From a virus, in IMG/VR virus record IMGVR_UViG_3300037225_000932, positions 64,001 to 128,000 of that record: DNA of 64,000 nucleotides, one strand, 5' to 3'. Every line of letters begins with the position of its first letter. Position 1 is the stretch's first letter. Of the stretch, positions 1 through 64,000 are shown in pieces. Made by a program: the position numbers and the translations under genes. A model generated the notes under the pieces. The model worked only from the letters and a program-made list of their open reading frames with translations. It was not told where the DNA came from and ran no database searches.

Positions 1-87
1 CATAATCAGTCAAGTAAAACAGAAAATATTTTCGATAATATAAGAAGAAGAATTCATTAAGAACTGATTATTCAAAAGGAGTGTAAT

Positions 88-768
88 ATGCCAAAAGTTA
101 GAGTGTCTAAAAATTTTTCTGGTGGCCTAGTTCTTCCTGTCATAAGTAATAGATCTATTGCTCCTAATAGTATACATGTTTTAAATGAAGAAGACTTTAA
201 TCACTATACTGTTAAAATGGCTATTAAAATGGGATATTTAGTAGTAGAAGATGAAAAAAATCAGAGTAAAACAGATGTTATAAAAATTCAGAAGAAAGAA
301 GAAACGGAAAAGATTCAAGATAAAGAAACTAATCCAAATTTTATAATAGACGTTGATGAATTAAACAAAAAGACCAATATGGTATCATGGGATGCTCAAC
401 AAAAAGAACTTGTAGACAAAGAAAAAAGTATGAAATTAGTTATGGAACAAAATAATATTAAAGAGGCTAAGGGAGAAGAAGTAAAGAAAGAAGAAAAATC
501 TCAAAAAATTAAAATAAAATCTTCTAAATCTACAAAAAAAACAAGTAAACCAGTCAAAAAGGGCAAATCTATAAGTCCAGTTGGTGAAGTTAAAGAAGAA
601 ATAAAATCAGCACAAGTTGATGAGAGTATTTTATTAGACGGAAAAAATCTTCCTCCAGCAAAACCAGGTGATATCGTTTTAGAACCAACAGAAGATATTA
701 GATTTGTTGATCAGCAGCAGGAGTCAGAAAGGATTTCGCAATTAGATTCTTTAAGAAATAAGCAGTGA
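88..768 (+). CDS. hypothetical Lys/Glu-rich phage protein
   Basis: 226-aa ORF, AAGGAG RBS upstream. Confidence 0.75.
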   Translation: MPKVRVSKNFSGGLVLPVISNRSIAPNSIHVLNEEDFNHYTVKMAIKMGYLVVEDEKNQSKTDVIKIQKKEETEKIQDKETNPNFIIDVDELNKKTNMVSWDAQQKELVDKEKSMKLVMEQNNIKEAKGEEVKKEEKSQKIKIKSSKSTKKTSKPVKKGKSISPVGEVKEEIKSAQVDESILLDGKNLPPAKPGDIVLEPTEDIRFVDQQQESERISQLDSLRNKQ

Positions 769-1349
769 GATCCTTAAGGTTAAATATAAAATATAAAACA
801 TTCACTATCACACAAGAGATAATAAATGATTTTAAACAGGATTGTTCTAAAAATAGAATACCTAAAAATTTTTTATTAAAATATAATATGAAAAAATTTT
901 GTGAAGTAGGAGTATGGAGGGGATCTAATTCTGAAAAAATGATGGAAGCAAAACCAGACACATTAATCTGTGTTGATATCTGGAAAAATGAAAAATGTTA
1001 TTTACAGGCTAAAAATAAATTAGATAAATATAAAGAAATAAAATTGATAAAAAAATATTCAGTAGAAGCTTCTATGTCTTTTGTTGATAATTTTTTTGAT
1101 TATATCTATATTGACTCTGCTCACGATTATATATCTGTTAAAAATGATATAAATGCTTGGTGGCCTAAAATTAAAATAGGTGGCATATTTGGATTTCATG
1201 ATTATTGTCTTGGAGCAACCCGATATGATAAACTTGAATATGGGGTAATTAGAACGGTAAATGAGTTTGTAGAAAAGAATAATATATCAATTACACAAAT
1301 AAAAAAAGAAAAACATCCGTCATTTTTCATATTAAAAGATAAGATATAA
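765..1349 (+). CDS. class I SAM-dependent methyltransferase (Methyltransf_24-like)
   Basis: CEVGVWRG motif I, DYIYIDSAHDY, GGIFGFHDY. Confidence 0.85.
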   Translation: MRSLRLNIKYKTFTITQEIINDFKQDCSKNRIPKNFLLKYNMKKFCEVGVWRGSNSEKMMEAKPDTLICVDIWKNEKCYLQAKNKLDKYKEIKLIKKYSVEASMSFVDNFFDYIYIDSAHDYISVKNDINAWWPKIKIGGIFGFHDYCLGATRYDKLEYGVIRTVNEFVEKNNISITQIKKEKHPSFFILKDKI

Positions 1350-1384
1350 AAGGATTTTACTAAATTTTTCAGTAAAAACAACCA

Positions 1385-1954
1385 ATGAAAGAAATATTTT
1401 CTAAAAAATATAACAAGAACAAAAAAAAGAAGTTTAAAAAATACTGGAGAACATTAGAACCTAAAAAATATGTTGATTTAATGGTTGCTGAATACAATGA
1501 AGCTTTAACTAAATTAGCCAGCAATAAACTTAAAGAAGTTGTATTGTCTGCTACTCTTAGGCAGACAGAGGATGGATTTGTTTATCTAGACATATCTAAT
1601 GATATTATTCATGGAGTTTTTTCTATGATAGATATAGAAAGCGTAGAAAAACCTCCATATTTTAGTAAAAAATATAATAACGTTGGAGCACATATTTCTG
1701 TCATTTCTGATAAAGAGATAAAAGATAATAATATTAAAAAAATAAAAGAGATAGGTAAAAATATAGAGTTTAAATTAGGTAAATTTTATTCAACAAGACC
1801 TGAAGGCTGGGACGAAATGAGTGAAGTTTTTTTTATTGAAATAGAGGCTCCAGAACTTAAAAAAATAAGAAATAGTTATGGTTTACCTTTAACGTATGAA
1901 AATAAAAAACAAGAATATCACTTGACAATCGCTGTTAAGAGAAAGAAAAAATGA
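1385..1954 (+). CDS. 2H phosphoesterase-like protein
   Basis: two HxS/T motifs: AHISV and YHLTI. Confidence 0.7.
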   Translation: MKEIFSKKYNKNKKKKFKKYWRTLEPKKYVDLMVAEYNEALTKLASNKLKEVVLSATLRQTEDGFVYLDISNDIIHGVFSMIDIESVEKPPYFSKKYNNVGAHISVISDKEIKDNNIKKIKEIGKNIEFKLGKFYSTRPEGWDEMSEVFFIEIEAPELKKIRNSYGLPLTYENKKQEYHLTIAVKRKKK

Positions 1955-2769
1955 TCAAAGATACATATGATATTTTATTAAAAGAATTAAATCATCACGG
2001 AGTTAAAATATGTGACAGATTTACTTGTGAATACATATATAATGGAAAAACAATAAAAACAGACATAAAAACTAAAATTAAATTATTAAAGAAACAATTT
2101 AATGATAATTTAGAAATATTTAAAGAACTAATGTTAAAAGTTTCAATAATTATAAATAATTGTGAAACAAATTTTGTAAAAGAAAGTCCTATAGACGAAA
2201 AGAATATAAAACTTTTTATAAGTTCTATAAAAGAAACATATAGTTTATTATGTTTTATAACAGAAAATTCTAATATATTATATAAATTTTCTCAAGAAAA
2301 TAATATTTTAGAAAAAATAAGAAAATGTTTAAATGAAGATTATTTAAAGTTCTCTAAAGAAACTATACTTGTTTTACCGGATATAAAAATCTCTTTAGAT
2401 TGGATTTTTAGAAGAAATAATAAATTAGCATATATTTCAAGTCTTTTAAATATTATCATAAAATATAACAAAAAAAGAATAAGTCAAATTATTATAAAAG
2501 AAGCAAAAGGGACAGGTGGACCTTGGAGCAATTTAGATTTACCTATGCTTGAAAGATGTTTTGCGTGGGATGATATTGAAGAAGAAGTAAGGGGAAGAGA
2601 TAAAGATTTAAGAAACCAAAGAAGATATAAAATGGGATTAGAAAATTATAACAAAGCAGAAGTTGGTGAGGGATATTATTGGCGGGAAATGAGAAATGAA
2701 CCTTATTCCTGGTATAACTCGGCTGAAGATAGTCCTTATCCTCACTTAAAACCGGGAACTTGGAGATAA
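1951..2769 (+). CDS. hypothetical protein, possibly virion-associated
   Basis: 272-aa ORF overlapping the upstream stop; IIKEAK motif before a Trp-rich C-terminal segment. Confidence 0.7.
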   Translation: MIKDTYDILLKELNHHGVKICDRFTCEYIYNGKTIKTDIKTKIKLLKKQFNDNLEIFKELMLKVSIIINNCETNFVKESPIDEKNIKLFISSIKETYSLLCFITENSNILYKFSQENNILEKIRKCLNEDYLKFSKETILVLPDIKISLDWIFRRNNKLAYISSLLNIIIKYNKKRISQIIIKEAKGTGGPWSNLDLPMLERCFAWDDIEEEVRGRDKDLRNQRRYKMGLENYNKAEVGEGYYWREMRNEPYSWYNSAEDSPYPHLKPGTWR

Positions 2770-2799
2770 ATTTATTTTGCGCGAAAAGGGAATAATAGT

Positions 2800-3441
2800 A
2801 TGAAAAAATTTTCACAAAATTCAATAGTAGACTTTTTAATAGAAAACTTTCCTCAATTTAAACAAAAAAAAGAAGAAAATGTCGTAAGTTCTCTATCTGC
2901 TAATAAGCTGTTTAATATGTGGAAAAGTGGAAATGAAAAAATAAGTAATAATATTTATAATAAACCAAAAAATATGTCAAATACTGATATTGAAATGCTA
3001 CAAAAAGAAGGTTTGGTTAGTTTGATTGGAGATAAAATACAAATAACATCAAAAGGATCACAAGTAATTAAAACTATGATTTTAGGAGATGATAGATCTT
3101 CTTTTGATGATGATGGAAATGTAATTGATTATAAGTTTGCTTCTGATTATACTCAAAAACCATCTAAACTTAAAAAACAAAGTAAAAAGAACTTTGATTT
3201 ATGGTGGAAAAGGTTTGCTAACATTAGTGAAGAAAAAATAAATTTTTCACAAATAGAAGAAAAAGCAAGAAAAATGACAGAATTAGAATTATATTATGCC
3301 ATAAGAGATCTAAGAGAAGTAATAAAAATTCAAGAAAAAGCAAGCATAGAAGGAACTATGGCTACTCCAAAACTTTCTTATTATTATGATGAACTTCATA
3401 TTTATGCCGGAGAAAAGGCTAGAAGGCAAAAGAAAATATAA
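2800..3441 (+). CDS. hypothetical protein with winged-helix-like segment
   Basis: LQKEGLV...QITSKG pattern; MKKFSQ start. Confidence 0.65.
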   Translation: MKKFSQNSIVDFLIENFPQFKQKKEENVVSSLSANKLFNMWKSGNEKISNNIYNKPKNMSNTDIEMLQKEGLVSLIGDKIQITSKGSQVIKTMILGDDRSSFDDDGNVIDYKFASDYTQKPSKLKKQSKKNFDLWWKRFANISEEKINFSQIEEKARKMTELELYYAIRDLREVIKIQEKASIEGTMATPKLSYYYDELHIYAGEKARRQKKI

Positions 3442-3442
3442 T

Positions 3443-3943
3443 ATGGAAATAAAAATATATAAACCCATATCAAAATCAAAAGATATTCCTCTTAGAGATA
3501 TTTTTTGGTATGACCATTTCTATAAGAAAATGAATATATTTAATTGTCATTTTCTAAAATATAGTTATATTTTAGAAAAATACATAATTATAGACAATAA
3601 GAATTTGTCTCTAAAAGATGTAATAAATACAGTTCAAGAAACAAATAAATGCTCTAAAGGTCAAGCAGAAGATTTTGTTAAAAATAATTTTAATATTCAA
3701 GAAAAATATATGATGATAGCACAGCCTGAAATAATTAAAGATAAAAATGAGAAAATTTCACAAAGTATATCTAAATGGTATGACACTTATTCTAACTATA
3801 ATGATATTGTTTCTGAAATAGTAGATAAAGATGACATTTCTATAACTTTTGATGTTAAAGAAGATAATGTTAATGATTTTTGTTATGACTTAGAAAGAAA
3901 TAACATAAGATTTGAGACTATTGAAGATGGAGTAAAAATATGA
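3443..3943 (+). CDS. hypothetical protein
   Basis: ORF track 3386..3943; ATG at 3443 directly follows the upstream stop. Confidence 0.7.
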   Translation: MEIKIYKPISKSKDIPLRDIFWYDHFYKKMNIFNCHFLKYSYILEKYIIIDNKNLSLKDVINTVQETNKCSKGQAEDFVKNNFNIQEKYMMIAQPEIIKDKNEKISQSISKWYDTYSNYNDIVSEIVDKDDISITFDVKEDNVNDFCYDLERNNIRFETIEDGVKI

Positions 3944-4308
3944 TCAAAGTAGAAATAGCAGATAATCCTGAAAAATGGAAAGAAGGATTGATGTTCAGAA
4001 AAAGTTTAGAACACAATAATGGTATGTTATTCAAATTTGACAAACCTCAAGAGTTAAAGTTTTGGGGAGTAAATACATATATTCCATTAGATATAGCTTT
4101 TATCTCTCAAGATAATGTAATAAAGAAAATATCTAAAATAGTTCCAATGTCAACAAAATCAGTTAGCAGTGAAGAAAGATGTTTATATGCTATAGAGACA
4201 AATGTTAACTTCTTTAAAGAAAATAATATAGACATTGGAGATACTATAAATATAGAAAAAAATAAAGAAAATGAAAATATTGTTGTTTTCAATAAAAATA
4301 AAGGATAA
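3940..4308 (+). CDS. DUF192 family protein
   Basis: VEIAD...GLMFR...GMLF...FWGVNTYIPLDIAFI...YAIETN. Confidence 0.9.
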   Translation: MIKVEIADNPEKWKEGLMFRKSLEHNNGMLFKFDKPQELKFWGVNTYIPLDIAFISQDNVIKKISKIVPMSTKSVSSEERCLYAIETNVNFFKENNIDIGDTINIEKNKENENIVVFNKNKG

Positions 4309-4334
4309 TATTGCTTTTTGCGCAAAATAAATAG

Positions 4335-4877
4335 ATGAAAGTTTTTGCTACAAAAAAATACCAGAAGATATTATTAGCTCAAGAAACAGAAGAAGTTTTT
4401 AATAATATTCAAGATCCATTTGAAGAAAATGAAGAAGTAGAAAAAGAAGATAATACAAATATAAAAACTTTAACACCAGAAGATTTTAACGGTAAAGAAC
4501 AGGATGATATTGAAGAGGAAGTTAAACCTGTAGAGCCAATAGTTAAAACTAAAGAATATCCGATATTTCCTACGGTTTTTCAGGCTTTAAGATGGGCAAA
4601 ACATAATAATGAAGTTGTTAGAATAAACTATACAACTTTAAGCGGAAAAAGCATAATAAGAGATGTAGAAATAGTTGGAGATTTTTTTGCCAAAACTACT
4701 CATAGGAGAAATATAGCAGTTTGGGACCAAAATGTAAGAGACATTAGAACTTATATTTTAACAGGTATCTCTGGATATGAGTTTAAGGGAGAAAAATTTA
4801 CTCCTAAATTTAATTTTTCTCAAACAAGAAGAAACCTTAAAAGAAGGATGTTAAGACGAAAAAAGAGAAAACAATAG
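4335..4877 (+). CDS. WYL-domain protein with acidic N-terminus
   Basis: VRINYTT..G..RDVEI...WDQNVRDIRTYILTGI matches the WYL pattern. Confidence 0.7.
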   Translation: MKVFATKKYQKILLAQETEEVFNNIQDPFEENEEVEKEDNTNIKTLTPEDFNGKEQDDIEEEVKPVEPIVKTKEYPIFPTVFQALRWAKHNNEVVRINYTTLSGKSIIRDVEIVGDFFAKTTHRRNIAVWDQNVRDIRTYILTGISGYEFKGEKFTPKFNFSQTRRNLKRRMLRRKKRKQ

Positions 4878-4898
4878 AAAGAAAAAAGGATTTAACGC

Positions 4899-6623
4899 AT
4901 GGAAATTATTAAAAGTTTAACTGATATGTCTGAAGAGCTAGACTCTGCTAAATTAAATAAAATAGCAGATAAGGTAGATATTATAGCTAAAAACATAGTT
5001 ATGATAAAAACCGCACAGTTTGTTGGAATTCAAGGTTTTGCTATAAGAAACTCAAGATGTTGGGGAAATTGTTATAGACAAAAAAGAACAAAAAACAAAA
5101 ATATGCCTGCTCAAAAAGTATGGGAAGAATGTCATAAAGAATATTTAGCATCAATTAACAATGACAATAGCGGCTGGGAAAAATATGCTAAAGGATCAAA
5201 TGGGTTAACAAAATTTTCTACTAAAATTAATGAGGAAAATAAGCATTTTGCTTATTTATTAAATAATAATATTAAAAAAGGCATTCCTATTGGGCAGTCT
5301 TTTGTTTTATCAACAGAAGATACTATAGAAAAATATTCTAAACAAATAATAAGTGAAGCAGAATGTCTTATAAAAATAGCTTGTGAATTAAAAAAAGAAA
5401 ATAATATAGAATTATCAAATAAATTGATAAATATTTCTAAAGAAGTAATTAAAGAGGCTCAATTCGGAGGCTGGTGGGATAAATTAAAAGGTGGAGTTAA
5501 AAACTCTCTTTTTGGAAAGAAAAAAGTTTGGCTTAAAAACTTAGAAGATATTGCTAATAAAGTATATGAAGATGGTAATGTTTATAGGCAAAACCCAAGA
5601 GATCCAAATGCTATAAGGCAATATAATCAATCGGCATTAAGGCTTCAGAGAGCAATAGGTTCAAATTTTAATAAAATGAATGAGATGTTTGCTAATGATC
5701 CTGGTTTTACTCCAATATCTTCAGCAATGAAAAATTTTGCCACACTTAAACCTGGAGATTCAAGAGTAAGACAATTAAATGAGCTTTTAGGGACTATAAG
5801 ACAATATCAGTCCAAACAAATACCTATTTCTTCACCCCCACCTGTGGCTGGTCCTCCCCAGCCAATGGCTAGTCCTCCATCACCCGCAACCTCTCCAGTT
5901 CCACAGACTGATGAGAATGCTTTGACTACAGAAGAAGAGGGAAGATTAGGACAGGAAGTTCCAGGGGCAGCGACCGCAGGTCCTACTGGATTGCCTCAAG
6001 GAAATACCCAATACACTCCAGAACAAAAAGAAATGATTAAAAGTAATAAAAAAGCTGTTTTCGAGGCAATAATGAATTGGGGCACAGCAAAATCTATATT
6101 ACTAGAACAACTAAGACAATTAGGATATGTTCCGTCTGCCACAACTGCATCAAATAAAAATAAAATAAAGAAGGCAGCGGTGGAGGCTCAAAGAATGCTT
6201 CCTATAATGGAACAAAATCCACAAGAGTTTGTTAAAGAGTTTCTTTCTGGTGTTAATATTGAAAAATTAGTAGAATATCTTAACACACAATCTGGATATA
6301 GATTAGCTTTATCTCCAGAAGCAAAGGCAAAAAAAGATAAACAAAGAGAAATAGATACTGAAACTGTCAATATTGTTGCCCCAGAGAACCTCGCAACACA
6401 AGTAGAAGAAGCCAAAAAAATAGTAAACACTTTAACTCTAGAAGAGAGTCAAAAGTTAGGACCTGAATTATTAGCTCTTCTTAATAAGGCAAATGAAATA
6501 AGAAAGCCTCAAGGAGAATATTATTCTGGTCCATCTACGGGACAAAACGTTCCAGGCCAAGGAGAGATAACTGGCTTACAAGGAAGAGTTGCTAAAGTGA
6601 AAAATTATTTTCAAATAAAATAA
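4899..6623 (+). CDS. putative internal head protein
   Basis: 574 aa in head cluster; IKTAQ, IKEAQ motifs; Pro-rich linker. Confidence 0.6.
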   Translation: MEIIKSLTDMSEELDSAKLNKIADKVDIIAKNIVMIKTAQFVGIQGFAIRNSRCWGNCYRQKRTKNKNMPAQKVWEECHKEYLASINNDNSGWEKYAKGSNGLTKFSTKINEENKHFAYLLNNNIKKGIPIGQSFVLSTEDTIEKYSKQIISEAECLIKIACELKKENNIELSNKLINISKEVIKEAQFGGWWDKLKGGVKNSLFGKKKVWLKNLEDIANKVYEDGNVYRQNPRDPNAIRQYNQSALRLQRAIGSNFNKMNEMFANDPGFTPISSAMKNFATLKPGDSRVRQLNELLGTIRQYQSKQIPISSPPPVAGPPQPMASPPSPATSPVPQTDENALTTEEEGRLGQEVPGAATAGPTGLPQGNTQYTPEQKEMIKSNKKAVFEAIMNWGTAKSILLEQLRQLGYVPSATTASNKNKIKKAAVEAQRMLPIMEQNPQEFVKEFLSGVNIEKLVEYLNTQSGYRLALSPEAKAKKDKQREIDTETVNIVAPENLATQVEEAKKIVNTLTLEESQKLGPELLALLNKANEIRKPQGEYYSGPSTGQNVPGQGEITGLQGRVAKVKNYFQIK

Positions 6624-6691
6624 AAGGACTTTTTAATAAATATTAGAAAGAGAATAAATCCTAAAGATTCTTTAATAACAGGAGAAAAACA

Positions 6692-7210
6692 ATGACCGTT
6701 AAGTTAATGACAAGCCAAATTAAGTTAGGACACACTTCAGGATTAGAAGAAATAACTAGAAGGGTTTTAGGAGAGAGTAACGAACAACTCGTTAAGACTG
6801 CTTCTAAAGAAGAAGTTAAAATAGCAGATGCCGTAGAGAAGAAAGACCAAGGTAAACCTAGTGGACAGCCTCAATGGGAAGGTAAGAAAGAAAATGTAAA
6901 TTGCCCCGAAAAATGTGATGGAAAGAAACCAGCAGTAAAAAAAGAAGAAAAGAAAGAAACTAAAGTAGAAGAAAATAAAGATACTAAAAAAGAAGCAAAA
7001 GTAGAAGACAAGAAAGATAAAAAGGAAGAAGAGAAAAAAGATGACAAGAAAATGGAAACAAAAAAAGATGAAGAGAAAAAATGCGCTTCTAATTCTCGTA
7101 ATTTCGTAAAAATAGCAAAATTAAACGAAAAAACAAGATCAATGTTAAAAGCGTATTGGACTACATTATATCCTGCTGAATATGTAGAAGCAATGCTTGC
7201 TGAAAAATAA
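6692..7210 (+). CDS. putative head-associated protein
   Basis: AGGAG RBS; LVKTAS, FVKIAK motifs; charged middle. Confidence 0.65.
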   Translation: MTVKLMTSQIKLGHTSGLEEITRRVLGESNEQLVKTASKEEVKIADAVEKKDQGKPSGQPQWEGKKENVNCPEKCDGKKPAVKKEEKKETKVEENKDTKKEAKVEDKKDKKEEEKKDDKKMETKKDEEKKCASNSRNFVKIAKLNEKTRSMLKAYWTTLYPAEYVEAMLAEK

Positions 7211-7243
7211 TTCTATTTAATTTTATTTTCAGGAGGAAATAAT

Positions 7244-7963
7244 ATGGCTATTGTTCCAAGTGGGACAAGGAAAATAATGATCGCTCAAACTTTTGGAGCA
7301 GAAATGCCTCCGACCAATTTTGGTGCATTTGTCCCTACTGGTTCACCTAAAGAGACAGGGACTAGCGCGGAAGAGGTTCCTAAAAGTCTTGACGAAATAA
7401 AACTTCCAAAACCTAAAGGGTCAGACAATAAAGAAAACAAAGGTTTTGGAGATCTTATGGGGCAGCAACAAAAAAGCGATACAGCAACAGATTTAACTGA
7501 ATATGTTTTTAATAAACTTGAAAATTTCGGATATCCTCCAAGAAGATTAGAACAGTTTGAAGATGAATTTGTTCATGAAAAAATATTTCCAGGAGGAGTT
7601 AGAGAGGTAACTATAGTTATTCCAGATAGATATTATGCTATGAGGAAAAGGCTGTCTGATGCTGATTTTTCAGAAATAATTAAAGATATTCAAGAGAAAT
7701 ATAGTTTAAATTTTGTTGATGCTGAAAGAAAAGATAAAAAAATTAGTATGAATTTTACTTCTCAAAAGTCTCAAAGTGAAAATGAAGAACAGCCAGAAAA
7801 TTTTGGAGATGATGGTCTTGAGGATATTTATGGACCAGTTCAATCTAAGAGTAATGCTCCTAAACAGAAACAAAAAGTTACAGCAAAAACCATGAACGAA
7901 ATGATAAAATTAGGACGAGATATACTGTATGAAGCAATAATAAAAACGGAGAAAAATAAATGA
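7244..7963 (+). CDS. hypothetical protein (head cluster)
   Basis: AGGAGG RBS; 239 aa. Confidence 0.7.
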   Translation: MAIVPSGTRKIMIAQTFGAEMPPTNFGAFVPTGSPKETGTSAEEVPKSLDEIKLPKPKGSDNKENKGFGDLMGQQQKSDTATDLTEYVFNKLENFGYPPRRLEQFEDEFVHEKIFPGGVREVTIVIPDRYYAMRKRLSDADFSEIIKDIQEKYSLNFVDAERKDKKISMNFTSQKSQSENEEQPENFGDDGLEDIYGPVQSKSNAPKQKQKVTAKTMNEMIKLGRDILYEAIIKTEKNK

Positions 7964-8628
7964 TCCAAAAAATGTCAGACCAACATAAAATAAAAACTAT
8001 TCCTCTTTTTGGTAAAGAAGAAGCAACAAAAGAAACAATAGTAAAAGTTGATAATAAAATTATTAAAGATAGTCTGTATGAGTCTAAATCAAAAAAAATG
8101 GATAATTCAGAAGCTATTAACCACAGAGGATCAGGAGTTATATTGTCTACTGGAGGCGGAAAAATAAAAGACACTGGTGGCCCAAATAAATATATAGGAT
8201 CAGAAACTAATAATAGTATATGGGATTCTTCTGTAATAGAGAAATTAATTCAAAAGAAAGATAACGGAGAAAAAATTAAAGAAACTAATAACGATATACA
8301 AAAAGTAAGAAATAGTATAAAACAAGAATCTTTAGATCATCTTGCTGAATCTCTTCGAGAAACAGATACCAGAAAAAACTCTACGATAACAAGTGTGGGA
8401 GAATATTCTGGTGGAACTTATAAATCTTCCAAATCAAATATAAGTATATTTGATAATGAAGCATTTGGTAGGCTATCAGAAAAATCAGAAGGAGAAAAGC
8501 TTTCTGATGAAATAAATAAACCAAAACAAAAAGATGAATCTTGGAAAAATAATTTTGGCACAAAGAAAACATCAAACTTAATAAATAGTTTGTTTGATAA
8601 TCCTTCTTCTAAGGAAAATGAAAAATGA
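7960..8628 (+). CDS. hypothetical protein (head cluster)
   Basis: ATGA overlaps with both neighbours; 222 aa. Confidence 0.7.
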   Translation: MIQKMSDQHKIKTIPLFGKEEATKETIVKVDNKIIKDSLYESKSKKMDNSEAINHRGSGVILSTGGGKIKDTGGPNKYIGSETNNSIWDSSVIEKLIQKKDNGEKIKETNNDIQKVRNSIKQESLDHLAESLRETDTRKNSTITSVGEYSGGTYKSSKSNISIFDNEAFGRLSEKSEGEKLSDEINKPKQKDESWKNNFGTKKTSNLINSLFDNPSSKENEK

Positions 8629-10283
8629 GAAAAAGTTCTCAAACCGTAAATACAGGTCTTGATCAATTAAAAGAAATTTTAAATGAAGCTAAGATATTAG
8701 GTATTAATATGCCTCCAGAATTACAAAAGCCAGGAACAGATCCGCAATTAGTTTTAACATATTTGAGAACTTTTTCTCAAGACGCAGGAAAAGCTACTAC
8801 TTTATTACAAAAAGTAAATGATTTTGCCGAAAGAGAGGTCGTAAACAGACAGAGAGAAGTTACAGAAACACAAGGAGCACAATCAGCTACACAAGGAGCA
8901 CAATCAGCTACACAAGGGGCACAGTCAGCAACAACAGCTAAAATTAAAAAATTTAATCTAAAACAGGCACAATCTCCTTTTGATATGACCACTCAAGATA
9001 CTACTCCTATTACAGATGAAACTTCAGAAAAAAGAACTTTTAATAGTATAGTAGATCTAGTATCCTTTTTAGATGGCACTGATATGAATAATGCTAGAGC
9101 AGAATTATTTAAAGTTATAGACGAAAGTAAACAGCAACAGGTGGCAGATATATTAGGACAATATTATGAAAAAGATTGGACAAGAGTTGATGATGCTGAA
9201 ACTAAAAAAATTAACTCTAAAGGAATGAAGTTTATTTGGGATGCTATCGTTTCAACTGCCAAATCTGAAACGGCTCAACTTGGAAATGTAGAAGGAGCAC
9301 AATTTAAAGAAACAGAAATAACTTCTTTTGTAAGTGATGTAAATAATTCTCTTAAAAAATTAGCCTATGAGTCAGTTAAAAACGAAAATAAACCTTTTAA
9401 TCTTAAAAAAGAAGCACAAGCTAAAACTACTGAAAATATAATTATGTATGGTCCTTCAGAAAAAAGATATGATGCCTTCCTGAGACAACCTATATCTGAT
9501 TGGCATATTGTAGAAAGAAATAAAGGTTTTGGACTAGTAGTAGATGATGCTTGGAATATAGACTGGGAAGCAATTTGGCGTGGTAATGTAATGGACAAAT
9601 ATTCAAGACCATACAGAGACACTAAAACTGGAGAATGGATTGGTGGTTATATCCAAAAGAGATTTGAAGTAGATAAGTGGATTCCAGCCCAAAATAATCT
9701 ACAATTGCTTCCTGGAGAACTTAGAAAACCTCTTATACCAGAAAGAGGTATAATTGAGGGCAGACTAGAAGCAATGAGACAAAAAGAAGGTAAAAAGAAA
9801 GGTTTTGAACCAGATTCTAGTGGTAAACCTTATTATTGGAATGGTGAGCCAGAATATGCGCAAACTAAAATAGCAACATTTAATCTAAAAAAATCAGCAC
9901 AAATTTGGCCGTTTAAGAAAAAAGAAAATTCAATACCTTCTTCACCAACAAAAACTGTTCAACAAGAAGATCCGGGCTGGAAGTTTAATTCACTACAGGT
10001 CTATCCTAACGATAGAAGTCATTTTAGAGTGTATGAGCTTCCAATAGAAGGAATAGATAAAAATGTAAATAAAGCACAATTCTCAGTAATAGAAGCAGGA
10101 AAGGATCCTAATGATGGAACTATATTTGAAGCACTTATTCACGGAGGATATTCAGACGCACTTTCGGCGGCGACGAGATTTGCTAGATCCCAAAATGAAA
10201 AAGTAAAATTAAAAGACTTAGGACCGTATGCTAGTTCTAAAGTAGAAACAAAGACATCAGATCTAAAAAAAAAAGTAGCATAA
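8625..10283 (+). CDS. putative internal head protein
   Basis: 552 aa; three FNLK..AQ motifs; ends just after an A10 run. Confidence 0.7.
   Translation: MRKSSQTVNTGLDQLKEILNEAKILGINMPPELQKPGTDPQLVLTYLRTFSQDAGKATTLLQKVNDFAEREVVNRQREVTETQGAQSATQGAQSATQGAQSATTAKIKKFNLKQAQSPFDMTTQDTTPITDETSEKRTFNSIVDLVSFLDGTDMNNARAELFKVIDESKQQQVADILGQYYEKDWTRVDDAETKKINSKGMKFIWDAIVSTAKSETAQLGNVEGAQFKETEITSFVSDVNNSLKKLAYESVKNENKPFNLKKEAQAKTTENIIMYGPSEKRYDAFLRQPISDWHIVERNKGFGLVVDDAWNIDWEAIWRGNVMDKYSRPYRDTKTGEWIGGYIQKRFEVDKWIPAQNNLQLLPGELRKPLIPERGIIEGRLEAMRQKEGKKKGFEPDSSGKPYYWNGEPEYAQTKIATFNLKKSAQIWPFKKKENSIPSSPTKTVQQEDPGWKFNSLQVYPNDRSHFRVYELPIEGIDKNVNKAQFSVIEAGKDPNDGTIFEALIHGGYSDALSAATRFARSQNEKVKLKDLGPYASSKVETKTSDLKKKVA
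8868..8930 (+). repeat. 21-bp tandem repeat x3 encoding TQGAQSA
   Basis: acacaaggagcacaatcagct, third copy degenerate. Confidence 0.9.
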
Positions 10284-10678
10284 AAGAAAGCGATCTAAAA
10301 GAACCAAGAAGACCAAAAGGTAGTTCTTATTTTGATGGAAAACCATTGGCTCAATCTTGGGTTTGTTTACAGTGCGGGGGAAGAGCATCTCAAAATGGTT
10401 GTGAAAATTGCGGATCAAAGAATGTAAGAAATATGGGGGCACAACCTCCTATCGCAGATACTAAATTAAAACATAATCAACCAATGATACAAAAATCTCC
10501 TGAATTTATTCAGCAGAATAATCCAATGTATACTACTGCTAAGAAAAAAGAACAACCACCATTAGGTGGAGTATATAAATCAGATGAGATTAAAATGATA
10601 AATAATGAAGAATTTGATGAATATTCCGATATAAATGATATAGATAATACAGCAAATGATTTAGAGATAGATGGATAA
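10274..10678 (+). CDS. Zn-ribbon-containing -1 frame extension of 8625..10283
   Basis: -1 frame is open from the A10 run into ORF 10346..10678 (CxxC..CxxC), whose TTG start has no clear RBS. Confidence 0.55.
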   Translation, partial: SSIKESDLKEPRRPKGSSYFDGKPLAQSWVCLQCGGRASQNGCENCGSKNVRNMGAQPPIADTKLKHNQPMIQKSPEFIQQNNPMYTTAKKKEQPPLGGVYKSDEIKMINNEEFDEYSDINDIDNTANDLEIDG

Positions 10679-10689
10679 AGGAAAAGTAA

Positions 10690-13600
10690 ATGACCATTAA
10701 GTTTTCTGTGCCTGATAAAAATTCTAAAAATAGTATGGTATCTTCTTCTGGAAGCTATCAAACTAAAAATACAAATAATAAATATACAAAGAGTCAGGTA
10801 GCAAGAACACCTTTAACAAAGAACGCTCAATGGGCAGGATCTGGTGCTAATGTTACTTTCACTCAACCAATGTTCTTTTCTCCATTACATACGCCACAGA
10901 ACTGGCAAATTGCTAGCAAAAGAAGAGAGGAATATCAGTGGAGTTTTGTAGCTACAAACTCCTGTTTTGTAACACTTTCTGATTTTTCTCAAAGATCAAT
11001 AAGTGAGATTTATGATACTTTTTCGGTTAAAAACAAAGATATTGGAAAGGTTGAAAATCTTTCTATATTAAATGGAGACGGAGAGATATCTTATCCGGAT
11101 TTAGTTTCTAAACATTATGTAGAAAAAAAAGTAAATAAGATAAAAATAGGGGGGACAATAGAACTTATAGAAATTACAAATGATCATAAATGTATTGTGA
11201 TAAAAAGAGAAGACATAAAATGTTCTAAATCTATTTGGAAATGTAAAATATGTGTAAGTAATAAATCTTCATCTACTTGTGAAAAATTTAAGTGCGCAAA
11301 AAATAAAAATATAGAATATAATATATCTAGTATAAATGCCTCAGAAGTGAAAAAAGGAGACTTTTTTCTTGTTCCGTTTAATACAGAAGTTAAATCAAGT
11401 ATAATAAAAACAAAAGAGGAAGCAAGATACGCTGGACATCTAGCTTCTGATGGATGGGTATGTGATGGAAATAATCCATCCTCATATTTTACTAGTAGTA
11501 TTTGTATGCACGTAGACGAAGAGAAATATGTTTTACCTTCAGTAGAATATGTATTTAGTAAATTTAATATTAGCGCAAATAAGCATACAAAAAAATCTAA
11601 TAAAGTAGAGACCATAGGAAGCTCTAATAAAAAATTATTTCAACATTCTCATAGTCTTGTTCTTGGAAAAGGTAAAGATAAAAAGTTTACAGATCAAGTT
11701 GTATATTTAGATAATAATCTTCAAAAAGAAGTTTTAGGAGCATACATACAATCTGATGGTTCTTGGAACAAAAAAAATCAATGTATAGAAATAACTACTT
11801 ATTCTCCACATTTAGCTAATCAATTGCTTGTTATGTTTTATCGTTGTGGTATATTAGCCAGGGGTAATAAACAAAAATTAAGTAAATCAGCTTTTAGGTC
11901 AGAAAATAAATATAGATATATTATTAATGTGTCTTCTTCTGAATGTGAAAAAATAAAAGAATATGTTCCTGGAAAATGTTTTGGAATTAAAACTAAAAAA
12001 AACAGACATAGTAAAAGATTTTTCTGGAAAAACTATGTAGTTTCTCCTGTTGTAAGTAACGAAAGTTATGATTATTCTGGAGACGTTTATGATATAAGAG
12101 TTCCAGAAAAATTTACAGTTATAGTAAATAGTATAGCTATAAATCAATGTCGCTTCTATTACACTAACGAACCAAAGGTAGCAGCCGGTATAGATTTCTA
12201 TGCGCAATTTTGTATGAACGGATTTAAGCTTGAATGTTCAGATAAAAAAACATTAAAGTTTTATGAAAAAGTAGTTAAAGATTTACAACTCAATCATTGG
12301 TGTAAACATATAAGTCATGAATATTATATGTTAGGAGACGTTTTTCCTTTCACGAGTATAAGTTGTCCTCATTGTGGAGGAAAATCAATAAAACCTGATG
12401 GTTCACACTGCAATCACCCAGGAGGAACAATTGGACGTATTGTTTTAATGAATCCTGATTGGATTGAAGTAGAAAAAAATGTTTTAGCATCTGAACCTGT
12501 TTTTACTTTAGTTCCAGATGAAGAACTTAAAATGATTGTTTCGAGAAAACAGCCTAGACAAATATATGATAGATTGCCAAAAGATTTTATCAATATGATA
12601 GCTAGTGGACAGCCTATAATATTATCAAATAAATGTATAAGTCACATAAAACATACAGATAGTTCATATGGTAAATATGGTTCTTCTATATTAAGAAGAC
12701 TTTTTACTGTATTAGCATATAAGACAAAACTAATGACTGCGAACTGGATTATAGCAGAAAGACTTATTCTTCCAGTAAGAGTTATAAAAATAGGAGATAA
12801 AGATCGTCCTGCCGGTCCAGAAGATATTGCTGATGTTTCAAATCAAATATCTGCTGTAGTTAATGATCCAAATCTGACTATAGTTACCCATCATGCTTTT
12901 GATTATGAATATTACGGAGCAACGGGTAAGATACATAATATTACTGCTGAAATAGAACAAATAGGTAAAGAGATACTTGATGGATTGATGTTAAATCAAG
13001 CACTTTTGAACGGGGAAGCTTCTTGTCACAGTGAAGACACTTTAACATTAACAGATAGTGGATTTAAGAAATATGATCAAATAACAGAAAAAGATAAAAT
13101 AGCCTGTTATAATCCAAAGACTAATAAAATAGAATATCATCATTATAAAAATAAATATGTTTATGATTATAATAATAAAATGGTTCATTTTAAGAATAAT
13201 ATGATGGATATTCTGGTTACTCCAAATCATAGAATGTGGACCAGAAAAAGAGATAAATGTAATTTTGAATTTATTAATGCTTCAGATGTTGCCAGAAGAT
13301 CTTATTTTCTTAATAGAGTAGATGGATTTGATGGAGATTATATTAAAAATATAACTATTGGATCTGAAACCTATTCTATCTATGATTTTTGCCAAATGAT
13401 TGGTTGGTATATATCAGAAGGAACAACTTCAGAAGAAAAGAGAAAAAATAGAACTAGAAAAATAACCACATTAAACATACATCAGTCTAAAAATGGATAT
13501 AGAGAAGAAATAAATAGTTTATTTAACACAATGTTTAAGACGCACTATGAGACAGAAAAAGCTATATGTGTTTATAAACCAGATTTAGCTAAATGGCTAA

Positions 13601-15246
13601 AAGAAAATTGTGGAGGACATTCTTATGTGAAACAAATTCCTACATGGATAAAAAATCTAGATTCATCTTGTCTACAGGTCTTATTAGACGCTTATGTTCA
13701 TGGAGACGGAAGTTATTGTAATAAAGATAAATTTGGTAAAAAATCAGAAAAACATATAGTTATTTATACTTCAAGCGATCAATTAGCAAATGATATAGAA
13801 GAGATTTCTTTTAAGTGTGGATATTCTATTATAAGAAATATTAGAACAAAAGAACAATGCTCTAAAGGAAGATTTAATAAAAATGGATATGAATTTATAA
13901 CTAAAAAAGATCAACATATAATTTATCTTTCTAAAGGCAGAAAGGGTAAAGAAGTAATATTAGATTCTAGAGATAAGAGATATTACAAAAAAGAAATTCA
14001 ATCTATAGATTATTCTGGTAAGGTTTATTGTTTTACAGTTCCTTTTGGATTATTTGTCACCAAAAGAAATGATAAAATTACTATTCAAGGAAACTCATAC
14101 GCTAGTGCGCAAGTCGGTGTTGAAACTCTTATTAGAAGATTAGAGAGTTGGAGATCTACTTTAGCTGAATGGGTAGAAAATCACATATTTTTACCTATTG
14201 CTATGATGCAGGGTTTTATAGATGAGAGAGAAAGCAAAGAAATGGGAGAAGCAGTTTATATTTATCCAAAACTTAAATGGAATGATTTAAACCTAAGAGA
14301 CAAAACTAATCATCTTCAATTTCTCTCTCAGCTTCAAGATAAGCAGCTTATTAGTGTTCAAAAATTATTAGAAGAAGTAGATATAGATTATGATCAAGAA
14401 GTAGAAAGAATGAGAGAAGAACAGATGCTAGTTGGACCAAAAGGTCAAGCGGGCGGGGCTGGTGGAATGGGAGGTATGGGTGGAATGGGTGGAGCTCCTA
14501 TGGGGGGAGGTGGAGGAGGAATGCCTCCATTAGACTTAGGTGGAGGAATGGGAGGTGGAGGTGGGGTTCCTGGAAGTCCAGCAGGTGGGCCTATGGGTGG
14601 AATCCCTGGTGGAGACATGGGCGGATCTCCCGGTGGGGCTCCGGGAAGTCCAATGGGCGGATCTCCCGGTGGAGCAGTAGCAGAATCTAATTTGCCCAAT
14701 TTTAAGATAGGGCGAAAAGGATCTGGCAGAAAAACACTAAATGAACAGATGAAAGCTCCTCCTCCTAGAATGATCAAGCTTACCAAATTAGAACAAAAAA
14801 TGTATAAAATACTTGAGGGAATAAATATACCTAATCAATTATTTGGACAGTATAATGTTTTTGTTCCTGGAAATCCTCAACCTTTTGTTATTGATTTCGC
14901 TTATCCTTCTTACGGAGTAGGAGTAGAAGCAGATGGAGCAGCTTGGCATGAAAATATAGAATCTAAGATAAGAGATCAACAAAGGGATCAGAAGTTAGCT
15001 AATGTTGGTTGGAGAATTTTAAGATTTAAAGAAGATGCTATTTTACAAAAATCAGACGAAATAAAGAAAATAGTATTACAACAAATCCAAGAAGCTTTTA
15101 ACGAAAAGAAAAATAAAAAAGCACAAGAAATTCAATTTTTATTAAAAGAAGCTGGATCTTTTGAGAATAAGGAGGAAAAGTTTATTTATAACAAAATAGA
15201 TATAGAAGGAGATCTTGGCTTTATCTATTTAATAGGTACAGAATAA
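10690..15246 (+). CDS. portal protein with two inteins and C-terminal DUF559/Vsr-like nuclease domain
   Basis: RFYYTNEPKVAAGIDFY, YGSSILRRLF portal-like exteins; position upstream of protease and capsid genes; IDFA..GVEADG..WH..RDQ.RD..L...GW.ILRF at the C-terminus. Confidence 0.8.
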   Translation: MTIKFSVPDKNSKNSMVSSSGSYQTKNTNNKYTKSQVARTPLTKNAQWAGSGANVTFTQPMFFSPLHTPQNWQIASKRREEYQWSFVATNSCFVTLSDFSQRSISEIYDTFSVKNKDIGKVENLSILNGDGEISYPDLVSKHYVEKKVNKIKIGGTIELIEITNDHKCIVIKREDIKCSKSIWKCKICVSNKSSSTCEKFKCAKNKNIEYNISSINASEVKKGDFFLVPFNTEVKSSIIKTKEEARYAGHLASDGWVCDGNNPSSYFTSSICMHVDEEKYVLPSVEYVFSKFNISANKHTKKSNKVETIGSSNKKLFQHSHSLVLGKGKDKKFTDQVVYLDNNLQKEVLGAYIQSDGSWNKKNQCIEITTYSPHLANQLLVMFYRCGILARGNKQKLSKSAFRSENKYRYIINVSSSECEKIKEYVPGKCFGIKTKKNRHSKRFFWKNYVVSPVVSNESYDYSGDVYDIRVPEKFTVIVNSIAINQCRFYYTNEPKVAAGIDFYAQFCMNGFKLECSDKKTLKFYEKVVKDLQLNHWCKHISHEYYMLGDVFPFTSISCPHCGGKSIKPDGSHCNHPGGTIGRIVLMNPDWIEVEKNVLASEPVFTLVPDEELKMIVSRKQPRQIYDRLPKDFINMIASGQPIILSNKCISHIKHTDSSYGKYGSSILRRLFTVLAYKTKLMTANWIIAERLILPVRVIKIGDKDRPAGPEDIADVSNQISAVVNDPNLTIVTHHAFDYEYYGATGKIHNITAEIEQIGKEILDGLMLNQALLNGEASCHSEDTLTLTDSGFKKYDQITEKDKIACYNPKTNKIEYHHYKNKYVYDYNNKMVHFKNNMMDILVTPNHRMWTRKRDKCNFEFINASDVARRSYFLNRVDGFDGDYIKNITIGSETYSIYDFCQMIGWYISEGTTSEEKRKNRTRKITTLNIHQSKNGYREEINSLFNTMFKTHYETEKAICVYKPDLAKWLKENCGGHSYVKQIPTWIKNLDSSCLQVLLDAYVHGDGSYCNKDKFGKKSEKHIVIYTSSDQLANDIEEISFKCGYSIIRNIRTKEQCSKGRFNKNGYEFITKKDQHIIYLSKGRKGKEVILDSRDKRYYKKEIQSIDYSGKVYCFTVPFGLFVTKRNDKITIQGNSYASAQVGVETLIRRLESWRSTLAEWVENHIFLPIAMMQGFIDERESKEMGEAVYIYPKLKWNDLNLRDKTNHLQFLSQLQDKQLISVQKLLEEVDIDYDQEVERMREEQMLVGPKGQAGGAGGMGGMGGMGGAPMGGGGGGMPPLDLGGGMGGGGGVPGSPAGGPMGGIPGGDMGGSPGGAPGSPMGGSPGGAVAESNLPNFKIGRKGSGRKTLNEQMKAPPPRMIKLTKLEQKMYKILEGINIPNQLFGQYNVFVPGNPQPFVIDFAYPSYGVGVEADGAAWHENIESKIRDQQRDQKLANVGWRILRFKEDAILQKSDEIKKIVLQQIQEAFNEKKNKKAQEIQFLLKEAGSFENKEEKFIYNKIDIEGDLGFIYLIGTE
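10942..12147 (+). mobile_element. intein 1 (402 aa) with LAGLIDADG homing endonuclease
   Basis: Ser1, block B EITNDH, AGHLASDG and LGAYIQSDG, block F VYDIRV, ends INQ/C. Confidence 0.85.
13024..14094 (+). mobile_element. intein 2 (357 aa) with LAGLIDADG homing endonuclease
   Basis: CHSEDT start, LVTPNH, IGWYISEG and LDAYVHGDG, VYCFTV, ends QGN/S. Confidence 0.9.
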
Positions 15247-15695
15247 TGTTAGAAAATATGTTTAATCTTTCAAAATTTTCAGCTTGGCCTACTGGCAAGC
15301 ATAGAAAAAGGATTAGAGACAGAGGTATTCATTGGGAGGAATCTTATAAGGAAAAATCTGCGCCTTTAAAAAAAAGATTTATTAGAGATATTGGAGAAGG
15401 ATCATATTATCGCTGGGAGGGTCATGATTATACTACTAATTCTGATTATTTTATAGTTGTAGGTCCGGCACAAGATCGCTATGGTAAAAAACTATTTTTC
15501 GCAGGCATAAAAAAACTTCCTCCTAAGCATGAAAGGAAAAAGATTTATGCTCCTAGCGGAAAATACTTTACAACCATATTAGCAGCATTAAGTCATTCAA
15601 ATAGAATGTGGTCCGCTCCTTTTCCTAGAAATCAAATAAATTATACGGCTTCAGATCTCGCTAATATTAATATACCAAGAAAACTTAAAGCATAA
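15246..15695 (+). CDS. hypothetical basic protein
   Basis: 149 aa coupled to the portal stop; MFNLSKFSA leader-like motif. Confidence 0.7.
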   Translation: MLENMFNLSKFSAWPTGKHRKRIRDRGIHWEESYKEKSAPLKKRFIRDIGEGSYYRWEGHDYTTNSDYFIVVGPAQDRYGKKLFFAGIKKLPPKHERKKIYAPSGKYFTTILAALSHSNRMWSAPFPRNQINYTASDLANINIPRKLKA

Positions 15696-15758
15696 ACAAA
15701 GGGAACAAAGGGAATAAAGATATAGATATATTTTAAGTCATTTTTTTTAAGGACTTTC

Positions 15759-16364
15759 ATGGATTTACAAACAATAATAAGTGCCGGAACAGGAATAGGA
15801 GCCATCATAGCTGGATCTATTATAGTTTTATATGGACATATAAAAAGTAATATTAAAAAAAGAAAAAGAGATCCTCTGTATTGTCTTAATGATGATATTC
15901 TTATTCAAGATGCTTTAACGGAATTAAGGGTAAAACTTGGTGCTGATAGAGTTTATATAACTCGATTTCATAATGGTGGAGAATATTTTGACGGAACTGC
16001 TATAAAAAAGATATCTAGAACACATGAGTCTTGTAAAAGAGGATGTTCTCATGAACTTTTAGGTTTTCAAAATGTTCCAACTTCTTTAGTAACAGAAATA
16101 ATTAGTATGCTAGAAGAGTCTAATAGGACTAATAATGTTTCTTTTAAAAAAGTAGAACAAATAGAAAGCGGTTTTCTAAAAAATCATTTAATAAATGTTG
16201 AAGCTAGATTTATTATTAAATACAGATTAAAAGTAAGAATGAATTTATTTGGATATTTAGGAGTTCAATATTCAAAAGAAGATGTTAATATAACTGACGA
16301 TATTAAAAATGATATAATTAAAACAGCAGGTATTATAGAAAATATATTTATTTCAAAAAAATAA
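15759..16364 (+). CDS. membrane-anchored GAF-like protein (holin candidate)
   Basis: single N-terminal hydrophobic helix; LGADRVYITRFHNGG...GYLGVQY GAF-like pattern. Confidence 0.5.
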   Translation: MDLQTIISAGTGIGAIIAGSIIVLYGHIKSNIKKRKRDPLYCLNDDILIQDALTELRVKLGADRVYITRFHNGGEYFDGTAIKKISRTHESCKRGCSHELLGFQNVPTSLVTEIISMLEESNRTNNVSFKKVEQIESGFLKNHLINVEARFIIKYRLKVRMNLFGYLGVQYSKEDVNITDDIKNDIIKTAGIIENIFISKK

Positions 16365-16429
16365 AGGATTTATTATTACTATTTAACAATAGTAATTTTA
16401 TACATTGTTTATAGAAAAGGTATTTCATT

Positions 16430-19400
16430 ATGTCTTTCATGAAAAAGGCTAAATATTTAGAACAAATAAAATTTGATGTATTAAATCTTCCAAACTGGAA
16501 AGAATATAATTTAAAGATGGTAAAAATTGCTTCAGTAGATAAAAATACTAATTTAGGTGGATTTGATATAGAAGCAATGATAAAAGAAAAACCAGAACAT
16601 CTCTTTATTAAAATTTTCGCAATAAAAAAAGATGAAGTAAATGATAATGGAGATGCTTTTTCTGAAGTAGAACTTAAAAAAGCAGCTAAAACCTTTATTG
16701 GTGTTCCTATATTCTGTAATCACCAAAATGATGATATAGAAAAAGCTAGAGGTAAATGCGTTCACGCTTGGTATGATGATCCATCCGAAGGTATTTATAT
16801 TATAGCAATGGTAGATAGGATTGCCTATCCTAGACTAGCAAGAGGCGTAGAAGAGGGTTTTATCTCTGGCACATCAATGGGATGTTCTGTAGATCACTCT
16901 TGCTGTTCAGTGTGTCATCAAAGAGCTTCGGTAGCAGATGAATATTGTGATCACATTAAAAATAGAAAAAATAAAAAATTTAGCGGAAAAATAGAATGTC
17001 AATATCACAATTCTCCATGTGAACCTAAAGATAATTGTCCCGTTTGTGGTAAAATGAAGGATGAAACTAGAGAACTAGAACATAAAGAAGCTAAAATATA
17101 TGAGCATAATTTTGATGTTAAATTTATAGAAGATAGTTTCGTCGTAAATCCAGCATGTCATTCTTGTTTAGTCCAAGAAGTTTTTAATGTTTCTGAATTG
17201 GCTAAAAAAGTTGCTAATCTAAAAGAATTAGTAGTTAAATTAGGATCAAATTGTCCTACTGGAACATGTTCTATAGCTGAAAATAAAATGATAAAAGAAG
17301 CAGGTATGTTAGAAATAGAATATCTAACAGATGCTATGGAGAAAATAGAAAAAGTAGCAAAAAGTATGATGGCACAAAAAGCTAATATTTCACTAGAATA
17401 TGTAAGCGATCTAGTAGAGACCCTTGCTAATGTTCAATCTATAGCTGATGAGTTAATTGAAATGGGATATGCTCAACTTCCTTCTCCTGATATTATAAAA
17501 GCAGATTCAGATATCAATTTAACAAAACCGGCAATGCCTATCGTTTCTCCCCCAGTTCAATCACCAGTTAAAACACCTTCGGCTCCAGATATCTCAACTC
17601 AAGATATTGGAGGAGTTGGATCTATTACTAAACCAAAAATTTCTTCTATTGAAGAAAAAAAGAAGGAATTTACAAAAGTATTTGGAAACTTAAAAGACAG
17701 ACTAGCTATATTGGCTGAAAAAATACAAAATTATCCCGATAATTATAATAAATTAAATATTAAGGAGTCTATAGGAATGGTTAACAACAAGGTTTCAGAA
17801 CAAGGTGTTATCGAAAAAACTGCTGCCCATGATACTTCTGTTATAACAGAAAAGCAATTAGATAATGCTAAATTCACAGGAGAAAGAACTAATATTTCTC
17901 CTGAAGTTATTACAGAAAAGCAATTAGATAAGCCAAAAGATGTTAATGTTACTACTAGTGAGACTCCTCAAAAAAGAACAGGCTCTCCAGATGTTATTAC
18001 AGAAAAACAGTTGGAACAAATAAAGAGTGGTTATGTTGTTCGTTGGAATGATTTTCCTGAAGTTATTACAGAAAAGCAATGGACAGATGCTAGTAGACTA
18101 ATGGGATCTTTATTAAGTGTAGATCAAACTCAAGTTATTACTGAAAAACAACTTAATGATTTTCTGTCTAAGCATAGTTATGCTGAATTGGATGTTATTA
18201 CAGAAAAACAATTAGAAGCATCAAAAACAGAACAAACAAAGAGATGGGCGAATTCAAAGGAAATAGTAAAAACTGCTATGGAAGCCATCTCTGATACTAT
18301 TGCTTATTATGGAAAAACTCCACAAGAAATAAAAGAAGCAATTAATTATCTGACCAAATCTTCTAAGGTGTTAGATAAGGCGGCATTTGTTTCTTTAATA
18401 AATGCTCTTCCAAATAAAACTAATGAAATTAAAAATGACAAACAGAAATTTATGTATTTCTCTAAGTTGGCTTCTACTTCTGTTAATACTTCTAATACTG
18501 TAGAATCTTTACTAAACAGTGTTAGTAGTAGACTTGAGAAATTTAGCACAGATGATATTTTTTCTGCTATAAAAACTATAACTGCTAGCGAAAAGGGTAT
18601 GGAACAAGTTGAGAATATAGCAAAAACTAAAATGCAATCTGGTATAGAGAACGTTAATGAGGTAGATAAAGTGGCTCAGTTTGAAAATGCCATTAACGAA
18701 TTAAATAGACCTGAAGATGGTTCTTATCAAGTTTTGGCTGGTCTATCTGAAATAGAAGCCAAACCTACTGATAAAAAAGCTTTCTTAAAAGGAGTAATAA
18801 AAGTTGCCATAAAAGAAATTAATGACAATAAAGTTAAGGTAGCTTTAACTAAAGTTGATATTGATGAAGAGAATTCGGTAGTTGTTGCTACTCTTAAAAA
18901 TGTAGAAAACTTAAATGAAGAAGAAAAGAAAACTGTAGCTCAATTTGATGATTGGATGAATAAAGATATGGAACTACTTGAACCTAAAGATTCAAATATA
19001 TTTGATCCAACTACAGATATTGATACTGAAACTCCAGAAGGTATATTTGCTGATGAGGATTTTTTTCCAACTGACGAAGAAGATATGGCAGGTTTAGATA
19101 TAGATCCAAAAGAAATAGACGAAGAAGATAATGAAAATCTTAAACTAGTTCGTCATGGAATGCCCGGCATGTCAACAATGGACAATCCACTGACTGCTTC
19201 TAGAAAAGAAAATAGAGAAAACCTAGTTAAAGAAGCTCAAATGTTTGGAGGAGAAATGGGAGGACAGGCTGGAGCATCCCAGGGACCTGGTGCTGGAGCA
19301 ACATTACCGACTCCTCCAGGAGCAGCACCAGCAGGAGGAACGCCTCCACTTGAAAGTTTTGAGAAATCAGATATGGGAGCAGATTTAGCAGGAGATGCTG

Positions 19401-22400
19401 AAGATATGTCAGCAAAGCCTCCTGGCTCTTTATGCCCTGTATGTGGAAGCACAGACTTAGATATTATTAAAGGTACTGGAAAGTGTAATAATTGTGGATC
19501 GGAAATGGTTTTTGAAATTGATGTTAAAGTAACAAAATGGTCTGGATTAACTGGAGAAAAAGAAGAAGAAAAAGAAGGTGAAAAAGAAACTGAAGGAGCA
19601 GGTTTTGAAATGCCACCAACAGAAACTCCAACTGCACCTCCTGCCGCTCCAGCAGGAGCAGGATTGGCAGAACAACCACCAGCAATGGCATCTAATAAGG
19701 ATATTATTAAACTTGGAGAGTTTGCGGAGTTTACTAAGTTGACACCAAGTTCTATTAAAAAACTAAGTGAAAGTAAGATAAAACTGGGCTCTATAAGTCC
19801 AATAACTGGTAATTCTAATACCTTATCTTTAGGCGGAAAGAAAATGTTATGCTTAGATACTGGTATTCCTTATGAATTAGATTATGTTGTAAATATTAAA
19901 AATCCAAAAGAAATTTATGCTAGATGGATTTGGAATCCTACTATAAAAATAGCTTGTGAATCTTGTTCTAGAGCAAAACAATCATTTGTTGAAGCTCTTA
20001 AAAAACTACAAGTAACTGAAGAGCAATTTGATGCTTTAGATATTAAGGAAAAAGGCAATACTATTATAGCAATGCAGAATAAGGGATTGTTAAAACAAAT
20101 AAAAACAGCAAGTGTTAAAGACAGTTCTGTAATAAGCGAAATGAAAAAGGCAATGACTAGTTTATATGGAAATAAGTTCCCATCTGAAATGTGCAGACAA
20201 AAATTAGCTATTAGATTTGGTAAGAATGCTATAGCTTTAAGTGGGCCATGTGAAGGCAAGCCATTATATGAATGTGTATGTAATTCTCTTAAGAAGGCAG
20301 GTGTATATTCTAATGGTTTAGCTATTAAAGTTGCAGAAATATGGTCAGATAAAGATGCTTCTTCTGAATGTATGGAAGATTATGTAAGAATGGGTTTTGA
20401 ACTGAAACAGGCTTCTACTATATGTTCTTCCATTAAGTCTAAATATGCACAAATGGATGATATGCTAGTTGATGAAATGAGTAATAGCGTTGAACCTAAT
20501 GTGGAAGAAGAACCTATGGTAGAAGAAAATATTGTAGATATTGAACCTTTCTCTAGAGAAAATATGGAAGAAAATATGGAAGAAGAAACAGAAGGAGTAA
20601 CTATAACTCTTCCTCTTGATGTAATTGAACAATTAGATAAAGCTGTAGACGTTGCTATGGGAGAAAATCCTGAAAATGAAGAGCATCATCAAGTAGATGT
20701 TCCTAAAACAGATGTTTCCATAGAAGTACCAGAGGGTGCAGCTAAAGAAATAGACGAGGTTGCTGATAAAGTTTTAGATGAAAATTTAGGAACAGAAACT
20801 GGTGAAGAAGAAAATAAAGAAGAAGGATCAGAAGAAACTGGAGTTGTAGAAACAACTGAAGTTGAGCCTACTAGTGAAGGTGGGAAAATAGAGACCACCG
20901 AAATTGAACCTGTTAATATAGGCGAAGAAGAAGTTAAGCCTATTACTACTGAACAAACTTCTAATCTTCCTCCGGCTTTAGTTGAAAACATTAAAGATAA
21001 AGAAGATGGAGAAAAACCATCTGAAGTTTCCGATAAATCAACACAAACATTAGAAGAAAGAGTAGAAAAGCTCGAAGAAAAGAGCGAAAATAAAACAGAG
21101 AAACCCGTTGAAAATAAAGAAGAAAAGAAAGAAAAACCAAAAGAGACAGAACAATCTGAAGAAAAACCTGAAAATAAAGAAGGAAAAGAAACAGAAGTAG
21201 TAGAAGAAGTTAAAGAAGAAGAAAAACAAGAATTAGCTGATGAAGGCGAGCAATATAAAGAAGGAAAGCCAGAAATGACAGAAACTTCGATAGAAGACAT
21301 TGTAAAAGAAGCTAATACTATGAAACCAGGATACATTGGTAGAACTGGCAGAGTAGGTTTAGATCTTTCTGGAGTAATGAATGTTCTTAATAAAAAATCT
21401 CAAAATATTAACGAGAATGTTAATCTAAAGAGTAAAGATAGAGACCTGGGAAATGCTAAAGAAAAAGCAGTTCAACAGGAAAATGCTCAAGAGAGCAAAG
21501 ATATAGGTAAGGTTAAAGATAATAAAACTATGGGTGAAGAATCTAAGTTTGATGCAAAAAAACCAGAAGTTCCAACAGGAGATGCTTTAGTAGGAAAAGA
21601 AAAAGAAATTAAAGAAATTGATCCTCCTAAAATTCCAGCAGGTAGCTCAGCAATGGGTGAAGAACAATTAGAAGGAGGAGATACTAGAGCTACTGGCGGA
21701 TCTCAGGGTCAAGGAAACTCAAGAGCAGCTTCTACCAGAGATAAATTAACTGCAATGGCAGAAAGAATTCAAAATATTATGAATAAAAAGGCTGAAGAAA
21801 AGAAACTGGCTCCGAAAGAACCAGTATCTAAAGATAAAGATATCCAGCCAATAAACGGTGATTCACAGATAGGTGATGAAAAAGAAGTAAAAGCTATTGA
21901 AGTTAAAACTACTGATGTAGAAACTAAAGATGGTTTCTTAGGAAAAGAAAAAGAAACTTTTAAAGATAAACCGTCATCACCAAAAGATAATCCTTCCATA
22001 CCGGCAGGTGGTGGAAAATTTAAAAACGAAAAGAATGTTCCTGAAAAACAGGAAAAAGATAAAGGCACTGTAATAGCAAAGTCCGAAGATGGTAAAAAAA
22101 TTGAAGCAGAAGCATTTAGAGTAGCAGGCCGCATGTTAGAAAGAGGTCAGATAAAAGCTGATCAGCTTGCTTCTAAAGTATCTGAACTAAAAGGATATAA
22201 AATGGCACAATTACATGACATTGAAAATGCTATGTTTTCTGCCAAAAAAGGACTTAACACAGTAGCAGACGGGATAGAGTTTCCCGTAGTCATTGGAGAA
22301 GAGAGTAATCATCGTAGTTCTCAAGCAGAACTGTCAAATAAGTTATCAAGCTTATTTACTCTTTCTAAAATGAACAAAAAAGCTCAAGAAATAGATTTAG

Positions 22401-22426
22401 ATTTTAACAAAGTTTTAGACAGATAA
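16430..22426 (+). CDS. prohead protease / scaffold polyprotein
   Basis: NDNGDAF, PIFCNH, GTSMGC, FIEDSFVVNPA resemble HK97/herpes-type maturation proteases; long acidic C-terminal region; directly upstream of capsid genes. Confidence 0.8.
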   Translation: MSFMKKAKYLEQIKFDVLNLPNWKEYNLKMVKIASVDKNTNLGGFDIEAMIKEKPEHLFIKIFAIKKDEVNDNGDAFSEVELKKAAKTFIGVPIFCNHQNDDIEKARGKCVHAWYDDPSEGIYIIAMVDRIAYPRLARGVEEGFISGTSMGCSVDHSCCSVCHQRASVADEYCDHIKNRKNKKFSGKIECQYHNSPCEPKDNCPVCGKMKDETRELEHKEAKIYEHNFDVKFIEDSFVVNPACHSCLVQEVFNVSELAKKVANLKELVVKLGSNCPTGTCSIAENKMIKEAGMLEIEYLTDAMEKIEKVAKSMMAQKANISLEYVSDLVETLANVQSIADELIEMGYAQLPSPDIIKADSDINLTKPAMPIVSPPVQSPVKTPSAPDISTQDIGGVGSITKPKISSIEEKKKEFTKVFGNLKDRLAILAEKIQNYPDNYNKLNIKESIGMVNNKVSEQGVIEKTAAHDTSVITEKQLDNAKFTGERTNISPEVITEKQLDKPKDVNVTTSETPQKRTGSPDVITEKQLEQIKSGYVVRWNDFPEVITEKQWTDASRLMGSLLSVDQTQVITEKQLNDFLSKHSYAELDVITEKQLEASKTEQTKRWANSKEIVKTAMEAISDTIAYYGKTPQEIKEAINYLTKSSKVLDKAAFVSLINALPNKTNEIKNDKQKFMYFSKLASTSVNTSNTVESLLNSVSSRLEKFSTDDIFSAIKTITASEKGMEQVENIAKTKMQSGIENVNEVDKVAQFENAINELNRPEDGSYQVLAGLSEIEAKPTDKKAFLKGVIKVAIKEINDNKVKVALTKVDIDEENSVVVATLKNVENLNEEEKKTVAQFDDWMNKDMELLEPKDSNIFDPTTDIDTETPEGIFADEDFFPTDEEDMAGLDIDPKEIDEEDNENLKLVRHGMPGMSTMDNPLTASRKENRENLVKEAQMFGGEMGGQAGASQGPGAGATLPTPPGAAPAGGTPPLESFEKSDMGADLAGDAEDMSAKPPGSLCPVCGSTDLDIIKGTGKCNNCGSEMVFEIDVKVTKWSGLTGEKEEEKEGEKETEGAGFEMPPTETPTAPPAAPAGAGLAEQPPAMASNKDIIKLGEFAEFTKLTPSSIKKLSESKIKLGSISPITGNSNTLSLGGKKMLCLDTGIPYELDYVVNIKNPKEIYARWIWNPTIKIACESCSRAKQSFVEALKKLQVTEEQFDALDIKEKGNTIIAMQNKGLLKQIKTASVKDSSVISEMKKAMTSLYGNKFPSEMCRQKLAIRFGKNAIALSGPCEGKPLYECVCNSLKKAGVYSNGLAIKVAEIWSDKDASSECMEDYVRMGFELKQASTICSSIKSKYAQMDDMLVDEMSNSVEPNVEEEPMVEENIVDIEPFSRENMEENMEEETEGVTITLPLDVIEQLDKAVDVAMGENPENEEHHQVDVPKTDVSIEVPEGAAKEIDEVADKVLDENLGTETGEEENKEEGSEETGVVETTEVEPTSEGGKIETTEIEPVNIGEEEVKPITTEQTSNLPPALVENIKDKEDGEKPSEVSDKSTQTLEERVEKLEEKSENKTEKPVENKEEKKEKPKETEQSEEKPENKEGKETEVVEEVKEEEKQELADEGEQYKEGKPEMTETSIEDIVKEANTMKPGYIGRTGRVGLDLSGVMNVLNKKSQNINENVNLKSKDRDLGNAKEKAVQQENAQESKDIGKVKDNKTMGEESKFDAKKPEVPTGDALVGKEKEIKEIDPPKIPAGSSAMGEEQLEGGDTRATGGSQGQGNSRAASTRDKLTAMAERIQNIMNKKAEEKKLAPKEPVSKDKDIQPINGDSQIGDEKEVKAIEVKTTDVETKDGFLGKEKETFKDKPSSPKDNPSIPAGGGKFKNEKNVPEKQEKDKGTVIAKSEDGKKIEAEAFRVAGRMLERGQIKADQLASKVSELKGYKMAQLHDIENAMFSAKKGLNTVADGIEFPVVIGEESNHRSSQAELSNKLSSLFTLSKMNKKAQEIDLDFNKVLDR
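17840..18214 (+). repeat. six dispersed VITEKQ(L/W) peptide repeats
   Basis: six copies in the translation of 16430..22426. Confidence 0.85.
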
Positions 22427-22448
22427 GTATTTTCAAGGAGATACAAAA

Positions 22449-22982
22449 ATGGCATTGATTCCGATATTTCAAGTAGTAGCAGATGAATATTATGTTGATC
22501 CTAACTGGACAACTGATATTCTCGCGGGCAACTTCGTAACTCTCAGTGGTGGATATGCTGTCAGAGCAAATGGTAATACAGACTCGATTTTAGGTGTAGC
22601 TGGTGATACTCAAAGCACAAGCTCTTCTGTCACTCCATATGCTACACAATTAATTATTAATGGCGCAGGACAAAAAAGATGGACAGAAAATAGAGTAAGC
22701 GATTTTTACAATGAGACTGGAGCTTCAGGAAAAATCACAATCTATACTAGCGGTGGCAAGTTTGCAACCGATCTTTATGGAACTATGGTTACTACTGCTA
22801 CAGCTAATAGTCTATACGTAGGAACTACAGGTAAACTAACTTCCTCAACTCCAGGCGGAACAGCTAATGTTGTTGCAAAACTTGTAGCTGCTCCAACAGC
22901 GTGGCCAAGTGGTGTTCCTGGCACTGATGTTAGCGGTTCTACTTCTCTCGGTACCTATATTACATTTGTTCTTCAAATATAA
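22449..22982 (+). CDS. capsid decoration/cement protein
   Basis: 177 aa G/T/S-rich, ASGKITIY motif, between scaffold and capsid genes, AAGGAG RBS. Confidence 0.7.
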   Translation: MALIPIFQVVADEYYVDPNWTTDILAGNFVTLSGGYAVRANGNTDSILGVAGDTQSTSSSVTPYATQLIINGAGQKRWTENRVSDFYNETGASGKITIYTSGGKFATDLYGTMVTTATANSLYVGTTGKLTSSTPGGTANVVAKLVAAPTAWPSGVPGTDVSGSTSLGTYITFVLQI

Positions 22983-23062
22983 TTAAGTTTTTTTTAACTA
23001 ACTATCATTTTAGGGTTTGTTTACGAATACCTAAAAAATAGACAATAAAGGAGTTTTTTTTC

Positions 23063-23926
23063 ATGGCTTTAAACAAATTAACTGACACACAGAAAGAAGA
23101 AATTATTGCTCAAGCACTAGAAACTGACGAAGGTAGAGTTGCGTTAGCTCAAGCGATGGTCGAGCCAATACGCCGTTCGTTAGAATATCAGGCAGTAGGT
23201 CGCAAACTGTTAATGGTAGATGAGTTACCACAAGGCGCACTCGCTCGTTATGAGAGAGATGTTGCTGCCGTAGCTTGGGTTATTTCTCGTAGAGGTGCAG
23301 TTCCTGATCAAATCCAAGAGGGCGAGGAAATTTTGGTTCCTACTTTTGAAATCGCTGCTCATCCAACCGTTCGTCTGTCTGAGATCAAAGCTCGTAGATT
23401 CTACATCGTAGATAGAGCTCAGATCAAGGCTAAAGAAGCTATTCAAAAGGAAGAAGATACTAATATTTTTAGCGCTGCATTAGCTGCTGCAACAAACAGC
23501 GGTAATGTCGTAATTAACTTCGGTACTCTTTCAACTGCTTCTTTAAATGAAGCCTTCCGTATGATCGAACAGCACGACCTTGTTGCTACTAAGATCGTTA
23601 TGCACGCTAATCAGTTCGCTTCTGTTAGGGCATTCGGTAAGACTTTCTATGATGAAGCAACTCAGAGAGAAATTATAACAACTGGTCTTTATGGTCACCT
23701 ATATACTGCTGACATTCACGTTAGCTCTCGTATGGATAGCTCTACAGTTCTAGTTGTAGCTTCTCCTGATACCGTTGGAGCTTTCCCAATTCGTCAAGAT
23801 ATTACCGTATTACCTGCTGATGATCCAAAGAAACTACGTCTAGGCTGGGTAATATACGAAGAAGTTGGAATAGTTATAGTAAACGATTATTCGGTTTCTC
23901 GTATTAATGTAAGCTCTGCTACTTAA
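23063..23926 (+). CDS. major capsid protein (HK97 fold)
   Basis: GRVALAQAMVEPIRRSLEYQAVGRKLLMVDELPQG...LGWVIYEEVG; strong RBS; terminator follows. Confidence 0.9.
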   Translation: MALNKLTDTQKEEIIAQALETDEGRVALAQAMVEPIRRSLEYQAVGRKLLMVDELPQGALARYERDVAAVAWVISRRGAVPDQIQEGEEILVPTFEIAAHPTVRLSEIKARRFYIVDRAQIKAKEAIQKEEDTNIFSAALAAATNSGNVVINFGTLSTASLNEAFRMIEQHDLVATKIVMHANQFASVRAFGKTFYDEATQREIITTGLYGHLYTADIHVSSRMDSSTVLVVASPDTVGAFPIRQDITVLPADDPKKLRLGWVIYEEVGIVIVNDYSVSRINVSSAT

Positions 23927-23954
23927 TATCTGAAAACACAATAGGATAAGATAA

Positions 23955-23992
23955 AAAGAGAACCTGGAGAAATTCAGGTTCTCTTTATTTTT
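23955..23992 (+). terminator. intrinsic terminator after capsid gene
   Basis: AAAGAGAACCTG-N8-CAGGTTCTCTTT followed by T-rich tract. Confidence 0.85.
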
Positions 23993-24065
23993 ATTAAAGA
24001 AATATTTCCAAATATCTCGAATATTAATAATATAATAGAATATCTCAAAAGAAGACGGAACAGAA

Positions 24066-24238
24066 AGATACCCCGGGACACGGGGAAATTTACGCTTCAG
24101 AACAGAAATAAAAACTCTGTTATTCTTTCTTGAAAGAGTAAGGATGAGATTGAACCTCTACTTAAAAGACAGAAAAAATTTAAGCAAGCTTGATCGTTGA
24201 ATGAAGAATCCGCTAAGATTTATCTAGCGGAGTGTCAA
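24066..24238 (+). mobile_element. IS200/IS605-family right-end remnant (tnpB 3' tail / omegaRNA region)
   Basis: encodes IPRDTGKFTL (TnpB C-terminus-like); ends AAGAATCCGCTA..TAGCGGAGTGTCAA, a hairpin plus terminal TCAA. Confidence 0.65.
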
Positions 24239-24253
24239 TGTGAGCCACTGGAT

Positions 24254-24434
24254 TTAATTTTAGACTATTCTGCTAGTTGGGGAGCCTAGAATGTTAGAAG
24301 CAATCTCTAATGGCTATAACTATATAGGAATTGATCCTTTAACCGCTGATAGACTAAATATAATGATGAAATATTTTAATGGAAAATATCAAGTAATAAA
24401 GGGATGTAGTGAGAATGAAAAAAATGAAGCATAA
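24254..24434 (+). pseudogene. DNA methyltransferase fragment
   Basis: ILDYSASWG / frameshift / RMLEAISNGYNYIGIDP, a SAM-binding motif; no start codon. Confidence 0.6.
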
Positions 24435-24768
24435 AACTAAAAAAATTATTATAAAAACAGCAGAAGTTGACGAAGAAATCGTTCCAATCGTTAAATGGCT
24501 TAATAGTTTTGAAGGTATTCAAACATTATATTCCTGTCAGGGAGGGAATATAGACTTTGAAAGTTATATTTCTTTTGTTAGCGACAATTATGAAAACATT
24601 ATTAGCGTATTAGAAACAATTCGCAACATTCAAAATCAAAATGAAAAATGTTTCATGAGAACAGAAGTAGATTATAATAATAGTATATTTCCACTTAGAT
24701 ATACAATTAGATGGTATGATAATAAAAGTATGCTTGATTTTTGTAGATTTTTAAGAAATAAAAAATAG
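24409..24768 (+). CDS. hypothetical protein
   Basis: VDEEIVPIVKWLN..GIQTLYSCQG, a common phage motif; start uncertain. Confidence 0.7.
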   Translation: MRMKKMKHKTKKIIIKTAEVDEEIVPIVKWLNSFEGIQTLYSCQGGNIDFESYISFVSDNYENIISVLETIRNIQNQNEKCFMRTEVDYNNSIFPLRYTIRWYDNKSMLDFCRFLRNKK

Positions 24769-24830
24769 ATAAAAGAGTGTATTCATTAAAAAAATTATTT
24801 TTAATCCATCACTTAAAAAATGATGGATTT

Positions 24831-25289
24831 TTATTTTTTCCATACACCAATATATTTAACTAATGATGGAAATATAAGACAAATATTATCTTCATTTTGT
24901 GTTGCTTCTATTTTTCTTGATTTTAGAAAATCTACCCAGGCTGGTGTTGGATATAAGAATATCCCTTCTGGAACATCCGAGAAAGTATCATAGTTAAAAA
25001 ATTCATTTTCTTTTCCTACGATTTTTGTTGTCTCGGGATGTTTTTCGTAAATATCTGCAAATTCTTGTAGTATTTTTTTTGCTGACATAGAATTTGAATT
25101 TAATATTTTTATAGATCTTATTGGTTTATACATTGATACCACTTCTCCGTATCCTAAAGCTTTTTGAGGATTTGTAGTAAAAAATGTAGCAGATGAAAAC
25201 CTTGGTTGAGGATTTGGGTCTGGTTTGGGAGTGCCACGATATAAAACAGGAAAATCAACTAAAGATTGAGATAATTTATACCAGTTCAT
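24831..25289 (-). CDS. ADP-ribosyltransferase-fold-like protein with MNWYK leader
   Basis: start reassigned to MNWYKLSQ; VLYRGT...FFTTNPQKALGYG. Confidence 0.6.
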   Translation of the reverse strand: MNWYKLSQSLVDFPVLYRGTPKPDPNPQPRFSSATFFTTNPQKALGYGEVVSMYKPIRSIKILNSNSMSAKKILQEFADIYEKHPETTKIVGKENEFFNYDTFSDVPEGIFLYPTPAWVDFLKSRKIEATQNEDNICLIFPSLVKYIGVWKK

Positions 25290-25485
25290 AATGTGTTTTA
25301 CTGTTAAAAAATACATTTACCTTTAATAATAATAATTTTGCGCAAAATAAAAGGATAACACTATTTTGTCTTGTATTATATATTAAGATATTTAATATAT
25401 TTCTTAAAAAAACAAAAAGGAATATTTTTATTTGTCTTGTATAAATAGATAACATTAAAATATTTTTCAAGGAGAATGATATAAA

Positions 25486-25971
25486 ATGACTACAAAAATT
25501 AGTGCGATAGCAAAACCAAGAATACTTTTAACTGGCACTTTAATTACTAAAGCAGGTAAAAAAGTTTCTCTGGTAAGTTATGATTGGTCAAACATAGCGG
25601 ACAAATCTGTTCCAGCATCCGTTCACTCTTATGCTGATTATCAGACATTTCTTAATAGTGTAACTATTACAATGACTACTGTTTATCCGTCAGTAACATA
25701 TAGTAATATACATGCAAGTAGTTCTCGTATAAGAGGTCTTCTCTCAACAGATCAAAACCATGCTAATATTCTTTATAATTTTAGTTTAAAACATCCATCC
25801 CCAAATGATTGTAACGTTTATTATGAAGCATTCACTTTGAAGAAAAATTCTGTTAAACTAACAAGTCATGTAACTATTGCTGATGGAACAATGTTCCCAA
25901 TCACAGCATTAGTTTTGTATAGAGGCCAAATAGGTGAAGTAAATAGAGTTTATATTAGACTAACTAACTAA
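25486..25971 (+). CDS. hypothetical beta-rich protein
   Basis: AAGGAG RBS; terminator follows. Confidence 0.7.
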   Translation: MTTKISAIAKPRILLTGTLITKAGKKVSLVSYDWSNIADKSVPASVHSYADYQTFLNSVTITMTTVYPSVTYSNIHASSSRIRGLLSTDQNHANILYNFSLKHPSPNDCNVYYEAFTLKKNSVKLTSHVTIADGTMFPITALVLYRGQIGEVNRVYIRLTN

Positions 25972-26003
25972 TTAAACATATTTATTAAACATATTTATTA
26001 AAT

Positions 26004-26044
26004 AAAATAAGAAGTTCACAAATTGTGAACTTCTTATTTTATTT
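26004..26044 (+). terminator. bidirectional hairpin terminator
   Basis: 17-bp perfect inverted repeat AAAATAAGAAGTTCACA/TGTGAACTTCTTATTTT. Confidence 0.8.
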
Positions 26045-26104
26045 AATAAAGGAAGATATATTTTTTGATAGTATAATAAATATACTATTTTATCAGGAAA
26101 TAAT

Positions 26105-27412
26105 GTGACAATTTATAGACCCATCCCATATAAACAACTACAGATTGTATATCCAGATCCAACCGGTGAATCTTTAACTTTTATTAATGACAATTTTAAG
26201 TCAATAGCAGACATTTTAGAGTCAGGAAGTTATTCTGGATTTTCTGGCTATTCAGGAACATCTGGTTATTCAGGAATGGGAATGTCAGGTTATTCTGGAA
26301 ATTCTGGTTACTCAGGTTACTCTGGACCGTCAGGTTACTCTGGTTATTCAGGAAAATCGGGTTATTCAGGATACTCAGGAGTAGGAATATCAGGTTACTC
26401 TGGTTATTCTGGAGTGTCAGGTTATTCAGGTATAAATGGGTCAATTGGGTCTTCGGGAACATCAGGCTATTCTGGTTATTCAGGAACAGGAATATCTGGA
26501 TACTCTGGATATTCAGGAGTTTCTGGATATTCAGGACCAAGTGGATACTCTGGATATTCAGGACCAAGTGGATACTCTGGATATTCAGGCTATTCTGGTT
26601 ATTCAGGAACAGGAACATCAGGCTATTCTGGTTATTCAGGAACAGGAACATCAGGTTATTCTGGTTATTCAGGAACAGGAATATCAGGATACTCTGGGTA
26701 TTCAGGCCCAAGTGGTTATTCAGGATACTCTGGAATATCTGGTTATTCAGGTTATTCTGGAACGTCTGGTTATTCAGGATACTCTGGAATATCTGGTTAT
26801 TCAGGTTATTCTGGAACGTCTGGTTATTCAGGTTATTCTGGAACAAGTGGTTATTCAGGTTATTCAGGTTATTCTGGAAAGTCTGGTTATTCAGGTTATT
26901 CTGGAACGTCTGGTTATTCAGGTTATTCTGGAACAAGTGGTTATTCAGGTTATTCAGGTTATTCTGGAATATCTGGTTATTCAGGTTATTCTGGAACAAG
27001 TGGTTATTCAGGTTATTCTGGAACGTCTGGTTATTCAGGTTATTCTGGAATAAGTGGTTATTCAGGTTATTCTGGAACATCTGGTTCAACTGGAGATATG
27101 GGGTTAAGTGGGTATTCAGGTTATTCTGGCACTTCCGGTTTAGATGGAGCTAGTGGATACTCTGGTATGGTATTATCTAATTCTTTATTATTTAATTCTA
27201 CATCAGATTGGTCAGGCCCAACTTTAGGATCATATTCTATAACTTTTTCTCATAATCTTAGTTCTAATTATATAATATGTAATGTATTTGACAATAACAA
27301 TAACATAATTTTTTCTGATATAGTAGATAATGATATTAATACTGTTATCGTAAAAGTTTCATCAGTGCCAGACAATAGGTTTGCTGGTATCGTAACGGTT
27401 TTTGCTCATTAA
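26105..27412 (+). CDS. Gly-Tyr-Ser triplet-repeat fibre protein
   Basis: long (SGY)n core with small globular ends; C-terminal ITFSHNL motif seen in fibre proteins. Confidence 0.75.
   Translation: MTIYRPIPYKQLQIVYPDPTGESLTFINDNFKSIADILESGSYSGFSGYSGTSGYSGMGMSGYSGNSGYSGYSGPSGYSGYSGKSGYSGYSGVGISGYSGYSGVSGYSGINGSIGSSGTSGYSGYSGTGISGYSGYSGVSGYSGPSGYSGYSGPSGYSGYSGYSGYSGTGTSGYSGYSGTGTSGYSGYSGTGISGYSGYSGPSGYSGYSGISGYSGYSGTSGYSGYSGISGYSGYSGTSGYSGYSGTSGYSGYSGYSGKSGYSGYSGTSGYSGYSGTSGYSGYSGYSGISGYSGYSGTSGYSGYSGTSGYSGYSGISGYSGYSGTSGSTGDMGLSGYSGYSGTSGLDGASGYSGMVLSNSLLFNSTSDWSGPTLGSYSITFSHNLSSNYIICNVFDNNNNIIFSDIVDNDINTVIVKVSSVPDNRFAGIVTVFAH
26222..27166 (+). repeat. degenerate 9-bp tandem repeat encoding (Ser-Gly-Tyr/X)n
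   Basis: roughly 100 triplets of the tcWggNtaY type. Confidence 0.95.
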
Positions 27413-27447
27413 AAAGGAAATATTTATATTTTTTAGTATATTTAATT

Positions 27448-27777
27448 ATGCCAATGTTTAAGAGCAAAATTTTGGTGCAAGCAGGAATAGCTGTTAATTA
27501 TTACTATACGACTATAGCTTATGCTTTATCTGTAAATGATTGTGTTATTGAAGCTAATGCTACTTCGGCAGCTTTTAATCTTACTTTACCAAGTGCGATT
27601 GATATATCTGGACAATTTTATTTATTAAAAAAAACAGATTCTTCTGCCAATATCGTTACAATAAAAACCACAGGAGAACAAACTATAGATGGAGCATCTT
27701 CTTATCTTTTAGAATTATTTAATGAATTTGTAGAATTAGTTTCTAATGGTTCAAATTGGATAGTTGTTTCGGAGTAA
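27448..27777 (+). CDS. small putative virion/fibre protein
   Basis: FNLTLPSA...LKKTDSSANIVTI...TIDG...LVSNGSNWIV, a module common in phage fibres. Confidence 0.7.
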   Translation: MPMFKSKILVQAGIAVNYYYTTIAYALSVNDCVIEANATSAAFNLTLPSAIDISGQFYLLKKTDSSANIVTIKTTGEQTIDGASSYLLELFNEFVELVSNGSNWIVVSE

Positions 27778-27780
27778 AAA

Positions 27781-28140
27781 ATGGCAAATAAAAAAGTTTT
27801 AGTAACTAATGCGGATAATACTGTAATAAATGTTGCACAAGATGACTCGGTAACTCTTCTTCGTCGTATTCTTAAAGTTCTTGAGAGTAATGCTGTAGTA
27901 GATTCAGTCCAAAGACAAAGAGTAGCAGTAGAACAAGGAACTGCTGCTAACTTAAACTGCACCATTGCAGGAACGGCTTCTACTACAGCGGTAGCATCTA
28001 CAGTTAATATGGGACAAGTAGTAGTAAACTTCGGTGGCCAAGCACAATCAGCAGCAACCCAAATTGATAGTCGTTTTTTTATAATTGATACAGCAAGAAA
28101 CGCTTATGCTAATGGTATTAGATCTAAATTGACATGGTAA
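27781..28140 (+). CDS. putative virion structural protein
   Basis: 119 aa tightly packed in the fibre operon. Confidence 0.65.
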   Translation: MANKKVLVTNADNTVINVAQDDSVTLLRRILKVLESNAVVDSVQRQRVAVEQGTAANLNCTIAGTASTTAVASTVNMGQVVVNFGGQAQSAATQIDSRFFIIDTARNAYANGIRSKLTW

Positions 28141-28158
28141 AAAATATAGGATAATAAT

Positions 28159-31131
28159 ATGGTATTTTCTAACACATTAAAAGTTCAAGTTGACACTCCA
28201 GTTTTTGAATGGATGAGATTTGCTCCGGTTGTTACTGCTGCCGGTATGGCTTTGGTAGGAAGTCAAATAAAAGGCAACCGTTATATATTTTATCAATCTT
28301 TAGGTTCTCTTTATCGTTATGATACTTATACAGATGGATGGACACAATTAGCAACATCATTACAAACTCCAGTTACATTTTTAGCAATAGATTACGCTGC
28401 TCATTGTGGATACTATGGAAGAGTTATTGCTGCTGGTATAACTTCTTCAAAAACTCAAATAGCAGCTTTAACTGGTCAAACTCTTCTTAACTATAAAATA
28501 AAAATAATTGCTGGAAAAGGAGCAGGTCAAGAAAGAACTATAACTTCAGTTTCTGCTCCTACAATTGTCGATAAGGGAAATGCAACTTCTGGTGCAGCGA
28601 CTTCGATAACAGATACCAATGCTGGTATAATGAAAAGAAACTGGGCTCAAAATCAATGGAGAGATTATCAAGTTAGAATAACACATGGAACAGGTCCTAC
28701 TCAAATAAGAAAGATTTTATCTAATACTAGCACGGTCTTGACAATATCAGATTATAACTGGTCTGCTATTGATCCTTGGTTTTATTGTTCGTTTTCTACA
28801 ACTCCAGCCGCTGGATCTCTTTATGAAATAGAAAGCTCTATTATCACAGTTGATTCTCCTTGGACTACTCAACCTGATTCTACTTCAAGATTTGTGGTTA
28901 AATCTGGTGGAATTTGGGCATTAAGCTCTTTAGCCGCCTCTCCATATTATAGTTGGCAATATTATGATATTGCCGCAGATATCTGGTATACAAAATCTGC
29001 TTATTTAACACTTTTTAACGTTTTAGCTGCCGCCTTACCAACTGATGCGGCAATATCTTGTATTCATGATCTTGATACCAATATAGATTCAGGAACATTA
29101 TCAGGTAATGGAGCTAATGGTTCTGATGCCAGCTATACTATGGTAGATAGTGGAAAAACATGGACAACCGGAGCTTATTCTAATTATAAAGTCAATATTA
29201 CAGAAACAGCTACAGGATTAGTTCAAGAAAGAAATATATTAGTAAATGATATAACTAGAATTTGGACTACAAGAAAATGGGATACGGTCCCACAAGCAAG
29301 CACATATACATATACTATAACTCCTGATACTGATAAAATATATTGCATTGGTGGTGGCGTGTCTTCTATGTATCAGTATAGTATAGGTGGTGATATGTTT
29401 ATACCTTCTAAAGCATTTGAATATGGTGTAGCTAACGGTTTTGCTGCACAACAAATGAACGGATCATTAAATGCTGGTCCACCAATAGGTTTAGCTTCTG
29501 CTACTAGAATTACTGGTGGAGTTTTAACGGTAGCTGTATCAAATGGTGGAACAGGATATAGAATAGACGACTTAATTACTATAGCCGGTGGTGTTGGTTC
29601 AGGTGCTACCGCTAGAGTGTTAACAATAACTCCATCAACAGGAGCCGTTCTTACACTTCAATTAGAAAATACAGGTACAGTTACTTATAGTGCTGGAACG
29701 GTAGCAACTACAGGTGGTTCCGGTGCTTCTAACTTAACAGTGACCATTACTGTAGGAGCAGTAGCGACCGCAGTTACTACTGTAGCAACTCATAACTTTA
29801 AACTAGGAGACGTAGTTACTGTAACAGGAGATACTTCTGCTGGTAACTATTATAATGTTAGTAGTGGAACTATTTTAGGAATAACTTCTACTGGATTTCA
29901 ATATGCCGTTAACTCTTCAGTTGCTTCTTCTGCTACTTTTAATGCTCAATCTACGACTGTTCTTTATGATTACGGAAAAAGTTGGACAGTAAACGAACAT
30001 GCTGGAAAATATCTTTTAGTTGCCGCTATACAGTCTGCTGGTCAAGGTGTAGTTACTCAATGTAGAAAAATAGTAAGTAATACAGCATCGTCTATAACAG
30101 TAGCCACTTATACTGCTGCCGTTACTGGAACTTCTAAATATGCTATCATTGACTCAAGGGCATTTGGAACAGAAGACTCTTTTAAGGGAGATTCTACTAG
30201 AAATGGATTAATAAGTGTATGCACAGGAATTGACGGTGGAGTTACGGCAAAAACTTCACTTGCTGATTCAACTAAGTCATGGATATCTAACTATTGGATA
30301 GGTGGAGCAGCAAGAAAAATACGAGTTTTGTGTGGTCCTAACTTTGGAAATGAAATTCCTATTGTTTCAAATAGTAATAATGATCTTTATTTCGGAGCAC
30401 AATCTCTTGAAATGACTACCGCAAATGTATATTGTATTATGGATAACTATGGAGTTGCTAGTGGATCAGGCTCAACAACTTCTATAGTAGATAACACACA
30501 GAACTGGATAACCGGTGAGCATATTGGTAGAAGGGTAAAAGTTACTGCTACGAACACTGATACAGCTAACCACGGAATAGAAGTAGCAATCACAGCATCA
30601 GCAACTACAACTTTAACAACAGGAACCATAACTTCATCTGTGGCTGGAACAAGTTATTCTATATTAAACTTACCAGTAAGAGCAGCAGGTAATATTTTAA
30701 TATGGGCACCGAACTTAACTACAGGCGATGGAGCCACTCCGGACACAACATCTACTGGAAGATATTTTATATCATTTAAGGGGGGTGCAACTAATGAAAT
30801 TGATAAATATAACATAGCAACTGAAATTTGGGAAGTTCAATCTACATCTCCTCAGTTAGTTACTTATACTACAGGAGTTATGTATGCTTATGATTATTTA
30901 GATAGAATATACATAGCCAGTGAAAACTCTACTGCACTTATGACAGGTAGAATTTTCTATTATGATATACCAAAGAACAGAATAGAACAAGCCGGGCAGG
31001 CTCCAAACGGTTTTGGAACAGGTGTTCTTAGTAATAGAATGGAATGTGTTCAAACTGTTGATGGACTTAAATATTTATATCTAATGAGAAATACCGACTC
31101 TACATTTTGGAGAGTTTTATGTTATTGGTAA
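28159..31131 (+). CDS. large beta-rich virion protein (propeller-like ends, repeated beta domains)
   Basis: 990 aa T/S/G-rich; Kelch-like YRYD..TD.W and DKYNI..E.W; repeated W..N.W/H...V.I modules. Confidence 0.7.
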   Translation: MVFSNTLKVQVDTPVFEWMRFAPVVTAAGMALVGSQIKGNRYIFYQSLGSLYRYDTYTDGWTQLATSLQTPVTFLAIDYAAHCGYYGRVIAAGITSSKTQIAALTGQTLLNYKIKIIAGKGAGQERTITSVSAPTIVDKGNATSGAATSITDTNAGIMKRNWAQNQWRDYQVRITHGTGPTQIRKILSNTSTVLTISDYNWSAIDPWFYCSFSTTPAAGSLYEIESSIITVDSPWTTQPDSTSRFVVKSGGIWALSSLAASPYYSWQYYDIAADIWYTKSAYLTLFNVLAAALPTDAAISCIHDLDTNIDSGTLSGNGANGSDASYTMVDSGKTWTTGAYSNYKVNITETATGLVQERNILVNDITRIWTTRKWDTVPQASTYTYTITPDTDKIYCIGGGVSSMYQYSIGGDMFIPSKAFEYGVANGFAAQQMNGSLNAGPPIGLASATRITGGVLTVAVSNGGTGYRIDDLITIAGGVGSGATARVLTITPSTGAVLTLQLENTGTVTYSAGTVATTGGSGASNLTVTITVGAVATAVTTVATHNFKLGDVVTVTGDTSAGNYYNVSSGTILGITSTGFQYAVNSSVASSATFNAQSTTVLYDYGKSWTVNEHAGKYLLVAAIQSAGQGVVTQCRKIVSNTASSITVATYTAAVTGTSKYAIIDSRAFGTEDSFKGDSTRNGLISVCTGIDGGVTAKTSLADSTKSWISNYWIGGAARKIRVLCGPNFGNEIPIVSNSNNDLYFGAQSLEMTTANVYCIMDNYGVASGSGSTTSIVDNTQNWITGEHIGRRVKVTATNTDTANHGIEVAITASATTTLTTGTITSSVAGTSYSILNLPVRAAGNILIWAPNLTTGDGATPDTTSTGRYFISFKGGATNEIDKYNIATEIWEVQSTSPQLVTYTTGVMYAYDYLDRIYIASENSTALMTGRIFYYDIPKNRIEQAGQAPNGFGTGVLSNRMECVQTVDGLKYLYLMRNTDSTFWRVLCYW

Positions 31132-31136
31132 AATAA

Positions 31137-31712
31137 ATGAACTGGTATAAATTTTCTCAACAAATAAGCCTTTTTACGGAAGAGATTGAAAGAAAATCTC
31201 CAAAATTACAAATTGGTATGTATAATAGTTTAGGAGAAATGGCTGTATATATAGATGGAAAAAGATATTTATATGAAAAAGTTTCTCCTTTTTTTAAGAA
31301 AAAATTACAAGTTTTTATTGATAAAAAAAACTGGACACAAGCTTTTAAATTATTAAAAAGTTTATCAGAAGTAAAAAAAGAAGCACAAAATAAAACTTTT
31401 TATCCACCCCAATTAAATATGAGTAAAAATGTTATTATAGAAATTGATGTAAAAAAGGCAGATATAGATTTACAAAAAGATACTAATTTTTATGTTGGAC
31501 CACATGCTAAAGGCGGTTTTCCTGAAAAATATAATAAAATAAAAGAATTAGATAAAATAGAAATGCCTTATATGTCAATTGACGAAAATGGACAAGTAGG
31601 ATTTCTAGATGGAAGACATCGTTTTGCTTATCTAAGAGATACTGGACTACAAAGAATACGAATAGTTGTCCCAAAAGATAAAGTAGAAATATTTAGAGCG
31701 AGATATACTTAA
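31137..31712 (+). CDS. MNWYK-leader protein with C-terminal ParB/Srx-like motif
   Basis: MNWYKFSQ; internal VKKEAQ; FLDGRHRFAYLRD. Confidence 0.65.
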   Translation: MNWYKFSQQISLFTEEIERKSPKLQIGMYNSLGEMAVYIDGKRYLYEKVSPFFKKKLQVFIDKKNWTQAFKLLKSLSEVKKEAQNKTFYPPQLNMSKNVIIEIDVKKADIDLQKDTNFYVGPHAKGGFPEKYNKIKELDKIEMPYMSIDENGQVGFLDGRHRFAYLRDTGLQRIRIVVPKDKVEIFRARYT

Positions 31713-31753
31713 ATATTAAAGGAATTGTGAGATTTTTTTCACAATAAATAGTC

Positions 31754-31972
31754 ATGAACTTCAAAAACGATTCAATAAAAGAAATTGGAGATTTAGCAAA
31801 AAAAGAAGAGTTTGCTTATTTTTTTGCTAATATGGAAAGTAAAAAAGATCAAGTTCCTGATGCTTTAATAGAAAAAATAGCACTTATATTTATGAATGAA
31901 TTTAACATAAAAATACCAGAACAAGATAAAGTAGAGTTTTTTATTAAATTAGGATTTTTCGCGGGAAAATAA
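31754..31972 (+). CDS. hypothetical protein
   Basis: 72-aa ORF filling the gap, AAAGG box upstream. Confidence 0.6.
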   Translation: MNFKNDSIKEIGDLAKKEEFAYFFANMESKKDQVPDALIEKIALIFMNEFNIKIPEQDKVEFFIKLGFFAGK

Positions 31973-31974
31973 AA

Positions 31975-32383
31975 ATGAACTGGTATAAAATCGCACAAAA
32001 TGAAACAGAAGATTATCCAGAGGAAAATTTTTCGCAAAAAATAAGATTATGGTTAGATGATGAACGTGATCCTAAGAATCCAGAAATACAAAGGTTATAT
32101 GGAGCCGCAGGAAATGAAATATGGGTAAAAACTGCACCAGAAGCAATAAACTATTTAAACACTAAAAATGTAAAATATATTTCATTAGATCATGATTTGG
32201 GTAATTTGCCAGGAGTAGGATCTGGATATGATGTGGCGAAATATATTGAAAAAAAATGCTTTCTTAAACGAAATATCACGATTAGAATGGAGAGTTCATA
32301 GTCAAAATCCTAGTGGAGCAAGAAATATGATTTTGGCTTTACAGAATGCTAATAGATATTGGGACAAAAATGAACTGGTATAA
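31975..32383 (+). pseudogene. cyclic-phosphate-processing receiver-domain protein, frameshifted at an A8 run
   Basis: LWLDDERDP, ISLDHDLG, GYDVAKYI in frame; WRVHSQNPSGARNM continues in the +1 frame after 32249-32256. Confidence 0.7.
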
Positions 32384-34790
32384 ATTATATAGTGTAGAAT
32401 ATTTTCTTAAATTAGCAGCAAAAATTGCTGACATAAACGAATTAAAAGCGTGGAACGACTCTTTCTCTCTATCTCCTAATGACAACAAGTTGATGCCACT
32501 TAGAAATATTCTTGGTAATATAATAAAACACTTAAATGAAGCTTCTTATATTTTTAAGGTTGGAGTAAGAAGTCCTGATCCGACAATTTCTCAAAAAGCA
32601 GCAGAAATCTTTCCTGATATAGCTAATATAGAAACTCTTCATAATACCATAAAAACTACACAGTCTTTATTAAATAGGTTAGAAAATAAAAACACTCCTA
32701 TATTCCAAGTTATTTACAATATGCTCTATGCTATTTCTAATATGAATTTTAGTATAGAACAAAAAGAACAATTTAGACAAATTGCTTCTGGAAGTTCACA
32801 ATCGGCCCCCGAGTTTGCTGATGAAGTAAATGCTGACAGAATGAATAGATTTTTACAATCTTCTATTTATTCCACAAGAGATGCTTCGGCAAGATCTCTA
32901 AGGGTTATTAGAGAAGTTTTACAAAATTCAGCAGATGCCGTTATGAAACAAAGGGGATTAGATCCAACTAATCAGGTTAGAATTGACATATATACAGTTC
33001 CCAATCAAGATAATACTACTATGGATTTAGTAGTATCAGATAGTGGAACTGGTATGGACTGGAATACTCTTTCCAGAAAATTCTTTGTTTATTTTGAAAG
33101 TGGAAAACAAGAAGATGTAGAAGCCGCTGGTGGCTTTGGTATAGCTAAGGCTTTAATTCAAGAGGTTCCACAAGAAGGTTGGTCTATAGACACTAGTGGA
33201 ATACATTCAAGTAAATTTCATAAAAATATGTACATGGGAACACCTAAATCCGTTCAATACTCTGCTCCCCCTTCGATTGTTCAAAGCGGAAAAGGAACAA
33301 CCTTGACTCTCTATGCTATACCTTTTGTTTATAACTCTTCTATATTAGATTTAGCAAACAAATATGCTACAAATGGTATATTAAAAATATCAGTAAATAA
33401 AGAACCGGCTCAACCTACATTTTTATTAACTCAGCTAAAGCCTATAGGTGGAGGATTTAGTGGATTGTCTGATGAAATAAGCGAAACTCAATCAGAAAAA
33501 GATGTAGCAAATGGAGTTTTATTACTTAGTGAAGAAGGTTTACTACCAGAAAAAGGGAGATTAGATTTTAACGAAGAGGGGACAAAAACATCAGTTCAGT
33601 TCTTTTGTAAAAAAACTAGTTATTCTGGAAGATTTTATGTATTCTTAAATAATCAATATCAATTTGATAGAAACTATATTCCAAAAGCAAATATAATATG
33701 TAATATAATGACTAATACTCGTCCGGGAACTGAATTGTATCCAGTTGATCCTGGTAGAGAAAATCTTAGAGAACCATATAAAACTCAAATAGAAGAAATA
33801 GAAAACAAATTAGAAGAAACTTTAAAAAAAATATCTGAACATATGTTATTCAAAGACGGTTTAAATATTGTTATGTTAAATCAAAATGCCGTTCCAATGT
33901 CAACTGGAGAATCAGAACAGCACGAAGGAGAAGAAGGAACTGGTCTTCGTAAAGCAATAGAGGAAGCTCAACAAAGTGTTTTTGTTGAAGGTCTATTTGG
34001 ATCTCCTCAAGAACAAATATCTAAGATACTAAATAAATCATTAGAAAATATAGAATTAGAACCTGAGCAAACTCAAGTATTACAATCCATAATAGATACT
34101 ATACAATATGAAGATGACGAAAGAATAGATGTTAAAGATAAGATTGGAGAAATTATTGATGGATTAATAACTCCAGCCGCAATAACAGTTCAAAAAAACT
34201 TCGTATCTGCTGATATAGTTAGAGCAAGAGCTAATCTTACTTCTAATATGATGATATTATGGCAAAGAGTATTAAAGATAATAACAGCAAAGATATCTCA
34301 TAGTAGTTTTAAGAGATATGGAAGTAAAAAGTTTATTCCTGGCATTATTTTTTCAGATGAAGCTTTAGCTTTATATATGCCACCCAAAGAAGGACTTAAA
34401 CACCATGCTGTTATGGTAAATCCCATTGTGATGGCCTCTTTAATTGATCCTGATCTATTTAATAAAATCTTAGGAGACCAAGCTGGTTCGGGACAAAAAG
34501 CAATAAAAGAAAGTGGATCGTCAAACTATGCTAGTGAAACTCCAACAAATAAATTGACGGTTTTCTTGTTTCATATAGCCATTCACGAACTGGTTCATTT
34601 AATGTTTCCAGATAGTTATGGATATGATGAGTTTCATTCATATATATCAAAAATGGAAGCTATTTGTCATTTTGACTTTACGAAAGTAAGAGATGTGGTT
34701 AAAGATTTCATGCCAAGAGTAAAAAGAGATGCGCAAAAACTCATAAGAGCAATAGGTAAAGATAAGAGAAAACGATTAAAAAATCAGTAA
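32370..34790 (+). CDS. GHKL ATPase fused to HExxH zincin-like domain, MNWYK leader
   Basis: REVLQNSADA, DSGTGM, GGFGIA, GTTL; C-terminal HELVH; start reassigned to MNWYK. Confidence 0.8.
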   Translation: MNWYKLYSVEYFLKLAAKIADINELKAWNDSFSLSPNDNKLMPLRNILGNIIKHLNEASYIFKVGVRSPDPTISQKAAEIFPDIANIETLHNTIKTTQSLLNRLENKNTPIFQVIYNMLYAISNMNFSIEQKEQFRQIASGSSQSAPEFADEVNADRMNRFLQSSIYSTRDASARSLRVIREVLQNSADAVMKQRGLDPTNQVRIDIYTVPNQDNTTMDLVVSDSGTGMDWNTLSRKFFVYFESGKQEDVEAAGGFGIAKALIQEVPQEGWSIDTSGIHSSKFHKNMYMGTPKSVQYSAPPSIVQSGKGTTLTLYAIPFVYNSSILDLANKYATNGILKISVNKEPAQPTFLLTQLKPIGGGFSGLSDEISETQSEKDVANGVLLLSEEGLLPEKGRLDFNEEGTKTSVQFFCKKTSYSGRFYVFLNNQYQFDRNYIPKANIICNIMTNTRPGTELYPVDPGRENLREPYKTQIEEIENKLEETLKKISEHMLFKDGLNIVMLNQNAVPMSTGESEQHEGEEGTGLRKAIEEAQQSVFVEGLFGSPQEQISKILNKSLENIELEPEQTQVLQSIIDTIQYEDDERIDVKDKIGEIIDGLITPAAITVQKNFVSADIVRARANLTSNMMILWQRVLKIITAKISHSSFKRYGSKKFIPGIIFSDEALALYMPPKEGLKHHAVMVNPIVMASLIDPDLFNKILGDQAGSGQKAIKESGSSNYASETPTNKLTVFLFHIAIHELVHLMFPDSYGYDEFHSYISKMEAICHFDFTKVRDVVKDFMPRVKRDAQKLIRAIGKDKRKRLKNQ

Positions 34791-34832
34791 TAAAATTATC
34801 ATATCTAGTTTTTTTAAGTATTTAATTTTCAT

Positions 34833-34868
34833 AAAAAAAAAGAGTCATAATCAAGATGATTATGACTC
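34833..34868 (-). terminator. intrinsic terminator
   Basis: GAGTCATAATC/GATTATGACTC hairpin with T9 on the - strand. Confidence 0.8.
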
Positions 34869-34895
34869 AATAAGTTATTTTTTAATATAATAGTA

Positions 34896-35393
34896 TTAAG
34901 TTCCTTTTGTTAGTGTTACTGAGTTACGATTTCCAAAGGTATCTACATTTGCTACTATTCTTGGAGTATTAACTCCTGCTCCATTTATAGTAACAGTATT
35001 TCCATTAGCTCCAGCTAAAGTCCCTAGCACTGCTGCTGAAATTAAACGTAATGCCTGTGCGGGTGTCAGTCCTGATTCAATTAGATCTGTTATATTCCAT
35101 ATATCATCTGTATAAATTATTATTGGATCAATAGAAACTCCAAGAGTTGTAGATGTAGAAGATACGGCTATGGCATTAGCATTAGTCTCTGCCGCTAAAA
35201 GATTATATACATATAATCCTTTTTGGTTTGTTGCATCTATTTCAGTAGGATGAGTTTGATTAGTTGGGCTTGAAGACCCCGCATCCAGGGTTATTTGTGA
35301 AGTTATATTAGCAGCATCTCCTGTTTTTGGAGAACCAGAAGCATCGGTTGCATATATTATTAGTTTTTGTGCTTTATTTTTGTAAAAAGACAT
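34896..35393 (-). CDS. putative virion structural protein
   Basis: 165 aa A/T/G-rich; QALRLISAAVLG..G...RIVANVD..GNR motif. Confidence 0.65.
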   Translation of the reverse strand: MSFYKNKAQKLIIYATDASGSPKTGDAANITSQITLDAGSSSPTNQTHPTEIDATNQKGLYVYNLLAAETNANAIAVSSTSTTLGVSIDPIIIYTDDIWNITDLIESGLTPAQALRLISAAVLGTLAGANGNTVTINGAGVNTPRIVANVDTFGNRNSVTLTKGT

Positions 35394-35394
35394 A

Positions 35395-37200
35395 TTATAC
35401 TCCTGAAGTTATAAGTTTTGTTTTAGGACGTAAATTATTTCCGCCTATAATGGCTCTTGCGATCAGCTTGGCGTTAAGCATCGAGCCGTATGGCGTCCAG
35501 TGCGTCCCGTCGATGGTGTGCACACCCCAAGAACGCCAGTAACGTGTAACACCCCCAGGAACGCCTACGTCTGATGGGGGTGCGTGACCGGTGGACGCCA
35601 CTTGGCATTGCCAGAGGTATGACATACCGAAGGGATTGAGTGGCGACTGGCAAATATCACCCACCGAATATGCAGTCCCGGCATTATACATCATGCTCGC
35701 CCAGTACGTCCCATTTGCGGGAGTTTTCCCCGCATCCGATGCGTGCTGGGAGATGCACTTGTAATAGATGCCATCCGTCCACAGAACAATATCAGGCACC
35801 TTGTACGGGATATATAGCGGGGATGTAGTGTAAGCCGGATCCCATGCACCACGCCGAATCCAGTTAGCCGTGTTATCTTCGCATGACGCGTTCCAACCCA
35901 GACGGTTTTGCATTGATCTTAGATTGATGAAGACGCCGCCTGTTGCAGCAGCAATTGTCTGGAGCACACCCGCATACTGCTTAGCATACCCATCATTAGT
36001 GGCATAGCCTGTCTCTTGCTGATTCGCTCGATACGAGACACCCACAAAAATTGGAAACGCATTGGGGCAGGCCCGGAGGATTTCTCCCGCCAACCCATAA
36101 ATATCTCTACCACCAACGCCGGTGTGCATACCGCTGGGATTCCACGTGTCAGTCATATACTTATCTGGTGTTCGGCCATCGTAAGCATCGTTTAACCCCA
36201 TCATAAAAATGATGATACGAGGGTTAAGCGTCTTAATAAACGGCTGACACTGGCCATTGAAGTACGCAGATGAATCGCCAGGAGAGCCAAACCAAGACCA
36301 TGTTCCATATCCACCAGCCGATATACAATAGGCACTCATACCCACCGGATTGGCGTTCAGGTAACGTCGTAAGGCAATTACGCTGTACTTGCCCATGTGT
36401 GTATTGCCGAGCGTGTCGAGGGTATAGGCGTGGTTACTAACCGCAGACTTAGGAAACGGGCCAAGGATGAGGTTCCGCTGCCAGTTGGGCGAACCTGGAA
36501 TATCCGTGCCAGAACAGTCAATGGGAAAGTCGGCCGACGCCAGGGTCACTCCAGTCACGTCGGTTGTATCATCACTATAGCTGACCGCCTCTCTCCAGAG
36601 TCGCAAACTCGTATCCCCTAGGGGTTGCTTAAGAATCATGACCTCCATATACCGACCATCGTCGGGGAAGATTCCTGAAGGCACACCCATCGGCCCACCA
36701 CCATAATTCTCCATATGCTGTTGGAGAATCGAATTCGGAAGCGAAAAACTTTCCCCACCTAAATTGTCACCTCCCTGACCGGGTGCATCTAGAGAGTATC
36801 TCAGAGTTGAGGCAATCTGACCGGTTACCCACGGTGGAATCTGGTTGGTGGTACCATTGCTCTGAACAATGTTGCCAGTCCCAGTCAAGCCCGCACTTAT
36901 GGGTGCATTTCGCCGCACCATGCAACTCTGATTTTCGGATCCGACGGTACAGAACCACGGCGTTGCTGGTAAGTTACCGAAGAACTCAGCCAATAACAAA
37001 TTTAAATAATGAATAAAAAATCTTCCACCACCACCAGTAGGAGTAGTTGTAGAATCTCCCACTATCATAATATCCATTTGGCCTTGACTTAAACTAGTTT
37101 TCGCCGCTGCTTCTCTGACTAGACCAGATAATTTTCTTCTAGGGACAGATCCTTCTTCCGGCCAAATATCAGGCAAAGTATCATATGTAGCATATGTCAA
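35395..37200 (-). CDS. SGNH/GDSL hydrolase with CBM5/12-like modules
   Basis: VGDS, AGG, GLND, DGTH blocks; W....Y...DIV...G..YKC and Y.VGD....WQC carbohydrate-binding repeats. Confidence 0.8.
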   Translation of the reverse strand: MTYATYDTLPDIWPEEGSVPRRKLSGLVREAAAKTSLSQGQMDIMIVGDSTTTPTGGGGRFFIHYLNLLLAEFFGNLPATPWFCTVGSENQSCMVRRNAPISAGLTGTGNIVQSNGTTNQIPPWVTGQIASTLRYSLDAPGQGGDNLGGESFSLPNSILQQHMENYGGGPMGVPSGIFPDDGRYMEVMILKQPLGDTSLRLWREAVSYSDDTTDVTGVTLASADFPIDCSGTDIPGSPNWQRNLILGPFPKSAVSNHAYTLDTLGNTHMGKYSVIALRRYLNANPVGMSAYCISAGGYGTWSWFGSPGDSSAYFNGQCQPFIKTLNPRIIIFMMGLNDAYDGRTPDKYMTDTWNPSGMHTGVGGRDIYGLAGEILRACPNAFPIFVGVSYRANQQETGYATNDGYAKQYAGVLQTIAAATGGVFINLRSMQNRLGWNASCEDNTANWIRRGAWDPAYTTSPLYIPYKVPDIVLWTDGIYYKCISQHASDAGKTPANGTYWASMMYNAGTAYSVGDICQSPLNPFGMSYLWQCQVASTGHAPPSDVGVPGGVTRYWRSWGVHTIDGTHWTPYGSMLNAKLIARAIIGGNNLRPKTKLITSGV

Positions 37201-37301
37201 GATATCACCTCCATATTAAAATATCTATAATAAGATTTCAAAATAATTAGATACTTCCCTTTTCAAATAAATAAATATTTTTATTTTTTATATAAAAAAT
37301 A

Positions 37302-37796
37302 TTAAACTACAAGATACCAATTTTTTCCATTTCTAACAACAGAAATAGGTATTCCATAACACGATATTTCTACAAAGTTACTAAATTGTGTTATTGTATT
37401 TTGGTGAGCTAATATTTCTCCATTAGAATTTATAGCTAAAGGAAGACCAGCAAAAATAGAAGAATAAGTTTTATTTGGAATAGCATTTCCGTTTCCTGTA
37501 GCGAAATTTATTTTATTTCTAGAGCTTTTTGTTAAGACGGAAAACCAATATCCATTAAAACTTAAAGCCTTTCCTTGATCTGTATATCCGCTTTCAGATA
37601 CAACTTCTAAACAGTAATAATAAGTTCCTGTTCTAGATACAGTTAAGGGTATTCCTCCTAAAAATAGTTTATCAGAACTTTGCGAAACCGAATTAACATA
37701 ATACAGGAATGGAGAATAAGTATCTTTATGTGAGCTGGTTTTTAAATTTGCTCTAATAAAATTATTGCCAAAAGGTATATTTCTATTAATTGTCAT
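37302..37796 (-). CDS. hypothetical beta-rich protein
   Basis: start reassigned to MTINRN; recurring GIP/GLP hydrophobic repeats. Confidence 0.6.
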   Translation of the reverse strand: MTINRNIPFGNNFIRANLKTSSHKDTYSPFLYYVNSVSQSSDKLFLGGIPLTVSRTGTYYYCLEVVSESGYTDQGKALSFNGYWFSVLTKSSRNKINFATGNGNAIPNKTYSSIFAGLPLAINSNGEILAHQNTITQFSNFVEISCYGIPISVVRNGKNWYLVV

Positions 37797-37958
37797 AAAA
37801 TTCTTTCTAATAAAATATAATATTTTCCTCTTTATTTTTGCGCAAAAAATACAAAAGGTTTTTGACTTTTGCTCACTAATAGTATATAATATGTTGTCAA
37901 CCGTCTTTAATTTAACCAATAGGCTCTCAGACGGTGAGCCGTAAAAGGAGATCATGTC

Positions 37959-38825
37959 ATGGTATATTTAGAGAAATTTGTAACTGTAGTAGTTTCTAAA
38001 AATGGTAAATTCCTTAGAGAAATTAAGGATAACGGTTCAGATACCGTTCAATTGCCATTTGGCTCAGAATTCGCTTTAAAGTTTAAGAACCTCAATTCAA
38101 CTCGGGCTGCTATTTCTGTTGAAATTGATGGTCAAGATGTTCTTAATGGAACAAAATTAGTAATTTCACCTGGTGAAACTGGTGATCTTTTAGGTTTTAT
38201 GAAAGGTAATAATGTTACTAATGCTTTTAAATTTATTAAGAAAACACAAGAAATATCTGAACATAGAGGAGATCGAATTGATGATGGTATTATTCGTATA
38301 GAATATCAATTTGAAAAACCTCCAGTTGTAACTTATCCTCAACCAAGACCATATCCCGTTCCATACCCCGTTCCATACCCAGTTCCCTATCCTCGTATTC
38401 CCCCTATTTCTCCTTGGAGAAGAAGAGAGTGGGATGATGATTTTTATGATCAGCCTAAATATAAAAAAATTGAATTTTTCTGTCAATCCAATCAAGAAGG
38501 TATATCTTGTAGCACAAATAATATAAAATATACTTCTAATATAACAAGGTCTACTACTCCTCCAACCTCTTCGCTTCCTTCTTCACTTGAAGATGGAATA
38601 ACAGTTAAAGGATCTCAAACTAATCAAAACTTTTATTCTACTTATCTCGGAGAAATGGAAGAGGCAACACATGTAATTGTAATCAACCTAAAAGGATATA
38701 ACTCAAAACATGTTGAAGTTAAAAAGCCATTAATTACACATATGAAAATTAGATGCGATACTTGCGGAAGAGAATTTAAATCAGTAAATAAATTTTGTCC
38801 TAATTGTGGCACTTGTTTAGTTTGA
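37959..38825 (+). CDS. conserved phage protein with Pro-Tyr repeat and C-terminal Zn ribbon
   Basis: AAGGAG RBS; (PYPV)n; CDTC...CPNC. Confidence 0.8.
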   Translation: MVYLEKFVTVVVSKNGKFLREIKDNGSDTVQLPFGSEFALKFKNLNSTRAAISVEIDGQDVLNGTKLVISPGETGDLLGFMKGNNVTNAFKFIKKTQEISEHRGDRIDDGIIRIEYQFEKPPVVTYPQPRPYPVPYPVPYPVPYPRIPPISPWRRREWDDDFYDQPKYKKIEFFCQSNQEGISCSTNNIKYTSNITRSTTPPTSSLPSSLEDGITVKGSQTNQNFYSTYLGEMEEATHVIVINLKGYNSKHVEVKKPLITHMKIRCDTCGREFKSVNKFCPNCGTCLV

Positions 38826-38845
38826 TTAAATTTTTTCGCAAAAAT

Positions 38846-38877
38846 AAAAAAACCACTCTTTTTGGGGTGGTTTTTTT
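38846..38877 (+). terminator. bidirectional intrinsic terminator
   Basis: A7-CCACTC-loop-GGGTGG-T7. Confidence 0.8.
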
Positions 38878-38916
38878 ATTTTATTTTCTCGATATAATAT
38901 AAAAAGGAGAAAACAT

Positions 38917-39510
38917 ATGAGTGAACATAAAATTGCTAATCAAAAAGTAGAGACAACAACAGGTAGTGAACCAATTAATTTAGGACCAGGCACTCCTAAT
39001 TTAGAAAAAGATGTTAATGGACAATATAAAGATTATTGGATTCTTTCTAAAGAAGAAAGACTTAAAGGTTTCATACAGCCAGTAAGAACAAAATATATAC
39101 ATCTTAAATGTGGTTGTGTAACTGTAATGGGATTAAAACTTTCAGAAACATATGCTCGAAATCCCATATTTTATGGTGCAACATTTTGTTCTAACTGTGG
39201 CGAACATTATCCGGTTGGAGAAAATGGAGAATTTGTATGGATAGAGCCTGATGGAAGAGAAATAGGACAAAAAGTTGGAACTTTTGGAGACAAAAAAGTA
39301 AATATTAAAATAAATGAAGAACCATTTCAGTTAGATCCGGTTACGCGAGCTTTTTACTTAAAAGCACTAGCAGATTGTGATGGACAATATCAACTTGTTA
39401 AATTACATAATACAAATCCAGAAAAAGATGAATGGTTTAAGGATCAAGATTTTGTATATATCAATGAGGGAGATGCCTTTTTGACCGTTCCACCTGCTAA
39501 TTTTTCATAG
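38917..39510 (+). CDS. Zn-binding phage domain fused to ubiquitin-like (multi-Ub-type) domain
   Basis: HLKC...CSNC; C-terminal IKINE...YQL...DE...D.V.I.EGDAFLTVPP beta-grasp pattern. Confidence 0.6.
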   Translation: MSEHKIANQKVETTTGSEPINLGPGTPNLEKDVNGQYKDYWILSKEERLKGFIQPVRTKYIHLKCGCVTVMGLKLSETYARNPIFYGATFCSNCGEHYPVGENGEFVWIEPDGREIGQKVGTFGDKKVNIKINEEPFQLDPVTRAFYLKALADCDGQYQLVKLHNTNPEKDEWFKDQDFVYINEGDAFLTVPPANFS

Positions 39511-39726
39511 ATCGGAAGTTATATCATCTTTGTATAATATAACTGGATCTGTATTTATATAAAATCTTATTAGATTTGGAGTTGAATTATTACTTCTAGC
39601 ATAGACTGTATAATATGCTCCATCTATAGTATTAAATCCTATTTTATGAATAGAAAATAAATTATAAGTTATACTACGAAGTATTTTTAATGTGCTTTTA
39701 TCTATTATGTCTGATACGTCGCCCAT
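39505..39726 (-). CDS. hypothetical protein
   Basis: 73-aa ORF, no recognisable motif. Confidence 0.5.
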   Translation of the reverse strand: MGDVSDIIDKSTLKILRSITYNLFSIHKIGFNTIDGAYYTVYARSNNSTPNLIRFYINTDPVILYKDDITSDL

Positions 39727-39787
39727 ATAATATATATTCTATAGCACATAGACGAAACCTCCCAGATTTTTTTATTTTTTGCCCTTT

Positions 39788-40804
39788 TTAGATATCTAAA
39801 AATCTATTCCATACTCTTTTAGCCATTTTATTATATCTGTATAAAGAAATATTATTTAATTTGTATGTTTTAAAAGATTTTGTGCTATAAGCAAAATATA
39901 ATTTATCCACTATACTTTCGGTAGAATTTGGACTAGCATAAAATAATGGACAAACCCAATTAACTTCTGGAGAAACTACTATGGGAATATTATTATCTAC
40001 AAAGTCTGCCGCAACAATATTAAAACTCTCAGTCAAACTGACCTGTAACCCTAAATCCATACTTTTTACTAGTGAAATAAAGTCTTTAAAATTCGTCCAA
40101 TCATGTTCTACTAATTCATCTTTAGTCCCTTCAAATAATGCTTTTAGGTTATGATAAACTTGATCTCCATTTTGTTCTTTTCTGTTGCTGTTAATATGAA
40201 ATCTTAGTTTTTTATTTATTAAATTAGCAAACTCAATAGCAGCAACAGCTTGAATGAGTTGGTTTTTCATCGGCCTTATAGCTCCAAAGCAACCTATATC
40301 TATTATATTATTTAGTTTATTTATATCTTGAACGGTATCACTTTTATAAGTGGGAAAATATATGTTAGGAAGATATTCTGTTTGTATTCCTAATATTTTA
40401 CTTATATCATCAGTGAATTCACGAGTATTAGGAGATAAAGAAAAAAGATAATTATCTTTGAATAGTTTTCCATATTCTATGATCCATTTAAAAGCAATAC
40501 CTTCATTAGCTAAAAATGGAATCTTACTATGTATTCTAACATTCCATTGTCTTCCTTCATGCCTTTTTAGAGATATTATCTCATATAGTTTTTCTGGAGT
40601 AACCCATAATGCTTCTATAATTACGTGAGAAGGATTATATGAAGTTACTTCTTTATCTATACCATTACCATCTGTAACTAAAACTACTTTTGATTCTACT
40701 CCAATAGAATTTAAATAATTTGATACGAAAGTGGCTGAATTTACGAGACCAAAAGAAATACCGTAAATGTTGTTTCGGTTTTTACAAATAAATAAAATTT
40801 TCAT
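39788..40804 (-). CDS. GT-B glycosyltransferase-like protein
   Basis: MKILFI, YLPN, GAIRPMKN, ESFNIVAAD..PIVVS. Confidence 0.75.
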   Translation of the reverse strand: MKILFICKNRNNIYGISFGLVNSATFVSNYLNSIGVESKVVLVTDGNGIDKEVTSYNPSHVIIEALWVTPEKLYEIISLKRHEGRQWNVRIHSKIPFLANEGIAFKWIIEYGKLFKDNYLFSLSPNTREFTDDISKILGIQTEYLPNIYFPTYKSDTVQDINKLNNIIDIGCFGAIRPMKNQLIQAVAAIEFANLINKKLRFHINSNRKEQNGDQVYHNLKALFEGTKDELVEHDWTNFKDFISLVKSMDLGLQVSLTESFNIVAADFVDNNIPIVVSPEVNWVCPLFYASPNSTESIVDKLYFAYSTKSFKTYKLNNISLYRYNKMAKRVWNRFLDI

Positions 40805-40926
40805 TTTTAGTGTCCTTGAAAATTTGACAACTATAATTAAATGGTATGATAACTTACAAATTCCCTTTGTTTATTTTGTGTTAATAACACTTATTTCTCT
40901 ATAAGGTCATAACTGAAGGGTTTTAT

Positions 40927-41700
40927 TTATATTTTTAAATTTATTCTTTTTTCTGATAATTTACAATAATTTTCTAATATATCACAACCAATAAAATTTC
41001 TATCTAAACTCAAAGATGCTACAGCAACAGTTCCTGATCCTAAAAAGGGATCAAGAACAACATCTCCTTTTTCTGTAGATATTTGTATTATCCATTCTAT
41101 AAATTCTTTTGATTTTATCGTGGGATGATATATTTCGTTTTTCTTTTGAAATACTGGATTTTCTGAAGACCAAGGATACTCTTCTCCAAACCAACAAGAA
41201 GGAAATCTTGTTTTAAATTCTGGAACAGGTTTTCTTCCTTTAGTGGGAATTACTCCTGCTTTTTTGTTTTTTAATAATTGTGTTTGTTTAAACTTAAATT
41301 TTCCTTTATGAGCAAAAATACACCAATCCGCATTGCTCTGAAAAGAACCATGTAAATCAGTTTTACCAGATGGTCTTTTTTGACAAATTAAAGGTTCTTT
41401 CATTGAAAATCCTGCTTTTTCTATTTCTTTAAAATGATGAGGATATTCGCTCCATCCTGTAAAAATAAATAAAGCAGAATTATCTTTAAGAACACGATAT
41501 GCTTCTTTTGCTAAAATATCATAGCTAAAACTTTTTTCGTCACCTACAATTTTATCATATATTTGTTTAGTATAGTTGTTTTGATAGTTTATTCCAAAAG
41601 GAGGATCAGTTATTAAAACATTTATTGAATTTGTTTCTATTTTTGATAATAACTCTAAATAATCACAATTATGAACTTTATTTAATATATTTTCGTTCAT
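40927..41700 (-). CDS. DNA N6-adenine/N4-cytosine methyltransferase (beta class)
   Basis: ITDPPF, HPTIK, VLDPFLGSGT. Confidence 0.9.
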   Translation of the reverse strand: MNENILNKVHNCDYLELLSKIETNSINVLITDPPFGINYQNNYTKQIYDKIVGDEKSFSYDILAKEAYRVLKDNSALFIFTGWSEYPHHFKEIEKAGFSMKEPLICQKRPSGKTDLHGSFQSNADWCIFAHKGKFKFKQTQLLKNKKAGVIPTKGRKPVPEFKTRFPSCWFGEEYPWSSENPVFQKKNEIYHPTIKSKEFIEWIIQISTEKGDVVLDPFLGSGTVAVASLSLDRNFIGCDILENYCKLSEKRINLKI

Positions 41701-41702
41701 TT

Positions 41703-42173
41703 TTACTCCATAAAAATAATAAAGAAATTATTGCCTTGACCTATTTCATGTAGAGCAAATGGCTTACAAAAATCGTAAACCATATCTATTTCTTTTTTGC
41801 CCAAAAAAAAAGAATTGTCAATTATTACACAATTAGTTCGTAATCCCCTAAATTTTAAAAGATTATCCTTACTAATATTTTTACATTTTACATCTTTTAT
41901 ATTTTCTTTTTCACAAAGAGAGTTGAAAATATTACAAGATATTTTATTGGGATATAAAACAATAGTGTTAGGATTGTTTTTAACCATTTTTACTATAGCA
42001 CTTGTATGTCCTGAGTGTCTTGAGCAGCAAAGCTTTATAGTGCTAATCTCTTTTAAATAAGATTTAATGCCTAAATTCGGAAGAGAGTTAAATTGACGAG
42101 ATTTTAATTGAAGGAATTCTGAAATTTTAATTAAATTAGATAGAGACTGATATAACAAAATGCCATAATCCAT
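41703..42173 (-). CDS. degenerate P-loop NTPase-like small protein
   Basis: RHSGHT and RGLRTNCVIID echo terminase/helicase Walker motifs without catalytic K/E. Confidence 0.5.
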   Translation of the reverse strand: MDYGILLYQSLSNLIKISEFLQLKSRQFNSLPNLGIKSYLKEISTIKLCCSRHSGHTSAIVKMVKNNPNTIVLYPNKISCNIFNSLCEKENIKDVKCKNISKDNLLKFRGLRTNCVIIDNSFFLGKKEIDMVYDFCKPFALHEIGQGNNFFIIFME

Positions 42174-42270
42174 AGGAACATCTCCTTTTTAAAGTTCTGA
42201 CTGGAACTAATTTATTATATCGGTAAGGTTCCGATAATACAATATTGAAATTCAAAAAAGGATATATAAA

Positions 42271-43251
42271 ATGAAAAAAGTTTTATGTTTAGACGGAGGA
42301 GGAACAAGAGGAATTATACTTTGTAATGTTCTTGATTATATTGAACAGAAAACTGGTAAACAAATACATGAATTATTTGATCTTATTGGCGGACCTTCTG
42401 TTGGAGGATTAGTTGCTGCTGGTATTACGTGTCCTGATCCAACTCAGCCTAGTCCAGCAAAACCTAGAAGCGCTAAAGATTTACAAGACCTTTTTATTAA
42501 AGAAAGTAGTAAAATATTTTCTACTTCTTTTTTTCATCGTATTAAAACTCTTTTTGGATTGACTGGATTATTATTTGATGGTATTGGAATGAAAGAAGTT
42601 TTAACTGAAACTTTTGGTAATATAAAACTTAGTGAAGTTCCTTCTAATTTAATGCTTCCTTCTTATGATGTAGATACAAATAATATAAATTTCTTTAAAA
42701 ATTTTCAAGCAAAACAAGATGATACTAAAGATTTTTTTATGAAAGATGTTGTTTCTTCTATTATAAGTATACCTGCTGTATTTTCTCCATCACGAATTAA
42801 GGATATAGCGCAGACTAGAGAATATCATTTAATAGATGGAGGAGTTATTACCTATAGTTTTAATATAGCATTATTATCAGAAGCTAAGAAATTGTTTCCT
42901 GGAGAAGAAATTTTGTTAGTTTCTATAGGAACTGGACAACCAATAATAAATGCTCCTTATTATAAATCAAGAAAATGGGGAATAATTAGATGGCTATTTC
43001 CTATAATGAAAATTATATTTTATAGTAACACATCAATTACTGATTATTATTTAAAATTACACATGCTACCACTTTCAATCGGTAAACCTTCTTATTATAG
43101 ATTACAAACAGTAACTCTGTCAAATGAAGAATCTTTTTCTTTATACGATTCAGGTGAAGCTGTTTTACTTGGCCTTGTTGCACGTTCTGATGCTTTTATT
43201 AAAGCAAATTCACAAAAAATAGATGAACTCTGCGAAATATTGAAGCTTTAA
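42271..43251 (+). CDS. patatin-like phospholipase
   Basis: LDGGGTRG, GPSVG, IDGG, VSIGTG. Confidence 0.9.
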   Translation: MKKVLCLDGGGTRGIILCNVLDYIEQKTGKQIHELFDLIGGPSVGGLVAAGITCPDPTQPSPAKPRSAKDLQDLFIKESSKIFSTSFFHRIKTLFGLTGLLFDGIGMKEVLTETFGNIKLSEVPSNLMLPSYDVDTNNINFFKNFQAKQDDTKDFFMKDVVSSIISIPAVFSPSRIKDIAQTREYHLIDGGVITYSFNIALLSEAKKLFPGEEILLVSIGTGQPIINAPYYKSRKWGIIRWLFPIMKIIFYSNTSITDYYLKLHMLPLSIGKPSYYRLQTVTLSNEESFSLYDSGEAVLLGLVARSDAFIKANSQKIDELCEILKL

Positions 43252-43269
43252 TTTTTTTGCGCGAAAAAA

Positions 43270-45015
43270 TTAAAGTAGTTTTTTTAGTAGGGATTTCGCT
43301 GTTTCTGGTATATGGGTTTGAGTTAAAGCCCAATTTATATAAGCACTATTGAAAATTAGATATTTAGTAGTCATACCTATATCTGAATATTCAAGATTTA
43401 TTGCTCCATCATATCCAATATTGTTTATTTTAGCATTTCCTAAAACGTTGCTAGGTATTTGGCTAAATAATAATTTCATTATTAATCCAGCTTTTAATCC
43501 TTTCATGGCTTTAAATCCAAGTTTTTCTGCCATTGAGGCTATATTTAAACTTACCAATCCCCATACTGGTTTACTTTCAGCTAGTAGCTCTTGTACTCCT
43601 TTAACTATTGATTTTGGATTTCCTGCTACTCCAACTAGTTTTAATAATCCTGATCTTTGAGGACGAACTGATACATATCCATTTTTATCACCATAAAAAA
43701 TCCAACCTGAAGCTTTGTCTAAAAACCTGTTTTTATCCCAAGCTTTCCCTGTTGCTTTTTCATATGAATTTCTAAATTGGTCATAAGCTTGATCTTGATC
43801 CATTTCTGAGAATTGTATAGCAGTAGCTAACTTTACTAATTGATACCAATTTAATGATATCTTAGGAGGACTTTGCTCTTGATAAATGTTATCTTGATAT
43901 CCATAAGGTTTTTTATCTTGTAATATATCACTTATATAAGAGGCTACATATGTAGATTGTTGTTTTATTCTATCTATTTGTTTGGTATGCTCTTGTAAGG
44001 AAATTAAACTTTGTGCTATTTTATAGATTATTGATCCCGGTAAAGAATTTATTATATATCCTGGAACAACATAAAAGAAATATCTTATGTCTAATGGATT
44101 ATTGCATTTTTCAAAGATCTCAGTTAATACGGCTAATGAGGATGGATTTATTGTTCTTAATACATTTGTATTGAAAGATATTGGATCTGATATTGTCGTT
44201 TGAACATATAGTTCTTTTATGATATTATGATAATGTTTTGTAAATTTATTTATTAAGCTCATAAAAACATATAGCATATTAACGTTTTCTGGTGCAAAAA
44301 AGTTTTTAGCTTGAGATTTTATATTTTCTATATTTTTATTTAATAATTCTTTAAGAAAAGGATCATTTGTGAAAAATGAATATATTTTCTCACCTATTTC
44401 AGTAGAAAAAGAAAAAATACTAGAAGTAATATATCTTTCACATTCTTTTTTTATCTTATTTATATTTTCTGGTGATAAATACGATTTTACTCTTTGTATA
44501 CAATCAAAAAATACGTCTTGTAAATAAATTATGCTGTTATTTTTATTTAATATTTCTTCATAAAAATTATTTATAAGAGATATTTTGGTTTTTTCATCTA
44601 AAAAAGAAAGTATATGTTCAAGGATGTTGCTTATTCTTGATAATTGTCTTATACTATCGTTCTCTTTTACAAGTTTTGTTAGCTTTTGTAAAATCTCTTC
44701 TTTAAAAGTATTGTCTTTAAATATATTTGATGTTTCATCTAAGTTTAATCTTCTTATGTGTTGAATGTCATAGTTAATAGCTCTTTTGTAGATTTGGAGT
44801 TTTTCTTCTTTTGATAGATTTAATCCACTTGGAAAACTAGAGTCTAAAGGAGTATAACTTTCATGGGTTACTATTTGATTAAAAATTATTTTCTTGTATT
44901 TTTCTATATACTCTGGAGGAACTTGATCTAATATTTCTTTTAAGAGATTTCCGTTAAAATAACGAAATAATTGATTAAAAAAAGTAGCCTCGGTGTCTTT
45001 TATGTTATCTATCAT
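43270..45015 (-). CDS. hypothetical helical protein with internal NWY..VKLA motif
   Basis: 581 aa; LNWYQLVKLATA precedes a distinct C-terminal domain. Confidence 0.7.
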   Translation of the reverse strand: MIDNIKDTEATFFNQLFRYFNGNLLKEILDQVPPEYIEKYKKIIFNQIVTHESYTPLDSSFPSGLNLSKEEKLQIYKRAINYDIQHIRRLNLDETSNIFKDNTFKEEILQKLTKLVKENDSIRQLSRISNILEHILSFLDEKTKISLINNFYEEILNKNNSIIYLQDVFFDCIQRVKSYLSPENINKIKKECERYITSSIFSFSTEIGEKIYSFFTNDPFLKELLNKNIENIKSQAKNFFAPENVNMLYVFMSLINKFTKHYHNIIKELYVQTTISDPISFNTNVLRTINPSSLAVLTEIFEKCNNPLDIRYFFYVVPGYIINSLPGSIIYKIAQSLISLQEHTKQIDRIKQQSTYVASYISDILQDKKPYGYQDNIYQEQSPPKISLNWYQLVKLATAIQFSEMDQDQAYDQFRNSYEKATGKAWDKNRFLDKASGWIFYGDKNGYVSVRPQRSGLLKLVGVAGNPKSIVKGVQELLAESKPVWGLVSLNIASMAEKLGFKAMKGLKAGLIMKLLFSQIPSNVLGNAKINNIGYDGAINLEYSDIGMTTKYLIFNSAYINWALTQTHIPETAKSLLKKLL

Positions 45016-45050
45016 ATATTTTATTACATTTATTATAATATCCTGTTCAA

Positions 45051-46367
45051 CTATGTTAATAGCTGTAGGAGAAACAGTAAAAAAAGCATTATATCATTTT
45101 TAGATAACAATCTTAATTGCTGATTTATGATATCTTTTACTAATAAAAGATCGTTGGAAGGTATAACATTTATCCTGTATGCTACAGAATAGTTATAGTT
45201 TCCGTTTAATAAATATTTAGTCCATAAGTCTTTTCTTTCATCTTCACTTAAAAGATTTTCGTATAATAAATCGTATTTTTCTACTTCCATTTGATATGAA
45301 CTTTTTAATACTGTTTTTATTATGTTATCTTTAATGATAGGAAATATTTTTTCTGTTATTTCTTTTGCTATATCTGGTGGTAATTGCTTTGTGCAATTAA
45401 ATATTTTATTAAATATAAAGAAGGTTGGAATATTGGTTACAATATTGAAAAAGGCTTTAATAATAGCGGCTTTTGTAATTTCTTTATTGTAATTTAGTAA
45501 CTTATTTATTTCTTTTTTTCCTATAAGATCAGCAATGTATGTGATATCAACTGTTAAGTTCTCTATTGCTAATATTTTGGCTTCTAATAATATGTCTTTT
45601 ATCTTTTTCTCGTTTTTTCTTTTTTCTAATACTTCTGGATCTTTATAGGCAAGATTTTTTAGTATTGTTATATTATTAGTATCAGCAACTGTTTTAATAT
45701 CGTTCCAAGTTTCAAAGTGTTGTTCTTCTTCTGGATATTTTCCTTCTGGTAATGGTAAACTTATAACTTCTCTAATATATTTTGCATTTAATAATAAATA
45801 TGTTGTGTATTCATCATTTTGTGCAGAATTGTTTATAAAAGATATGATTTTGTCTATTTTTTCCAAATCACTAATATTTTTATTATCAATTAGGTTAGAA
45901 ATTGTATTTGTTAAGTGAAATTCATTGTATGTGCCTTTTACTCCAAGCAATACGTCTTTAACTTCTGTTAACATATATAGAGGAATTTGTAAAACTAAAA
46001 TGATAGGTAATGATTTTAATTGACTAGCACTTCGATTAGCATAGTAGTTGGCATATGAAGAACTTGTGGTATAAAAAATTTGGTCTAAACCTTGACTTCT
46101 TTCTTCTCTTATACCACTATCCATTCTTGGATGCCCTTTTGTTCCAGTAGCACTAATTATATATCCATTTGATAGAATTTTATCATAAAGAGATTGACAG
46201 GTGCCATGAAATAAAGTCATTTTAACATCAAGGCTTTTTATGTAATTGTAAAATCTTATACCTGATTTTTTACGTTCTACATTAGTATATTTTCCCTGAC
46301 CAGGATTTTTTATGTATCTTTGGGGTTTCGCTATAGGAAAATCAGCTATTTTAGTATACCAATTCAT
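45051..46367 (-). CDS. ADP-ribosyltransferase-fold-like domain plus helical region, MNWY leader
   Basis: MNWYTKIA; TLFHGT, IFYTTSSSYANYYA, DEY. Confidence 0.6.
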   Translation of the reverse strand: MNWYTKIADFPIAKPQRYIKNPGQGKYTNVERKKSGIRFYNYIKSLDVKMTLFHGTCQSLYDKILSNGYIISATGTKGHPRMDSGIREERSQGLDQIFYTTSSSYANYYANRSASQLKSLPIILVLQIPLYMLTEVKDVLLGVKGTYNEFHLTNTISNLIDNKNISDLEKIDKIISFINNSAQNDEYTTYLLLNAKYIREVISLPLPEGKYPEEEQHFETWNDIKTVADTNNITILKNLAYKDPEVLEKRKNEKKIKDILLEAKILAIENLTVDITYIADLIGKKEINKLLNYNKEITKAAIIKAFFNIVTNIPTFFIFNKIFNCTKQLPPDIAKEITEKIFPIIKDNIIKTVLKSSYQMEVEKYDLLYENLLSEDERKDLWTKYLLNGNYNYSVAYRINVIPSNDLLLVKDIINQQLRLLSKNDIMLFLLFLLQLLT

Positions 46368-46808
46368 TTACATGTATATTCCAAAAATACTAGCTAAATT
46401 TCCATTAAGATAGAATATCGGACTAGCAACAAATTTTGCACTATACACACTTCCGTCTTTTTTGTAATTTTCAACTATGCCTATATATAACTTTCCTTTT
46501 CCTATTGTTTCTTTTAACTTTTTTGAATTGTTGATATCGTTATTTTTATGTCCTAATATTCTTACCTCCTGTCCAAGTAATTCTTCAGATGAATATCCTG
46601 ACATATCACATAATGCTTTATTTGCGAAAATTATTTTGGGATCATCTAAATCTGCTGATGTTATTACTATAGCATTTTCTGATTTCTCCATTTCTTGCTT
46701 GAGAAATTTTAAATAACTTGAAAATGCTTGAAAATTCAAAAATAAATTATTACTATATTCTTTATTATTTTCTTTTGAAAATAATTTCTTTAGTGTGTCC
46801 AATATCAT
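46368..46808 (-). CDS. stand-alone PAS domain protein
   Basis: IVIT..D..DPKIIFANKA...SGYS.EELLG...NYKKDGS; no LOV cysteine; GGAG RBS before 46808. Confidence 0.85.
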   Translation of the reverse strand: MILDTLKKLFSKENNKEYSNNLFLNFQAFSSYLKFLKQEMEKSENAIVITSADLDDPKIIFANKALCDMSGYSSEELLGQEVRILGHKNNDINNSKKLKETIGKGKLYIGIVENYKKDGSVYSAKFVASPIFYLNGNLASIFGIYM

Positions 46809-46827
46809 AATACTTTTTCTCCATTTT

Positions 46828-47064
46828 TTAATAAAGCGATTTGCCAAAATGTTCATCTAAAATTTTTTCTAAAACTGATAAGATTAGTTGCTTGCTTGCT
46901 TTTTGAGATAATAACTTTTTTTTACCATTTACTTCTATATCTGCTGGAACACTTAAATCTTCTCCTGGCTTCTGAAATGTCCCTAATAATCTTATTTTTA
47001 TATCCGTCACACTTGTTGGTCCCGCTTTTTTAATTAATGACTTTAATGAGAAAATTTCTTTCAT
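46828..47064 (-). CDS. hypothetical protein
   Basis: 78 aa; FSLKSLIKKAG leader-like motif. Confidence 0.6.
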   Translation of the reverse strand: MKEIFSLKSLIKKAGPTSVTDIKIRLLGTFQKPGEDLSVPADIEVNGKKKLLSQKASKQLILSVLEKILDEHFGKSLY

Positions 47065-47241
47065 TACCTTTTACTCCAGTTATATCCTTTTATTATTTAA
47101 CTATTTTGATGTTAATCCTTCTGCTTAGAATAAATATATTCCTATATTTTTTGTAATGGAAAAGCTTATAAGGTACCTCTTTTTAAGAAAAAATTTTATT
47201 ATGATAGAAAAAGTTTATAAGGTATCCCTTTTCTGTCGATA

Positions 47242-47799
47242 ATGTCTGATATGAGCTTAATAACTGATTTTTATATAAATAACGGAGAAGATAATAAAGG
47301 ACGGACTTTGAAGTCTATACTTGAAAAAAGTGATATTTATTTAGAAACATCACACGATATAATTCAATGGTTATTTCCTTTACACGAAAAATCATACCAT
47401 TCTATAAATAGCCCAGTTTTAACTAAAGAAGATGTGGAAATCCTTCAATCTTCTTTAATAGCAAAAGAAAATATGATATTATCACTTAGAAGATTTTGTA
47501 AATTTCTTGGTTTACTTCCTTATGACCAAAATAAAATAAGAGTATGGTGTAATAATGGAAATCATAATCTTCTTCGTATTACTCGTATAATTAGAAGTTT
47601 GAGGTTATTTGGAATAAATGATAAAACTATAATCTTTTACGAAGCTATTTCTAAATTGGCCAAAGAAAAAGGTATCTCAAATAATACTTTAGAATATTGG
47701 GAAAAAGCATATTTCGATGATGTTTGGAATTCAATGACAGACAAATTCCTTGAAGAAAAAGAAATAAAAATATTTTCTGTAGAATATTTTCAAAAATAA
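47242..47799 (+). CDS. OGFr-like domain protein
   Basis: LETSHDIIQWLFPL, NHNLLRITRIIRSLRLFG. Confidence 0.85.
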   Translation: MSDMSLITDFYINNGEDNKGRTLKSILEKSDIYLETSHDIIQWLFPLHEKSYHSINSPVLTKEDVEILQSSLIAKENMILSLRRFCKFLGLLPYDQNKIRVWCNNGNHNLLRITRIIRSLRLFGINDKTIIFYEAISKLAKEKGISNNTLEYWEKAYFDDVWNSMTDKFLEEKEIKIFSVEYFQK

Positions 47800-47946
47800 C
47801 TAAAAGATATCTCTTTTTGCGAAAAATTTTATTATGGAGCAAGAAGCCTTTAGGGTACCCTCTTTTTAAGAAAAAATATATTATAGGGAGAAATGTCTTA
47901 GGGTACCTCTTATAAAAGTGATTGTTAAAAATGGTAAAATATAAAA

Positions 47947-48489
47947 ATGACTGCTGGAAGAAACATAAAAAGTTTAAGTTCAGATTGGGGAACACCTTTA
48001 GAATATATCAATATTGTAAAAAATATATTTAATGGGAAAATATTTTTAGATCCCTGTTCAAATAAGTATTCTATCGTAAATGCTAAAGTGAGTTATTCTT
48101 TACCATTAAATGATGGATTAAAAGAAAATTGGAATTATCCAACTATCTATGTAAATCCTCCTTATGGTAGAGATTATGAAAGAAAAACTACTATTAAGGA
48201 TTGGTTAAATAAATGCACGAAAACACATCTTGAGTATAAATCAGAAATTATTGCTTTAATACCGGTTGCCACTAATACTAAACATTGGCAAAATAATATA
48301 TTTCTGTTTGCTATAAGTATATGCTTTTTAAAAGTGTCTAGATTAAAATTTCTACAAAATGGTAATCCTAACAATCAAGGTGCCCCAATGTCATGTGCTT
48401 TAATATATTGGGGAACTAGTCCTGAAAAATTTGAAGAAAATACTAAAAATGTTGGTAAGGTTTTTCATATAAATAAAAATATATTATAG
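47947..48489 (+). CDS. phage DNA N6-adenine methyltransferase (phage Dam-like)
   Basis: WGTP, LDPC, DGL..W, YVNPPY, RLKF. Confidence 0.85.
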   Translation: MTAGRNIKSLSSDWGTPLEYINIVKNIFNGKIFLDPCSNKYSIVNAKVSYSLPLNDGLKENWNYPTIYVNPPYGRDYERKTTIKDWLNKCTKTHLEYKSEIIALIPVATNTKHWQNNIFLFAISICFLKVSRLKFLQNGNPNNQGAPMSCALIYWGTSPEKFEENTKNVGKVFHINKNIL

Positions 48490-48920
48490 GGGAAAATCTC
48501 TTTAGGGTACCCCCTTAAACTATAAATCTATAATTAAATTGATATAAAAAGAGAGGTTGGAGATTAAAAAGGTCTAGGCTACCAGTATAAAGAGCGTTTT
48601 TGTATAGATAAGCATGGTAGGCGTATGGGGTGGCACATTACCCTGATTTTTTTAATAAATATGTAGCGCATATACCCTAGTCGAAATAAAGTGCCCCCAT
48701 CTCTCTCTTGATAGTGGGAGGTGGAGGACTTATGTATCTTGACTATTTCTTTTTAATTAAAGAGTAAGTGTTAGGAAGTTACATCCCAACCAAGCCTATA
48801 TCGAGAAGCTCTTACTCACCCCCGGAAGCCCGCGTCCCCCGATCTCAGCGTATGTTTCTTCTCATTCTCGGAAGCCCGCGTTTCTCATACTCTTTTAGAA
48901 CTTTATGCTCATTTTCGGGG

Positions 48921-49000
48921 AAAAACTCGACTATCAAACCTAAGCGTTTGATTTTAACCTCTCCGCATCGCTTTGACCGATTATCTCAGTCGCTTCCTTT
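48921..49000 (-). ncRNA. candidate small multibranch RNA
   Basis: ORF-less module; closing stem AAAACTC/GAGTTTT with GACTGA/TCGGTC and ATCAAAC/GTTTGAT hairpins. Confidence 0.45.
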
Positions 49001-49060
49001 GAGGAGTTGAGTTTTCTTTTACTCTCATTTAGAACTTATTTGTTCTTTTCAGGGAAAGTA

Positions 49061-57735: not shown

Positions 57736-57885
57736 TTTTCTTTCCCTTTCAGTGATTTAGAACTTTGTTTAATTTTTCAGGGTAAACATATCTATAAACA
57801 GAGACACCCTCATATATTTTCTTCTAATCTCTTTCCCAAGAAAAAAAGAAGAAAATGAGGGTGATGGGAAATAGAGACTTTTTAA

Positions 57886-57961
57886 TTGACCGTAGGAGAC
57901 TCGAACTCCTATATCCACCTTAATATTCGGTGGCGTCTTACCAAGTTTAAACGAACGATCT
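57886..57961 (-). tRNA. tRNA-like RNA with 9-nt anticodon loop, identity undetermined
   Basis: cloverleaf: AGATCGT/ACGGTCA, GTTT/AGAC, CCACC/GGTGG, AGGAG-TTCGAGT-CTCCT; no CCA encoded. Confidence 0.65.
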
Positions 57962-58018
57962 GGTCTCTACTCTCTGTGCCTTACGGCATTCATTAGTATA
58001 CTGCTTTAGAACTTTCTT

Positions 58019-58285
58019 TTAAATTTCAGGGAGAAATTGTTGATCTCTATTATATCGAATATTTAACCACTCTATAAGATGAAAAGCCTCAAAAAGAGTA
58101 AACCAATGAAGAGGAAAAGAGTGCGTCCAAGCATTATCTGAAGATAAAGTTTGATCAGTAGCTTTTGCCCTGATGATTATAACCATACCATCAGTATTAT
58201 CTTCATAAAATCCTGGACCACAAATGTATACTCTTTCTCCGCAAAGAGTATATTTATACACAAGACCGACTGTAGTAGTTTTCAT
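58019..58285 (-). CDS. small hypothetical protein
   Basis: AGGA RBS; stop inside next motif. Confidence 0.65.
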   Translation of the reverse strand: MKTTTVGLVYKYTLCGERVYICGPGFYEDNTDGMVIIIRAKATDQTLSSDNAWTHSFPLHWFTLFEAFHLIEWLNIRYNRDQQFLPEI

Positions 58286-58407
58286 CTTTTATCCTACTTT
58301 CAAGATTTTAGAACTTTATCTATTTTATCAGGGTATTTTTTGCGCAAAAAAATATCCTCAAGGTGGTGGCACCATCCTCAAGGATATATTTTGTTTTTCT
58401 CGGGGCC

Positions 58408-58593
58408 TTACTTTAGGCTCTCGGGGTTAAGTAGGACACCCTGAGCAGCCATGTCAGCCCTGAATGCCTCCCGATTGACCGGCGGATTAAGGTGCTGAGC
58501 CAGCTTCTTCGGCTTCTCAGGGATGATATACCCAACTCCGCTCGTAAGAACCCGAACACCCTTACCCTGCCGATGGCCAAATTCTGTCATCAT
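58408..58593 (-). CDS. small hypothetical protein
   Basis: AAGGGATACGAAAATG leader. Confidence 0.7.
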   Translation of the reverse strand: MMTEFGHRQGKGVRVLTSGVGYIIPEKPKKLAQHLNPPVNREAFRADMAAQGVLLNPESLK

Positions 58594-58646
58594 TTTCGTA
58601 TCCCTTTTCTGTTAGTGGTGCTATTTTAGAACTTTTAGTTGTTTTT

Positions 58647-58844
58647 TCAGGGAGAAATCGGTTGAACCATATTAAAAGTTAAATATTGGTTCAAAGCAGG
58701 ATTGTCTTTATCATTAACGGGATCACCGTTTTCATCTTCATAATCAACTTGATCGCCAGCCACAAACTCCTGATTAACCCAATTTCCAACTTCAGAGTTA
58801 AATGTCTGAACAACGAAACCAGTTGTGATTTTCCTGATCTTCAT
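58647..58844 (-). CDS. small conserved phage protein
   Basis: KITTGFVVQTF...QEFVAGDQVDYEDE.G...YL.F.MVQP; GAGGA RBS. Confidence 0.75.
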   Translation of the reverse strand: MKIRKITTGFVVQTFNSEVGNWVNQEFVAGDQVDYEDENGDPVNDKDNPALNQYLTFNMVQPISP

Positions 58845-58901
58845 ATTAGTATCCTCTTTCGGTGCTGTTTTAGAACTTTATGAAGCTTTTCAGGGAGCAA
58901 C

Positions 58902-59384
58902 TTACCATTTCGCTCCCATCTCTTTAGCCTCATCAAAAGCATTCCAGAACTTAAACTCTTTATTAGTAAGAATGCTAATGGCTTTCTCAGCATCCCTCTC
59001 AGTAAATCCAACATCCTTATTAGTTTGGACAAAATGCCTTAAAACTAAATCTTTCTTAATAGTATCATCCTTGGGATTAAAATCATCTAAAGGCCAATCA
59101 TCAAGAACAACCCAGTTCTCAGGTTTATTTTGCTCAACCCAAAACAAAATCTCATCTAACCGATTACCGTTATCAGAAGTTATTCCAACAAAAGGAATAT
59201 CAAAAACCTTAAAAACATCTTTTACCTGTTGAAGTGCGTTTGGCAGTGTTCGCCAAGTTGAAGAAAGAACTACAGAAGCATTCCCCTTTGAACAAACATT
59301 TTTAAGTAATCCTAAACGAATAGGATCAAGAGTTTGCCCATCTAGGCATAATACTCCATCAATGTCACAAAATATAACATTCAT
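58902..59384 (-). CDS. HAD phosphatase, Swiss-Army-Knife RNA-repair type (HAD_SAK_2-like), leaderless
   Basis: IFCDIDGVL, VVLSSTWR, WVVLDD. Confidence 0.85.
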   Translation of the reverse strand: MNVIFCDIDGVLCLDGQTLDPIRLGLLKNVCSKGNASVVLSSTWRTLPNALQQVKDVFKVFDIPFVGITSDNGNRLDEILFWVEQNKPENWVVLDDWPLDDFNPKDDTIKKDLVLRHFVQTNKDVGFTERDAEKAISILTNKEFKFWNAFDEAKEMGAKW

Positions 59385-59425
59385 ATTCATTTAGAACTGT
59401 ATTTAATTTTTCAGGGTAAATGAAT

Positions 59426-59677
59426 TTAAGTTTGTGGTAAAACAACATTAGGCCAAAACAAAATGATAAAATAAGTATCATCTTTAGTATCAGCATAATG
59501 CCATTTCCCATCAGAAATAGTTTCTAAATATTTTTCTTTTATCACTTCTTTTCCATCAATTGTTAAAAACTTAAAATCAGAAAGATAGGAAGAAAGATAA
59601 GAACCAGAAAAAATACCAACCGGAATATGATCTTCGTGATTTGTTCCTTCTTTGGTGATAAGAAACATTTTATTCAC
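59426..59677 (-). CDS. small hypothetical protein (resembles 63639..63911)
   Basis: MFLIT..IPVGI..TIDGK..DGKWH. Confidence 0.65.
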   Translation of the reverse strand: MNKMFLITKEGTNHEDHIPVGIFSGSYLSSYLSDFKFLTIDGKEVIKEKYLETISDGKWHYADTKDDTYFIILFWPNVVLPQT

Positions 59678-59936
59678 CTTTCAAATCAGGCAAAAGATAT
59701 CTCTCAATAATCTTAGCATCTTGCTCTTTACGGGAATAAATACCAAGAATAGCACTTTCACCAAAACAAGTAATAGAAGGAGATTTAGTGGGATTAGTTT
59801 TATCCCAACAAACATCAACCTTTCCAGCCCCAAGAACCATCTTTCCGTAAGACAGGTTGGCAATATCTTTATGATTTAGATCGCCAGGAAAAATGATAGG
59901 GATATCACCTTCAAGAATAATGTATTTTGGAAACAT
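59670..59936 (-). CDS. small conserved phage protein
   Basis: KYII...PIIFP..L.H.DIA...GAG....CFGES..LGI.SR..DA pattern. Confidence 0.75.
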   Translation of the reverse strand: MFPKYIILEGDIPIIFPGDLNHKDIANLSYGKMVLGAGKVDVCWDKTNPTKSPSITCFGESAILGIYSRKEQDAKIIERYLLPDLKGE

Positions 59937-59938
59937 AA

Positions 59939-60133
59939 TTATTGTCCACGAAGAGTTTTTACATAATCAACAATTTCTTGTTTTTCTTTTTCGTATTTTT
60001 CTCTTGGTGTTCCCAAAAAGGCCCAGCCTTTTTGTATCCAACTTGCTATTCTTTCTGGAGACCATTTACCTTTATACAAACCGCCTTTGTTTGTCACAAT
60101 GTCTTTTATGAATTGTCGAGTGTTATCGTTCAT
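59939..60133 (-). CDS. small hypothetical protein, leaderless
   Basis: ATG 5 nt after motif; first gene of a three-gene unit. Confidence 0.7.
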   Translation of the reverse strand: MNDNTRQFIKDIVTNKGGLYKGKWSPERIASWIQKGWAFLGTPREKYEKEKQEIVDYVKTLRGQ

Positions 60134-60172
60134 ACTGATTTAGAACTTTATTTAGATTTTCAGGGCAAAAAA

Positions 60173-60523
60173 CTATTTTCTAAGCAAATAAAAACAAGGA
60201 GATTCAGGTGTTCCTCCTGCTGGAATCCATTCCTGCCATCCTAGCCTGCGAAAGAAATTCGCAAATCTTGGGGTTTGAACGTTTTCCACAAACAGGTTTC
60301 CCGGATAAACATCTTGAACAAATGACAAAAAACGAGTAAATCGTCCTTTACCTTGTTTCTTCACAGATATAGTGGCGATATCTAAAATGTCAATCATCTT
60401 AGGAGGATATCCTAAATATCGCCTACTCTTACGAATGTAGACATCAACATCTTTATCGTGTAACCAAGAATTACGCTTTTGAATATTTAGAAAATCAACC
60501 AATTGTTCTTCTACTAATTTCAT
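60173..60523 (-). CDS. GNAT-fold-like protein, leaderless
   Basis: LDIATISV..QGKGRF...VENV...FFRRLGW. Confidence 0.7.
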   Translation of the reverse strand: MKLVEEQLVDFLNIQKRNSWLHDKDVDVYIRKSRRYLGYPPKMIDILDIATISVKKQGKGRFTRFLSFVQDVYPGNLFVENVQTPRFANFFRRLGWQEWIPAGGTPESPCFYLLRK

Positions 60524-60564
60524 GATCTTTTAGAACTTTCTATTAAAAATCAGTGATTTTCTTA

Positions 60565-60762
60565 TTATTTCTTGCTTATTTCAATAATGGTATCAGTTAT
60601 CTCTTTATCAAGAGATTGAAACGTAACAAGATCACTTTCAACATCAGAGATCCTATCCCTAATTCGATTAAGAAATAAAATAACCGAACTTACAGGAACC
60701 GCATCAATAGGACCACCAGTTGACCAATAAGTGTGTTTTTCTAAAATATCTTTAGTAAGCAT
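60565..60762 (-). CDS. small hypothetical protein
   Basis: AAAGGA RBS after motif. Confidence 0.65.
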   Translation of the reverse strand: MLTKDILEKHTYWSTGGPIDAVPVSSVILFLNRIRDRISDVESDLVTFQSLDKEITDTIIEISKK

Positions 60763-60827
60763 CTTGTTTTCCTTTTCAGTGATAGATTAGAACTTTATTT
60801 CTTTTTTCAGGGCTTTTATTTTTGCGC

Positions 60828-60969
60828 AAAAAATAGTATCCGCCAGATATCGTGACGGATACTCTCAAGATTAGCAGTGTTTACTGGCGGAAGCTTAGTC
60901 TCACGGTTAGTCCCATTTCAGGATTCCCAGTAACTTAACTGCTTTATTTAGGAGCCAATAATTTGCTCC
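60828..60969 (-). ncRNA. candidate structured RNA with alternative terminator/antiterminator pairing
   Basis: ORF-less module; 60881-91 can pair with 60927-33 or with terminator arm 60839-46. Confidence 0.5.
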
Positions 60970-61077
60970 AATTCCTTAGAATTTTCTATTAAAAATCAGG
61001 GCATTTATTTTTGCGCAAAAAAGAAATCACCCCCAATTGAGGGTGATTTCTTTTACTTTTGAACGATTTAATCGCTT

Positions 61078-61476
61078 TTAGGCGACAACCGTTTCATTCG
61101 TCGCCTCGACGGCGGGGGGAACTGCGGGAGTCTCAGCCGTCTTATTCTTCTCCTTCAACATCTTCGCAAGAACTGCCAACTGGTCAGGAGTCAAATTGAG
61201 ATCATCCAACTTCTTCTGAAGAGCCAACTTGTCCTGCTCAGCCTTATAAGCCGGCAAATCGGTGACTTCAGCAAAAACCGGCAACGGCTCAACAACATAA
61301 ACCCGACCATCAACCGGCTTTGAATTGAGATGATTCACCATTTCAATTCCAACCTCCTTACTCTCGACCATCCCAAGAACCGTGCGAACCACCTTCATAT
61401 TGCTACCCCGACCAGGTGCCTTAGTCGTGTGCTTCTCGAAAACCGCCAAAACCGTCTTGCTCGACGCCGTGTCCAT
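61078..61476 (-). CDS. hypothetical protein (paralog of 54428..54925)
   Basis: start reassigned to MDTASSK; near-identical leader; KLDDLNLTPDQLAVLAKML. Confidence 0.8.
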   Translation of the reverse strand: MDTASSKTVLAVFEKHTTKAPGRGSNMKVVRTVLGMVESKEVGIEMVNHLNSKPVDGRVYVVEPLPVFAEVTDLPAYKAEQDKLALQKKLDDLNLTPDQLAVLAKMLKEKNKTAETPAVPPAVEATNETVVA

Positions 61477-61715
61477 CGTCGTATCCTTTCCTAAAAGGGG
61501 TTTATCGTTACACCCTTTTAGAACTTTAGCCCCACTTTTCAGGGAGATTTTTTTTCGCGCAAAAAAAAATACCCTCAAAGACAACAGTGGTGGTGTCGTC
61601 CTCAAGAGTATTATTGTTTTTTTAATATAATAAATTGCTAACGCAATTTATTATATTAAACTTTTTATGTTTTGTCAATATACTTTGTTCTATTTTGTTA
61701 AAAATAGTTTAAGTT

Positions 61716-62123
61716 TTACCAATTGCTACTATTTTCAACAAACTCTTTCGCTTCAATTAAACTAAGATTTGTCCAATAACGAAGAACCTTAATGGCCTCA
61801 ACTTGAACTTGTCGATTTTGGTTTCGTAAACTACAAATTGACTGAAAAGCCTTCAAGGGAATATTATACCAAGTATTTTGAGAAATAACCGTAACAACCG
61901 GAACCCCATCCTTTATACTCACATTATGACCATGAAAAACAGTAGGAACTTCATTCCGTTTCTTCTCTTCAGCAAGCTTCTCCTGTAAATCATTACTTAA
62001 AGCCTTAATCTCTTCCTGATAAGCCTCTTCAAGAATTCTTAAAGCAGTTTTCTTATACTTATTCTCAAGAACACTTGAAACAATAACAACACGACACATT
62101 TCTTTCTTGTTCTCAATATCCAT
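61716..62123 (-). CDS. protein with ribosomal bL12 C-terminal-domain-like motif
   Basis: QVEAIKVLRYWTNLSLIEAKEFVENS vs bL12 KxxxIKxVRxxTGLGLKEAKxxVE. Confidence 0.7.
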   Translation of the reverse strand: MDIENKKEMCRVVIVSSVLENKYKKTALRILEEAYQEEIKALSNDLQEKLAEEKKRNEVPTVFHGHNVSIKDGVPVVTVISQNTWYNIPLKAFQSICSLRNQNRQVQVEAIKVLRYWTNLSLIEAKEFVENSSNW

Positions 62124-62206
62124 CTTGCCTTTTCCTTTATGTTATACTCTTAGAACTTTAGTTCCCACTTTTCAGGGAGATTTTTTTTCGCGCAAAAAAA
62201 AATAGT

Positions 62207-62413
62207 TCACAAATAACTTTTATTCAACTCTATATCATAAGGTTCATCATAATATAGATAAGGATTATCCTTAATATGCGAATTTACTTCTTCTAAAGAA
62301 GTAAAAATGCCAATAATACAATGATCAGTAGAACGTGTTGCCCCTAAAACCCAAACTTTAGTGATAACTTTATCCATCTTTTTTACTCTAAAAAAGTTTT
62401 TGCTCACTTTCAA
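62207..62413 (-). CDS. small hypothetical protein
   Basis: KVWVL...IIGIFTSLEE pattern; start uncertain. Confidence 0.6.
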   Translation of the reverse strand: MKVSKNFFRVKKMDKVITKVWVLGATRSTDHCIIGIFTSLEEVNSHIKDNPYLYYDEPYDIELNKSYL

Positions 62414-62521
62414 AACTCATTTTTTCTACATTTTTATCTAAGTCCCTTGTTTCTCAACCACTTATGTTATTTTTTCGCAAGAAATAAAAAACTTTTCCAC
62501 ACGGGTAAAAAAAAGTTTTAT

Positions 62522-62752
62522 CTACTTCTCTTTAGGACCAATCTTATACTCAGAAGGAACAAATTTATGCCATAGATTACCAGCCTGCTTAAAGATAGTA
62601 ACCCTCTTTGGAGACTTAATAATAAATAAAGTCTCATCTTCATTCGCTTTTACATCAAAATCAGCAATTTGCGCAACAGAATATCCAGCATTCTGATACA
62701 TCGTGATAATTACACACGGAATACCTGCCGGATCAACTCGATGATTTTTCAT
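62522..62752 (-). CDS. small hypothetical protein
   Basis: 76-aa ORF between repeat elements. Confidence 0.6.
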   Translation of the reverse strand: MKNHRVDPAGIPCVIITMYQNAGYSVAQIADFDVKANEDETLFIIKSPKRVTIFKQAGNLWHKFVPSEYKIGPKEK

Positions 62753-62841
62753 GTTTTTTACCTAACCTCTTGGAAAATAAACCACTTAGGTAATTTTTTT
62801 CGCAAGATTAAAAAACTTTCTCCCGACGTAAAAAGATATCT

Positions 62842-63051
62842 TTAGAAACCAACAATGTCAGCCAAACTAACAGCAAAAAGCTCCTTAGCGGTCCACCCCT
62901 CTATAGCAAAATCACTATTATTGACTGTAATATCGCTTAAAACAACGATATCATGGTCCGGACCACCCATAAACTCGAAAATACCTTCCCTGCCAGACCA
63001 AAACGGATGACCACTCTTAACCTTATACTTCTCACCTTTAACCAGCTTCAT
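62842..63051 (-). CDS. small SH3-like protein
   Basis: AAGGAG RBS; LVKGEKYKVK....GREGIF. Confidence 0.65.
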   Translation of the reverse strand: MKLVKGEKYKVKSGHPFWSGREGIFEFMGGPDHDIVVLSDITVNNSDFAIEGWTAKELFAVSLADIVGF

Positions 63052-63141
63052 GATAATCTCCTTAAATTCTTTATTTTATAGGAACTTAGATTAAAAAATC
63101 AGGGAAAGAATAAAAACTTTTCCACACGGGTAAAAAAAGTT

Positions 63142-63348
63142 TTATGCTGCTACAGAAATACCAGTTTCAACCGTTTGGTGGATAACAATGGTGCCACCCT
63201 TATACCGATAAGGCACATTCGCCTTCAAAGTCTCAGCTAAACCAACCAAACCATACTTCCCAAGCCACCAATTAACATATTCGGCAGCTTCAGTAAGGTC
63301 CAAACAAACCGGACTCACCACTTCACCATTCTCGTAAACCTTAAACAT
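63142..63348 (-). CDS. small hypothetical protein
   Basis: AAGGA RBS after motif. Confidence 0.65.
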   Translation of the reverse strand: MFKVYENGEVVSPVCLDLTEAAEYVNWWLGKYGLVGLAETLKANVPYRYKGGTIVIHQTVETGISVAA

Positions 63349-63638
63349 CTTAATTTCCTTCCTTTTCTTTGTTAGTGTTACTTCTTTAGAACTTTATTTC
63401 CCCTTTCAGGGAAAACTTCAAAGAAGTTTTACCTTCAGTTAGGGAAAACTTTAATCTTCTTGACTAATAATGTAATAAATAAATAATGAAACTAAGAACA
63501 TAACAACTAAAAAAACTTGAGGCTCTTGAGTTTCCATAACCTTTTTCTCTATTTTTATCTAACTCCAGTAATTTCAGTGGCTTACGTTAATTTTTTCGCA
63601 AGAATAAAAAAACTTTCTCTCGACGAGAAAAGACATCT

Positions 63639-63911
63639 TTAACCCTTACGAATTTCTAAATTTAAGTTGATCCTAATAACCCAATACTCCACTCCCTCTT
63701 TCATTACATAAATACCATGCCACTTACCATCTAAAATCAATTCTTTTGACTGTTGAGACCGAGATCCCCAATCACGCCCATCTATACTAGCAAATGGATA
63801 CTTTTCACATAAAACTTCATAATCGTAAACCCCAATAGGCATATTATTCTCAAACGTTACTAAAAACATGATAGTCTTGTCCTTTTCTTCGTTAAGTGCT
63901 TTATTTCTCAA
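63639..63911 (-). CDS. small hypothetical protein
   Basis: probable start at MFLVTF after AAGGA; resembles 59426..59677. Confidence 0.6.
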   Translation of the reverse strand: MRNKALNEEKDKTIMFLVTFENNMPIGVYDYEVLCEKYPFASIDGRDWGSRSQQSKELILDGKWHGIYVMKEGVEYWVIRINLNLEIRKG

Positions 63912-64000
63912 GAACTTAGATAAGATTTTCAGGGAGAGAATAAAAACTTTTCCACACGGGCAAAAAAAGTTTTATCTCTTCAGTAAGTTAGATAATTAAA

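What the first reader, a model, noticed from the sequence alone, without database searches (positions are those of the whole stretch)
61716..62123. bL12-CTD-like protein in the same regulon as the GTPase-centre RNA mimic
Seen: C-terminal QVEAIKVLRYWTNLSLIEAKEFVEN under an array promoter. Knowledge: the bL12 CTD recruits EF-G, EF-Tu, IF2 and RF3 to the stalk next to uL11 and H42-44, and bL12-like domains are known in phages. Inference: together with the 23S mimic, the tRNA-like RNA and the leaderless mRNAs, this suggests a coordinated toolkit aimed at the ribosomal stalk and translation factors.
Basis: partly seen in the sequence, partly recalled or inferred. Interest (0 to 1): 0.7.

Follow-up and report, generated by a model that had tools for sequence, protein, structure and literature searches.

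The report
Phage protein with bL12 factor-docking hairpin
An uncultured 173-kb phage has a small early gene whose protein ends in a copy of the two-helix hairpin that ribosomal stalk protein bL12 uses to catch translation factors. The rest of bL12 is absent, similar phage genes are already known, and I found no specific tie to the phage's ribosomal-RNA mimic.

Summary
It sits behind one of 39 copies of the phage promoter motif CCCYGA-N13-15-GTTCTAA.

Only residues 103-132 resemble bL12. Pfam Ribosomal_L12 gives E 3.7e-5 and 24.4 bits (cut-off 25.9), covering profile positions 9-37 of 67, which are helices alpha4-alpha5. The protein stops three residues later. It has no bL12 N-terminal domain and no strand-helix-strand second half, and fold searches found no bL12/ClpS fold.

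The protein is otherwise an orphan. The nearest sequences are bacterial proteins built of tandem free-standing copies of the same module. The models show a long N-terminal helix, predicted to form a parallel homodimer, followed by a small new domain that carries the hairpin.

Best reading (0.38): a two-headed, off-ribosome binder of EF-Tu or other translational GTPases. Binding is untested.

The "toolkit" link to the GTPase-centre RNA mimic is not supported. L12-like modules occur about once per megabase in phages with and without the RNA, 18 of 20 near-complete RNA-bearing phages have none, and the phage encodes no uL10 or uL11.

Earlier notes in this scan describe hairpin-only phage proteins in other genomes. 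Verdict: a new variant of a known kind, of modest interest.

The parts
62149..62177 (-). Phage array promoter motif, CCCTGA-N15-GTTCTAAG on the coding strand. It is an off-consensus copy: longest spacer, last base G.
   Evidence: Pattern search: 39 copies in the window against 0.01 expected. Repeat families D1-D9.
62164..62204 (-). 41-nt segment (T/A-tract palindrome plus the CCCTGA half of the promoter) that is 100% identical to 61531-61571 upstream of the next module
   Evidence: Repeat family D7, two exact copies. The 20-mer occurs twice against 0 expected.
62124..62148 (-). Short 5' leader with SD-like AAAGGAAAAGG (62128-62138). This gene is not one of the leaderless ones.
   Evidence: Read from the sequence
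61716..62123 (-). CDS of the 135-aa orphan protein (P0001), stop codon included
   Evidence: The exact protein is on record from 6 contigs. AF2 single-sequence model has pLDDT 79.
61953..62117 (-). Residues 3-57: one long amphipathic helix, predicted to form a parallel in-register homodimeric coiled coil
   Evidence: AF2 model. Structure matches only to coiled coils, Z about 6.5. Homodimer prediction: ipSAE 0.48 against a best control of 0.02, with contacts 35:35, 39:39, 42:42, 46:46, 50:50 and 53:53.
61824..61937 (-). Residues 63-100: three-stranded beta-meander plus one helix, with no recognisable relative
   Evidence: Domain model has pLDDT 86.5 and pTM 0.72. Foldseek found nothing at E<=0.001 and the best VIA Z was 5.0.
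61728..61817 (-). [quoted passage not shown] The protein ends 3 residues later.
   Evidence: PF00542 positions 9-37 of 67, E 3.7e-5. TIGR00855 positions 69-95 and NF005269 positions 65-92. The only PDB sequence hit for the last 50 aa is T. maritima L7/L12 1dd3, residues 68-95. HMM of free-standing modules scores 26.5 bits.
61558..61612 (-). Strong intrinsic terminator (19-bp stem plus U9) that closes the module
   Evidence: Terminator scan. Fold -26.5 kcal/mol, z -5.1.

Best explanation
This is a genuine early or middle gene of an uncultured 173-kb phage, with its own promoter and terminator. It encodes a 135-residue orphan protein. The N-terminal ~55-residue helix is predicted to pair two chains in a parallel coiled coil. 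The C-terminal ~75 residues fold into a small domain of their own: a beta-meander plus three helices. The last two helices are a copy of the alpha-hairpin shared by bL12 (alpha4-alpha5) and EF-Ts, which is the surface those proteins use to dock on the G domain of EF-Tu (helix D) and, in bL12, on EF-G, IF2, RF3 and EF4. The protein lacks the bL12 N-terminal domain, so it cannot sit on uL10. It also lacks beta2-alpha6-beta3, so it cannot make the bL12-type contact with uL11. I therefore propose that it works off the ribosome as a two-headed hairpin. It would bind EF-Tu or another translational GTPase in competition with the stalk and/or EF-Ts, and so retune or tap host translation early in infection. 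Shown: the gene, the motif, its restriction to the hairpin, and the absence of the other bL12 parts. Predicted: the fold and the homodimer. Inferred only: GTPase binding and its effect.
For: Hairpin identity: PF00542 scores E 3.7e-5 on profile positions 9-37 only, and this is the single hit in the genome. Aligned on E. coli bL12 (sequence quoted from memory, my alignment), positions 66-70 read VEAIK against VAVIK and positions 80-85 read LIEAKE against LKEAKD. R73, T76 and L78 are also kept. Those two stretches are where EF-G and EF4 shift the NMR peaks of the L12 CTD (PMC3505967). EF-Tu helix D is reported to bind the L7/L12 C-terminal domain (PMC5770553), and the Kothe et al. 2004 title cited there names helices 4 and 5. 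[quoted passage not shown] It also occurs free-standing in tandem in bacterial proteins. Homodimer prediction: ipSAE 0.48 against a best control of 0.02. That mark was reached by 21 of 30 proteins solved as pairs of one chain and by 0 of 23 solved as single chains. The runs agree in at least 98% of contacts and partner pLDDT is at least 79. Apart from V113, Y116 and W117, no hairpin residue is named in the interface. [quoted passage not shown] I found four further hairpin-only or coiled-coil-plus-hairpin phage proteins.
Against: No binding data exist. bL12-factor contacts are weak (Kd 0.1-0.4 mM), so a decoy would need avidity or an evolved tighter fit. Five turn and contact positions differ from bL12: G74Y, A75W, G77N, G79S and K81I. 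Y116 and W117 lie in the predicted dimer interface. The protein has no divergent homologues, so conservation and selection cannot be assessed. The function of the free-standing modules in bacteria is unknown, so the hairpin may serve other partners. The host is unknown. The structure and dimer are single-sequence predictions.
Confidence: 0.38

Rival explanations
1. The hairpin is a generic small helical module used here for a partner that has nothing to do with translation, such as another phage early protein or a host target. Its likeness to bL12 would reflect common descent of the fragment, not a shared function.
For: The same module occurs in membrane-anchored tandem-repeat bacterial proteins, in NF005269 (PRK06771) and in DUF6793, all of unknown function. 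It is also reported as an accessory domain on one cyanobacterial orthocaspase (PMC8283722). P0001 scores slightly better against NF005269 (18.8 bits) than against TIGR00855 L12 (16.7 bits). The glycines of the bL12 turn are replaced.
Against: The residues retained are those of the two bL12 stretches that contact factors. The only characterised carriers of the fragment, bL12 and EF-Ts, both bind EF-Tu.
Confidence: 0.33
2. One reading: the protein cooperates with the phage's GTPase-centre RNA mimic, with or without host uL11, in an off-ribosome particle that captures or activates translational GTPases.
For: Both genes carry the array promoter and lie 5.2 kb apart on the same strand. In one unrelated phage (G025/G026) an independent coiled-coil-plus-hairpin protein lies 3.2 kb from its RNA mimic. 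On the ribosome, the bL12 CTD and the uL11/H43-44 region act together.
Against: Co-occurrence is at background: about 1 module per Mb both with the RNA (6 of 40 records, 6.05 Mb) and without it (3 of 49 records, 3.26 Mb). Only 2 of 20 near-complete RNA-bearing phages have a module. In three other lineages the two genes lie 43-107 kb apart. The alpha6/K95 region that contacts uL11 is absent. The phage has no uL10 or uL11. Thirty-nine modules share the promoter.
Confidence: 0.07
3. It replaces bL12 on the host ribosomal stalk, as proposed for full-length viral ribosomal proteins.
For: A Salmonella phage bL12-domain protein was detected in ribosome fractions by mass spectrometry (PMC6375957).
Against: No bL12 N-terminal (uL10-binding) domain is detected at E<=10. 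The N-terminus is a single long helix. In the same paper the tagged viral bL12 could not be purified with ribosomes.
Confidence: 0.03
4. The similarity is a chance or decaying remnant in a fast-evolving orphan gene and has no role of its own.
For: The score is below Pfam's gathering threshold (24.4 against 25.9 bits). The match is only 30 residues. There are no homologues to show conservation.
Against: E 3.7e-5 against Pfam and 8.7e-6 in the genome scan. The only hits in 1.84 billion proteins carry the same module. The hairpin is modelled confidently inside a compact domain with pLDDT 86.5.
Confidence: 0.12

Closest known systems
Virus-encoded bL12-domain proteins (Mizuno et al. 2019, Nat Commun 10:752, PMC6375957)
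   Same: A phage gene carrying bL12 C-terminal-type sequence inside an otherwise unrelated protein. The context varies from phage to phage and acquisition looks independent. The elongation-factor-contact residues are kept.
   Different: Those proteins are described as carrying the bL12 domain with both the uL11 and the EF contact residues. Here only the alpha4-alpha5 hairpin (30 residues) is present, at the extreme C-terminus of a predicted coiled-coil dimer, and the uL11-contact half is missing.
Bacterial ribosomal protein bL12 (L7/L12, rplL; PF16320 + PF00542, TIGR00855; PDB 1ctf, 1dd3)
   Same: The alpha4-turn-alpha5 sequence: about 12 of 25 residues identical to E. coli, including V66, I69, K70, R73, T76, L78, L80, E82, A83, K84, V87 and E88 (E. 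coli sequence quoted from memory). The protein is also predicted to be dimeric.
   Different: No N-terminal domain, no hinge, and no beta1 or beta2-alpha6-beta3. Dimerisation would be by a parallel coiled coil. Below the family cut-offs: 24.4 against 25.9 bits for PF00542, and 16.7 against 84.4 bits for TIGR00855.
EF-Tu-binding alpha-hairpin shared by EF-Ts and L7/12 (Wieden et al. 2001; fragment 24 of Alva, Soding and Lupas 2015, PMC4739770)
   Same: The same roughly 25-residue helix-turn-helix fragment, embedded in a fold that is neither bL12 nor required to be.
   Different: No detectable EF-Ts similarity beyond the fragment. EF-Tu binding is untested.
Free-standing L12-like modules of bacterial proteins (tandem repeats in P0003-P0005; NCBIfam NF005269/PRK06771; Pfam DUF6793)
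   Same: These are the best sequence relatives. Each of the three repeats of P0004 aligns to residues 80/86/96-131 (BLASTP E 2e-6 to 2e-5), including the preceding helix and the R-x-W-T signature.
   Different: Those proteins hold three or four tandem copies, two of them behind an N-terminal hydrophobic (apparent membrane) segment. Here there is a single copy after a coiled coil and a beta-meander. The score is far below the NF005269 cut-off (18.8 against 90 bits).

Membership tests
Ribosomal protein bL12 (L7/L12) | N-terminal dimerisation and uL10-binding domain (PF16320) | tested here: not met
   No such Pfam hit at E<=10. Residues 3-57 are one long helix.
Ribosomal protein bL12 (L7/L12) | Complete collinear C-terminal domain, PF00542 positions 1-67 (beta1-alpha4-alpha5-beta2-alpha6-beta3), above the gathering score | tested here: not met
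   Only positions 9-37 match, at 24.4 bits against a cut-off of 25.9. The protein ends 3 residues after the match. The six-frame scan finds nothing further downstream.
Ribosomal protein bL12 (L7/L12) | Conserved factor-contact residues of alpha4 (66-70, R73) and alpha5 (80-85) | tested here: met
   VEAIK, R115 and LIEAKE align to VAVIK, R73 and LKEAKD (contact regions from PMC3505967; E. coli residues quoted from memory).
bL12-CTD / ClpS-like alpha/beta fold | Three-stranded sheet with helices in the bL12/ClpS topology, by structure comparison | tested here: inconclusive
   The domain model (pLDDT 86.5) gave no Foldseek hit at E<=0.001. No bL12 or ClpS chain was among the top 50 VIA matches (best Z 5.0). 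The element order beta-beta-beta-alpha-alpha-alpha differs from beta-alpha-alpha-beta-alpha-beta.
Virus-encoded bL12-domain proteins (Mizuno 2019) | A phage-encoded protein with a PF00542-type segment that keeps the EF-contact residues | tested here: met
   viral record; paper.
Virus-encoded bL12-domain proteins (Mizuno 2019) | Residues for the uL11 contact (the alpha4/alpha6 cleft and K95 region) | tested here: not met
   The sequence ends before beta2 and alpha6. The contact is described in PMC3505967.
EF-Tu-binding alpha-hairpin (EF-Ts / L7/12 fragment) | The sequence fragment itself | tested here: met
   fragment defined in PMC4739770.
EF-Tu-binding alpha-hairpin (EF-Ts / L7/12 fragment) | Binding to EF-Tu helix D | not testable with these tools
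This needs a pull-down, NMR or ITC.
Free-standing L12-like module proteins (NF005269/PRK06771, DUF6793, tandem repeats) | A module of about 43 residues: one helix followed by the hairpin | tested here: inconclusive
   phmmer E 6e-4 to 8e-4. BLASTP E 2e-6 over residues 80-131. But NF005269 scores 18.8 against 90 bits, there is no DUF6793 hit, and my module HMM aligns only positions 18-40.

The most novel reading that the evidence does not exclude
The dimeric hairpin protein and the GTPase-centre RNA mimic (with host uL11) assemble into an off-ribosome 'mini GTPase-associated centre'. This particle would capture EF-Tu or EF-G, or trigger their GTP hydrolysis, away from the ribosome, giving the phage direct control over host elongation.
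Probability: 0.06. Interest if true: 0.85.

Novelty: new variant of a known kind. Interest (0 to 1): 0.33.

Why it matters
If the hairpin alone is enough to dock on EF-Tu or other translational GTPases, proteins like this one would be natural, minimal, bivalent probes of the stalk-factor interface. They would also add a further route by which phages interfere with host translation. The survey run here also shows that L12-type modules are fairly common in large phages, at about one per megabase. They come in many architectures, including at least four hairpin-only ones, and they do not travel with the widespread GTPase-centre RNA mimic. That limits how the RNA mimic should be interpreted.

Tried and rejected
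Homologue searches for the whole protein found no informative relative:
- Word-seeded search of 5.8 billion proteins: no hit.
- The same search with residues 94-135 only: no hit.
- Exhaustive phmmer of 1.84 billion representatives: only a self-fragment and three module proteins.
- IMG/VR loci: none.
- tblastn against 50,697 phage records: none.
- megablast of 55-64 kb against the phage collection: none.
- PHROGs: nothing.
- PDB sequence search with the whole protein: noise only.

Fold searches:
- With the full model, only coiled coils matched the N-terminal helix.
- With the C-terminal domain model, Foldseek gave nothing at E<=0.001 and the best VIA Z was 5.0, on a piece of DNA polymerase gamma. 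I treat that as a common arrangement.
- A simple circular permutation of the bL12 CTD was considered and rejected on element order.

Other leads:
- ESM Atlas: the nearest cluster (127 aa, 56% of members with PF00542) scored 0.76, which is a lead only. Structure rows were all below TM 0.5.
- G025's coiled-coil-plus-hairpin protein shows no similarity to P0001 outside the hairpin, and no other locus carries the promoter motif. These are independent constructions, not orthologues.
- Rfam and tRNA scans of the window found nothing.
- A literature search for DUF6793 and PRK06771 found nothing.

The six contigs holding the protein, and any expression data, therefore could not be examined. No complex of the protein with EF-Tu or EF-G was predicted, because the single job went to the homodimer.

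Full report
**Observation.** The minus-strand ORF 61716-62123 encodes 135 residues and ends ...QVEAIKVLRYWTNLSLIEAKEFVENSSNW. No competing long ORF overlaps it on the other strand. Upstream on the coding strand lies CCCTGA-N15-GTTCTAAG at 62177-62149. A pattern search finds 39 such motifs between 48.9 and 63.4 kb, all in this orientation, against 0.01 expected by chance (repeat families). This copy is slightly off consensus, with a spacer of 15 rather than 13-14 and a final G.

The 41 nt from 62164 to 62204 are identical to 61531-61571, which head the next module. A 25-nt leader carries AAAGGAAAAGG, so this gene is not one of the leaderless ones. The module closes with a 19-bp hairpin plus U9 at 61612-61558. 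The window belongs to a 173,351-bp IMG/VR virus record, 88% complete by CheckV. It carries portal, protease-like and tail-fibre genes.

**What resembles bL12, and what does not.** Pfam Ribosomal_L12 matches residues 103-132 at E 3.7e-5 and 24.4 bits, just below the gathering score of 25.9. Only profile positions 9-37 of 67 are covered. A six-frame scan of the whole genome finds this site alone. The match corresponds to helices alpha4 and alpha5. The protein stops three residues after it, so beta2-alpha6-beta3 cannot follow. There is no match to beta1 and no bL12 N-terminal domain.

The only PDB sequence hit for the last 50 residues is T. maritima L7/L12 (1dd3) at residues 68-95. Its E of 0.5 is weak on its own but falls in the same register. 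Aligned on E. coli bL12 (sequence quoted from memory), V66, I69, K70, R73, T76, L78, L80, E82, A83, K84, V87 and E88 are kept. G74, A75, G77, G79 and K81 become Y, W, N, S and I. Residues 66-70 and 80-85 are the two regions of the L12 CTD that respond to EF-G and EF4 in NMR titrations, with Kd 0.1-0.4 mM. The uL11 contact instead uses the alpha4/alpha6 cleft and K95 (PMC3505967). So the factor-contact stretches are present and the uL11-contact half is absent.

**Relatives.** The protein is an orphan. Word-seeded searches, IMG/VR and GenBank phages give nothing.

An exhaustive phmmer search of 1.84 billion representatives returns a self-fragment and three proteins at E 6e-4 to 8e-4. These three are bacterial proteins of about 220 residues. 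Each is built of three or four tandem copies of a roughly 43-residue module ending in ...KIEAIKxxRExTGLGLKEAKxxVD. Two of them start with a hydrophobic, apparently membrane-spanning segment. Pfam reads them as three partial PF00542 hits (positions 10-37) plus DUF6793, and NCBIfam reads them as NF005269/PRK06771.

Each repeat of P0004 aligns to P0001 residues 80/86/96-131 at E 2e-6 to 2e-5, including the helix before the hairpin and the R-x-W-T signature. P0001 scores marginally better on NF005269 than on TIGR00855 L12. The hairpin is therefore a mobile, free-standing module and not a fragment peculiar to this gene.

[quoted passage not shown] 2001). EF-Tu helix D is reported to bind the L7/L12 C-terminal domain (PMC5770553), and the Kothe et al. 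2004 title cited there names helices 4 and 5.

**Structure.** The single-sequence AF2 model of the whole protein (pLDDT 79) shows:
- a helix at residues 3-57;
- a low-confidence linker;
- three strands at 64-89;
- helices at 90-98, 104-117 and 122-131.

Residues 61-135 folded alone give a compact domain with pLDDT 86.5 and pTM 0.72. Foldseek against the PDB finds nothing at E<=0.001. VIA-align against 48,161 chains gives a best Z of 5.0, with no bL12 or ClpS chain in the top 50. By the tool's own rules this is inconclusive for the fold. Even so, the element order (beta-beta-beta-alpha-alpha-alpha) is not that of bL12, nor a simple circular permutation of it.

The homodimer prediction passes its controls:
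- ipSAE 0.48 against a best control of 0.02.
- That mark was reached by 21 of 30 proteins solved as pairs of one chain and by 0 of 23 solved as single chains.
- The runs agree in at least 98% of contacts, and partner pLDDT is at least 79.

The interface is a parallel, in-register coiled coil (35:35, 39:39, 42:42, 46:46, 50:50, 53:53). It also includes contacts between the C-terminal domains and V113, Y116 and W117 of the first hairpin helix. No other hairpin residue is named in the interface. This supports self-association but does not prove it.

**Test of the 'toolkit' idea.** The RNA mimic at 56320-56521 does carry GGCTTAGAAGCAGCC and GCGTAATAGCACAC behind its own array promoter. Its 18-nt core occurs in at least 118 IMG/VR contigs. 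In every case it continues into an insert, not into contiguous 23S sequence, so the RNA family is large and phage-borne.

I then scanned the genomes for PF00542 at E<=0.01:
- **Mimic-bearing records:** 6 of 40 (6.05 Mb) have a match, and 2 of the 20 that are at least 90% complete. Two pairs are near-duplicates, leaving four lineages.
- **Control records** (pulled with a tRNA T-arm pattern): 3 of 49 (3.26 Mb) have a match. The 20 largest controls, which include all three with a match, lack the mimic core.

The rate is about one module per megabase in both sets. Spacing between the two genes is 5.2 kb here and 3.2 kb in G025, but 43, 63 and 107 kb in G010, G011 and G017. The phage has no uL10 or uL11 homologue. 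Sharing the array promoter is not specific, since 39 modules do. The samples are small, but nothing indicates a dependency between the protein and the RNA.

**What the survey adds.** The other phage proteins are architecturally diverse:
- a full CTD fused to an unrelated N-terminus (G017);
- CTD-like C-termini (G010/G027, G044);
- a full-length bL12 (G049, a provirus record, possibly host);
- an N-terminal hairpin (G045);
- two independent proteins with an N-terminal helical, apparently coiled-coil region and a C-terminal hairpin (G025/G026, G011).

This matches Mizuno et al. 2019. [quoted passage not shown] G025's protein shares nothing with P0001 outside the hairpin. Notes from this scan describe hairpin-only phage proteins in other genomes. 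I did not test those notes.

**Mechanism.** The protein keeps the factor-contact hairpin, lacks both ribosome-anchoring features, and is predicted to be a dimer. The most economical reading is an off-ribosome, bivalent binder of EF-Tu or another translational GTPase. It would compete with the stalk or with EF-Ts early in infection. I give this 0.38.

The main rival is that the module serves an unrelated partner, as its uncharacterised bacterial carriers might (0.33). Chance or a relic gets 0.12, the RNA-protein toolkit 0.07, and stalk replacement 0.03. Binding, affinity and phenotype are all untested.

**Verdict.** This is a new variant (hairpin-only, predicted coiled-coil dimer, orphan) of a known kind, namely phage proteins carrying bL12 CTD sequence. 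Interest is modest.

Noticed in passing
window 61650-61678 (minus strand): A perfect sigma-70 consensus promoter (TTGACA-N17-TATAAT, 12 of 12) lies in the 3' region of the L12-like gene. It sits about 40 nt upstream of the strong terminator at 61612-61558. It could yield an RNA of roughly 80 nt that contains the AT-rich palindrome at 61626-61657. This is an odd place for a host-type promoter inside a phage-promoter array.
   Followed up: partly
window 61531-61571 and 62164-62204: The two neighbouring modules share an exactly identical 41-nt stretch: a T8-CGCGC-A9 palindrome plus the CCCTGA half of the promoter. This suggests a recent duplication or gene conversion of the module head. Similar TTTTTTGCGCAAAAAA palindromes precede many other array promoters (repeat family D12).
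   Followed up: no
window 58902-59390 (minus strand): One array module encodes a 162-aa protein with a clear HAD_SAK_2 domain (PF18143, E 5e-21), the HAD domain of 'Swiss Army Knife' RNA-repair proteins. It is one of the few array cargos with a family assignment.
   Followed up: no
In every case it is followed by ...TAAAGAGTG-type sequence and an insert, not by contiguous 23S sequence. The GTPase-centre RNA mimic is therefore a very widespread phage RNA family. G010 and L044 carry two copies.
   Followed up: partly
L123:1135-1653 (G025/G026) and L125:994-1665 (G011): Two unrelated phage proteins (173 and 224 aa) repeat the layout seen here: an N-terminal helical, apparently coiled-coil region followed by a C-terminal L12-type hairpin without the rest of the CTD. 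In G025 the gene lies 3.2 kb from that phage's RNA mimic.
   Followed up: partly
L120:1180-1734 (G017) and L245:1261-1626 (G045): G017 has a 185-aa phage protein with a complete bL12 CTD (PF00542 positions 1-67, E 4.8e-18) fused to an unrelated Cys/His-rich N-terminal part. G045 (385 kb) has a 122-aa protein with the hairpin at its N-terminus.
   Followed up: no
window 10690-15246 (plus strand): A 1518-aa ORF whose middle (residues 484-784) matches portal-protein PHROGs. That is unusually long for a portal and suggests a fusion with other domains.
   Followed up: no
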